Source: a virus | Taxonomy: Duplodnaviria; Heunggongvirae; Uroviricota; Caudoviricetes | Direction: 5' to 3' (one strand) | IMG/VR virus record: IMGVR_UViG_2526164632_000015 | Location: 1 to 12,112 of that record | Length of the DNA: 12,112 bases | Part shown: positions 1 to 12,112 of the stretch, piece after piece | Position numbering within the stretch: the stretch's first letter is position 1 | How the letters are laid out: the number at the start of each line of letters is the position of its first letter | Notes under the pieces: generated by a model | Seen by the model: the letters and a program-made list of their open reading frames with translations, nothing else | Told to the model about the DNA's origin: nothing | Database searches by the model: none | Position numbers and translations under genes: made by a program

Positions 1-2
1 GC

Positions 3-182
3 TATGGGCTGACAGTGACGGACTCGTGCCTCTTCACCAAACGCCTGGAGCGGGGCCGCTTCGTCTGGCCGGTCACCCGCGATGGAAAGGTTCACCTTAC
101 TCCGGCTCAGTTGTCCATGCTTCTAGAAGGCATCGACTGGAAGCACCCGAAACGAACGGAACGCGCTGGCATCCGCATATAA
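3..182 (+). CDS. tnpB: IS66-family TnpB (orf2), C-terminal fragment, 5' end cut by window edge
   Basis: Frame ending at TAA 180-182 translates to ...CLFTKRLERGRFVWPVTRDGKVHLTPAQLSMLLEGIDWKHPKR..., closely matching the C-terminus of the complete TnpB at 10123-10470 (...CLLTKRLERGRFAWPSARDGKVFLTPAQLAMLLEGIDWRQPKR...). Confidence 0.85.
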   Translation, partial: YGLTVTDSCLFTKRLERGRFVWPVTRDGKVHLTPAQLSMLLEGIDWKHPKRTERAGIRI

Positions 183-201
183 CCCGTTGTAAAGTGAGGA
201 T

Positions 202-1773
202 ATGGACACCTCACTTGCTCATGAGAATGCCCGCCTGCGGGCACTGTTGCAGACGCAACAGGACACCATCCGCCAGATGGCGAAATACAACCGCCTGCTC
301 TCACAGCGGGTGGCGGCTTATGCTTCCGAAATCAACCGGCTGAAGGCGCTGGTTGCGAAACTGCAGCGCATGCAGTTCGGTAAAAGCTCAGAAAAACTTC
401 GCGCTAAAACCGAACGGCAGATACAGGAAGCACAGGAGCGAATCAGAGCACTTCAGGAAGAAATGGCGGAAACGCTGGGTGAGCAATATGACCCGGTACT
501 GCCATCCGCCCTGCGCCAGTCTTCAGCCCGTAAACCGTTACCGGCCTCACTTCCCCGTGAAACCCGGGTCATCCGGCCGGAAGAGGAATGCTGCCCGGCC
601 TGTGGTGGTGACCTCAGTCCTCTGGGGTGTGATGTGTCAGAGCAACTGGAGCTTATCAGCAGCGCCTTTAAGGTTATCGAAACACAACGTCCGAAACTGG
701 CCTGTTGTCGGTGCGACCATATCGTGCAGGCAACAGTACCTTCAAAACCCATTGCACGCAGTTATGCCGGAGCGGGGCTTCTGGCCCATGTTGTTACCGG
801 GAAATATGCAGACCATCTGCCGTTATACCGCCAGTCAGAAATATACCGTCGCCAGGGCGTGGAGCTGAGCCGCGCCACGCTGGGGCGCTGGACAGGTGCC
901 GTTGCTGAACTGCTGGAGCCGCTGTATGACGTCCTGCGCCAGTATGTGCTGATGCCCGGTAAAGTCCATGCTGATGATATCCCCGTCCCGGTCCAGGAGC
1001 CGGGCAGCGGTAAAACCCGGACCGCCCGGCTGTGGGTCTACGTCCGTGATGACCGTAACGCCGGTTCGGAAATGCCCCCGGCGGTCTGGTTCGCGTACTC
1101 ACCGGACCGGAAAGGTATCCATCCACAAAATCATCTGGCCGGTTACAGCGGTGTGCTTCAGGCCGATGCTTACGGTGGTTACCGGGTGTTATACGAATCC
1201 GGCAGAATAACGGAAGCCGCGTGTATGGCTCATGCCCGGAGAAAAATCCACGATGTGCATGCAAGAGTGCCCACCGACATCACCACGGAAGCCCTGCAGC
1301 GTATCGGTGAACTGTATGCCATAGAGGCAGAAGTCCGGGGATGTACAGCAGAACAGCGTCTGGCGGCAAGAAAAGCCAGAGCTGCGCCACTGATGCAGTC
1401 ACTGTATGACTGGATACAGACTCAGATGAAAACACTGTCGCGTCACTCGGATACGGCAAAAGCGTTCGCATACCTGCTGAAACAGTGGGATGGCCTGAAC
1501 GTGTACTGCAGTAATGGCTGGGTGGAAATCGACAACAACATCGCAGAGAACGCCTTACGGGGAGTGGCCGTAGGCCGGAAAAACTGGCTGTTCGCGGGTT
1601 CCGACAGCGGTGGCGAACATGCGGCGGTGTTGTACTCGCTGATCGGCACATGCCGTCTGAACAATGTGGAACCAGAAAAATGGCTGCGTTACGTCATTGA
1701 GCATATCCAGGATTGGCCGGCAAACCGGGTACGCGATCTGTTGCCCTGGAAAGTTGATCTGACCTCTCAGTAA
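202..1773 (+). CDS. tnpC: IS66-family transposase TnpC (orf3), intact, 523 aa
   Basis: 523-aa ORF with GAGGA Shine-Dalgarno upstream. It has an N-terminal coiled-coil-like region, a CxxC...CxxC zinc-ribbon (CCPACGG...CCRCD) and the conserved IS66 transposase core ([38 protein letters not shown]). About 70% identical in the C-terminal half to the copy B TnpC. Confidence 0.9.
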
Positions 1774-1803
1774 ATATCAATACGGTTCTGGCGAGCCGCT
1801 TAC
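1774..1803. repeat. Right terminal inverted repeat of IS66 copy A
   Basis: 30 bp between the tnpC stop and the terminal ...CGCTTAC; shares the AGAACCGTATTGA core with the copy B right end. Exact inner boundary of the repeat is uncertain. Confidence 0.6.
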
Positions 1804-1844
1804 GATACACCGTTATATTCAAATTGTTCTGTTTTCAGGAACAT
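1804..1844 (-). pseudogene. G: 5' remnant (13 codons) of lambda G-like tail assembly chaperone gene, cut by IS66 copy A
   Basis: Minus-strand ATG at 1842-1844 lies 18 bp downstream of the gpV stop and reads MFLKTEQFEYNGV before hitting the IS terminus at 1803. This matches my recollection of the lambda gpG N-terminus (MFLKTESFEHNGV...) and the expected V-G gene order. Confidence 0.7.
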
Positions 1845-1862
1845 CGCTTATCTCTCAGCTCT

Positions 1863-2609
1863 TTAGCCACCCGGCACATTATTAACGGTAATTTCAGCCA
1901 CCGCAGCAAACTGACCATTACCGGAAATCACAGGGATGCTGACTTTTCCATCCTTAACCCCCGTCACAGTAATCGTCATATCTTTCACGCTAATGGTGGC
2001 TTTTGATGGATCGGCGGAAATCGCCCTGAATGTCTTATCCGTTGCATTTTCCGGTTCCACAGTAACGGTCAGGGTGGTTGTTTTCCCTTTTTCAACCGTA
2101 CCTGTCGGCGTTACCTTAATCGCAGTGACCGGCGTAATTTTGCTGCGTTCTTCCGCTACAGAAGGTTTACCCACGTTAGTGACTTTCACCGTGCGGGTGA
2201 TCACTTCTTTCGCCGTCACGGCCTTACCGATACTGCTGACCCAGCCACGAAACACATCCACCGTGCCATTCGGAAAACGGATTTTATAGGCCCGGACATC
2301 GCCGCTTTCAAACCAGCCTATAAGCCCTTTCTGGCCTTCCTCTCCCGGTTTCCAGGCCAGTGTAAAACTGGTATCACCTGCAGATTTCTGTCCCTGCCCG
2401 GTCGCGCTCCAGTCCGCGTCTTCATCATCCAGGTAGTTATCATCGTAGGATTCTGCCGTCATCTCGCCCGGCGTCAGATCCTTCACCTTAGCCAGTCGCT
2501 GCCAGTCATCATCTGACAACGGGTTGGCATAAGCATCATCCTTGCCGGTGTACACCCATAGTGTGGTGCCGGAACCTTTCACCGGCTCAAGAGGATTTGG
2601 TATTGCCAT
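1863..2609 (-). CDS. V: Major tail protein (lambda gpV homologue) with C-terminal Ig-like domain
   Basis: 248-aa ORF. Motifs [59 protein letters not shown] and [40 protein letters not shown] match lambda gpV as I recall it. C-terminal ~90 aa is a beta-rich Ig-like region. Confidence 0.92.
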
Positions 2610-2616
2610 ATCGTCC

Positions 2617-3015
2617 TCACATCTCGTAGGTAATTTTCCACAGGAGATCTGCCGATCCCCACATCATAAACTCATCATCCCGGCGGTAGTCATACCCCTG
2701 AAGATTCATCTTCAGCAGTAACGCACTGAGGCCGGGAACCGCCTCCAGCGCAGGAAGGATTTTCTCTTCCATCCACATATCCAGTGCCGAGTCCGGTTCT
2801 TTTGCCCTGAGAAAAACTTCAATATGCAGTGTCGCCTCCCAGGTCCCCTCATCAACGAACTCGTCAGCAGCAGACGCATCAGTCAGGTAAACAGCAACAG
2901 CAGGCAGTTCCTGTTCATCAATAAAAACCGGGCGGCCGTCAAACCAGCTCACCCGCTCAGAAATATTGTCTTTCAGGGCAGACAGAACTGCCGTCCGTAT
3001 TTCACGGTGTTTCAT
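2617..3015 (-). CDS. U: Tail terminator protein (lambda gpU homologue)
   Basis: 132-aa ORF. Start [11 protein letters not shown], internal LHIEVFL and C-terminal GYDYRRDD...SADL...ITYEM match the lambda gpU pattern. Sits between Z and V as in lambda. Confidence 0.88.
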
Positions 3016-3027
3016 ACACCCTCCCTG

Positions 3028-3657
3028 TCATTTTCTTTTCAGCACCAGGCGTAACTGATGCGTCATGGCTTTCATCATCTGCGCCGGTAATTTTTCCCGG
3101 TACATCCGGTCCCGTTCACGTTCAAAAGTTTCTGCCAGCGGTCCGGCAGTCGGAATTTTCACCACTTCAATCGGCAGACGGTAGCGTTTCGGCCTCCCTT
3201 TGCTGTCAGCACCGGTGGACGATGGTGCCCACGGCATACGCTGCATCACATGCCAGCGTCCGTTAGCCAGCCGGGTGATAAAGGCGTCCGGGATCCGTCT
3301 TTTCCCCACAATCAGCACACTGCCGCCCCCTTTCTTGACCGAACGCTCGCCTTTCTTTCGTCGCTTTCTGCGGGAAAGCCGCACGCTGGCCGTCCCCAGT
3401 TTTATGGCGGGCAGATTACCGGTGTTGATGATGACCTTCGCATAAATCCTGTCTGCGCTAGCCCGTTGCAGGCGGATACGCTCACGGATGAGACGGCGCG
3501 GAACCGCCAGCTCCCTGGCAACCGAAGAGGCCGTTTTCGCGATGATGGACTCCGCCACACGGTTAAGTGTCGTGGCGGCAGCCCGGGGAACGGCACGGCG
3601 GTCAATTGCATCCAGATTTTTCATGGCCTGCGCCAGACCTTTTATTGCCATACTCAT
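3028..3657 (-). CDS. Z: Minor tail protein Z (lambda gpZ homologue)
   Basis: 209-aa ORF. MAIKGL..., LPAIKLG, RLSRRKRRKKGERS..KGGGSVLIVGKRRIPDAFI..LANGRWHVMQR track lambda gpZ closely. Confidence 0.88.
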   Translation of the reverse strand: MSMAIKGLAQAMKNLDAIDRRAVPRAAATTLNRVAESIIAKTASSVARELAVPRRLIRERIRLQRASADRIYAKVIINTGNLPAIKLGTASVRLSRRKRRKKGERSVKKGGGSVLIVGKRRIPDAFITRLANGRWHVMQRMPWAPSSTGADSKGRPKRYRLPIEVVKIPTAGPLAETFERERDRMYREKLPAQMMKAMTHQLRLVLKRK

Positions 3658-3935
3658 TCCTGTTCGACAAAAATCCGGGGTTTACCGTTGTACGTGTCAT
3701 AACGGGTCACCGTCAGTGTGCGCCCCGCAAACACAACAACATCATGACGGGCCGGACGGTACCGGGCTGAAAACACCACCAGTGACAACTGGCTGCCCGA
3801 AAGCGCCCCCATCTCCGCGGACTCTTCCTCCGGCATCACGTCATACACGACGCCGTTAATCTCCGCCTGTTTGCCCATCACCCGAACGGTCGCCCCGTCC
3901 ATCCGGCAACACATTCGCGTAAACAGATCAGACAT
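3654..3935 (-). CDS. Small head-tail joining protein (gpFII-position, head-tail attachment-like)
   Basis: 93-aa ORF in the position lambda FII occupies before Z; start overlaps the upstream gene by 8 bp. Assignment is by position and size only. Confidence 0.5.
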   Translation of the reverse strand: MSDLFTRMCCRMDGATVRVMGKQAEINGVVYDVMPEEESAEMGALSGSQLSLVVFSARYRPARHDVVVFAGRTLTVTRYDTYNGKPRIFVEQE

Positions 3936-4254
3936 TGATTTTTACCGCCACAGTGGCGCTGTTTGCAGGAGCATTTTCCCAGGCTACCCCCGCGGCCACC
4001 GCACCCTCTGCAGCCAGCTGCACAACCCCGTCCTTCAGATAAACCACCGCGCCGGACTGAATGTCGTCAGCAGACTGTTTGGGCAGAAGGAACACGCCTT
4101 CGGCAAAACCGTCACCGGCATCACCGGCAGGAATATCTGTAATGGCCACGGCCACCATACTGCCGACCACCACCGCAGCACCGCTCAGGATGGTCTGATC
4201 TCCGGCATTCACCAGTTCAATGGTGGTACCGTCCTGTACAAAATTTTTCGCCAT
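3928..4254 (-). CDS. Small Gly/Ala/Val-rich head protein, putative decoration/cement protein (DUF2190-like)
   Basis: 108-aa ORF with a good Shine-Dalgarno (GGAGAAA about 8 nt upstream of ATG) immediately after the capsid gene. Composition is beta-rich G/A/V. Function inferred from position and composition. Confidence 0.5.
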   Translation of the reverse strand: MAKNFVQDGTTIELVNAGDQTILSGAAVVVGSMVAVAITDIPAGDAGDGFAEGVFLLPKQSADDIQSGAVVYLKDGVVQLAAEGAVAAGVAWENAPANSATVAVKINV

Positions 4255-4270
4255 AATGCTGTTTCTCCGG

Positions 4271-4293
4271 ACAGCCCCTGTGGGGCTGTTTTT
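4271..4293 (+). terminator. Perfect 8-bp stem / 3-nt loop hairpin followed by T5 on the + strand
   Basis: ACAGCCCC-TGT-GGGGCTGT followed by TTTTT (4289-4293). Lies in the 86-bp gap between the capsid and decoration genes, directly upstream of the decoration gene's ribosome-binding site on the minus-strand mRNA. Confidence 0.4.
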
Positions 4294-4300
4294 CAGGCAT

Positions 4301-4318
4301 AAAAAAGCCCTTTCGGGC
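4301..4318 (-). terminator. Short GC hairpin with GAAA loop followed by U6 on the minus (coding) strand, just after the capsid stop
   Basis: Minus-strand reading is GCCC-GAAA-GGGC then TTTTTT (reverse complement of 4301-4306). Only a 4-bp stem, so at best a weak or partial terminator. Confidence 0.3.
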
Positions 4319-4340
4319 AGTGATTGTGATAACTCGGTTA

Positions 4341-6320
4341 TCAGGCCACCGACGAACGCACCAGCCCGCGCCAGTCAAGTGGTGCCACTCCGGCATCAAT
4401 ACGGATTTTTGTGGCAATGCCGTCAGTGGTGAAACCTTCCTGCTGATCAATGTATGGCGTGTCCACACCATCCAGCCAGGCCACTTCAATGGTGTCAGTG
4501 CCCTGTGCCGCCGCCAGATACCAGGTTTTCGGATCTGCCGCATCAAGACGCGCTTCTGCAATCACCTCAGCAAAGTTCTGGATGGGGTTAATGACACCGG
4601 CGTTTGCATCCGCCCCTTTCACACTGGCCGATTTGATGGTCTGGTTCGCCACCGTCTCCAGTGCCACCGGTACCAGCATAAAGGCCGGACGGATATTCAG
4701 GGCGCGATCGCCTTCTTTCTGCAGGCGCATCATCTGACGGGCCGCATCCAGTCCGGAAACGGAAATCCCACCGGTGGCAATATTTTTGTGATCGGCATGG
4801 AACAGCGCCTTACCGTCTGACAGTTTCGGGTTATCCGTCAGCACCTTGTAAACCAGGTCACCAATCGTTGCCTTCGCCGCACGCCCCATCTTCATCGGCA
4901 CGTCCACCAGCATATTCAGATCATCATTGATAATGGCCTGGCGGGTGATGGAGAAAATCTCCCCGTAAGTGGCCAGTGCAATGGTCTCCTTGCGATCTGA
5001 GGTGGTGATGTATTTATACTCCGCCCCCTCACGAACCTGGCGCAGAGAACCAAAACCGCCCATCCCCACGCGATACGCTGTTTTGAAGTCTGACAGGCGT
5101 CCCTTACGGGTCCACTTCTGGAAGGTTTCTTCTGATTCCTCCCAGCCCTGGATCAGCCCCTTGTTCGACACATCCAGCAGAATATTGCCAAAATCAGAGG
5201 TGCTGTGCGTCAGCGCCAGCCCGACCATCTGCATGGGGTTATAACTGGCCACCCCAATACCGCGCTCCGTCAGTGACATGCGAGCCCATTCACGCAGGGT
5301 CATCCCGTTATAGGCGTTATCCTTCTCGACATTTTCAAATCCGGCACGGGCCAGCATCGCCTGGCGGATCCCGTCCCCCACAAAATTGCCGTTTCCGGCA
5401 TAAATATGAGCCGGTGTATTTTTGTTGGTCGGCGAGGACTCCTTGCCCATTTCATTCAGCAGACGTTCACGGGCCATTTCCAGCGAACAGTCAGGATCAG
5501 CCACGCACTGTGCCTGAAGCGTCTGATAGCGACCGCCGAACATGGCAAACAGATCGTTAATGCCTGACATGCGGGCTTTCTGTTCTGCCATAACGCGGGC
5601 GCGAATGGTCGCCTCATCAGACACTGCCGGTACCGGTGATGGTTCTGTTACCGCCGGTGCAGGGATTGTCACTGTGGTATCACGCGGGGCACTGTTGTAT
5701 GGCTGCGTGATCATATTTCGGATGGATTCCGGCATCTTTTTAAATTCCTCTGTACGTTTTGACTGAATACATGCCATTGCCTTAACGGCTGGCGTCACCT
5801 GGTCTGCAAATCCGTGTGCCAGACACTCGGCACCGGACATCCAGGTCTCATCCGCCAGCATGGCGGCAATTTCATCGGTAGTTTTTCCGGTTTTCTGCGC
5901 ATATACCGGCACCATAACCGACTCAAGTTTGTCCAGACGTTCGGCATAAGTGCGCATTTTCTCCGCATCACCACCGCTGATCCCCCAGGGTTTATGGATC
6001 ATCATGAAGGCATTTTCCGGCATAATGACCGTGTCACCGGCCATCGCAATCAGGGATGCCATCGAGGCGGCAACGCCATCCACATACACGGTAATGGCCG
6101 CACCGTGATTTTTCAGGGCATTAAAAATGGCGATGCCTTCAAAGACATCGCCACCCGGTGAGTTGATGTGGAGATTAATGTGGGTGATATCACCCAGGGC
6201 ATTCATATCGCTGACAAACTGCTTCGCGGTAACTCCCCAGAAACCAATCTCGTCATAAATATAAATATCCGCCTCACCCTGACCACCCGCCTGCATCCTG
6301 AACCAGGATTTATTCTTCAT
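4341..6320 (-). CDS. Fused head maturation protease (ClpP-like) / scaffold-like linker / HK97-fold major capsid protein
   Basis: One uninterrupted minus-strand frame. N-terminal ~200 aa carries ClpP-type motifs (HINSPGGDV, VDGVAASMASLIAMAGD, MMIHKPWG). A charged, helix-prone linker follows, then a ~300-aa C-terminal capsid-like region. The longest ORF runs to 6512, but that extension overlaps the portal coding region; start chosen at M65 (ATG 6318-6320, MKNKSWFR...). Start codon is uncertain; 6296 is an alternative. Confidence 0.8.
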   Translation of the reverse strand: MKNKSWFRMQAGGQGEADIYIYDEIGFWGVTAKQFVSDMNALGDITHINLHINSPGGDVFEGIAIFNALKNHGAAITVYVDGVAASMASLIAMAGDTVIMPENAFMMIHKPWGISGGDAEKMRTYAERLDKLESVMVPVYAQKTGKTTDEIAAMLADETWMSGAECLAHGFADQVTPAVKAMACIQSKRTEEFKKMPESIRNMITQPYNSAPRDTTVTIPAPAVTEPSPVPAVSDEATIRARVMAEQKARMSGINDLFAMFGGRYQTLQAQCVADPDCSLEMARERLLNEMGKESSPTNKNTPAHIYAGNGNFVGDGIRQAMLARAGFENVEKDNAYNGMTLREWARMSLTERGIGVASYNPMQMVGLALTHSTSDFGNILLDVSNKGLIQGWEESEETFQKWTRKGRLSDFKTAYRVGMGGFGSLRQVREGAEYKYITTSDRKETIALATYGEIFSITRQAIINDDLNMLVDVPMKMGRAAKATIGDLVYKVLTDNPKLSDGKALFHADHKNIATGGISVSGLDAARQMMRLQKEGDRALNIRPAFMLVPVALETVANQTIKSASVKGADANAGVINPIQNFAEVIAEARLDAADPKTWYLAAAQGTDTIEVAWLDGVDTPYIDQQEGFTTDGIATKIRIDAGVAPLDWRGLVRSSVA

Positions 6321-7811
6321 GCTGGCTGTCGGTGGCCTGCTGACGCTGTTGTTCAGTTCCGGCACTGTTGCCTCCTTTGTCGTTGACGGGGTCAGTATCA
6401 AAGACCAGCCCCAGTCTGCTGTTTTCATCAATTTCAGCCTTGCGGCGACGTTTGACCTCATCCGGATTGCGCCCGCCGGCACGCACCCAGTCAGATTCTG
6501 TCGCTGCACCACCCCGGATCTGAATTCTCCAGGCTTCAGCTTCCTTAACCGGGTCGATCCACGGCATCACCGGACCGGAATACGTCGCGTTATATAGCGT
6601 TTTCATCTCCACATCCGCCGGAATTTTCAGCAGACCTGCCGCAACCACCATATTCAGCCATGTCCGGTACACCGGACGGGTTACCGCGCCAATAAAACAG
6701 TCCTGCAGGATCAGGTAACCATCCGTGGACTCGACCAGCTCCTGCCGCTGGGCACTGTAGGTGCCGTTATAGTTACGCGCCGCACTGGAAAAACTCAGAC
6801 GACTGCCCGCTGCCACTGCACGCAACTGGCCGTTGCGGAAAGTTTCAAGGTTGGGATTGGGACGGTCTGATTTGACCATGCCGATATCCTCGCCCTTGCG
6901 CAAATCGTCATAAATAATACCCGGGGTGATATGGACTTCCCGGTCGGTTTCTTTGATCCCCGGCTCTTCATAGTCCTGCCCGTCACCTTTACGGATATAC
7001 AGTCCCAGCGCCGCGGCAATACGCGCCGCAGTGAGTTCCGCATCCTCATACTCCTTAAGGGCACTGATCCGCATCAGCACCCCCGATAACATGGATGAGC
7101 CTCGCGTCTGATGCAGACGACGAGTGAACTTCAGGTGGATCATTTTTCCGGCAGCGATTTCTTTCGTATCACTCTGCCGGCCGCTGACCGGATAATTTTT
7201 ATAAACCAGATATTTTTCGGTCTTCCCCACTCATCAAGAAAAACCCCCTGATTCAGTCCGGCGGATTCATCAGTGCGCATGGGAACAAAATCCGGCTCCA
7301 TCGCCTCAAGCCAGAATGGCACTCCCGCCGTCCGTTCCAGACCGTTTCCCGCACCACTGACCATCTGCGCAAACACTTCACCATCCCGCAGCCAGGTCCG
7401 CAGCAGTAAACGTTCAAGCACGGGACGGGTATACTGCCCTGTCACATCCGGACTCACGGACCACTCAGCCCACAACCGGCGGATATCCGCAGCCAGCTCT
7501 GCCGCCATTTCCCCGTTTTTTCGTAATGGCTGAGGCTCCACAATAATTCCCCTGGCACCAATCACCCGCTCTTCCAGCTTGTCAAACACACCAATCACCA
7601 GGTCATGATTGATATCCAGAAAACGGGCCTGCTCCCGCAGGGAAACCGCACCGTATTTACTGAGCTGATCAGCAGAGCGATTTTCCCGCCGGGCTTTATG
7701 TGTCCGGGTCGGTTTCACCGCCTCATAGGCCATGATTAACGCCCTTGAACGCAGTCTGGCTGCTTTCCAGCCGGGGGAAAACACGCCTATCACATCATCA
7801 ATAATTGCCAT
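6310..7811 (-). pseudogene. Phage portal protein, split by a single-base frameshift (or homopolymer sequencing error)
   Basis: Two overlapping minus-strand ORFs (7811-7140, 223 aa; 7230-6310, 306 aa) sum to a typical ~530-aa portal and sit between gpW and the protease/capsid gene. The frame switch must lie between 7233 and 7200, where there is an A5 run on the coding strand (T5 at 7213-7217 on +). Adding one A would read ...LDEWGRPKKYLVYKNYPVSG... Confidence 0.75.
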
Positions 7812-8047
7812 TAAAACCTCGCCAGTTTAAATCCTGGTTTTCCCCGCCTGCGGCTCACCATCGCGGCAAGCCTGCGTTCCCACTCCTGACGTCCGGCGCG
7901 GATCTGAGAAAGGCTTTCCAGCGTCAGTTGCTGTCCGTTGAAGGTGACAGACTTCCCCTCCAGTACGGCCATTTCCGCTTCACGGTACCGCTGTATCATT
8001 TCTCTGGCTTCTTCTGTGCTCACAACCAGCCTCCTGATGTTATCCAT
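7811..8047 (-). CDS. W: Head-tail joining protein (lambda gpW-like)
   Basis: 78-aa ORF between terminase large subunit and portal, as W is in lambda. C-terminus ...RRRGKPGF resembles the lambda gpW C-terminus (...RRRGPAGF) as recalled. Stop overlaps portal start (TAATG). Confidence 0.65.
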   Translation of the reverse strand: MDNIRRLVVSTEEAREMIQRYREAEMAVLEGKSVTFNGQQLTLESLSQIRAGRQEWERRLAAMVSRRRGKPGFKLARF

Positions 8048-9640
8048 GGATTATCTTCCGCACGCTCCGTCCGCAGTTTTTTCTTCCGGCGACGGCGTTT
8101 TTCTGCCCCGGCCGTCAGTTCCGGGGATACCGTTTCACCAGAACGCTCCTGCGGGAAGACGAGCCACGTTTCCCGCTGTGCCCAGTCCGGTGCGGAGGGC
8201 CAGCGGATCTTTTCGTAACCATGCAGAACGGCAAGCGCATCCGCATAAACCAGCAGGTCAAACGCCTCGTTAGCTCCCCTGCCCGGTTTTCGCCATTTTC
8301 CGTCACTGCCGCGCTCTTCATAGGTCAGCTCATCGTAAAACCATCGCCCCAGCCAGTCGGGAAAGTGGATATAGTTCGGCCCTGGTGTGTCACGCCACAG
8401 GGCATTATTTACACGGTCCTTAAACGCATCCGTCTGAACCAGCCACAGCGCGACATCGCCACTGGCTCTGGCACGGCGGGCACTTCTGCCGGTATTATCC
8501 GGGAAGGTACGGTTAATCAGCCTGTCACGGCGAAGTCCATCCCCCTTGAACAGAAACACCCTGTTGCCCAGTCCGTCACTCCGGCAACGACACCAGAAAC
8601 GATAGGCGTTATCTGTCACCCCGGCTTCCCCTCCCGTATCCACCGCCATGGCCATCAGACGCATGCGCACATCCGGATCAGAAGCCAGCGGCCATGTTTT
8701 ATGGAACACATCCGTCAGCAACAAATCCCAGTCCTCCGGATATGCCGCCGGATCAACCGGCAGACTTTCACCGTTGGGACTGCAGCGCAGTGAATGCCGG
8801 ATGTTATAGCGATCAACAATCCAGCGTTCCCCCTGCTCTCCGTATCCGGTGATCTGCACAACAAAACGGCGATTTTTACCGCCCTGTACGTCAACCGTTG
8901 CCTCAATAAAACGCACACCATCCGGCACAGATCGCCGGGGAAACGGCTCGGCACGCTGTTCAAGCAGTTCACTTTTACGCTGTTCCGTGGCTGAACGGGG
9001 CAGATAGGGGCGTCCGATATCGGTGTTCACCACCGCTTTCAGGGTCTCTTCACTGCCGGTTCGCTCATACTCTTCTTCTGCCGCCAGCAGTTTAAAAATC
9101 AGTTGTTCCCAGGTCTGAAACGCCGCAGCCGGCCCCTCCATCCAGAATGACGCAATCCGGGAATTTCGTGGCGTTCCGGTGATACTGCCGTCCGCCACCG
9201 CCCGTTCACCTTCACGAAGCCAGATCCCTTTGTTATTCAGTTCGCGTTTCTGCTCAGGGGCAATCAGCCCGCGACAATGCGGACACATCAGACGGGCAGC
9301 CTGACCGGCAGCCACAAAATCCGGGTTATTCCGGTATCCGGTCATGTTATCCATCACCGGCTGAAAATATTCCCCGCAGTGCGGACACGGCCAGTACCAC
9401 CGGCGGCGGTCTCCCCGGTTATACAGTGACAGGATCCCCGTTGTTGGCGGTGCCTCATGTGCGCCGCCACAGCGCCATTTGGTGTCAGTGATATCCCGCC
9501 CCGGCGAACTCTCGACCAGGGTCATCCCCGAGGACATAAAGGTGGTGGTACGCTTTGATGCCAGGGTGAAGGCATCCCCTTCCCCGTCCACGTTTTCAGG
9601 GAAACGGTCATAATCCGTCAGCGCCACACGACGGTAATCC
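8020..9640 (-). pseudogene. A: Terminase large subunit (lambda gpA family), N-terminally truncated by IS66 copy B
   Basis: About 540 codons of open frame with a CPHCGE...CPHC zinc-binding segment and a C-terminal region (IHFPDW..., NEAFDLLVYADALAVL) resembling lambda gpA. Typical gpA proteins are ~640 aa; the frame runs straight into the IS terminus at 9641. The ORF track extends it to 9723 only because the frame stays open by chance inside the IS. Confidence 0.8.
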
Positions 9641-9672
9641 GTAAGCGTCGTCTCAGCACCGTCTGGCAGATC
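9641..9672. repeat. Left terminal inverted repeat of IS66 copy B
   Basis: GTAAGCGTCGTCTCAGCACCGTCTGG...; matches the right-end reverse complement at positions 1-8 and across the CAGCACCGT region. Imperfect. Confidence 0.55.
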
Positions 9673-9721
9673 CTGAAATTCCTGAGAGAATAGTGGACAC
9701 CAAATATGGTGGACGCTATCC

Positions 9722-10126
9722 ATGAAATCATTAACCGCAGTGCGTAAAAAAAGCCCTAATTATCCCGTTGAGTTCAAAATCAAAATGGTTGAACTCTCGC
9801 ATCGACCAGAGATCTCCGTAGCGCAACTCGCTCGTGAGCATGGGATCAACGATAATTTGCTGTTCAAGTGGCGCCAGTACTGGCGCGAAGGAAAACTACG
9901 TCCTCCTTCAACAACAGAAAACAACGTGCCTGAGCTGCTCCCGATAACACTTGATGCCGAAGATGTTGTCCCTACAACCTCCCCCCGGTCACAACCTGTA
10001 GCTGCTGCGACACCTGAATCACTCAATATCAGCTGTGAAGTGACGTTCCGGCACGGATCACTCCGTCTGAATGGTGCCATCAGCGAAAATATCCTGAACC
10101 TGCTGATACGGGAGCTCAAACGTTGA
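9722..10126 (+). CDS. tnpA: IS66-family TnpA (orf1), small helix-turn-helix protein
   Basis: 134-aa ORF, first gene inside the IS, followed by tnpB with overlapping stop and start. The true start codon may be internal. Confidence 0.75.
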   Translation: MKSLTAVRKKSPNYPVEFKIKMVELSHRPEISVAQLAREHGINDNLLFKWRQYWREGKLRPPSTTENNVPELLPITLDAEDVVPTTSPRSQPVAAATPESLNISCEVTFRHGSLRLNGAISENILNLLIRELKR

Positions 10127-10470
10127 TCCCATTACCATCAGGGACAAAGATCTGGCTGGTCGCTGGCATCACCGATATGAGAAACGGCTTCAACGGCCTG
10201 GCGGCAAAGGTGCAGACGACGCTGAAAGACGATCCGATGTCAGGTCACGTTTTTATCTTCCGTGGGCGTAATGGCAGTCAGGTAAAGCTCCTCTGGTCTA
10301 CCGGCGATGGACTGTGTCTGCTGACCAAACGGCTGGAGCGCGGCCGCTTCGCCTGGCCGTCAGCCCGGGATGGCAAAGTGTTCCTCACACCGGCACAGCT
10401 GGCGATGCTGCTGGAAGGTATCGACTGGCGGCAGCCTAAAAGACTGCTTACGTCCCTGACTATGTTGTAA
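10123..10470 (+). CDS. tnpB: IS66-family TnpB (orf2)
   Basis: 115-aa ORF (MIPLPSGTKIWLVAGITDMRNGFNGLAAKV...). Apparent TTG start overlaps the tnpA TGA stop (TTGA), suggesting translational coupling. Confidence 0.8.
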   Translation: MIPLPSGTKIWLVAGITDMRNGFNGLAAKVQTTLKDDPMSGHVFIFRGRNGSQVKLLWSTGDGLCLLTKRLERGRFAWPSARDGKVFLTPAQLAMLLEGIDWRQPKRLLTSLTML

Positions 10471-10518
10471 GCCTCTTTATCCTGGTCGACGCTGAATGAG
10501 CCTGGTAATATACCCGGT

Positions 10519-12058
10519 ATGAGCAGCTCACTTCCTGACGATATCAATGCACTGAAACGTCTCCTTGCCGAACAGGAGGCGCTGAACCGTGCCCTGCTGG
10601 AAAAGCTGAACGAGCGTGAACGCGAAATAGACCATCTGCAGGCACAGCTGGATAAGCTGCGCCGGATGAACTTCGGCAGCCGCTCCGAAAAAGTCTCCCG
10701 TCGTATCGCACAGATGGAAGCTGACCTGAAGGCACTTCAGAAAGAAAGTGATACCCTTACCGGTCGGGTTGACGACCCGGCCGTGCAGCGCCCGCTGCGT
10801 CAAACCCGCACCCGCAAACCGTTCCCCGAATCACTCCCCCGCGATGAAAAACGGCTGCTGCCGGCAGCATCATGCTGCCCGGAATGTGGAGGCTCACTGA
10901 GCTATCTGGGTGAGGATGCCGCCGAACAGCTGGAGTTGATGCGCAGCGCCTTCCGGGTTATCCGGACTGTACGTGAAAAAGCATGCCTGTACTCAGTGCG
11001 ATGCCATCGTGCAGGCCCCCGCGCCTTCACGGCCCATCGAGCGGGGTATCGCAGGACCGGGGCTGCTGGCCCGCGTGCTGATCTCAAAGTATGCAGAGCA
11101 CACCCCGCTGTACCGCCAGTCTGAAATGTACGGCCGCCAGGGCGTGGAGCTGAGTCGTTCACTGCTGTCGGGCTGGGTGGATGCATGCTGCCGGCTACTG
11201 TCACCGCTGGAAGAAGCGCTTCAGGACTATGTGCTGACTGACGGTAAGCTCCATGCTGATGACACGCCTGTCCCGGTGCTGTTGCCAGGCAATAAGAAAA
11301 CGAAGACCGGGCGGTTATGGACCTACGTTCGTGACGACCGTAACGCCGGGTCAACGCTGGCGCCGGCGGTGTTGTTCGCTTACAGCCCGGACAGAAAAGG
11401 CATCCATCCGCAGACCCATCTTGCGGGGTTCAGTGGTGTACTGCAGGCGGATGCATACGCCGGGTTCAACGAGCTGTACCGGGATGGCCGGATAACGGAA
11501 GCCGCCTGTTGGGCTCACGCCCGCCGTAAAATCCACGATGTGCACGTTCGCACCCCGTCAGCCCTGACGGAGGAAGCGCTGAAACGGATCGGCGAACTGT
11601 ACGCCATCGAGGCAGAGATAAGGGGAATGACGGCGGAGCAGCGCCTTGCCGAACGTCAGTTGAAAACGAAACCGCTGCTGAAATCCCTGGAAAGCTGGCT
11701 GCGTGAAAAGATGAAAACCCTGTCGCGACACTCAGAACTGGCGAAAGCGTTCGCATACGCCCTGAACCAGTGGCCGGCGCTGACGTACTATGCAGATGAT
11801 GGCTGGGCTGAGGCGGACAATAACATCGCTGAAAATGCGTTGCGGATGGTCAGTCTGGGCCGCAAAAACTACCTGTTCTTCGGTTCGGATCATGGAGGAG
11901 AGCGGGGAGCGCTGCTGTACAGCCTGATCGGGACGTGCAAACTGAACGGAGTGGAGCCAGAAAGCTACCTCCGCTATGTCCTTGACGTCATAGCCGACTG
12001 GCCGATAAACCGGGTCGGCGAACTGCTCCCCTGGCGCGTAGCACTGCCGACTGAATAA
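10519..12058 (+). pseudogene. tnpC: IS66-family transposase TnpC (orf3) with a +1 frameshift at an A5 run (10976-10980)
   Basis: ORFs 10519-11124 and 10973-12058 together align colinearly with the intact copy A TnpC. Removing one A from the run restores ...[20 protein letters not shown]..., parallel to copy A ...[20 protein letters not shown]... Confidence 0.8.
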
Positions 12059-12095
12059 CACATCCCCGTCAATACGGTTCTTGCTGCACGCTTAC
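12059..12095. repeat. Right terminal inverted repeat of IS66 copy B
   Basis: ...CAATACGGTTCTTGCTGCACGCTTAC; shares the AGAACCGTATTGA core with the copy A right end. Confidence 0.6.
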
Positions 12096-12112
12096 CATCA
12101 AACATCGTGGTT

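Follow-up and report, generated by a model that had tools for sequence, protein, structure and literature searches.

Organization of the locus

The window, that is, the whole stretch of DNA analysed here (12,112 nucleotides), is one complete draft contig, AIHC01000031.1, of the enteropathogenic E. coli strain DEC12C, from the O111:H2 lineage (EHX38958.1, ECDEC12C_5859). It holds a 7.8 kb block of phage head and tail genes (1804-9640) which runs antiparallel to two + strand insertion sequences, one at each side. The features are listed below by window position.

1..1803, + strand: IS679, the 3' 1803 of 2704 bp (3' two-thirds); Pfam and NCBIfam matches; 99.7% identity to the prophage copy of 12A
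~1-182, 202-1773 and ~1777-1803, + strand: parts of IS679, namely the tnpB 3' end, tnpC and the right inverted repeat, ending ...GCCGCTTAC
1804..1844, - strand: remnant of gene G (tail chaperone), first 13 codons, 41 nt; adjoins the IS679 right end; deletion junction
1863..2609, - strand: major tail protein V; Phage_TTP_12 and Big_2; 'phage tail protein' in RefSeq
2617..3015, - strand: tail terminator U; Phage_tail_U; gpU
3028..3651, - strand: minor tail protein Z; Minor_tail_Z
3654..3935, - strand: Gifsy-2 family (FII-like) head-tail joining protein; PF13856
3928..4254, - strand: DUF2190 / Phage_cement_2 head protein; PF09956
4341..6320, - strand: ClpP-like prohead protease / major capsid fusion protein (RefSeq name); CLP_protease and Phage_capsid_4
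6310..7811, - strand: portal gene, split into ORFs 6310-7230 and 7140-7811
7811..8023, - strand: 70-aa conserved phage gene between portal and terminase
8020..9640, - strand: terminase large subunit (A), 3' part only; GpA_ATPase and GpA_nuclease; 'missing N-terminus' in RefSeq
9633..9640, no strand: GGTAATCC, target-site duplication of ISEc22, present in the window as the left copy only
9641..12095, + strand: ISEc22, complete, 2455 bp (2454 bp in 12A); inverted repeats start GTAAGCGT; 'IS66-like element ISEc22 family transposase' in RefSeq
9722-10126, 10123-10470 and 10519-12058, + strand: ISEc22 ORFs tnpA, tnpB and tnpC
12096..12112, no strand: 17 bases that flank another ISEc22 copy on its right, at the yoaI locus with duplication CATCAAAC; exact match in 12A and FDAARGOS_1059

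The phage block is collinear with the uninterrupted prophage of strain 55989 and 99.7% identical to it, and against the sister genome 12A it shows no mismatches, differing only at three homopolymer runs. The portal gene is split near 7213, where the window reads T5 and 12A T6; 12A, 55989 and others have the whole portal of 500 aa. The same truncated portal fragment has also been deposited for the DEC15A draft. The terminase gene measures 2124 nt, and ISEc22 cut off its first 503 (insertion point computed against 55989). A preliminary description of this DNA had the two elements bracketing a V-to-A morphogenesis block; the genes from V to the terminase are indeed present, but of A only the 3' three-quarters are there, and 41 nt of G also survive.

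Two different elements of the IS66 family

Members of the IS66 family classically carry three ORFs and GTAAGCG ends (PMC12888890). The three ORFs of ISEc22 lie within the window, while IS679 is represented by the tnpB 3' end and tnpC, since the contig starts inside the element (within tnpB); full IS679 in sister genomes measures 2704 bp and comprises tnpA, tnpB and tnpC, all three of which were seen in 12A. The TnpC proteins of both elements match PF03050 (1e-103 for IS679, 6e-107 for ISEc22) together with PF13007, PF13005 and PF13817, as IS66-type DDE transposases with leucine-zipper and zinc-finger N-terminal modules. In the left element, the DDE_Tnp_IS66 domain is accompanied by LZ, zf and C-terminal modules, and the protein reaches 474 bits with NF033517. 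ISEc22 scored 82.8 bits with IS66_ISRel24_TnpA (cut-off 74), 119.9 with IS66_TnpB (50) and 466.6 with transpos_IS66 (180). All four element ends begin GTAAGCG and have ACCGT in common at positions 18-22. We use the name IS679 following the RefSeq annotation of near-identical genomes, and the full copy has many plasmid counterparts of 100% identity, annotated there as IS679 family; ISEc22 is the ISfinder name as used in RefSeq/PGAP annotation, and its TnpC is WP_000099160.1 in two 12A copies. The plasmid pB171 (NC_002142, AB024946) is the original host of IS679. As an IS66-family element, IS679 was reportedly presented in Han et al. 2001, J Bacteriol 183:4296.

The earlier view that two different IS66-family elements stand in direct orientation at the ends was borne out, with IS679 on the left and ISEc22 on the right. 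Their DNA identity is 63-75%; an alignment of 1-1803 with 10293-12095 gave 67.5% with all columns counted and 75.0% with gapped ones left out, far under the 95% above which they had been proposed to count as copies of one element. TnpC is 58.7% identical overall. Its N-terminal part shows 43.7%, where less than in the C-terminal half had been estimated, and the remainder 67.3%, close to the estimate of about 70% for the C-terminal half. TnpB is 71% identical and TnpA 27%. The longest identical run between the elements is 20 nt, in line with the expectation that recombination between them is unlikely.

The differences at positions 4, 25, 125 and 447 of the window are shared with none of the IS679 copies of 5,426 genomes, which marks this end of the contig as low in quality. 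An origin of the IS679 part from another IS679 copy was rejected, the best match in those genomes being 99.2% and the four differences being read as contig-end errors.

Insertion sites in sister genomes

Duplications of 8 bp are general for IS66-family elements (PMC3916326). In the window, no such duplication surrounds either element: the right flank of IS679 is GATACACC, and ISEc22 has GGTAATCC on its left and CATCAAAC on its right. The same insertions do carry 8-bp duplications in sister genomes, AATAATCC around IS679 in FDAARGOS_1059 and two NCTC assemblies (UGEA01, UGEB01), and GGTAATCC at both sides of ISEc22 in 12A and UGEA01. Since they are present there, their lack in the window reflects later events or artefacts and not non-membership of the IS66 family. 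The collinear, uninterrupted prophage of 55989 carries the AATAATCC and GGTAATCC targets once each, and this, together with a separate duplication for each element, upholds the proposal that IS66-family elements entered one prophage independently. Both duplications end TAATCC; a shared target motif was considered and rejected, as other IS66-family duplications (CATCAAAC and TCCTGAAA) do not have it.

The arrangement had also been called composite-like, and only the geometry of this stands, 7.8 kb lying between two directly oriented IS66-family elements. In favor of a composite transposon, in which IS679, the phage block and ISEc22 move or arrived as one unit, both elements start GTAAGCG with the ACCGT motif common to their ends, and the outer flanks AATAATCC and GGTAATCC agree at 6 of 8 bases. 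Such a unit is nevertheless extremely improbable, and as an origin it is already contradicted: in sister genomes each IS has a perfect 8-bp duplication on both sides, where a composite would show one outer duplication without inner ones, meaning that the parts did not come in as a block, and flanks and interior are collinear with the uninterrupted prophage. The outer ends are heterologous, matching at ~13 of 22 positions. Judging from their divergence (63-75% for DNA, 59% for TnpC and 27% for TnpA), the elements do not appear to be copies of one IS, nor their ends to be used by one transposase. It had been suggested to look in sister strains for the phage segment moved as a unit; in a junction survey of 5,426 complete E. 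coli genomes, both insertions occur together in two, each junction once, at a single locus which is always this prophage. The spacing of 7.8 kb is right for the window but secondary, being 12.2 kb in sister genomes before a further 4.3-kb loss flush with the IS679 right end.

Deletions at the right end of IS679

The IS679/phage junction in the window is a deletion scar inside gpG and not an insertion site (window 1804 corresponds to 12147 of locus L001 and 8001 of L005), and the start of G now reads only 14 codons. This junction was absent from all 5,426 complete genomes. We found three alleles at the IS679 right end, with deletion sizes mapped on the intact 55989 prophage. In the first, the element is followed by AATAATCC..., a simple insertion in gene K (FDAARGOS_1059, UGEA01, UGEB01); in the second, by TGATATCG..., with 241 bp lost (12A, UGFE01, DEC12A draft); and in the third, by GATACACC..., with 4,585 bp lost (the window, DEC12C). 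In this last allele, K has lost its 5' part and G everything after the first 13 codons, and L, M, H and T are gone. In all three alleles the IS679 end is intact to its last base and the losses are flush with the same right end. As the left flank lies outside the contig, the IS679 of the window is taken as the K copy in view of the lack of mismatches to 12A elsewhere in the prophage. The L-through-G stretch, which occupies 3,345,029-3,349,372 in 12A (L001 7803-12146), would be lost from the DEC12C genome.

The contig has quality problems, namely unique differences in the first 450 bases, three homopolymer indels and a foreign end, and it might be argued that the IS679/G junction is an assembly chimera and that DEC12C is identical to DEC12A there. 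We consider this highly improbable, because the IS is joined, precisely at its final base, to unique DNA with no shared repeat to mislead the assembler, and because the DEC12A draft, from the same project, was assembled correctly in this region, with its L/IS679 junction as in the closed genome. As that junction is right, we argue for a difference between strains at the DEC12C junction.

A tentative explanation for the three alleles is that they form a natural series of one-sided adjacent deletions made by the transposase. Alternatively, the junction may come from a second IS679 copy in gene G, after which L-G either persisted on another contig, flanked by the two copies, or disappeared when these direct copies underwent homologous recombination. 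The contig begins inside IS679 with the left flank outside it, donors are plentiful (up to 13 chromosomal matches to the IS679 left end in 12A and 11 in FDAARGOS_1059), and the end product at the visible junction is indistinguishable from an adjacent deletion. This second copy is rather unlikely, however, since 12A has a shorter loss that starts at this very IS end, which fits repeated one-sided deletion from a resident copy. A weak point against it is that the exact 12A tape-measure protein was found in 22 collection blocks whose longest contigs are each at least 10 kb, whereas a 4.3-kb L-G island with IS679 at its borders would be shorter; DEC12C is not among the 10 of 23 places listed for this protein, which sequencing errors could alter.

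If the adjacent-deletion series is real, it would be sequence-level evidence for intramolecular transposition by IS66-family elements from a single retained donor copy, and it would constrain an essentially uncharacterised mechanism. To our knowledge, no formal demonstration exists of adjacent deletions made by IS66-family elements, whose transposition chemistry is poorly characterised. The nested deletions at one IS679 end are the sole point of wider use of this locus, and may be cited as circumstantial evidence on IS66-family transposition.

ISEc22 and the end of the contig

ISEc22 makes 8-bp duplications at both loci examined (the prophage and yoaI). In 12A, the right end of the prophage copy is followed by GGTAATCCGAAG, unlike in the window, where the last 17 bases match exactly from 12A position 2,426,038 onward and are also found in FDAARGOS_1059. 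The ISEc22 of the window therefore lacks its right-hand duplication because these bases belong to the flank of another copy. The source copy lies 0.93 Mb away, and the foreign tail is probably an assembly artefact. One extra A near 10976 breaks tnpC of ISEc22 into two parts, and the frameshifts in this gene and in the portal gene are probably sequencing errors, as differences in homopolymer length. The odd first 450 bases and the foreign flank at the end indicate that the repeat-derived parts of the contig are not fully trustworthy.

A different reading takes the foreign flank as real and supposes that the prophage and yoaI copies of ISEc22 recombined in DEC12C. The 17 bases are the exact flank of the yoaI locus, and tandem duplication by unequal crossing-over, giving such hybrid flanks, has been documented for IS66-family copies (PMC3916326). 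However, the two ISEc22 copies are direct and ~0.9 Mb apart in 12A and FDAARGOS_1059, so hybrid flanks would need the joint of a ~0.93-Mb tandem duplication, and the reading relies on the 17 bases with which a draft contig closes, preceded by a 2.45-kb repeat that matches 5-6 places per genome. We regard recombination between the copies as quite improbable, and a ~0.93-Mb tandem duplication in DEC12C as less likely than the adjacent-deletion series at IS679.

Probable dismantling of the prophage and comparison with known systems

The best explanation for these observations is very probably that the lambda-like prophage of DEC12C was dismantled via two unrelated transposition histories, those of ISEc22 and IS679. 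In a first, documented step ISEc22 entered the terminase large-subunit gene after nt 503, giving the duplication GGTAATCC; in a second, also documented, IS679 entered tail gene K with the duplication AATAATCC. A third step would comprise the one-sided losses to the right of IS679, starting exactly at its right inverted repeat; here the junctions are observed, and the most likely mechanism would be intramolecular transposition by IS679 (adjacent deletion), while a second IS679 insertion followed by recombination between both copies would be the alternative. The two elements landed separately and helped to disable the prophage, which is ordinary prophage decay and no new mobile unit. They do not cooperate, being too diverged for recombination and having different ends.

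The window thus documents how a lambda-like prophage of EPEC O111:H2 (DEC12) turned defective, with the terminase split by ISEc22 and tail genes gone beside IS679. The IS679/ISEc22 prophage itself carries little weight beyond bookkeeping; its junctions may serve as strain-level markers that tell apart FDAARGOS_1059-type, DEC12A-type and DEC12C-type genomes. It also calls for caution, as a window made of a whole draft contig, with repeat-derived ends and homopolymer errors, can mimic biology.

The elements and processes in the window are already known. Tn5, Tn9 and Tn10 likewise consist of two insertion sequences around a passenger segment; here, in contrast, the two sequences differ from one another and have separate duplications, a second location is lacking, and what they enclose is simply the resident prophage. 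The IS679 copy itself does not differ from the known element, with GTAAGCG ends and, in sister genomes, an 8-bp duplication, except that it is truncated by the contig start and its right end adjoins a deletion in place of a duplication. Compared with known ISEc22 (2454 bp, three ORFs), the window copy has an extra A in tnpC and the right flank of another copy, both probably artefacts. IS-adjacent deletions and IS-driven prophage decay are known in pathogenic E. coli, for example with IS629 in O157; those deletions are likewise one-sided, nested, start exactly at the IS terminus and inactivate prophage morphogenesis genes, while the IS of the window belongs to the IS66 family. A parallel in the same prophage family is ISEc8, also of the IS66 family, in tail gene T of a related O157:H7 prophage (strain F6321). 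It differs from the window in element, gene and lineage and has no associated deletion, but its orientation with respect to the late operon is the same and it is flanked by an 8-bp duplication, TCCTGAAA, as IS679 and ISEc22 are in the sister genomes.

Two IS66-family elements around the phage block

The closest complete genomes to the window are E. coli O111:H2 12A (CP077479) and FDAARGOS_1059 (CP066032), each with 99.9% identity over two pieces. The window equals the whole of AIHC01000031.1, a 12,112-bp draft contig of E. coli DEC12C (assembly GCA_000250255.2). It shows ordinary prophage decay driven by insertion sequences, viewed through an imperfect draft contig.

Features of the window (coordinates, strand, description)
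1-1803, + strand: 3' part of IS679, with the 3' end of tnpB and tnpC at 202-1773 (TnpC of 523 aa, all four IS66 transposase modules)
1804-9640, - strand: phage block with V, U, Z, a Gifsy-2/FII-like protein, a DUF2190 cement protein, a ClpP-protease/major-capsid fusion, portal, a 70-aa protein and terminase large subunit
9641-12095, + strand: complete ISEc22, with tnpA 9722-10126, tnpB 10123-10470 and tnpC 10519-12058

Both insertion sequences lie on the + strand and every phage gene between them on the - strand. The terminal repeat of IS679 finishes ...GCCGCTTAC at position 1803, and the ends of ISEc22 start GTAAGCGT. Membership of the IS66 family fits both elements on its sequence-defined criteria, as we found the three ORFs, a DDE transposase of IS66 type scoring above the curated cut-offs and GTAAGCG ends, and the 8-bp duplication is present for both in sister genomes. 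The names were assigned by RefSeq naming (the 12A transposases are called 'IS66-like element IS679 family' and 'IS66-like element ISEc22 family') and by identity to other annotated copies. The full IS679 copy of 12A has 2704 bp, with many plasmid copies 100% identical, and ISEc22 has 2454 bp.

Identity between IS679 and ISEc22
DNA, 1-1803 against 10293-12095, all columns: 67.5%
DNA, same regions, ungapped columns: 75.0%
TnpC, overall: 58.7%
TnpC, N-terminal part: 43.7%
TnpC, remainder: 67.3%
TnpB: 71%
TnpA (accessory protein): 27%

The longest run without mismatch is 20 nt. With such low identities, the preliminary description was right that two distinct IS66-family elements bracket the phage block, and its estimate of about 70% TnpC identity in the C-terminal half agrees with the 67.3% measured outside the N-terminal part. 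Nucleotide identity above 95%, proposed there as the sign of two copies of one element, was not reached in the alignment.

Insertion of ISEc22 in the terminase gene

Strain 55989 has this prophage without interruption, and the phage block matches it at 99.7% identity and in the same order. The 55989 terminase reads ...CGACGGTAATCC|GAAGAAG... at the target, and in 12A and the NCTC assembly UGEA01 ISEc22 sits at this very point, with GGTAATCC flanking it left and right. An 8-bp duplication is typical of the IS66 family (PMC3916326). By this comparison, ISEc22 is a simple insertion in the prophage. It follows nt 503 of the 2124-nt terminase gene, which leaves the bracketed block with no more than the 3' three-quarters of that gene. 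The longest terminase ORF (567 aa, 8020-9723, - strand) has its ATG start inside the left end of ISEc22, and is thus predicted to be a fusion ORF that begins in the IS and continues into what is left of terminase. Elsewhere, LAFA01000036.1 (comparison loci L015 and L021) and CP030787.2 (L012) carry the prophage with shortened terminase calls of 535 aa and 373 aa and with L and K intact, which suggests further independent terminase disruptions.

Deletions at the right end of IS679

Three alleles were found at the right end of IS679, the IS terminus being base-exact in every one.

Alleles at the IS679 right end
Simple insertion in tail gene K (FDAARGOS_1059, UGEA01, UGEB01): the right end is followed by AATAATCC..., the same 8 bp that precede the left end
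241 bp missing (12A, UGFE01, DEC12A draft AIHA01000063.1): the right end is followed by TGATATCG...
4,585 bp fewer than in the simple insertion (window, DEC12C): the right end is followed by GATACACC..., 13 codons into gene G

The 241-bp loss comprises the right duplication copy plus 233 bp across the start of K and the end of L. The stretch that 12A has and the window does not is 4,344 bp long and holds L, M, H (tape measure), T and the greater part of G; no genome among 5,426 complete ones of E. coli carries the IS679/G junction of the window. A set of three alleles that all start at the last base of one IS end is what IS-adjacent deletion classically leaves behind. Taken together, the alleles argue for insertion of IS679 followed by deletions: the element entered K with an 8-bp duplication, and DNA to its right would then have been lost flush with its right end, we infer by intramolecular transposition of IS679. 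If a second IS679 had inserted and the two copies had then recombined, the visible junction would be identical to that of an adjacent deletion; the left flank of IS679 falls outside the contig because the contig starts inside the element. The nested deletion series at one IS679 end, read here as adjacent deletions, is the sole mildly useful by-product of the analysis.

Composite arrangement

Independent insertion of the two elements, as previously proposed, is borne out by the separate 8-bp duplication of each in sister genomes. The composite-like arrangement is a matter of geometry only: since each IS has a duplication of its own and the resident prophage keeps its usual order around them, the unit was built up where it now lies and was not brought in whole. 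The preliminary description also proposed to look in sister strains for the phage segment moved as a unit; each junction occurs once, in two complete genomes and at this locus only. Among complete genomes, the whole IS679/phage/ISEc22 arrangement is restricted to 12A and FDAARGOS_1059, and the outer ends (IS679 left against ISEc22 right) are identical at about 13 of 22 positions. None of this supports movement as one unit.

Contig ends and homopolymer changes

The window starts within one multi-copy insertion sequence and stops shortly after another, and effects at the ends are therefore limited by assembly. The last 17 bases (12096-12112, CATCAAACATCGTGGTT) differ from the terminase sequence that follows the prophage ISEc22 in 12A, and match exactly the bases to the right of another ISEc22 copy, the one at the yoaI locus (positions 6057-6073 of comparison locus L002). 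This copy has its own duplication, CATCAAAC, and in 12A it lies in direct orientation to the prophage copy, about 0.93 Mb away. A real join between the prophage left flank and the yoaI right flank would mark a large tandem duplication as its novel joint; a joint of this kind is documented for ISPsy5 of Pseudomonas syringae (PMC3916326). The foreign tail is better explained as an assembly artefact, because it stands at a draft contig end right after a multi-copy 2.45-kb repeat. At the other end, four differences in 1-450 (positions 4, 25, 125 and 447) are matched by no IS679 copy of the 5,426 complete genomes (best 99.2%), and this segment is probably a consensus of low quality, or one mixed from several copies, where the contig begins.

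Over 10.3 kb, the window differs from 12A by three changes only, each of one base in homopolymer length.

Homopolymer changes relative to 12A
About 4301: A run, intergenic
About 7213: T run, portal gene split
About 10976: A run, ISEc22 tnpC split

We read all three as probable sequencing errors. The portal gene is unbroken in closed genomes, and the DEC15A draft, from the same project as DEC12C, has the identical truncated portal fragment deposited, which points to a systematic error. The frameshift-specific N-terminal TnpC fragment (10519-11124) was deposited as EHX38958.1 (ECDEC12C_5859), with an exact match in one contig, AIHC01000031.1.

Other insertions in this prophage family

AATAATCC of IS679 and GGTAATCC of ISEc22 (window 9633-9640; 5091-5098 in L001, the 12A prophage; also locus L008) have their last six bases, TAATCC, in common, adjoining the left inverted repeat. 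This motif is absent from two other IS66-family duplications, CATCAAAC and TCCTGAAA, so its sharing is probably due to chance. In all four IS66-family insertions observed in the prophage family, tnpABC is antiparallel to the late operon (n=4, not significant): IS679 in K, ISEc22 in terminase, ISEc8 in T (O157:H7 F6321) and an IS679-like element after gene I (UGBS01), as seen in the window, in comparison locus L004 (3645-6086) and in L009. A related prophage of O157:H7, where ISEc8 interrupts gene T with the duplication TCCTGAAA and in the same orientation as IS679 and ISEc22 here, indicates that IS66-family insertions are recurrent in this prophage family.

Follow-up and report, generated by a model that had tools for sequence, protein, structure and literature searches.

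Truncation of the tail assembly chaperone gene G beside an IS679 end in a defective lambdoid prophage of Escherichia coli, and its possible origin in an IS-adjacent deletion

In phage lambda, the tail assembly chaperone gene G (Phage_TAC_2) lies directly after the major tail gene V. G and G-T use one start codon, G-T being made by a -1 frameshift near the 3' end of G, and both chaperones are reportedly required for tail assembly. The gene described here occupies the same place, as does its intact counterpart in the relatives, but only its first 13 codons remain, and the DNA analysed contains neither the chaperone domain nor the slip site nor T. It is cut at the end of a copy of IS679, an IS66-family element of ~2.7 kb with GTAAGCG termini and an 8-bp target duplication. 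Simple insertions of the IS66 family are said to leave 8-bp duplications normally, and the transposition chemistry of this family is still poorly defined. The formation of adjacent deletions is a general property of many ISs (PMC8860574), and an IS located in a defective lambdoid prophage progressively removes the neighbouring dispensable genes (PMC8860574, PMC9943667). The small IS-linked deletions and the prophage decay described in pathogenic E. coli (IS629 in O157; 'IS creep') are comparable to the present case in that a resident IS erodes its dispensable neighbours. The elements at work there are of the IS3 family and often have the help of IEE, whereas the element considered here belongs to the IS66 family and its mode of action is one that we infer. 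In the literature on adjacent deletions by IS66-family elements, no paper documenting such events was found.

The DNA analysed (hereafter the window, 12,112 bp) is the whole of contig AIHC01000031.1 from the draft assembly GCA_000250255.2. The contig begins inside IS679, and a single IS679 junction lies in the window, that of its right end with G; the left end of the element falls beyond the contig start. The coordinates of the features are collected in Table 1.

Table 1. Features of the window around the truncated gene G and at the right end of the contig
Feature	Position	Strand	Description
IS679, 3' 1.8 kb	1-1803	plus	from ~IS position 903 to the right terminus; 99.7% identical to L003 8228-10029
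tnpB, 3' fragment	15-182	plus	in IS679
Transposase tnpC, 523 aa	202-1773	plus	in IS679; ends 30 nt inside the right terminus
IS679 right inverted repeat	ends 1803	plus	...GAGCCGCTTAC
Residual 14-aa ORF	1800-1844	minus	MFLKTEQFEYNGVS, then stop; G bases 1804-1844 and IS679 bases 1800-1803
Eight bases adjoining the IS679 terminus	1804-1811	plus	GATACACC
V-G intergenic spacer, 18 nt	1845-1862	minus	unchanged; 100% identity to relatives
Major tail tube protein V, 248 aa, intact	1863-2609	minus	Phage_TTP_12 (E = 1.6e-68) and Big_2; identical to WP_001007215.1
Terminase large-subunit gene	8020-9640	minus	5' end cut by ISEc22
Complete ISEc22, 2455 bp	9641-12095	plus	IS66 family; left target GGTAATCC at 9633-9640
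17 nt CATCAAACATCGTGGTT	12096-12112	plus	flank and 8-bp duplication (CATCAAAC...) of another ISEc22 copy

The start codon of the G remnant (ATG, 1844-1842, minus strand) stands 18 nt past the stop codon of V (TAA, 1865-1863, minus strand), as the preliminary description, made from the sequence alone, had already read. That description had the peptide MFLKTEQFEYNGV ending at the IS terminus, which is correct for the 13 codons (1844-1806, minus strand) and for the exact IS end, whereas the break itself lies two bases into codon 14. The G sequence stops at 1804, so that codon 14 keeps two bases only (TC, 1805-1804). Base 1803 (a minus-strand G), with which the IS terminus begins, completes it as TCG (Ser), the corresponding codon of the intact gene being TCC, likewise Ser, and the stop codon of the residual ORF (TAA, 1802-1800) is supplied by IS679.

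From 1804 to 2700, the window is identical (897/897 positions) to three complete E. coli genomes, those of FDAARGOS_1059, 602687 and the O111:H2 strain 12A, and the three alignments start at exactly window position 1804. In each of these genomes, the RefSeq label at this place is 'phage tail assembly chaperone G', 143 aa. The remnant is 100% identical to codons 1-13 of the intact G in L003 (strain 12A; WP_000479075.1), which opens with MFLKTEQFEYNGVSVTLSELSALQRIEHL.... The likeness to the N-terminus of lambda gpG, proposed in the preliminary description, was also reproduced: 11 of the 13 residues are identical to lambda G (J02459, MFLKTESFEHNGV), with the common pattern MFLKTE.FE.NGV. In full length, the intact ortholog shares 68% identity with lambda G (E = 7e-67) and matches PF06894 in Pfam (E = 3.5e-51). 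On the strength of these alignments, a chance match between the remnant and lambda G is ruled out.

A complete PF06894 chaperone domain is lacking in the window, as are the slippery heptamer and the overlapping T frame that G-T requires. The slip site GGGAAAG (nt 408 of G) and T are present in the relatives, where the heptamer is in the same frame as in lambda (G GGA AAG) and the -1 shift gives a 287-aa G-T fusion; both are absent from the window. As read from its sequence, the window G is thus a gene remnant, without function as a member of the chaperone family. We advise that G be annotated here as a 5' remnant and that the presence of T, H, M and L should not be assumed. The two products share the ATG, and the window lacks both the slip site and T, so that neither G nor G-T can be made. 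Both should therefore be regarded as null at this locus, a sound prediction whether the gene was cut by an insertion or by a deletion. With neither protein, no tail tube can be built on the tape measure protein; this loss would abolish tail assembly. The data also support an event in G separate from the insertion of ISEc22 in the terminase gene. The biological weight of this further step is small. It concerns IS-driven decay in an already dead lambdoid prophage, whose terminase had been split by ISEc22 and which had lost tail genes. The truncation of G is an ordinary, routine case of prophage decay in a draft genome.

The element at the left end of the window shares 99.7-99.9% DNA identity with annotated IS679 copies, the region compared in L003 (8228-10029) being annotated as 'IS66-like element IS679 family transposase'. 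Pfam detects DDE_Tnp_IS66 (PF03050, E = 9.7e-104), together with zf-IS66, LZ_Tnp_IS66 and IS66_C. On the minus strand, the terminus reads GTAAGCG (1803-1797; IRL and IRR aligned), and the sequence running inward from base 1803 is GTAAGCGGCTCGCCAGAACCG. The ...CGCTTAC terminus and the IS66 DDE domains are those of the reference IS679, of which the window contains no more than the 3' 1.8 kb. Full copies in the relatives measure 2704 bp and carry tnpA-tnpB-tnpC, while the window copy has only the 3' fragment of tnpB, with tnpC. The initial assignment of this element to the IS66 family is thus confirmed, and the element can be named IS679. In contrast, the two ISs of the window, first taken for 'copy A' and 'copy B' of one element, are different ISs, ISEc22 sharing 68-75% identity with IS679 over parts of its length only. 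Private differences of the window IS679 were found at 125 and 447 (substitutions) and at 25 (indel); they may be sequencing errors. This transposase variant was found on contig AIHC01000031.1 only. SNPs specific to single IS679 copies pointed to no donor copy; the segment 30-1803 of the window has no exact match in complete genomes.

The relatives of this prophage, which show no mismatch to the window over 7.8 kb, carry several allelic states of the K-L region. In strain 602687, neither IS is present. FDAARGOS_1059 and two NCTC assemblies (UGEA01 and UGEB01) carry IS679 in the tail gene K as a simple insertion, with the duplication AATAATCC. In 12A/DEC12A, UARW01 and UGFE01, the left junction is the same as in the K-insertion relatives, while the right junction is found 242 bp further, in L, without duplication. 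A comparison of L003 7326-10037 with L005 7844-10560 gives the loss as 242 bp, made up of 234 bp and the right-hand duplication. As judged from these aligned junctions, the 242-bp loss in the 12A lineage is a proven precedent for an adjacent deletion by the right end of IS679. The deletion in 12A/DEC12A also joins IS679 to L, thereby creating a 236-aa L-IS fusion ORF. In all relatives with IS679 in K/L, the element has the orientation found in the window, its right end facing L-M-H-T-G-V, and the copy in K lies 4.6 kb from the position of the G junction. In addition, position 8592 of the window (in the terminase gene) is A in the window and in 5/5 assemblies with IS679 at K/L, and G in 6/6 assemblies with intact K. 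This shared A places the source strain in the clade with IS679 at K, a placement that is based on one SNP in 11 assemblies.

We searched for the junction and for the missing genes. The exact junction of IS679 with G was covered by no match in 5,426 complete E. coli genomes, and the corresponding 28-mer was absent from the GTDB representatives, IMG/VR and the JGI metagenomes; this junction is private to the present assembly. The exact tape-measure protein H of the prophage was found on 23 contigs, each of at least 10 kb; GCA_000250255.2 does not figure among the matches listed. Likewise, when near-identical variants of H were looked up, no contig of this assembly was seen among the matches listed. 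Because 454-type indels could have broken H, the absence of the exact protein is weak evidence. The L-IS fusion protein of the 12A type was not found in GCA_000250255.2 either. For the far side of a putative insertion in G, a hypothetical simple-insertion sequence was built, from which G' ORFs of 97, 95, 84, 82, 67, 63 and 62 aa were predicted. Three of these seven were absent from the sequence collection. The 95- and 67-aa forms were traced to contigs from other samples, none from GCA_000250255.2, and the accessions listed for the 82- and 62-aa forms fall outside the DEC era.

Two candidates for the missing parts were rejected. A 130-aa partial G beginning at codon 14 (P0014) resembles the sequence expected beyond the IS. 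It is carried by nine contigs (L041-L049), unrelated to one another and taken from isolates as well as metagenomes, that start 0-2 nt from this codon. Codons 13-14, GT(A/G) TC(C/T), differ between co-resident lambdoid prophages, which makes assembly graphs branch at this place, and these contig starts were attributed to de Bruijn contig breaks in unrelated samples. The protein P0116 lies on a 5.5-kb contig of another assembly, in which G is intact.

Taken together, we consider that the junction is probably the scar of a 4,586-bp deletion adjacent to IS679, which removed K'-L-M-H-T-G'. In the ancestor, a simple insertion would have placed IS679 in K so that its right end pointed toward L-M-H-T-G; in an intramolecular transposition, this end would then have attacked G. 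An equivalent route would be that the element first made a local hop and that the two direct copies of IS679 then recombined. By either route, the 4,586 bp lost would comprise the 5' part of K, then L, M, H and T, and codons 14-143 of G. The 3' part of K, and not the rest of G, would be expected beyond the IS, no 8-bp duplication would exist, and GATACACC would be a mere deletion endpoint. A larger deletion of the 12A type would produce precisely this junction of the IS right end with codon 14 of G. In 12A/DEC12A (O111:H2), the prophage, the IS, its orientation and the IS end involved are all as in the window; the differences are that the deletion extends there 242 bp into L and both junctions are seen, as against a putative 4,586 bp into G and one junction here. 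A deletion is also favoured by the homology to G, which begins at exactly 1804 and adjoins the exact terminus of IS679. Given the clade placement, it is moreover the more economical explanation, since an IS679 is available 4.6 kb away in the right orientation, since an adjacent deletion has already occurred at the same IS end, and since no trace of H, of the L-IS fusion or of G' was found in the non-exhaustive searches of the assembly.

The main competitor is a simple two-ended insertion of IS679 in G, with codon 14 onward of G, T, H and the other tail genes lying beyond the IS. This origin is possible, but we regard it as rather unlikely. A simple insertion is the default result of IS transposition, and both IS679 in K and ISEc22 in the terminase gene are insertions of this kind, with 8-bp duplications; that simple insertions of the IS66 family normally give such duplications was also counted against the deletion. 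In addition, strains with ISEc22 in the terminase gene and intact K exist (L024), so that IS679 in K is not required in the source strain and a lineage without it is possible, and the search of the assembly for T-H-M-L was non-exhaustive. Against this, the window has the A allele at 8592 of a clade in which every characterised member carries IS679 at K/L, and a second IS679 at 4.6 kb from the first and in the same orientation would be a coincidence that the deletion does not need. The lack of a contig below 10 kb with the exact H, and of any G' ORF from this assembly among those traced (95 and 67 aa), also argue against an insertion. The two explanations differ in the sequence expected on the far side of the element. 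A simple insertion predicts GATACACC at both IS ends and a far junction in which ...GCGTGACGGATACACC is followed by GTAAGCGCATCATTT..., i.e. the rest of G, GATACACC and the left end of IS679. Codon 14 onward of G would be preceded by GGTGTATC and the IS679 left end, and reads would pass from ...GACGGATACACC into GTAAGCGCATC. The preliminary description had called the event a second independent inactivating insertion. The inactivation of G and its independence from the ISEc22 event are upheld, but an insertion is less favoured than a deletion, and the wording 'inserted into G' is probably wrong in detail.

Two further origins were considered, both with a low probability. A complex rearrangement, in which the IS679 beside G' would be neither a simple insertion nor the copy resident in K, seems very improbable to us. 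An insertion followed by recombination with a distant IS679 would be an example, with unrelated chromosome beyond the element. IS679 queries match ~15-16 places per relative chromosome (IS679 and related IS66-family copies), and the other end of the contig suggests either a mis-assembly or a real IS-mediated rearrangement. Large events between direct copies would, however, delete essential regions, and nothing in the data requires such a rearrangement. An intramolecular inversion was rejected from the IS end that faces G': under a Shapiro-type model, a deletion would place the right end of IS679 beside G', as found here, while an inversion would place the left end there. Least probable of all, and hardly credible in our opinion, is an artefact of 454-era assembly with an intact G in the strain. 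The contig is indeed unreliable across repeats, as it leaves ISEc22 into the flank of a copy located 0.93 Mb away, it contains several single-base indels, and, in the sister draft DEC12A, the V/G boundary is a hybrid that derives from a paralogous prophage. But the unique G sequence is joined to the exact last base of the IS, with no overlap on which a mis-join could occur, and spanning reads would be needed; assemblers mis-thread repeats but do not invent junctions between a repeat and a unique sequence. Moreover, an intact G would let the contig continue into T-H-M-L, as in contig AIHA01000063 of DEC12A.

If the adjacent deletion is the right explanation, the prophage of this lineage has at least three IS-related lesions, i.e. 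ISEc22 in the terminase gene, IS679 in K and the deletion. We give about even chances to a broader proposal, in which IS679 'creeps': its left junction in K would stay fixed while one-ended adjacent deletions recur. If true, the formation of adjacent deletions by an IS66-family element would be seen here in nature, in an allelic series of one O111:H2 prophage with losses of 0 bp (with the duplication), 242 bp (ending in L) and 4,586 bp (ending in G). Such a possible natural series of IS679 adjacent deletions is a mildly new angle on this decay.

An IS end lying against a gene in a draft contig is no proof of an insertion into that gene, and contigs that end in IS copies or thread through them can be chimeric, as the right end of the present one illustrates. 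In the relatives, ISEc22 entered the terminase gene by simple insertion and is flanked by the 8-bp duplication GGTAATCC. In the window, the 17 nt that follow this element do not continue the terminase gene and belong to the yoaI/DUF441 locus, 0.93 Mb off in strain 12A; this points to a chimeric contig, joined across the IS, or else to a rearrangement in the strain. At the other end of ISEc22, the terminase ORF (8020-9723, 567 aa, minus strand) opens with an ATG inside the left end of the IS, giving an IS-terminase fusion ORF, and products of the same length were called in DEC12A and ADUO01000169. The draft contig AIHA01000063.1 of DEC12A contains a local mis-assembly: around L025 ~7080-7190 (window 1804-1900), the 3' end of V and the 5' end of G form a hybrid with a paralogous prophage, which gives a 250-aa V and conflicts with the complete genome of the same strain.

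Compared with the three complete relatives, the window has single-base indels at 25, 4301, 7213 and 10976, the last three in homopolymers, and the indel load of the assembly is ~5 per 12 kb, a 454-type pattern. These indels split tnpB of IS679, the portal gene (6310-7811) and the ISEc22 transposase gene (10519-12058), that at 4301 being intergenic. They probably reflect errors of 454 sequencing and not true pseudogenes, and the apparent frameshifts of the portal and ISEc22 transposase genes are therefore suspect. Finally, the segment 4341-6320 (minus strand) corresponds to a single ClpP-like prohead protease/major capsid fusion, 659 aa in the relatives. The head of lambda has separate C, Nu3 and E, so that the resemblance of the window prophage to lambda covers the tail and does not extend to the head module.

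Follow-up and report, generated by a model that had tools for sequence, protein, structure and literature searches.

Hairpins resembling intrinsic terminators are common within the antiterminated late operons of phages, and their role was regarded as unestablished by the authors who described them (PMC8022706). For such intra-operon terminators of P22-like phages, the proposed roles are partial termination or attenuation, and the blocking of transcription that is not antiterminated (PMC8022706). Closest to the locus studied here are the terminators of phages mEp213, mEp043 and mEp460 (GenBank JQ182733, JQ182734 and JQ182728), which occupy the same site, between the fusion and decoration genes. 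All three phages carry the same sequence, GCCCGTAAGGGC plus T7, whereas the DNA analysed here has a GAAA loop and T6. Their annotations are computational and cover only the first hairpin (hereafter H1) with its T-run, leaving the second hairpin (H2) unmentioned. Our literature search found no description of H2 or of the conserved spacer in front of it, and for terminators after capsid genes it returned generic genome-annotation papers only.

The stretch of DNA that was analysed (the window, 12,112 nucleotides) carries every phage gene on its minus strand. The gap of interest (4255-4340, 86 bp) separates the ATG of the decoration gene (4254-4252) from the TGA of the capsid gene (4343-4341), both on the minus strand. 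The initial annotation had identified the flanking genes as capsid and decoration genes, with which the Pfam matches agree. The genes of the window are the following.

8020-9723, minus strand: terminase large subunit, truncated
7811-8047, minus strand: small gene with a weak Pfam DUF6148 match, below the cutoff
7140-7811 and 6310-7230, minus strand: lambda-family portal, in two ORFs
4341-6512, minus strand: ClpP-like prohead protease/major capsid protein fusion (Pfam CLP_protease, 1.8e-36; Phage_capsid_4, 1e-55)
3928-4254, minus strand: capsid cement/decoration protein, DUF2190 (Pfam Phage_cement_2, 5.2e-19; decoration-protein alignment A1)
3654-3935, minus strand: Gifsy-2-family head-tail protein
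3028-3657, minus strand: gpZ
2617-3015, minus strand: gpU
1863-2609, minus strand: gpV
9722-10126, 10123-10470, and 10519-11124 plus 10973-12058, plus strand: parts of an IS66-family element, namely the HTH orfA, TnpB and a split transposase

As the longest ORF, the protease/capsid fusion comprises 723 aa (RefSeq starts are shorter in relatives), and the RefSeq product name in near-identical genomes, protease/capsid fusion, agrees with our assignment. In the surroundings of the gap, the DNA shares 99% identity with the head module of the Stx1 phage VT1-Sakai and of several Stx2 phages, and it was found in 533 of 5426 complete E. coli genomes. Since IS66-family elements flank the segment, the copy in the window is a decaying prophage remnant, of the Stx1-phage type; as the terminase is truncated, the portal split and IS66-family elements inserted, the gap may have lost its function in this copy. 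One such element (9722-12058, plus strand) is inserted in the terminase large-subunit gene (8020-9723, minus strand), which is without its N-terminal ATPase part. The same insertion is annotated as ISEc22 in E. coli FDAARGOS_1059, where the positional counterpart of the small gene at 7811-8047 is called a "hypothetical protein". Another IS66-family transposase (202-1773, plus strand, 523 aa) lies directly downstream of the major tail gene V, in place of the G/T/tape-measure genes of relatives, and the two copies stand in the same orientation on either side of the head-to-tail segment. The portal ORFs (6310-7230 and 7140-7811) overlap, one matching the N-terminal and the other the C-terminal half of the Pfam model. 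Their separation is probably a frameshift (pseudogene), and the portal is whole (1503 nt) in FDAARGOS_1059 and Sakai Sp15.

Both hairpins that had been reported in the 86-bp gap, at 4271-4293 and 4301-4318 with their T-runs, were confirmed from the sequence. Listed along the coding strand, the elements of the gap are as follows.

4327-4343, minus strand: third hairpin, GATAAC-CGA-GTTATC, with a 7-bp stem that overlaps the TGA stop of the capsid gene (folding; clade-specific)
4307-4318, minus strand: H1, GCCC-GAAA-GGGC, terminator hairpin with a 4-bp G/C stem and a tetraloop (folding, conservation, GenBank annotation in relatives)
4301-4306, minus strand: U-tract of the terminator, T6 (column identity 1.00)
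4290-4300, minus strand: single-stranded spacer ATGCCTGAAAA, family consensus ATRYCTRAAA (nearly invariant alignment columns)
4271-4289, minus strand: H2, ACAGCCCC-ACA-GGGGCTGT, 8-bp hairpin (folding, covariation, strand asymmetry)
4265-4268, minus strand: Shine-Dalgarno sequence GGAG of the decoration gene, 2 nt past H2 (invariant GGAG columns)

The coding strand thus reads TGA-TAACCGAGTTATCACAATCACT-GCCCGAAAGGGC-TTTTTT-ATGCCTGAAAA-ACAGCCCCACAGGGGCTGT-CC-GGAG-AAACAGCATT-ATG, in the order H1 plus T6, an 11-nt spacer, the 8-bp H2, 2 nt and the GGAG Shine-Dalgarno sequence. On the plus strand, H2 (4271-4289) reads ACAGCCCC-TGT-GGGGCTGT, a perfect 8-bp stem with a 3-nt loop, and is followed by TTTT at 4290-4293 (T5 when T4289 is included). 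On the coding strand, CCGGAG comes next and there is no sense-strand U-tract. The third hairpin at 4327-4343 was overlooked in the initial annotation and is kept, with the loop CGC, in close relatives only; small hairpins of unrelated sequence are also possible at the stop codons of mEp213 and mEp460.

Compared with dinucleotide shuffles, H1 folds with -7.9 kcal/mol (z = -2.9), and H2 with -14.5 kcal/mol as coding-strand RNA (z = -3.7) and -16.2 kcal/mol as plus-strand RNA (z = -3.6), so the energies are not of the weak kind that had been named beforehand as a reason for dropping the two structures. Structure over the whole gap is mildly above that of shuffles (z = -1.8 for the minus strand and -2.3 for the plus strand). 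Within the 12-kb window, H2 is the sole perfect hairpin of at least 8 bp; as shuffled sequences average 1.2 of these, its 8-bp stem is not significant on its own sequence alone. The combination of a 4-bp all-G/C stem, a 4-nt loop and T6 occurs once in the window and in 0 of 200 shuffles.

For the comparative analysis, the decoration proteins of six divergent phages were aligned, and the alignment served to retrieve 133 related loci from viral contigs as well as bacterial genomes; further loci came from a subsequent scan with a DNA pattern. Of the first 139 loci, nearly all have a capsid homologue 60-110 nt upstream of the decoration gene. A common layout, consisting of GCCC-N4-GGGC, T7, the ATRYCTRAAA spacer, a hairpin of 5-10 bp, 0-4 nt and GGAG, recurs in the genera Escherichia, Salmonella, Klebsiella, Enterobacter, Kluyvera, Rahnella, Sodalis, Providencia, Proteus, Morganella, Pantoea and Edwardsiella; 72 distinct homologous gaps, from phages of at least 12 genera of enterobacteria, entered the comparison. 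Lack of conservation had been the other reason for dismissal given in the initial annotation, and both hairpins proved to be kept in homologous gaps. Mean pairwise identities among 18 lineage representatives are 0.31 for the 3' UTR after the stop codon, 0.83 for H1 (stem invariant, loop variable), 1.00 for the T-run, 0.73 for the spacer, 0.53 for H2 and 0.57-0.70 for the flanking coding DNA. H1 and the T-run form a conserved island, with the adjacent 3' UTR and the flanking coding DNA diverging more. Judged from these sequences, chance clearly does not suffice to explain the structure of the gap; the decisive evidence is its conservation and covariation among relatives. Chance palindromes in an intergenic gap could appeal to the perfect 8-bp hairpins that shuffled sequence yields at 1.2 per 12 kb on average, but they are already refuted by the comparative data, i.e., conservation in at least 12 genera, covariation and fixed positions, and their probability is practically nil.

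The stem of H1 and the T-run are essentially invariant in the 72 distinct relatives, and the loop varies (GTAA, GTCA, ATCA, TTAA, TAAT and others). Some relatives extend H1 by one A-U or G·U pair, and most have T7 as opposed to the T6 seen here; one other contig, L085, also has T6. Using the score of d'Aubenton-Carafa et al. (1990), with a threshold of d > 0, the sense strand of the window scored d = 19.9, and positive values were obtained for 97 of the 98 distinct T-run-bearing relatives. H1 has the G/C-rich stem with a short loop, the uninterrupted U-tract and the positive score of an intrinsic terminator, but its 4 pairs fall short of the stem length of at least 5 pairs used in our scan. 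For this reason H1 was not called in the consensus terminator scan of the window; H2 was not called either, because its full stem leaves 4 T in the 8-nt plus-strand tail. GenBank annotators placed a rho-independent terminator at the homologous hairpin in mEp213 and mEp460, and distant relatives (Pasteurellaceae, Microbulbifer, Pseudomonas and Phyllobacterium) have a longer G/C hairpin plus T-run in the same place. The covariance model built from the gap also weakly matches (21 bits) positions 5413-5459 of mEp460 (L002), an annotated terminator after tail gene V. In mEp460, a terminator follows each of the two abundant structural genes, those for capsid and tail tube; in Sakai Sp15, the gap after V measures just 13 nt.

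Because the H1 stem never varies, covariation is uninformative for this hairpin, and its conservation could reflect sequence-specific recognition or recombination instead of folding. A 4-bp stem is at the short extreme among intrinsic terminators, and lambdoid late operons are transcribed by a Q-modified, terminator-resistant polymerase. Taken together, termination at H1 is expected to be partial at best, and under Q antitermination it may be negligible in lytic growth. In form, H1 and its U-tract correspond to a minimal intrinsic terminator.

A U-tract terminator is also a typical Hfq-binding 3' end, and EHEC lambdoid prophages encode many sRNAs (PMC4104026, PMC13502914), so that H1 might be the terminator of an sRNA produced from the 3' end of the capsid gene, like other sRNAs of EHEC prophages. 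This origin is very improbable: the 25 nt from the stop codon to H1 are unconserved (0.31), no upstream site is predicted by the promoter scan, and the multicopy HnrS/EcOnc10-12 maps between the lysis and terminase genes. Among published coordinates of Hfq-bound sRNAs, none lies at the homologous gap of Sakai Sp15 (2911142-2911228). HnrS/EcOnc10-12 and other Hfq-bound sRNAs were rejected as candidates for the element, their published coordinates being at lysis/terminase or among tail genes. The consensus promoter scan found no nearby promoter on either strand.

H2 is present in 87 of the 98 distinct T-run-bearing relatives and ends 0-4 nt ahead of GGAG in all 48 relatives that were parsed. Its sequence differs widely, with 26 distinct 5' arms and energies of -7.8 to -18.6 kcal/mol (average -13.8). 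Examples of paired arms are CAGCCCC/GGGGCTG, CGCCCC/GGGGCG, CGGCACC/GGTGCCG and TCTGGCT/AGCCAGA, as well as TCCGGTGC/GCATCGGA and GGCCTCTC/GAGAGGCC. RNAalifold recovered only 3 H2 pairs from a MAFFT alignment, in which H2 is misregistered for some clades, and the gaps were realigned with a covariance model (R1). In the resulting alignment of 72 distinct sequences, which as an alignment of this type leans towards its model, compensatory changes affect 5 of the 7 H2 pairs, and pairing is kept in 91.6% of the H2 cells. For covariation, H2 scores 0.266, compared with 0.111 ± 0.009 for shuffles (0 of 500 reach 0.266) and with at most 0.079 when the pairing partners are slid. The unfitted MAFFT alignment points in the same direction (compensatory changes in 4 of the 7 H2 pairs), the signal being weaker because H2 is out of register in some rows. 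When the region 3900-4700 was scanned with Rfam 15 at E = 10, only spurious matches to eukaryotic lncRNAs and snoRNAs were obtained.

A palindrome in DNA can fold as RNA from either strand, but wobble pairs are not transferable to the complement. Among the H2 variants, 24 cells are G·U and 5 are A·C, and the sense RNA is more stable than the antisense RNA in 50 of 61 distinct variants; with a margin of at least 2 kcal/mol, 20 variants favour sense and 1 favours antisense. Moreover, many H2 variants have a GNRA or UUCG loop when read on the coding strand. These loops and the G·U wobbles show that H2 has been selected as a coding-strand RNA.

The strand of selection bears directly on the arrangement proposed in the initial annotation, in which the two hairpins face each other with outputs on opposite strands. 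If they were convergent terminators, H1 would stop sense transcription, and H2 with the plus-strand T-run would stop antisense transcription from entering the capsid gene. The plus strand of the window does read GGGGCTGTTTTT, with -16.2 kcal/mol and a terminator score of 13.6, and the score is positive in 21 distinct relatives. In most relatives, however, it is negative, and the plus-strand tail is mostly GTTTCAGG, ATTTCAGG or AATTTTAG; the antisense score is positive in 21 of 89 computable distinct relatives as opposed to the 97 of 98 found for sense. The G·U wobbles and stable tetraloops belong to the coding strand, and the promoter scan predicts no downstream plus-strand site that could feed antisense transcription. 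We consider convergent terminators quite improbable. H2 plus T5 does not hold as a plus-strand terminator, the T-run occurring in a minority of lineages and selection acting on the coding strand, and the face-to-face look results locally from the spacer ending in an A-rich stretch. A hairpin lying directly against the Shine-Dalgarno sequence of the decoration gene is a more fitting description of H2 than a plus-strand terminator. The function suggested in the initial annotation, a partial terminator or an mRNA stability element, fares better and is the most plausible reading. The coding-strand hairpin with its T-run is of the kind annotated as a rho-independent terminator at the homologous site of mEp213 and mEp460; it was the geometry that was wrong.

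The position of H2 next to the Shine-Dalgarno sequence also brings to mind an operator, in H2 or H1, to which a phage or host protein binds to repress or activate decoration translation, as in autoregulation of the coat-protein or gene-32 type. The H1 stem and the spacer are conserved as sequence and not via covariation, as a binding site might be. At the same time, the stem and loop of H2 vary freely (loops include ACA, GCAA, UUCG, UGAAC and others), no base in a bulge or loop is conserved, and the loop of H1 is variable too. This free variation makes a sequence-specific operator unlikely for H2, an argument that does not extend to H1 and the spacer; for the gap as a whole, we see little likelihood in protein-bound operators.

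H2 resembles an intercistronic or 5' stabiliser in being a stable intercistronic hairpin without a sense U-tract. It is found wherever the terminator hairpin is of the 4-bp form and is missing where that hairpin is long, as it is in Morganella psychrotolerans prophages with a mazEF insertion at the junction. This association, which involves few independent lineages, suggests that H2 might supply a "strong hairpin" function as an exonuclease barrier, as 5' protection or as an insulator of the ribosome-binding site.

The spacer sequence is conserved and has no partner with which to pair. Together with H1 and the T-run, it is highly identical in genomes in which both flanking genes diverge, as would be anticipated if the gap were a recombination "linker" or a moron-insertion junction between head-gene modules, without an RNA function of its own. 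Prophages of Morganella psychrotolerans, in which mazEF and its own terminator are inserted exactly here with the spacer retained, also fit this picture. In two of them (L027 and L029, approximately positions 770-1500), a mazE/mazF pair and a long terminator hairpin lie directly upstream of the decoration gene; the T-run and the ATGCCTGAAAA spacer mark the point at which mazEF is joined, and there is no H2. The pair looks like a moron inserted at the capsid/decoration junction. A linker cannot explain the compensatory changes in H2, the fixed distance to the Shine-Dalgarno sequence or the strand-specific wobbles, and it is improbable as an account of the whole gap.

Other uses of the spacer region were considered and rejected. 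A small ORF starting at the spacer ATG (ATGCCTGAA...) is not kept, since this ATG is ATA or GTA in most relatives. Alternative pairing of the H1 3' arm and the U-tract with the A-run and the H2 5' arm is available to E. coli-type sequences; by inspection it is impossible in the Proteus, Providencia and Pantoea types and was therefore rejected as a conserved switch. Scanning viral contigs with the pattern GGGCT7ATNNCTNAAA returned many unrelated terminators, in a number compatible with chance plus composition. In viral contigs (L143-L262), the string GGGC-T7-AT(R)CCT(R)AAA likewise stands behind many terminator hairpins that are unrelated and longer. In L153 (approximately 2404-2424) and L237, a GGAG-abutting hairpin again comes next, although the genes that follow are different ones. 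The second variable position of the string is enriched in C; chance plus composition may suffice for the recurrence of the string.

Given the anatomy, conservation, covariation and strand of selection established here, we hold it to be moderately probable that the gap combines a leaky intra-operon terminator with a hairpin that stabilises mRNA or insulates the ribosome-binding site. Both RNA elements would act on the minus-strand late-operon transcript. H1 and the U-tract would constitute a minimal Rho-independent terminator closing the protease/capsid gene. With only 4 G-C pairs, H1 would be leaky, and Q-modified polymerase would for the most part pass it; its main effect would be to halt polymerases without antitermination or lower their number, and it would leave some transcripts with a 3' end just past the capsid gene. 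The most likely role of H2 would be in mRNA stability and insulation. In read-through transcripts, it might act as a barrier to 3'-to-5' exonucleases and shield the capsid mRNA; after cleavage in the U/A-rich spacer, it might form a protective 5' structure on the decoration message and leave the ribosome-binding site unobstructed. The termination efficiency, the processing and any effect on the capsid:decoration ratio are inferred. Capsid and decoration proteins are perhaps needed in similar amounts.

The conserved spacer is not accounted for by a pure stability model, and its sequence would suit a processing site or a factor-binding site. This brings us to a more ambitious proposal, which we regard as unlikely though worth stating: the mini-terminator, the ATRYCTRAAA spacer and the Shine-Dalgarno-abutting hairpin might be one dedicated post-transcriptional module of enterobacterial lambdoid head operons. 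Two variants are possible: cleavage in the spacer might at once leave the capsid mRNA protected at its 3' end and the decoration mRNA protected at its 5' end and activated for translation; or the site might be read by a host factor, e.g., RNase E, Hfq or S1. Either variant, if true, would determine how much capsid protein there is relative to cement protein.

The module is carried by Shiga-toxin phages and by hundreds of E. coli genomes. With an invariant mini-terminator and a covarying hairpin, for which natural variants provide the compensatory "mutants", the site offers a clearly delimited case for testing. Should H2 govern the stability of the message or the translation of the decoration gene, the dosage of lambdoid late genes would be tuned beyond the strength of translation initiation. 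Annotating the site would also prevent the plus-strand T-run from being mistaken for an antisense terminator.

Among known systems, the lambda nut boxB (GCCCUGAAAAAGGGC) is similar to H1 in stem sequence and in its GNRA-type loop; unlike boxB, H1 has a 4-bp stem and a non-conserved loop of 4 nt, is followed by a U-tract and is located between late head genes. H1 was accordingly rejected as a lambda-type nut site, as its loop varies, no boxA-like sequence is nearby and it lies in the late operon. In the P22-like phage L (PMC8022706), a terminator-like hairpin likewise ends the procapsid module of an antiterminated late operon with a single promoter. However, its head genes are of an unrelated family and no second hairpin is described. 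T-phi of phage T7, located directly after major capsid gene 10, the structural gene in greatest demand, is also a partial terminator with its downstream genes fed by read-through; it differs in having a long stem and in acting on T7 RNA polymerase, whereas H1 would face the host polymerase, Q-modified late in infection. As for H2, its closest analogues may be the malE-malF REP, Rhodobacter puf and ompA 5' stabiliser structures, to which it would be comparable as a stable, G/C-rich intercistronic hairpin. Its placement between a highly needed gene and the genes downstream would likewise be that of an mRNA-stabilising hairpin. H2 is not a REP element, and its tight apposition to a Shine-Dalgarno sequence is not known from the malE-malF, puf and ompA examples. 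The terminator part of the gap is thus known by annotation, and H2 with its spacer is of a familiar class of intercistronic RNA structures.

Follow-up and report, generated by a model that had tools for sequence, protein, structure and literature searches.

The locus

The window, by which we mean the whole stretch of 12,112 nt that was analysed, carries on its minus strand a single uninterrupted open reading frame at 4341..6512. Counted from the ATG at 6320, from which all residue numbers below are given, the gene within it encodes 659 amino acids (about 71.7 kDa) and ends in a TGA stop at 4341-4343. The sequence-only reading of this DNA had proposed one uninterrupted frame of about 660 codons at 4341-6320, joining a ClpP-like protease to a capsid protein, and a frame of 659 codons is indeed present there. 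That reading did not give the strand, which is minus, and the start is probably further upstream, at GTG 6365, as discussed below. A gene on the plus strand at 4341-6320 can be dismissed, as the translation there is full of stops. We take the whole gene, comprising protease, scaffold-like linker and capsid parts, to extend probably over 4341..6365 (minus strand), as indicated by the open reading frame and by matches to NF045540, PHROG 133, WP_122986669.1 and the Gifsy-2 protein.

The next gene upstream, at 6310..7811 (minus strand), is for a lambda-type portal protein, and its 3' end runs into the start of the fusion gene. A 1-nt difference in the T run at 7212 divides the window copy into two ORFs, 7140..7811 and 6310..7230, and both halves are matched by Phage_portal_2 and TIGR01539; in E. 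coli O111:H2 strain 12A the portal gene is intact (500 aa). Directly downstream of the fusion gene, at 3928..4254 (minus strand), is the gene for the partner of the capsid protein, a head decoration (cement) protein of 108 aa, identified by Phage_cement_2 (5e-19) and PHROG 122 (3e-39) and 54% identical to Gifsy-2 STM1034.

Between the fusion and decoration genes (4255-4340, minus strand) there is a small hairpin, GCCC-GAAA-GGGC, followed by T6, and a second, GC-rich hairpin, AGCCCC-ACA-GGGGCT, lies just before the GGAG ribosome-binding site of the decoration gene. The terminator scan made no call for either of these two hairpins, which might serve to stabilise the RNA or as a weak attenuator.

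The gene for a 93-aa protein at 3654-3935 (minus strand) has conflicting labels, being "Gifsy-2 / ATP-binding sugar transporter from pro-phage" in PF13856, "minor tail protein" in PHROG 153 and "DNA breaking-rejoining protein" in the PGAP annotation. Its position, with the decoration gene on one side and Z on the other, makes a head-completion or head-tail joining protein the likelier product.

Positions 1804-12095 of the window differ from the sequence of strain 12A by only three 1-nt indels, all in homopolymers and all outside the fusion gene. At 4300, in intergenic DNA, the window has A6 and strain 12A has A7; the difference at 7212 that splits the portal gene is T5 for T6; and at 10976 there is A5 for A4, which splits the transposase gene of ISEc22. 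One-base differences of this kind are typical of errors in long-read sequencing; the three could also be real changes.

The start of the fusion gene

An in-frame GTG at 6365-6363 lies 15 codons upstream of ATG 6320, and a gene starting there has 674 codons. Five nt upstream of this GTG is a Shine-Dalgarno sequence, AAGGAGG (6371..6377, minus strand), and its predicted pairing with the 16S tail, at -11.6 kcal/mol, is the strongest in the gene. In a scan that lists start candidates with an anti-Shine-Dalgarno duplex of -5.0 kcal/mol or stronger, the internal candidates were at -5.2 to -6.5 kcal/mol, and ATG 6320 fell below the threshold and has no recognisable ribosome-binding site. The N-terminus obtained from the GTG start, (M)PELNNS..., aligns with MPEV... 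of the Gifsy-2 protein and with MPELND... of 674-aa homologues. Because of the strong AAGGAGG site and these N-terminal alignments we suggest that GTG 6365 is probably the true start, with the gene then occupying 4341..6365 and beginning within the 3' end of the portal gene. The RefSeq/PGAP annotation of the identical gene starts at ATG 6320.

Domains of the fusion protein

The protein is matched over its whole length by NF045540, a curated NCBIfam model with the name [quoted passage not shown]. The match reaches 995.8 bits, for a cutoff of 475, and model positions 2-651 of 652 align with aa 17-657. PHROG 133 also spans the whole protein (1143.6 bits), and NF045542, the NCBIfam model for the head-maturation-protease domain, is likewise above its own cutoff. 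Searches of Pfam and NCBIfam thus found both of the domains that had been proposed, a Clp protease and a phage capsid domain.

The protease domain, of ClpP-like (MEROPS S14-type) serine protease, is at aa 7-176 (5793..6302, minus strand). Pfam CLP_protease matches aa 30-176 (1.5e-36), and in a sequence search the N-terminal part matched solved ClpP structures at 4e-17. The ClpP-type signature that had been noticed earlier is present, with AASMAS at aa 84-89 and MMIHKP at aa 106-111. It includes the catalytic Ser86 (6063-6065) and His109 (5994-5996), both on the minus strand and both invariant in 94 of 94 homologues with identities down to about 35%. The third member of the triad is putatively Glu158 (5847-5849, minus strand), an assignment made purely by alignment with the catalytic Asp of ClpP. 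The position is acidic in 89 of the 94 homologues, being Glu in 79 and Asp in 10, which suggests a Ser-His-Glu arrangement in this clade of phage proteases.

The C-terminal part, aa 313-659 (4344..5384, minus strand), is the major capsid protein region. The capsid-like domain expected there is found by Pfam as Phage_capsid_4 at aa 369-656 (4353-5216; 7.2e-56), and there is a weaker Pfam match to Mu-like gpT. A profile made from the C-terminal 424 residues matched solved major capsid proteins of the Mu-GpT type, 8rkx/8rkc at 3e-11 and 9jod at 6e-9, and the C-terminus is a major capsid domain of the HK97 fold.

An AlphaFold (AF2) model was built from 94 diverse homologues taken from representatives of 50%-identity clusters, with identities down to about 35%, and has a pLDDT of 87.7; a model made with only 43 close homologues (at least 74% identity) had a pLDDT of 36.6 and was discarded. 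There are separate folded N-terminal and C-terminal domains in the model, with a disordered linker and three helices between them. The compact alpha/beta domain of aa 7-176 is followed by two short helices and then by the disordered aa 206-233, the confident helices are at aa 236-259, 266-274 and 280-294, and after another, shorter stretch of disorder, at about aa 296-311, the rest of the chain up to the C-terminus forms a large alpha/beta domain.

The region between the two domains is the part that varies most. Distant homologues have identities of 0.34-0.68 in the protease domain and 0.35-0.55 in the capsid part, and of only 0.05-0.29 in aa 181-320. The disordered linker at aa 206-233 (5622..5705, minus strand) is hypervariable, with identities of 0.05-0.17 and with indels, has a pLDDT below 50 and is rich in Pro, Ala, Ser and Thr, which make up 63% of aa 205-234. 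The segment of three helices that follows, at aa 236-294 (5439..5615, minus strand), has pLDDT of about 95 in the helices and is moderately charged (29% charged residues), so that the charged helical linker of the sequence-only reading is there, preceded by a disordered stretch. The linker alone gave no Pfam family, even at E values up to 10. It is a segment common to the PHROG protease-scaffold families, and NF045541, the second NCBIfam fusion family, matches from aa 202 onward and includes it. The helical segment resembles a scaffold or delta domain, and by its position and helicity, and by analogy, the linker is most likely a scaffold.

A second product might be made from the same frame. 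Met196 (ATG 5735-5733) could be an internal in-frame start for a scaffold-capsid protein without the protease, made beside the full-length protein in the enterobacterial and Pseudomonas members of the family, giving nested products like those of lambda C and Nu3, and the protease would then be missing from most shell subunits. The position is suitable, being at a module boundary just after the protease domain, where the matches to NF045541 and PHROG 4523 begin, and the window, Gifsy-2 and Pseudomonas phage vB_Pae_BR133a all have an SD-like GAGG(A) 9-11 nt before the ATG. Met196 is also invariant among the 43 homologues of at least 74% identity. However, only 12 of the 94 sequences that represent the wider family have Met at this position, the others having mainly Ala, Val or Ile, while the adjacent Pro197 is kept in 88 of the 94. 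The SD-like motif coincides with conserved Glu-Glu or Gln-Glu codons and may be a by-product of conservation of the protein, and its pairing in the window is weak, at -6.0 kcal/mol as against -11.6 kcal/mol for the main start. We think nested products improbable. If the Met196 start were true, translation would set the ratio of protease to shell protein, and a nested device like that of lambda C/Nu3 would be hidden inside the fused gene.

Comparison with Gifsy-2 and other known systems

The window protein was compared directly with the Gifsy-2 genome record, NC_010393. The tripartite capsid protein of Gifsy-2 (STM1034.3n, 696 aa), described there as "Clp protease involved in capsid processing", has the same three parts in the same order, and over 669 aligned positions it has 61% identity and 77% similarity to the window protein, in an alignment that is collinear across the protease, linker and capsid parts. 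The gene order is also shared, and consists of terminase, a small W-like gene, lambda-type portal, the fusion, a decoration gene of about 108 aa, the PF13856 gene, Z, U and V. The Gifsy-2-type tripartite organisation that had been suggested for this gene is thus well supported, both by the collinear identity and by the neighbouring genes. With the NF045540 score and end-to-end coverage, a protease domain with its Ser and His, a capsid domain, a single frame and this synteny, the protein is a member of the NF045540 or Gifsy-2-type family.

There are some differences. In the Gifsy-2 protein the N-terminal leader is longer and 8 residues are inserted ahead of the capsid part, and the Pro/Ala/Thr-rich linker is divergent between the two. 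The host of Gifsy-2 is Salmonella whereas here it is E. coli, and the window copy, unlike that of Gifsy-2, is in a defective prophage. The fused protease-scaffold-capsid protein of Gifsy-2 was reportedly first described by Effantin et al. in 2010 (Virology 402:355). Passages in PMC12315714, PMC8538268 and PMC8814770 describe the Gifsy-2 capsid protein as processing itself to the mature form and as forming a T=7 shell; Gifsy-2 is listed as T=7 in one such passage of PMC8814770, and a passage of PMC8538268 places a trimeric decoration protein at the 3-fold axes.

With regard to lambda, the context of terminase, W-like, portal and Z-U-V genes is as in the window, the shell is stabilised by a decoration protein, and in both cases a serine protease of the ClpP/crotonase superfamily is joined to scaffold. 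However lambda has separate genes, C with the nested Nu3, then D and then E, where the window has a single fused gene, and the lambda decoration gene comes before the capsid gene and not after it. The lambda protease is of the SppA/S49 type, and the NCBIfam SppA models match the window protein only weakly (27.5 bits for a cutoff of 155, and 16.3 for a cutoff of 311). The view that this is not an arrangement of separate C, Nu3 and E genes therefore holds, as there is a single gene and the SppA scores are far below the cutoffs.

HK97 gp5 is like the window protein in that an HK97-fold capsid domain is preceded by an N-terminal helical segment, in our case presumably cut off by the prohead protease. 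The HK97 protease, gp4, is encoded by a separate gene and is of the S78 family with a herpesvirus-like fold, whereas the window protease is ClpP-like and fused, and there was no S78-family protease among the Pfam and NCBIfam matches to the window protein, which is thus not of the HK97 module type. The HK97 shell has a covalent chainmail, and the window prophage encodes a decoration protein instead.

Cellular ClpP has Asp at the catalytic position where the window protein has Glu, and the window domain is fused to a capsid protein. The equivalog models for cellular ClpP (TIGR00493 and related) score well below their cutoffs on the window protein, at 64.6 for a cutoff of 308.6 and 84 for a cutoff of 249. 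Judged by these comparisons the protease domain is a homologue that shares the ClpP fold, and not a ClpP orthologue.

The "protease/scaffold protein" genes of cryptic prophage CP-1639, of Stx2a- and Stx2d-converting phages and of VT1-Sakai are essentially the same gene as that in the window. In these older records the protease and scaffold part was named and the capsid domain was missed, and there is otherwise no substantive difference.

Distribution, and the integrity of the frame

E. coli 12A and FDAARGOS_1059 have copies with 100% identity to the window gene, whose product is identical to WP_122986669.1 of E. coli O111:H2 strain 12A, for which PGAP gives the fusion-protein name. The window gene has 99.5% nucleotide identity to the gene of CP-1639 and to those of several Stx2a-converting phages. 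Full-length relatives annotated with the fusion-protein name are in 1825 of 5426 complete E. coli genomes, and others are in cultured phages of E. coli and Pseudomonas. When representatives of 50%-identity clusters are considered, most of the best 150 matches are full-length fusions of 640-750 aa.

These data bear on whether the long frame could be an artefact, in which two or three separate genes for protease, scaffold and capsid have been joined by a frameshift in sequencing or assembly. The 1-nt homopolymer differences elsewhere in the window (4300, 7212 and 10976) make indel errors plausible. However there is no indel within 4341-6365 relative to strain 12A, the same uninterrupted gene is found in Gifsy-2, in many cultured phages and in the 1825 complete genomes, and the full-length architecture is kept in more than 100 of the 50%-identity clusters and is covered end to end by the curated full-length model. 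We give this explanation almost no credence, and a hidden frameshift, which had been named as the result that would overturn the single-gene view, can be rejected.

The fused protease-scaffold-capsid arrangement is old, widespread, curated and already known. On its sequence the window gene is an ordinary phage head gene of the Gifsy-2 type, and a member of a curated family.

State of the prophage

The window includes two IS66-family elements. Positions 1-1803 (to about 1807) are the right part of IS679, with a transposase ORF at 202..1773 and a terminal repeat that ends ...GAGCCGCTTAC at 1803. The element adjoins sequence just downstream of the tail tube gene V, and the window lacks 4.3 kb of strain 12A that holds the tail genes G, T, H (tape measure), M and L, which is what one expects of a deletion next to an IS. 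The second element, ISEc22 (about 9642-12095), is inserted in gpA, the gene for the large subunit of terminase. Its genes are tnpA (9722..10126), tnpB (10123..10470) and a transposase gene in two pieces (10519..11124 and 10973..12058). A "terminase" ORF of 567 aa at 8020..9723 takes its ATG from the IS and is without the N-terminal part of the ATPase domain. With its terminase gene interrupted by an IS, tail genes lost and the portal gene frameshifted, the E. coli host prophage is defective and cannot make virions by itself.

It follows that the intact fusion gene may be idle in this copy, as the prophage no longer makes virions by itself. A stronger view would be that in a dead prophage the gene now has no function and is decaying, in effect on its way to becoming a pseudogene, and the broken gpA, the absence of G, T, H, M and L beside IS679 and the frameshifted portal gene all fit with this. 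However the fusion gene itself is intact, with all of the catalytic and conserved residues present, and has its 100% identical copies in two other genomes and 99.5% nucleotide identity to the gene of Stx2a phages. We consider decay of the gene rather unlikely, and it would in any case concern the state of this copy and not the identity of the gene.

Proposed role in head assembly

Our preferred interpretation is that this is a head-shell gene of Gifsy-2-type lambdoid phages, encoding a ClpP-fold protease, a flexible and then helical linker that is most likely an internal scaffold, and an HK97-fold capsid protein, and we put the probability of this at about 93%.

By analogy with Gifsy-2, HK97 and lambda, a single polypeptide of 72-73 kDa would carry protease, linker and capsid into the assembling head, and full-length subunits would assemble on the portal to form a procapsid in which the protease and linker face inward. 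Again by analogy, crowding within the shell may switch on the protease domains, and these would then remove the protease and linker, the N-terminal 300 or so residues. The cut sites are probably within, or close to, the two disordered stretches (aa 206-233 and aa 296-311), and the remaining shell protein would have a computed mass of about 38-40 kDa. As DNA is packaged the shell would expand, and trimers of the decoration protein would then stabilise it.

What is added here to knowledge of the family is the probable GTG 6365 start, the domain boundaries and catalytic residues with Glu at the third triad position in most members, and the finding of an intact gene inside a prophage disabled by two IS66-family elements. 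The significance goes little beyond correct annotation, in this case of a gene that is carried by about a third of complete E. coli genomes, Shiga-toxin phages included.

Follow-up and report, generated by a model that had tools for sequence, protein, structure and literature searches.

The portal gene in the window, a stretch of 12,112 nucleotides from a prophage of E. coli DEC12C, is split into two open reading frames (ORFs) by a homopolymer run that is one A short, and this split is very probably a homopolymer sequencing or assembly error in the draft genome. The window is the reverse complement of the entire draft contig AIHC01000031.1 (GCA_000250255.2; 12,112 bases), except at window position 4, which is N in the deposited record. 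NCBI assigns the truncated 223-aa portal product to DEC12C, and an identical product to DEC15A. An initial annotation of this DNA had offered two readings of the split, a real inactivating mutation or a homopolymer error; that pair of readings is supported, and the evidence favours the error. The DNA of DEC12C would then most likely carry A6 and encode an intact, 500-aa lambda-family portal, the base caller or the assembler having under-called the A run by one. We infer A6 for DEC12C itself from its sister strain 12A and by analogy with DEC15A.

The gene and its two parts were located as follows:
6310-7811, minus strand: entire portal gene, 1502 nt in the window, and 1503 nt encoding 500 aa after addition of one A
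7140-7811, minus strand: 223-aa portal ORF, N-terminal part, with an ATG start and a TGA stop at 7140-7142
6310-7230, minus strand: 306-aa portal ORF (as listed), C-terminal part
7213-7217, minus strand: A5 run splitting the portal gene, A6 in all intact homologues

At 7213-7217 the plus strand reads T5; on the minus strand, which is the coding one, the run and its neighbours read GGAAGACCG-AAAAA-TATCTGG. Residues 1-199 of the 223-aa ORF are native, and residues 200-223 are an out-of-frame read-through up to the TGA at 7140-7142; in the 306-aa ORF, the native portal sequence begins at about 7212 and continues to the stop codon at 6310-6312. Both ORFs matched Pfam family PF05136 (Phage_portal_2, lambda family) well above its cut-off of 32.9 bits, the 223-aa ORF over profile positions 3-171 (E 1.8e-36, 126.5 bits) and the 306-aa ORF over positions 162-354 (E 2.4e-39, 136 bits), so that the two together cover positions 3-354 of the 354 in the profile. 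Since these profile ranges are consecutive, the two ORFs are consecutive halves of one portal protein. A single uninterrupted portal frame was not found in the deposited sequence, where it is split at 7213-7217.

Nucleotide alignment of the gene to VT1-Sakai, CP-1639 and E. coli 12A showed a sole gap, located in this run, where the window has T5 and the others have T6. When any base of 7213-7217 was duplicated, a 1503-nt ORF was obtained whose 500-aa product was 100% identical to the 12A portal (WP_000974569.1). The repair was also tried as a one-base insertion at every position of 7140-7233, a region in which the two ORFs overlap and which includes two further A5 runs (the coding-strand equivalents of 7196-7200 and 7143-7147). 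Insertion elsewhere in 7140-7233 left 1-22 amino-acid differences, and no repair without differences was found in this region outside 7213-7217; the other two A5 runs were rejected as the site of the break on the same grounds. The alignments and the insertion scan thereby bear out the initial annotation in attributing the break to a one-base change of the A5 run (7213-7217) and in proposing that one extra A rejoins the portal frame. Its estimate of about 530 aa for the restored portal was too long, because adding 223 and 306 counts the overlap twice; the actual length is 500 aa. The intact homologues, when aligned and their A residues counted, were single ORFs with A6 and did not share the two-ORF layout, and the scan gave no indication that the frame changes elsewhere in 7140-7233.

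The portal gene lies where it is expected in a lambda-type head module, between the terminase large subunit/gpW-like ORF and the prohead protease/capsid gene. The module is encoded entirely on the minus strand, in the order gpA-type terminase, small ORF, portal, ClpP-protease/major-capsid fusion, and head-tail and tail genes; as judged from ORF layout and Pfam matches, the gene order around the portal agrees with that annotated in VT1-Sakai, CP-1639 and 12A. The features surrounding the portal, which include insertion sequences (IS), are the following:
8020-9723, minus strand: gpA-type terminase large subunit ORF (Pfam)
8020-9645, minus strand: terminase large subunit (gpA family), 3' part only; homology to intact prophages ends at 9645
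4341-6512, minus strand: ORF for a ClpP-like prohead protease plus major capsid protein (PF00574 plus PF25209)
1-1803, plus strand: IS679 (IS66 family), right part, with the transposase at 202-1773
9646-12095, plus strand: ISEc22 (IS66 family) in the terminase gene, with tnpA at 9722-10126 and tnpB at 10123-10470
10519-11124 and 10973-12058, plus strand: ISEc22 tnpC, split by a frameshift at 10976-10980

The 5' part of the terminase gene is missing because of the ISEc22 insertion, and beside IS679 about 4.3 kb that are present in 12A are missing, comprising gpL, a gpM-like gene, the tape measure gene, gpT and part of gpG. Because its terminase gene is interrupted by ISEc22 and these tail genes (about 4.3 kb) are absent, the prophage cannot make particles alone, whatever the state of its portal. 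Defective lambdoid prophages of pathogenic E. coli, such as the prophages of O157:H7 Sakai, carry IS insertions and frameshifts. The prophage in the window resembles them in having its tail and terminase genes interrupted by elements of the IS66 family (IS679 and ISEc22) and in having lost tail genes by deletion; it differs in that its portal is probably no genuine 'pseudogene'. The order DUF1441, terminase gpA, small ORF, portal, ClpP-protease/capsid fusion and head-tail/tail genes is common to the window and to the lambda-family (gpB-like) portals of lambdoid and Stx prophages such as VT1-Sakai (H0023), CP-1639 (EC_CP1639_44) and 12A (WP_000974569.1), from which the window differs in that its A6 run is shorter by one A, giving two ORFs and not one. 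The product of 4341-6512 is named 'ClpP-like prohead protease/major capsid protein fusion protein' in RefSeq; the mechanically called ORF of 723 aa overlaps the 3' end of the portal gene, and the annotated starts give proteins of 651-674 aa.

E. coli O111:H2 strain 12A (NZ_CP077479), the finished genome of DEC12A, contains this prophage too, including both IS elements, and its portal gene (1503 nt) and ISEc22 transposase gene are intact. Over window positions 1804-12095 (10.3 kb), the comparison with 12A revealed no substitutions and only three differences, all of them 1-nt homopolymer indels:
4301-4306, plus strand: A6 in the window, A7 in 12A; intergenic
7213-7217, plus strand: T5 in the window, T6 in 12A; splits the portal gene, whose DNA is otherwise 100% identical to that of 12A
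10976-10980, plus strand: A5 in the window, A4 in 12A; splits the ISEc22 transposase gene

At each of these sites it is the window that deviates, and the A7 at the 4301 site and the T6 at the portal site are present in VT1-Sakai and CP-1639 as well. The 12A segment contains six runs of at least six bases, at two of which the window differs. The portal difference is thus a change in run length whose flanks are identical to a trusted reference, and the other differences (at 4301 and 10976) are likewise of homopolymer length. Indels that are confined to homopolymers, occur in both directions and are accompanied by no substitutions constitute a signature of miscalling rather than of evolution, and the fact that the window is always the outlier against finished DEC12A argues for an error at the portal run. 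A mutation inherited in the DEC12 clone was rejected as an explanation, because A6 is present in finished DEC12A and only DEC12C and DEC15A are named as sources of the 223-aa product. The difference at 4301-4306 lies just downstream of the capsid gene, in a T-tract (minus strand) preceded by a GC-rich hairpin, an arrangement that looks like an intrinsic terminator.

The third site gives a result of the same kind. The A5 form of the ISEc22 run at 10976-10980 was not found at any of the 12,395 complete-genome places covered, where all copies have A4, and the 201-aa product of this frameshift was found on no other contig of a large collection. The extra A in ISEc22 is therefore probably another homopolymer miscall, and the presence in the same contig of a second indel that splits a transposase into a form without any match in those places adds to the case for an error at the portal.

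Miscalls of homopolymer length are typical of flow-based sequencing, e.g. 454. The window resembles drafts of the 454 or Ion Torrent type in having two under-calls, one over-call and no substitutions, and in that its differences are concentrated in the few runs of six or more bases; this signature points to a flow-based platform. The DEC genomes were reportedly announced by Hazen et al. in 2012, and the drafts presumably come from the University of Maryland Institute for Genome Sciences, which serves here as context and not as proof of the platform. A 2012 E. coli paper that reports sequencing done at that institute describes 454 Titanium FLX 3-kb paired-end sequencing with assembly by Celera (PMC3491183). 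We infer 454 for the window from its error signature together with that paper.

A further line of evidence is the frequency of the A5 form. Twelve phage records (VT1-Sakai, CP-1639 and several Stx2 phages) matched window positions 6310-7811 at 97.7-98.8% identity. In each of the 12, the 1502 bases of the window aligned to 1503 bases, none having the A5 form, and the portal of VT1-Sakai and of CP-1639 is annotated as one 1503-nt CDS. A 71-bp query centred on the run matched 524 records, with 740 places in 522 complete E. coli genomes; the A5 form was present at none of these places, no record reached an identity of 99% or more, and the matches listed span 72 bases. The absence of A5 from the 740 copies in 522 complete genomes and from the 12 phage records argues for an error. 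At the protein level, the intact 500-aa product of 12A was found on 508 contigs and close variants on hundreds more, and the 223-aa truncated product on six.

These frequencies also bear on the idea that the A5 run is real and that some full-length portal is still made, either by ribosomes slipping -1 on CCG-AAA-AAT or by transcriptional slippage on the A run. What speaks for such recoding is arithmetic only: relative to the N-terminal frame the C-terminal one lies at -1, and the wild-type residues P-K-K-Y would result from a slip by -1 on CCG-AAA-AAT. However, the two-ORF layout is not conserved, given that each of the 12 phage records has one ORF and that the extra base is present at all 740 places, and G-AAA-AAT does not follow the canonical X-XXY-YYZ pattern of a slippery heptamer. 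A search for a stimulatory structure showed that the 73 nt downstream fold no better than shuffled sequences (z = -1.33; 21 of 200 shuffles as good). Efficient transcriptional slippage takes place on runs of about 9, and A5 is far shorter. With single-ORF homologues, no canonical heptamer and a downstream fold at the level of shuffles, a programmed frameshift was rejected; we regard recoding as extremely improbable, and the lack of a conserved split among homologues effectively refutes it.

The sole strain that could be checked twice is DEC15A. Its draft contig AIHO01000029.1, produced in the same project as the window, shares the window's A5. The complete genome nearest to this contig is that of 'E. 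coli O111:H21 strain 15A' (NZ_CP077477), and the two are identical across 12,722 bp, except that the finished sequence has A6. The last 1 kb of the contig (12,723-13,734) leaves the locus and enters the gpT/tape-measure region of another prophage; this end is 99.9% identical to positions 132205-133239 of NZ_CP077477, its best match among 5,426 genomes. Considering that the divergent end matches another prophage of the finished 15A genome, the draft and the finished genome most likely represent one strain, and the end of the draft contig is a chimeric join induced by a repeat. For DEC15A, then, draft and finished sequence disagree, the former having A5 and the latter A6, which again argues for an error.

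The principal rival of an error in DEC12C is a private mutation, in which replication slippage deleted one A of A6 in a prophage that was already defective. The portal gene would then be a pseudogene, giving a 223-aa truncated protein and a C-terminal remainder that is untranslated or weakly translated. Homopolymer slippage is the commonest spontaneous indel, and with ISEc22 in the terminase gene and the tail genes missing there would be no selection for an intact portal. The A5 form also recurs in other read sets: the four carriers of the 223-aa product besides the two DEC drafts are the Logan assemblies SRR063739, SRR018272, SRR35785794 and SRR35785788. Counted with the two DEC drafts, these carriers fall into at least three haplotypes that differ by 1-3%, and SRR063739 and SRR35785794, the two that were compared, differ from complete genomes by this one base only. 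That the Logan carriers share the site follows from the way in which they were found, by searching for the exact 223-aa product; some of them may be genuine slips.

A comparable frameshift was seen 30 nt upstream of the A run. In BFKU01000337.1 (about 5270-5310; GCP96927.1), A6 is kept and G5 is reduced to G4 in CAGGGGGTTTTT, which yields another 223-aa truncated portal, in a prophage that is rearranged and has a truncated terminase. This deletion was recovered by two assemblers from one read set (BFKU01000337.1, and Logan DRR102669 at about 2164) and is likely to be genuine; their agreement indicates that real homopolymer frameshifts of the portal gene probably occur. The second member of the 223-aa cluster (P0015) was rejected as an independent A5 case, since it has A6 plus the G5-to-G4 change instead.

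Against a genuine slip in DEC12C stand the three private homopolymer indels with zero private substitutions in the 10.3 kb compared with DEC12A. In the E. coli mutation accumulation work of Lee et al. 2012, indels were reportedly roughly a tenth as frequent as substitutions, and at such a ratio three indels without a substitution would be an unlikely set of real mutations. The finished 15A genome contradicts the draft A5 of DEC15A, none of the 740 finished-genome copies has A5, and one of the companion indels lies in a multi-copy IS, in a form seen nowhere else. On balance, we consider a private mutation unlikely. A broader version holds that the A6 run of this widespread prophage portal gene is a natural slippage hot spot at which the portal has been lost repeatedly and independently across E. 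coli lineages, with DEC12C as one genuine instance. We think this quite improbable; it draws on the occurrence of A5 in at least three haplotypes and on the nearby G5-to-G4 change. If it were true, DEC12C would exemplify recurrent pseudogenisation of the portal during prophage domestication.

The initial annotation had stressed that a real mutation and a sequencing error carry different implications. The difference in what they imply is weaker than stated, given ISEc22 in the terminase gene just upstream and the missing tail genes: a real portal frameshift would be selectively neutral because the DEC12C prophage is already crippled. Under either reading, the prophage is defective and IS-ridden, its portal gene is an ordinary member of the lambda family, and the analysis found nothing novel. 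The main relevance of the split is one of quality control. Gene callers list the portal as two products (223 aa plus 254-260 aa), the split has been copied to protein databases for DEC12C and DEC15A, and such entries inflate the counts of prophage pseudogenes and of 'defective' prophages.

Further signs of draft quality in the contig, which add to the case for an error, are the N at position 4, the differences in IS679 and the exit from ISEc22 into what appears to be the flank of a different copy. The contig starts within IS679 and ends 17 nt past ISEc22. Within window positions 1-450 there are four differences from the IS679 copy of 12A, namely the N and differences at positions 25 (an extra C, outside any homopolymer), 125 and 447; they reflect either a poor-quality contig end or a mixture of IS copies. 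The right end of IS679 (..GCCGCTTAC) adjoins the interior of gpG at 1803/1804. This junction is absent from 12A and could be the product of an IS-adjacent deletion or of a second IS679 insertion. In 12A, an 8-bp duplication, GGTAATCC, borders the ISEc22 copy of the terminase gene on both sides. The left flank in the window (9638-9645) is the same as in 12A, and the 17 nt on the right (12096-12112, CATCAAACATCGTGGTT) are unrelated to the terminase flank of 12A, so that either the contig exits into the flank of another copy, by repeat collapse, or an IS-mediated rearrangement took place in the strain.

Follow-up and report, generated by a model that had tools for sequence, protein, structure and literature searches.

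Large terminase subunits of the lambda gpA type have a two-domain architecture, and in lambda the gene order runs from the small terminase through the large terminase (terL) and the W-like head-tail adaptor to the portal. The extreme N-terminus of lambda gpA binds the small subunit, and a large subunit broken between its two Walker motifs (A and B) should be unable to hydrolyse the ATP for translocation. In pathogenic E. coli it is common for lambdoid prophages to have morphogenesis genes crippled by IS insertions. Defective lambdoid prophages inactivated by IS insertions occur in EHEC and EPEC strains, for example in the Sakai prophage pool, and we take them to be comparable to the prophage described here.

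Elements of the IS66 family carry the genes tnpA, tnpB and tnpC in this order, with the domains HTH_Tnp_1, TnpB_IS66 and LZ/zf/DDE_Tnp_IS66, between ends that read GTAAGCG and CGCTTAC. The family members ISEc22 and IS679 reportedly feature in work by Han et al. from 2001, in J Bacteriol 183:4296. An 8-bp target duplication is the reported signature of IS66 transposition, and mismatched 8-bp flanks are the accepted signature of recombination between two IS66 copies (PMC6778807). In the Agrobacterium pAt15955 deletion, homologous recombination of this kind left a single IS66 copy with hybrid flanks (PMC6778807).

The window analysed here, a stretch of 12,112 nucleotides, is the reverse orientation of the complete draft contig AIHC01000031.1 (assembly GCA_000250255.2; 12,112 bp), bar one N: position 4 is A in the window and N in the public contig record. 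The window falls into three blocks. Positions 1-1803 hold the right two-thirds of an IS66-family element (the end of tnpB and a 523-aa transposase), which ends in ...GCCGCTTAC at 1803. Positions 1804-9640, read on the minus strand, are taken up by head and tail genes of lambda-like type, comprising those for the major tail protein, U, Z, a head-tail joining protein, a ClpP-protease/capsid fusion, the portal, the W-like adaptor and the large terminase. Positions 9641-12095 hold the other IS66-family element, which shares about 70% identity with the first and runs from GTAAGCG to CGCTTAC. The contig starts inside IS679 and stops 17 nt past ISEc22, and both of its ends therefore sit in repeats, IS679 at one and ISEc22 at the other. 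The features discussed below are as follows.

1..1803, plus strand: IS679, IS66 family, truncated at the contig start, identity to ISEc22 about 70%
8020..9640, minus strand: 3' relic of terL (gpA type), from the last base of codon 168 through codon 707 (the final one) and the stop
9633..9640, no strand: target octamer GGTAATCC, left copy of the target-site duplication (TSD) of ISEc22, found at both IS ends in strain 12A
9641..9723, minus strand: IS-derived leader (27 codons) of a 567-aa ORF, from an ATG inside the ISEc22 left end outward into terL
9641..12095, plus strand: ISEc22, IS66 family, from three-ORF Pfam matches and the PGAP name in 12A
9722..10126, plus strand: ISEc22 tnpA, 134 aa, HTH_Tnp_1 (PF01527)
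10123..10470, plus strand: ISEc22 tnpB, 115 aa, IS66 Orf2-like (PF05717)
10519..12058, plus strand: ISEc22 tnpC, DDE transposase (PF13007, PF13005, PF03050 and PF13817)
12096..12112, no strand: contig tail of 17 nt, CATCAAACATCGTGGTT, identical to the right flank of the ISEc22 copy between yeaL and yoaI

Two complete genomes of the same clone, those of the E. coli O111:H2 strain 12A (CP077479) and of FDAARGOS_1059 (CP066032), were found to be 100% identical to the window over 7800-9640. Over 1804-12095 (10.3 kb), the window differs from 12A by no substitutions and by three 1-nt indels in A/T homopolymers, at 7213 in the portal gene, at 10976 in ISEc22 tnpC and at 4301 in an intergenic region. 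As a result the portal gene appears as two ORFs (7140-7811 and 6310-7230), and so does the gene for the ISEc22 transposase; the indels are probably errors of sequencing. In AIHO01000029 and in four Logan runs, which are assemblies with intact terL, the same 223-aa fragment of the portal was observed, and the portal difference may be a real T5/T6 polymorphism.

We found an ORF of 567 open codons on the minus strand at 8020-9723. The nuclease domain GpA_nuclease (PF20454) matched residues 190-508 of this ORF over its full length (profile 1-294, E 4.9e-83), whereas GpA_ATPase (PF05876) matched residues 28-168 with only the part from 127 to 247 of its 247 profile positions (E 5.6e-37). The complete PF20454 and partial PF05876 matches, together with an intact homologue assigned to phrog_15, support the gpA-type assignment. 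Residue 28 is encoded by the codon that spans 9640/9641, so that the similarity to terminases starts at the IS terminus: base 9640 of the window is where similarity to intact terminases begins, and the terminus GTAAGCG adjoins it at 9641. E. coli AR_0013 has an intact allele of 2124 bp, which encodes 707 aa. All 539 residues of the relic aligned to residues 169-707 of that protein, with one substitution (R518C). The ORF, the Pfam matches and the alignments thus agree with the original prediction that a gpA-like frame runs from 8020 up to GTAAGCG at 9641 and that an IS66 copy lies inside terL, and aligning the frame to full-length terminases placed the end of the homology at residue 169, at window position 9640. 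The prediction that about 540 of some 640 codons remain held for the first number, 539 codons being present in the window; the intact gene has 707, however, so that 168 codons are absent and not about 100. A natural gpA start near 9640 was considered and rejected, as the proteins of intact relatives are 707 aa long and the match to the Pfam ATPase profile begins in its middle.

The nuclease domain is still present in full in the relic, and so are the CPHCG zinc motif and VALTDYD (residues 173-179), the Walker B-like strand. The P-loop of Walker A, GPARTGKT (residues 77-84), is absent from the window and lies upstream of the break at codon 168/169. In an alignment to lambda gpA, GPARTGKT corresponded to the KSARVGYS region and VALTDYD to the Walker B VDVAGYDE. 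The break therefore divides the ATPase centre, with Walker A on one side and Walker B on the other, and the terL of the window encodes no polypeptide in which the ATPase centre is complete with both motifs. By the same alignment, the part absent from the window also spans the extreme N-terminus, which bears out the earlier expectation that the missing part comprises the N-terminal ATPase and small-subunit region. Judged by its motifs, the terL of the window is a pseudogene and not a functional gpA-type terminase. In 12A, the identical stretch is annotated by PGAP as a pseudogene missing its N-terminus, under the name 'terminase gpA endonuclease subunit'.

Compared with lambda, the locus shares the two-domain terminase architecture and the lambda-like gene order, and the intact homologue can be aligned to lambda gpA from end to end at 29% identity. 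It differs in that the homologue has 707 aa instead of 641 aa and a canonical GxxxxGKT P-loop, and in that the gene of the window is a pseudogene split after codon 168. The relic showed 99.3-99.4% protein identity to the large terminases of Stx-converting phages, namely VT1-Sakai, CP-1639 and several phages of the Stx2a type, so that this O111:H2 cryptic prophage has its head module in common with Stx phages.

To what extent the gene has lost sequence can be read from clone-mates whose assemblies continue past the element. In 12A, the left junction reads ...GGTAATCC followed by GTAAGCG, and the right junction reads CGCTTAC followed by GGTAATCCGAAGAAG, a perfect 8-bp TSD. Extended further, the right junction reads CGCTTAC followed by GGTAATCCGAAGAAGAAAATACAG, which is the terL sequence of AR_0013 with the octamer duplicated. 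The empty site of AR_0013 reads ...cgacGGTAATCCgaagaag, and its uninterrupted terL sequence across the site is cgacGGTAATCCgaagaagaaaatacag. The octamer spans the last base of codon 168 to the second base of codon 171. The same insertion, with the same left junction and a perfect 8-bp TSD, was observed in 12A, in FDAARGOS_1059 and in the sister draft AIHE01000008, an assembly of the same project that crossed ISEc22 correctly. Directly beyond the IS in 12A lies a 5' terL fragment of 170 residues with no differences from the intact allele; it reads 39 codons on into the IS and is annotated by PGAP as a pseudogene 'missing C-terminus'. It is accompanied by a small-terminase gene encoding a 158-aa DUF1441 protein (PHROG 141 'terminase small subunit', E 5.6e-65). 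FDAARGOS_1059 and AIHE01000008 are arranged like 12A, with the 5' terL fragment and then the small-terminase gene, and in an intact relative this gene lies directly upstream of terL (L002 8341-8817, phrog_141, E 5.6e-65). Among 535 complete E. coli genomes in which the region occurs, 533 have the site uninterrupted, and the insertion is thus specific to the O111:H2 clone; the uninterrupted site in intact relatives that the original prediction proposed to recover is thus at hand, in AR_0013 among others.

These comparisons indicate that the ISEc22 event is a simple insertion that splits terL, with nothing deleted. The 5' terL fragment is, by analogy with the clone-mates, expected to be retained in the window's own strain, and the window shows neither this fragment nor a small-terminase gene because the draft contig ends just past the IS. 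The earlier view that the IS removes the N-terminal part of the gene is not upheld, since the same insertion in clone-mates has its TSD and codons 1-170 beyond it, while the window stops at a contig end. The accompanying remark that no small terminase gene is visible is correct for the window but reflects the contig boundary, as the gene lies beyond the IS in 12A and FDAARGOS_1059. As grounds for abandoning its claim, the original prediction had named a flank from 12096 onwards that is not terminase, combined with a locus that never held a complete gene; the flank is indeed not terminase sequence, yet the locus clearly once held a complete gene.

The element itself is 2455 bp long in the window and 2454 bp in 12A. 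Its left inverted repeat starts at 9641 and its right one ends at 12095; the terminal repeats are imperfect and begin with GTAAGCGT, with the first 8 nt identical and 15 of the first 22 positions matching. The set of tnpA, tnpB and tnpC, the terminal repeats starting from GTAAGCG and the near-identity to a named ISEc22 all place it in the IS66 family. The copy in the window showed no substitutions relative to the 12A copy over 2454 bp, and the latter is labelled by PGAP as 'IS66-like element ISEc22 family transposase'; the name used here follows this label and not ISfinder. The tnpC of the window is present as two ORFs (10519-11124 and 10973-12058) owing to an extra A in the A-run at 10976, which is probably a sequencing error; in 12A the protein is intact with 512 aa. 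In gene order, domains and ends the element therefore matches the described family, and the 8-bp target duplication at the terL insertion is found in the clone-mates. The differences are the 1-nt homopolymer frameshift in tnpC and a right TSD copy that is absent from the window, and otherwise nothing substantial. With a 73-nt end probe, ISEc22 was found at 5-6 sites per genome.

In the window, ISEc22 is flanked by two different 8-bp sequences, GGTAATCC at its left end and CATCAAAC at its right, and the 17-nt tail contains no terminase sequence and no repeat of GGTAATCC. When the IS end plus tail was searched as one sequence, an exact match was found at one place in 12A and at one in FDAARGOS_1059. 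This place is an ISEc22 copy between yeaL (DUF441) and yoaI, the flank of which includes the TSD CATCAAAC; in 12A this copy has its own perfect TSD of that sequence. The prophage copy and the yeaL/yoaI copy are direct repeats, separated by 0.93 Mb in 12A and by 0.88 Mb in FDAARGOS_1059. The 17-mer was absent from the roughly 9.5 kb that follow the IS in 12A and from the prophage locus of FDAARGOS_1059. A reading of the tail as prophage DNA joined by a local one-ended deletion was rejected, the 17-mer being absent from the prophage loci L001, L002 and L016 and confined to the yeaL/yoaI site.

The absence of a 5' terL part and of a small-terminase gene from the window would also be explained if the IS insertion, or a deletion at its right end, had eliminated from the genome both terL codons 1-168 and the gene for the small terminase, and one-ended deletions do occur beside IS679, the other IS66-family element of the prophage. 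We consider this very unlikely. The sequence past the IS is not downstream prophage DNA, given the absence of the 17-mer from the 12A and FDAARGOS_1059 prophage, but a chromosomal site 0.93 Mb away with its own IS copy and TSD, and a one-ended deletion would not stop exactly at the TSD of another copy; moreover, the 5' fragment is kept in all clone-mates whose assemblies read through the IS. That the junction is real, the prophage copy having recombined with the yeaL/yoaI copy and the 5' terL part and small terminase having been moved off the relic, is still unlikely, but it finds more in its favour. The left flank GGTAATCC and the right flank CATCAAAC each match one parental insertion with its own perfect TSD in 12A, such mismatched 8-bp flanks being the accepted mark of IS66-IS66 recombination (PMC6778807), and the window strain has at least one other real IS-associated change. 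Since the two copies are direct repeats, a real terC/IS/yoaI junction would have to stem from a tandem duplication or from a circle that was excised, since a viable deletion would give yeaL/IS/terN and not the junction observed; in 12A coordinates the order in the window is 3.357 Mb, then the IS, then 2.426 Mb. The junction would accordingly take the form of an IS-flanked tandem duplication of about 0.93 Mb, or be part of a more complex rearrangement. It rests, however, on no more than the final 17 nt of a draft contig that also has three homopolymer errors. In a comparison that covered the prophage and yeaL/yoaI copies only, and in which a collapsed repeat would give the majority allele, both distinguishing sites (724 and 2081 of 2454) were of the prophage type; this argues weakly against recombination, confining the switch to the last 373 bp, which is about one read length. 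The Agrobacterium pAt15955 hybrid is similar in being a single IS66-family copy with each 8-bp flank matching a different parental insertion, but there it is a deletion product, whereas the hybrid of the window is of opposite polarity, as expected at the junction of a duplication or circle, and depends on the contig end. This polarity, together with the 17 nt at a draft contig end, makes an artefact the more likely origin of the hybrid.

We therefore consider it highly probable that a simple ISEc22 insertion split terL, that the 5' half is hidden by the contig end and that the tail is most likely an artefact. The 17-nt tail as a contig-end assembly artefact is most likely, and is favoured over an IS-IS recombination junction. 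Reads of all ISEc22 copies would pile up on the repeat, the consensus would enter one of the competing flanks, and the assembly would then stop. It counts against an artefact that this IS was crossed correctly in AIHE01000008, where assembly thus succeeded. A terC/ISEc22/yoaI-flank junction that is real, whether from a tandem duplication of about 0.93 Mb or from another large IS-mediated rearrangement, is distinctly improbable. If it were real, the two terminase halves would lie physically apart in the chromosome of a DEC12-type strain or of a subpopulation of the culture.

The frame of 567 codons extends past the relic into the IS, and it could in principle be an expressed IS-terminase fusion, a free-standing gpA nuclease with a partial ATPase in a new role. 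Its frame is uninterrupted from the ATG in the IS left end, and the PGAP label of the relic names an endonuclease subunit. A promoter scan of 9500-10000 on both strands, however, detected no promoter-like site for such a fusion, and no Shine-Dalgarno-like sequence was found ahead of the ATG. The leader is the reverse complement of the IS left end and nothing more, the P-loop is missing and PGAP flags the gene as a pseudogene. An expressed fusion is hence extremely unlikely, and the leader is probably an annotation artefact, an accidental open frame. The ATG of tnpA (plus strand, 9722) and that of the ORF (minus strand, 9723) overlap in the palindrome CATG at 9721-9724, which explains why gene callers report a 'terminase' that starts inside the IS.

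The prophage carries further lesions. The right end of IS679 adjoins codon ~14 of the tail chaperone gene G, and beside it the window lacks 4339 bp of the tail genes of 12A, namely most of G, followed by T, the tape measure, M and L. The same IS679/gpG junction is present in the independent assembly NMLS01000094, so that the window strain differs structurally from 12A by a 4.3-kb deletion that it has in common with this assembly, and a further rearrangement in the window strain is for this reason possible. Three states of the IS679 site were observed. In FDAARGOS_1059, IS679 is a simple insertion in the tail gene K with the TSD AATAATCC (L016 2091-2098 and 4803-4810). In 12A, the left flank is the same, about 240 bp are lost on the right and the right flank is TGATATCG (L015 11029). 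In the window (1796-1830) and in NMLS01000094, the further 4339 bp are lost and the flank is GATACACC in gpG codon ~14; in NMLS01000094 the junction lies on the minus strand of L013, 127 nt from the contig end. These nested one-ended deletions at the right end of IS679 look like IS-mediated adjacent deletion, occurring twice or stepwise.

A third IS66-like element, of the ISCro1 family, was found in 12A just beyond the tail-fibre gene of the same prophage (L015 1-1045), and the 12A prophage is bounded or interrupted by three different IS66-family members. ISEc22 and IS679 are inserted in the prophage in the same orientation and at similar octamers (GGTAATCC and AATAATCC, with TAATCC common to both), while the octamer of the yeaL/yoaI copy is CATCAAAC; three sites are too few for calling a target preference. 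The prophage resembles the Sakai-type prophages in being lambdoid with Stx-phage-like head genes (terL at 99.4% protein identity to VT1-Sakai) and in its inactivation by several IS insertions and deletions. It differs from them in the elements involved, which here belong to the IS66 family (ISEc22, IS679 and ISCro1) instead of being IS629, and in its host lineage, O111:H2.

Taken together, the most probable course of events would start with an ancestor of the O111:H2 (DEC12-type) clone, in which ISEc22 inserted into terL of a lambda-like prophage and duplicated the octamer GGTAATCC. The insertion would have split the ATPase domain, leaving the Walker A P-loop and the N-terminus beside the small-terminase gene, while the remainder, with the Walker B strand, nuclease domain and portal-binding C-terminus, would lie across the element at a distance of 2.45 kb. 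The N-terminal piece, which is expected to bind the small subunit, would thereby be parted from the nuclease and from the part that binds the portal. Packaging should be powered by neither piece, and the prophage would be unable to package its own DNA. The window, being a whole draft contig that ends at the far edge of a multi-copy repeat, would show only the 3' piece of terL, its last 17 bases probably having been drawn from the flank of another ISEc22 copy by repeat collapse at the contig end. We infer the packaging defect from the loss of motifs. The earlier statement that the lesion makes the prophage packaging-defective on its own is in this sense supported for the split of terL, and the prophage is also broken elsewhere.

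The insertion in terL is already annotated, as both halves are PGAP/RefSeq pseudogenes in two complete genomes, and it is nothing new in kind. Its biological weight is small, the locus being an ordinary IS-disrupted prophage gene. The case shows that 'deletions' inferred where a draft contig stops at a multi-copy IS are not to be trusted, and that the few bases past a repeat at a contig end may come from another copy of the repeat. For the O111:H2 clone, the terL insertion together with the nested IS679 deletions is a possible lineage marker.

Follow-up and report, generated by a model that had tools for sequence, protein, structure and literature searches.

The unmatched octamers beside an ISEc22 copy in a draft Escherichia coli prophage contig most likely reflect an assembly chimera at a repeat boundary

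Members of the IS66 family make 8-bp direct duplications of their target (PMC3916326). A copy that carries two different octamers is known from P. syringae DC3000, where the central ISPsy5 of a 165-kb tandem duplication has one direct repeat from each of the outer elements; the duplication is backed by doubled read depth, PCR and junction deletion (PMC3916326). A second system for comparison is the repeat-boundary chimera, in which a multi-copy IS has been collapsed in an assembly. Here we describe a copy of ISEc22, an IS66-family element, that has unrelated octamers on its two sides and resembles both of these systems.

The DNA analysed (the window) is an entire draft contig of 12,112 bp, AIHC01000031.1, from assembly GCA_000250255.2 of E. 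coli DEC12C, and the record stops at position 12112. It is made up of three blocks: part of an IS679-type element (1-1803), head and tail genes (1804-9640) and a complete IS66-family element (9641-12095). The unique core of the contig is 7.8 kb of prophage head and tail genes with a multi-copy IS66-family element on each side. With the second element ending at 12095, 17 bases of right flank remain before the end of the contig.

The first block (1-1803, plus strand), copy A of the original prediction, is the right-hand 1.8 kb of an IS679-type member of the IS66 family, attributed from its Pfam IS66 transposase domains, by alignment, and from the matching element of the closed E. coli O111:H2 genome 12A, which is placed in the IS679 family in RefSeq. 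It is cut by the contig start and its final bases, up to 1803, are ...GAGCCGCTTAC. In the block at 1804-9640 the head and tail genes are lambda-like and lie on the minus strand, with the C-terminal part of the terminase large subunit as the last. At its left edge IS679 has truncated the gene for the phage tail chaperone, gpG, of which the first 41 nt are present (1804-1844, minus strand); this piece was identified by alignment to 12A (12A L003, 9147-9187). At its right edge the lambda-like terminase large-subunit gene, gpA, is represented by its C-terminal 540 codons (8020-9640, minus strand), with Pfam matches to GpA_ATPase (partial) and GpA_nuclease. The terminase gene is cut by the second element at 9640, although the listed ORF continues to an ATG at 9723, inside the IS.

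The second element (copy B; 9641-12095, plus strand) was recognised as ISEc22 from its Pfam domains, RefSeq names, comparison between copies and its terminal repeats. Judged against RefSeq-annotated copies, it shows 99.7-100% nucleotide identity to those named ISEc22 (for example, in O26:H11 11368 and O111:H2 12A). Its genes are, in order, tnpA (9722-10126), with a helix-turn-helix (HTH) domain, tnpB (10123-10470), which is IS66 Orf2-like, and a DDE transposase gene (10519-12058) with leucine-zipper, zinc-finger and IS66 C-terminal domains; the Pfam matches are PF01527, PF05717, PF13007, PF13005, PF03050 and PF13817. The terminal repeats (GTAAGCGT... on the left and ...ACGCTTAC on the right) are imperfect inverted repeats beginning GTAAGCG. 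The two ends share their first 8 bases, and further in the matches are scattered. In identity, in the tnpA-tnpB-transposase layout and in its GTAAGCG... ends the window copy is like the known copies. It differs from them in length (2455 bp instead of 2454 bp), in its split transposase and in the unrelated octamers on either side.

The first two differences come from one base. The transposase is divided into two ORFs by an extra A at 10976 (plus strand; A5 instead of A4), a +1 frameshift that comparison between copies places in AIHC01000031.1 only. It is absent from copies B and X (see below) of 12A and from the copies in O26 11368, AIHE01000008.1 and BN01. We had considered it as a real allele common to the frameshifted BN01 copy, but the frameshift of BN01 lies elsewhere and this was rejected. 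The resulting transposase fragment at 10519-11124 (protein EHX38958.1, ECDEC12C_5859) is found in a single public contig, AIHC01000031.1 itself. Apart from this base and its flanks, the element of the window is an ordinary ISEc22.

The two junctions read ...CGACGGTAATCC|GTAAGCGTCG...GCACGCTTAC|CATCAAACATCGTGGTT, with the octamer GGTAATCC on the left (9633-9640) and CATCAAAC on the right (12096-12103). The original prediction that the 8-bp flanks of this copy are unrelated is therefore borne out, whichever setting of the right octamer is used. The right octamer had been given as ATCAAACA, which corresponds to 12097-12104 and is one base off. This slip gives some colour to the idea that the ends were misjudged and that a duplication would emerge on a shift of a few bases, as the prediction had itself allowed. 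We give this practically no credence: the uninterrupted terminase gene of E. coli 55989 (the empty site) reads ...CGACGGTAATCCGAAGAAG... and contains GGTAATCC once, while the filled site of 12A reads ...GGTAATCC|IS (2454 bp)|GGTAATCC GAAGAAG.... Together the empty and filled sites fix the ends at 9641 and 12095, which refutes a displaced boundary, and no shift brings the left and right flanks into match. The left octamer is identified by the same comparison as the left copy of the duplication made by the terminase insertion.

Exact 8-bp duplications were found at four independent ISEc22 insertions (GGTAATCC, CATCAAAC, CAGTGAAC and CTTTTTCC). Taken with the filled site of 12A and the empty site of 55989, they make the missing duplication a real departure in the record. 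This departure belongs to the record and not to the ISEc22 element, because the identical insertion has GGTAATCC on either side in 12A and in AIHE01000008.1, a 283-kb draft contig of a sibling strain.

The insertion is shared by the closest relatives. Over 1804-12095 (10.3 kb) no substitution separates the window from the closed 12A genome, and the differences consist of three homopolymer indels of one base each (4300, 7212 and 10976), which indicates the same lineage with sequencing-type errors; none of the three indels of AIHC01000031.1 is present in sibling assemblies. ISEc22 lies at the identical terminase base in 12A, in FDAARGOS_1059 (also closed) and in AIHE01000008.1. In each of these the IS is followed by a second GGTAATCC, then by the 5' part of the terminase gene and then by a DUF1441 gene, which occupies the position of the small subunit. 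When the IS and one octamer are taken out of the 12A sequence in silico, a terminase ORF of 707 aa, the length of the intact homologues, is recovered; in RefSeq the C-terminal part in 12A is labelled 'missing N-terminus'. The IS insertion in the terminase gene is of an ordinary kind, has been inherited and inactivates a prophage. It had been suggested that the terminase 5' end and Nu1 might have been deleted. This is unsupported, since both follow the IS, after the second GGTAATCC, in every other assembly of the lineage that spans the junction. The fusion protein of the terminase N-terminal part and the IS end had no exact match in the protein collection, since the annotated pseudogene stops at another point than the ORF, and a homologue search with it returned no DEC12C entry.

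The origin of the right flank can be read from the last 17 bases of the contig (12096-12112, minus strand; CATCAAACATCGTGGTT). Their minus strand reads AACCACG ATG TTT GAT G, which is the start of the chromosomal gene yeaL. A 37-mer consisting of 20 bases of the IS end and the 17 flanking bases was found in 2 of 5426 complete E. coli genomes, 12A and FDAARGOS_1059. In both, the match is to a second ISEc22 copy (copy X), at yeaL/yoaI, and not to the terminase copy. Copy X is inserted just past the yeaL start codon and has its own perfect duplication, CATCAAAC; the yeaL site is empty in 5407 of the 5426 genomes. The lineage thus contains at least two ISEc22 copies (B and X). Given the exact 17-base match to the right flank of copy X, the window combines the left flank of B with the right flank of X, and its ISEc22 bears one target octamer from each of these parental copies. 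In a first megablast search the right flank had appeared to correspond to the ISEc22 copies near cybC in O26/O103 strains. This was rejected, as the junction there reads CAGTGAACATCTG... and the alignment had merely run on through mismatches. An exact scan for the IS end with the 17-base flank in a contig collection holding one genome per species gave no match, a result of little weight.

The source of the right flank bears directly on an IS-mediated adjacent deletion, extending rightward from the terminase copy and taking with it the terminase 5' end and Nu1. This prophage does provide examples of IS66-family copies that have no duplications and have lost adjacent DNA (in closed 12A, the IS679 found between gpK' and gpL' has unrelated octamers). 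However, the first eight bases of the new flank are precisely the octamer duplicated at the ISEc22 copy in yeaL, and a chance deletion endpoint at this position is not credible. In addition, 12A has yeaL on the left side of the prophage, at a distance of 931 kb, and a rightward deletion reaching it would take most of the chromosome, including oriC. We regard an adjacent deletion as effectively refuted.

An IS flanked by one octamer from each of two copies is also the exact product of recombination between them, as for ISPsy5 in DC3000, an IS66-family precedent (PMC3916326). Homologous recombination in DEC12C between the terminase copy and the yeaL copy would give a hybrid ISEc22 with one flank from each, and the junction between IS679 and gpG' (see below) provides another real IS66-family difference in the same prophage of the DEC12C lineage. 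The arrangement of the copies makes such an event demanding. B and X are direct repeats in both closed genomes, 931 kb and about 880 kb apart. In 12A the interval from yeaL to the prophage runs from 2.426 to 3.357 Mb. The 12A record begins at mnmG, adjoining oriC, so the origin falls outside the stretch between B and X. With direct repeats and oriC outside the interval, the product of a single step would be either an origin-less circle of 0.9 Mb or a tandem duplication of ~0.9 Mb, with the hybrid junction at the centre of the latter. An inversion would require a prior event that flipped one of the copies, since they are in direct orientation. In this case the hybrid junction would be one end of the inversion, and the terminase 5' part and the Nu1-like gene would be found beside the remaining part of yeaL. 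The orientation, the spacing of ~0.9 Mb and the position of oriC thus reduce the choice to an unstable duplication of very large size or a history in two steps. This geometry was read from 12A and FDAARGOS_1059, and the arrangement in DEC12C may differ.

A recombinant is further constrained by a nucleotide difference within the element. At position 11722 the window has a G, whereas copy X of both closed genomes has an A. A real crossover would therefore be confined to the final 373 bp, 15% of the element. A SNP at 10364 was dropped as a crossover marker: it is private to copy X of 12A, and the SNP at 11722 alone is common to both closed genomes. As for the junction, its whole support is the 17 bases with which a draft contig ends. 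The hybrid form is missing from both closed relatives, and the ordinary duplication is present in the sole sibling draft contig to span the site. The comparison with ISPsy5 also has its limits: the interval is 165 kb in DC3000 against about 0.9 Mb here, and the junction in the window is known from contig sequence alone. For these reasons we consider a real recombinant unlikely.

The mismatch between the octamers is, in our view, most likely an artefact of draft assembly at a repeat and not a rearrangement in the cell, a judgement drawn from the relatives and from the geometry of the copies. Reads from several near-identical ISEc22 copies may have been merged; the consensus would then have exited the repeat along a read of the yeaL copy, after which the assembler stopped. 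In the terminase gene, the DEC12C chromosome itself would be expected to resemble its closest relatives, with an ordinary ISEc22 that has GGTAATCC on either side and, beyond it, the 5' part of the terminase gene and the gene resembling a small subunit (DUF1441). The right junction of an undeleted terminase copy would read ...GCACGCTTAC|GGTAATCCGAAGAAGAAAATACAG.

The resemblance to a repeat-boundary chimera is close. Only 17 bases separate the hybrid junction from the end of the contig, and it falls where a multi-copy repeat stops and the reads of all copies diverge; the length of the repeat exceeds that of short reads. In the lineage, the foreign flank genuinely belongs to a different copy of the repeat. 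Both parental junctions are intact in the closed relatives, and the hybrid has no support from other assemblies, being found neither among the complete genomes nor among the related draft contigs retrieved. There is one difference: the contig crosses the whole IS instead of halting at its near edge, and it is by inference that we assign the junction to a chimera.

A contig stop near the far edge of the repeat is expected for a chimera and for a recombinant alike, and the 17-base stop by itself does not discriminate between them. The main weight of the argument is consequently borne by the relatives and by the way in which the two copies are arranged. The start of the contig is also unreliable: within bases 1-470, at its IS679 end, 4 positions disagree with all IS679 copies of the complete genomes. 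We take the DEC drafts to be 454-type data, for which the pattern of homopolymer errors is the sole support. The original prediction of a post-insertion rearrangement involving another IS copy can thus be retained in one respect, since a second copy (X) is indeed involved; the junction itself is better explained by an assembly chimera.

The other IS junction of the contig has a different status. The boundary between IS679 and gpG' (1803/1804) was confirmed in an independent contig, NMLS01000094.1, and is absent from the 5426 complete genomes, 12A included. This junction is real and the structure of DEC12C is not identical to that of 12A, so that an IS-driven change has occurred in this prophage in this lineage. 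A simple insertion of IS679 at gpG would show GATACACC on either side; the alternative is an adjacent deletion from gpL' to gpG. Whether the octamer mismatch is a chimera or a recombinant, the prophage is already defective, with its terminase interrupted and, in DEC12C, gpG cut after 41 nt.

The mismatch is best classed as a probable repeat-boundary chimera in a draft contig. Where an IS copy touches the end of a draft contig, the lack of a target-site duplication should not be taken as a rearrangement, and AIHC01000031.1 is no basis for claiming that the terminase 5' end or Nu1 has been lost. If the junction were real, the recombinant ISEc22 would join the prophage terminase to yeaL, either in a tandem duplication of ~0.9 Mb spanning the terminus region or through a multi-step inversion separating the two halves of the terminase gene. 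Even so, the mismatch would represent a textbook IS-mediated rearrangement: one more case of the well-known duplications and inversions mediated by ISs, in an EPEC O111 lineage.

At its right-hand end, the IS679 element of the window directly adjoins the prophage gene gpG (junction at window 1803/1804), of which only the first 41 nt remain (gpG', window 1804-1844). An identical junction occurs in an independent contig, NMLS01000094.1. It was found in none of 5426 complete E. coli genomes, and is absent from both closed relatives, 12A and FDAARGOS_1059, and from the related AIHE, AIHA and JXVV draft contigs. Since it is exact in NMLS01000094.1 and absent from the other genomes and contigs compared, the junction is real and a feature of the DEC12C lineage alone. 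Relative to 12A, it would have originated either in a new IS679 insertion or in a 4.3-kb adjacent deletion extending from gpL' to gpG.

The closed strain 12A itself carries an IS679 between gpK' and gpL' (positions 2099-4802 of the prophage region L003). This is flanked by unrelated octamers (left, AATAATCC; right, TGATATCG), and the gpL C-terminus and gpK N-terminus, roughly 0.24 kb, are missing beside it. Because the 12A genome is closed, the element can be regarded as a true case of an IS66-family copy that lacks a target duplication and has lost neighbouring DNA.

Some features of the window concern the quality of the draft. Comparison with 12A and the sibling assemblies revealed three one-base homopolymer indels and no substitutions. 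The indels, at window 4300 (intergenic), 7212 (splitting the portal gene) and 10976 (splitting the ISEc22 transposase), look like draft sequencing errors. At the left contig end, within IS679 (window 1-470), there are four differences (at 4, 25, 125 and 447) from the neighbouring IS679 of 12A, and no copy in the complete genomes matches this stretch at more than 99.1%. This suggests that the consensus at this end of the contig is of low quality or derived from mixed copies.

ISEc22 includes a predicted outward-reading start in its left end (window 9641-9723, minus strand; also 3567-3649 of L004, the yeaL locus carrying copy X). The ATG lies 83 nt within the element and the predicted ORF crosses the terminal repeat outward. 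In the window it shares the reading frame of the truncated terminase, giving a predicted ORF of 567 aa, and in copy X that of yeaL, which is annotated in RefSeq as an intact DUF441 protein with a predicted start within the IS. An independent ISEc22 insertion occurs at another site in the terminase gene of a different prophage, in E. coli BN01 (L015, 2296-4750). It has a target duplication, CTTTTTCC, and its transposase carries its own frameshift (C5 versus C4 at window-equivalent 12027).

A related prophage (97% identity) of another E. coli (L013, from DADEPE010000068.1) has lost its entire set of head genes and the majority of its tail genes, and no IS remains. Here the N-terminal part of the terminase continues, without a change of frame, into the C-terminal portion of gpL (about 1040-1060 of L013). 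The breakpoint, GGATTAC|GGTCC, is at most one base from the ISEc22 insertion point. This proximity may be a coincidence or may represent the footprint of an IS-associated deletion.

Follow-up and report, generated by a model that had tools for sequence, protein, structure and literature searches.

Origin of a one-base split in the tnpC gene of an ISEc22 copy on a draft Escherichia coli contig

Does an insertion sequence whose transposase gene is split by a single extra adenine represent a copy inactivated by mutation, a gene that is read by recoding, or an error in the assembled sequence? The question is raised by an IS66-family element at the end of the DNA analysed here (the window; 12,112 nt), which is the entire contig AIHC01000031.1 of the draft E. 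coli DEC12C assembly GCA_000250255.2 and whose last 2.45 kb are filled by the element. A preliminary description of this DNA, made from the sequence alone, had treated the split as a mutation that makes the element non-autonomous, with sequencing error as a caveat. We conclude that the split tnpC is most likely not a real feature and holds nothing new: comparisons of sequences indicate that the extra A is probably a sequencing or assembly artefact, i.e. an error of homopolymer length in the draft consensus.

An ISEc22 element with tnpC divided between two frames

Judged by megablast, in which hundreds of annotated ISEc22 copies from E. coli chromosomes and enterobacterial plasmids match it at 99.6-100% identity, the element at 9641-12095 is ISEc22, an ordinary E. 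coli insertion sequence. Its ends, set by comparison with two other loci whose copies measure 2454 bp, begin with GTAAGCG as those of the canonical element do, and enclose 2455 bp versus the canonical 2454 bp. The terminal repeats are imperfect: the outermost 8 nt agree fully when the right end is read as its reverse complement, and over the 27 positions there are 17 matches. The genes tnpA, tnpB and tnpC lie consecutively in this order, with a spacer of 48 nt ahead of tnpC at 10519. In its ends, in tnpA and in tnpB the element is like canonical ISEc22 (e.g. that of E. coli O26:H11 11368, of O111:H2 12A or of plasmid pFORC64.3), and at the protein level its tnpC equals the canonical one after one A is removed. 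It is unlike the canonical copies in that it carries five adenines (A5) rather than four (A4) at 10976-10980 and in that its 8-bp target duplication is unmatched, the right flank being that of another copy. The element, its parts and its borders are as follows:

9633-9640, plus strand: left flank GGTAATCC, which in 12A is the 8-bp target duplication around the copy in the terminase gene
9641-12095, plus strand: ISEc22 element (IS66 family), identified by megablast
9641-9667, plus strand: left terminal inverted repeat, GTAAGCGT..., by comparison with the right end
9722-10126, plus strand: tnpA, 134 aa, HTH_Tnp_1 (Pfam), intact, at the same position as annotated WP_000839179.1
10123-10470, plus strand: tnpB, 115 aa, TnpB_IS66, intact, with a TTG start overlapping the tnpA TGA stop (TTGA)
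10519-10980, plus strand: 5' portion of tnpC, read in frame 0 (codons 1-154), with LZ_Tnp_IS66 and the first half of zf-IS66
10976-10980, plus strand: A5 run, site of the extra base, A4 in all other copies examined
10981-12058, plus strand: 3' portion of tnpC, shifted to the +1 frame, with the second zinc-finger Cys pair, DDE_Tnp_IS66 and DDE_Tnp_IS66_C
12069-12095, plus strand: right terminal inverted repeat, ...ACGCTTAC, by comparison with the left end
12096-12112, plus strand: right flank CATCAAACATCGTGGTT, unlike the left flank and 100% identical to the flank of the yoaI-region ISEc22 copy in 12A and FDAARGOS_1059

Direct reading of positions 10973-10982 gives GTGAAAAAGC, in which the A5 run occupies exactly 10976-10980. 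The list of open reading frames holds an upstream tnpC frame at 10519-11124 (201 aa, frame 0, stop at 11122-11124) and a downstream one at 10973-12058 (361 aa) that is offset by +1 relative to the first, in agreement with the frameshift that the preliminary description had placed in this run. The same description had proposed that deletion of one A would restore a colinear protein, and removal of one A in silico indeed yielded a TnpC of 512 aa that is 100% identical to the ISEc22 transposase WP_000099160.1 of RefSeq, the predicted 10-residue stretch included. The break in frame follows K153, within zf-IS66 (residues 118-161) and upstream of DDE_Tnp_IS66; it separates the first pair of cysteines of the zinc finger (CPEC) from the second (CTQC). 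The 201-aa product EHX38958.1 results from the 5' frame, which in the assembled sequence stays open as far as the stop at 11122-11124. LZ_Tnp_IS66, zf-IS66, DDE_Tnp_IS66 and DDE_Tnp_IS66_C are all present; in the assembled sequence they are divided between the two frames, and in one polypeptide they become continuous once one A is removed.

The frameshift had been located by comparison with an intact "copy A", taken to be a second copy of the same insertion sequence. This assignment has to be revised, as copy A is IS679 (window 1-1803, truncated within tnpB, where the contig begins), the DNA of which is only about 69-73% identical to ISEc22 in the aligned blocks. IS679 and ISEc22 share the IS66 family, the organisation and the TnpC domains (LZ, zf-IS66, DDE_Tnp_IS66 and the C-terminal element), and they differ as separate IS species with TnpC proteins of 523 aa versus 512 aa. 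Since the two TnpC proteins are colinear, the earlier protein comparison placed the frameshift correctly.

Within window 1-450, IS679 shows four differences from the canonical sequence, namely G>A at 4, an additional C at 25 (in tnpB), C>A at 125 and C>A at 447, the last of which leads to S82R in the IS679 TnpC. The four were found in 0 of 2565 matching records. These differences point to a consensus of low quality where the contig ends or to several IS679-like copies mixed together. Further along, at 1803/1804, the right end of IS679 abuts the inside of the phage tail gene gpG, and ~4.3 kb of the tail genes of 12A are missing at this point (the rest of gpG, T, the tape measure gene, a gpM-like tail gene and L). 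The junction between IS679 and the tail gene was present in no complete E. coli genome searched; it would reflect a misassembly or else an event in DEC12C, namely a deletion next to IS679 or a new insertion.

Recoding as an unlikely reading of the A5 run

A divided transposase gene could in principle be read by recoding. The full TnpC would be restored if tRNA-Lys slipped by +1 on GAA-AAA-G, from AAA to AAG, or through transcriptional slippage on the A run, and the short product, carrying the leucine zipper and half of the zinc finger, would serve as a regulator likened to those of IS1, IS3 and IS911. With the tRNA moving by +1 from AAA (10978-10980) onto AAG (10979-10981), the product would be precisely the wild-type TnpC, and transposases regulated by frameshifting are known in the IS1, IS3 and IS5/IS427 groups (PMC3281130). 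For the IS66 family, the same source describes a multi-ORF organisation without frameshifting, which it gives for the IS3 and IS5/IS427 groups (PMC3281130), and a literature search for frameshifting in IS66 tnpC found nothing relevant. The transposases of IS1 and IS3 and prfB are similar to the window tnpC in having an A run in lysine codons between the N-terminal DNA-binding and the C-terminal catalytic parts. However, the sites of IS1 and IS3 direct a -1 shift on conserved heptamers of the A6G/A7 type with stimulators, whereas the window tnpC needs a +1 shift and is without a stimulator; and while the +1 frameshift of prfB uses a stop codon together with a Shine-Dalgarno-like element, the site in tnpC has neither and is unconserved.

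The shift required is +1, and the codon in the A site is an ordinary GCA, neither slow nor stop. Direct reading of the upstream sequence, GGGTTATCCGGACTGTACGTG, revealed no Shine-Dalgarno-like element; the RNA of the 90 nt downstream folded no better than shuffled sequences (z = +0.77), and a scan of the whole window against Rfam gave no match. A slip in the -1 direction meets a stop after 33 codons. Transcriptional slippage reportedly needs runs of about 8-9 A/T, a figure that goes back to Baranov and co-workers in 2005, and the A5 run is below the length needed. Furthermore, the two-ORF form is not conserved, tnpC being one continuous ORF with A4 in every other copy, and thus there is no selection maintaining the split form. 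Programmed +1 or -1 frameshifting and transcriptional slippage were rejected on these grounds, i.e. an unconserved site, no stimulators, a closed -1 frame and too short a run. We consider programmed recoding at A5 effectively excluded and give the whole reading next to no chance; the earlier view that there is no programmed frameshift here holds, since the E. coli records (1235), plasmid records (919) and contigs of other species (3) yielded no full-length A5 match.

It is also conceivable that A5 is real in DEC12C and that the 201-aa protein, with its leucine zipper and half zinc finger and without DDE, acts as a trans-dominant inhibitor of the remaining ISEc22 copies, or that rare +1 slippage on GAA-AAA-G gives traces of full-length TnpC. 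If true, either would be a naturally arisen regulator of IS66-family transposition; we regard this as highly improbable.

The run in public sequences and in closed sister genomes

Among ~15 billion public proteins, the 201-aa frameshift product EHX38958.1 occurs on exactly one contig, which is the window itself, and for the intact 512-aa TnpC at least 917 contigs are recorded. With a 61-nt query that had the run at its centre, no full-length 100% match to A5 was obtained among 2573 places of 1235 E. coli records; of these records, 1225 matched at 98.4% identity, i.e. 60 bases, which corresponds to A4, and given that the best-ranked full-length E. coli matches stand at 98.4%, there is no full-length A5 match among them. 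The A5 form was likewise absent from 919 plasmid records (Klebsiella, Escherichia, Enterobacter, Citrobacter, Salmonella and Shigella). In species-representative genomes of other species, 3 of 3 contigs carried A4, as seen in 32-nt matches to an exact pattern allowing A4 or A4+N. At the protein level, the REKACLYSV junction was found in no other protein when 5.8 billion clusters were searched with the out-of-frame tail. The preliminary description had suggested asking whether A4 is the norm among other copies; it is, with A5 in none of >3,600 other places.

The tail query also matched further broken TnpC fragments of ISEc22-like elements, whose frameshifts or deletions lie at other positions and have no common break point. 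Some of these fragments switch frame several times and resemble products of noisy long-read assemblies.

In the closed genomes of O111:H2 12A and FDAARGOS_1059, ISEc22 lies at the identical prophage terminase site, with the target duplication GGTAATCC, A4 and an intact tnpC. The 12A copy shares the terminase insertion site and the left target duplication with the element in the window, and the two are identical at 2454 of 2455 positions. Comparison of window 1804-12095 (10,292 nt) with both closed genomes revealed 0 substitutions and three one-base homopolymer indels:

4300: A6 in the window, A7 in the closed genomes
7212: T5 in the window, T6 in the closed genomes
10976: A5 in the window, A4 in the closed genomes

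The T5 run (window 7208-7212) breaks the gene for the phage portal protein, on the minus strand, into the ORFs 6310-7230 and 7140-7811. It was present in none of the 524 matching complete-genome records, T6 being found in 524 of 524. The A6 run at window 4295-4300, where the sister genomes have A7, is intergenic, between a DUF2190 gene and the capsid gene, and this form is common to 8 of 526 complete-genome records. The expectation that all three homopolymer differences are specific to the window was therefore dropped: given the A6 at 4300 in 8 other genomes, only two of the three are unique to the window.

A homopolymer difference was also seen in another public assembly: the ISEc22 tnpA of FDAARGOS_1059 has C5 where the window (9976-9981) and 12A have C6, and it is annotated there as a shortened 279-nt "transposase".

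The two flanks of the ISEc22 segment do not belong together. The 8-bp target duplication is not matched in the window, which has GGTAATCC at the left and CATCAAAC at the right, whereas the terminase insertion of 12A has GGTAATCC at both sides; CATCAAAC is the target duplication of another ISEc22 copy, in the yoaI region, which in 12A lies ~930 kb from the terminase copy. Despite the yoaI-type right flank, the internal SNPs of the window at 10364 and 11722 agree with the terminase copy. In the 12A chromosome, matches to this ISEc22 end lie at 5 places. That the right flank comes from another copy suggests a collapsed repeat consensus, and we attribute the mismatch of the flanks to repeat collapse or a chimeric contig end, or to recombination between ISEc22 copies.

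Consensus error and strain-private mutation as possible sources of the extra A

The extra A is most likely an error because A5 occurs in no other public copy. The terminase site probably harbours an intact copy of canonical ISEc22, in which tnpA and tnpB are accompanied by a gene for a 512-aa TnpC bearing leucine-zipper, zinc-finger and DDE domains. The assembled stretch would then be a consensus that appears to run out into the flank of another copy, and in this consensus the A4 run would have been called one A too long, resulting in an artificial split of tnpC after codon 153. In a pooled consensus of about five copies, a real change in one copy would be outvoted. Homopolymer-only indels in both directions, two uniquely broken genes, noisy ends and chimeric flanks are together what one would recognise in an assembled sequence as the signature of draft consensus errors in a collapsed repeat. 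The likeness to homopolymer consensus errors of drafts extends to one-base changes in runs of at least five, in both directions and without substitutions, to genes that are broken though intact in relatives, and to the repeat-bounded contig; here we infer them from the assembled sequence. Among the points that count against an artefact, the intergenic A6 at 4300 occurs elsewhere, so that not every indel is unique, and if the DEC12C draft was Illumina-only, consensus errors in A4/A5 runs would be uncommon. The laboratory behind the draft used 454/Celera or HiSeq/Velvet around that time (PMC3715677).

In the main rival reading, the extra A would be a real and recent +1 insertion private to DEC12C, arisen by replication slippage in the A4 run of one ISEc22 copy. 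TnpC would then be truncated after K153 within the zinc finger, with the DDE domain out of frame and the ends, tnpA and tnpB kept, and the copy would be mobile only with TnpC supplied by the other ISEc22 copies of the genome. A5 does stand in the deposited sequence, and the frameshift precedes both the second Cys pair of zf-IS66 and DDE_Tnp_IS66. Homopolymer runs are prone to natural indels and are a hotspot of genuine ones. Moreover, the tnpC and the portal frameshift both fall in a prophage that two IS insertions had already put out of action; in a prophage thus broken there is no purifying selection against real frameshifts, and these would escape selection. Other frameshifted ISEc22-like tnpC fragments, at other positions, are present in public data; the sister strain has several further ISEc22 copies that might complement in trans; and DEC12C and 12A are different isolates, which leaves room for a private mutation.

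Weighed against such a mutation are the uniqueness of A5 among all the places and proteins surveyed and the pattern of change along the contig. In repair-proficient E. coli, substitutions exceed indels roughly tenfold according to mutation-accumulation studies, and 0 substitutions with three homopolymer indels over 10.3 kb is the reverse of this spontaneous spectrum. A second unique homopolymer frameshift, that of the portal gene, lies on the same contig, and with the contig-end errors and the chimeric flanks the IS segment may not be one physical copy. Taken together, we hold a genuine mutation to be unlikely, though with an appreciable chance of being right. Of the earlier reading, what stands is that the frameshift is not programmed and that A4 is the norm; a genuine mutation rendering the element non-autonomous is not preferred, in view of the A4 in the sister genomes, the lack of substitutions, the portal frameshift, the differences at the left end and the chimeric flanks. 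The caveat of sequencing error that accompanied that reading offers the better explanation, the window being a whole draft contig and its sister genomes carrying A4.

Were the mutation real, this ISEc22 copy would be without a functional TnpC and hence non-autonomous, an ordinary fate for an IS copy, and would join the inactivated copies of an insertion sequence that is very common, within a dead prophage. The biological weight of the split tnpC is small, and its practical value is one of caution. No fewer than two homopolymer frameshifts are unique to this contig, and two of its junctions have no counterpart in any closed genome. Genes that appear split and junctions with an IS, here and probably throughout the draft, should not be called pseudogenisation or rearrangement without support from reads.

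At the left border of the element, the truncated ORF of the terminase large subunit (8020-9723, minus strand) runs on for 83 nt within the left end of the IS, up to an ATG there. This ORF is a hybrid of terminase and ISEc22, and its equivalent in 12A is annotated by RefSeq as a pseudogene without the N-terminus.
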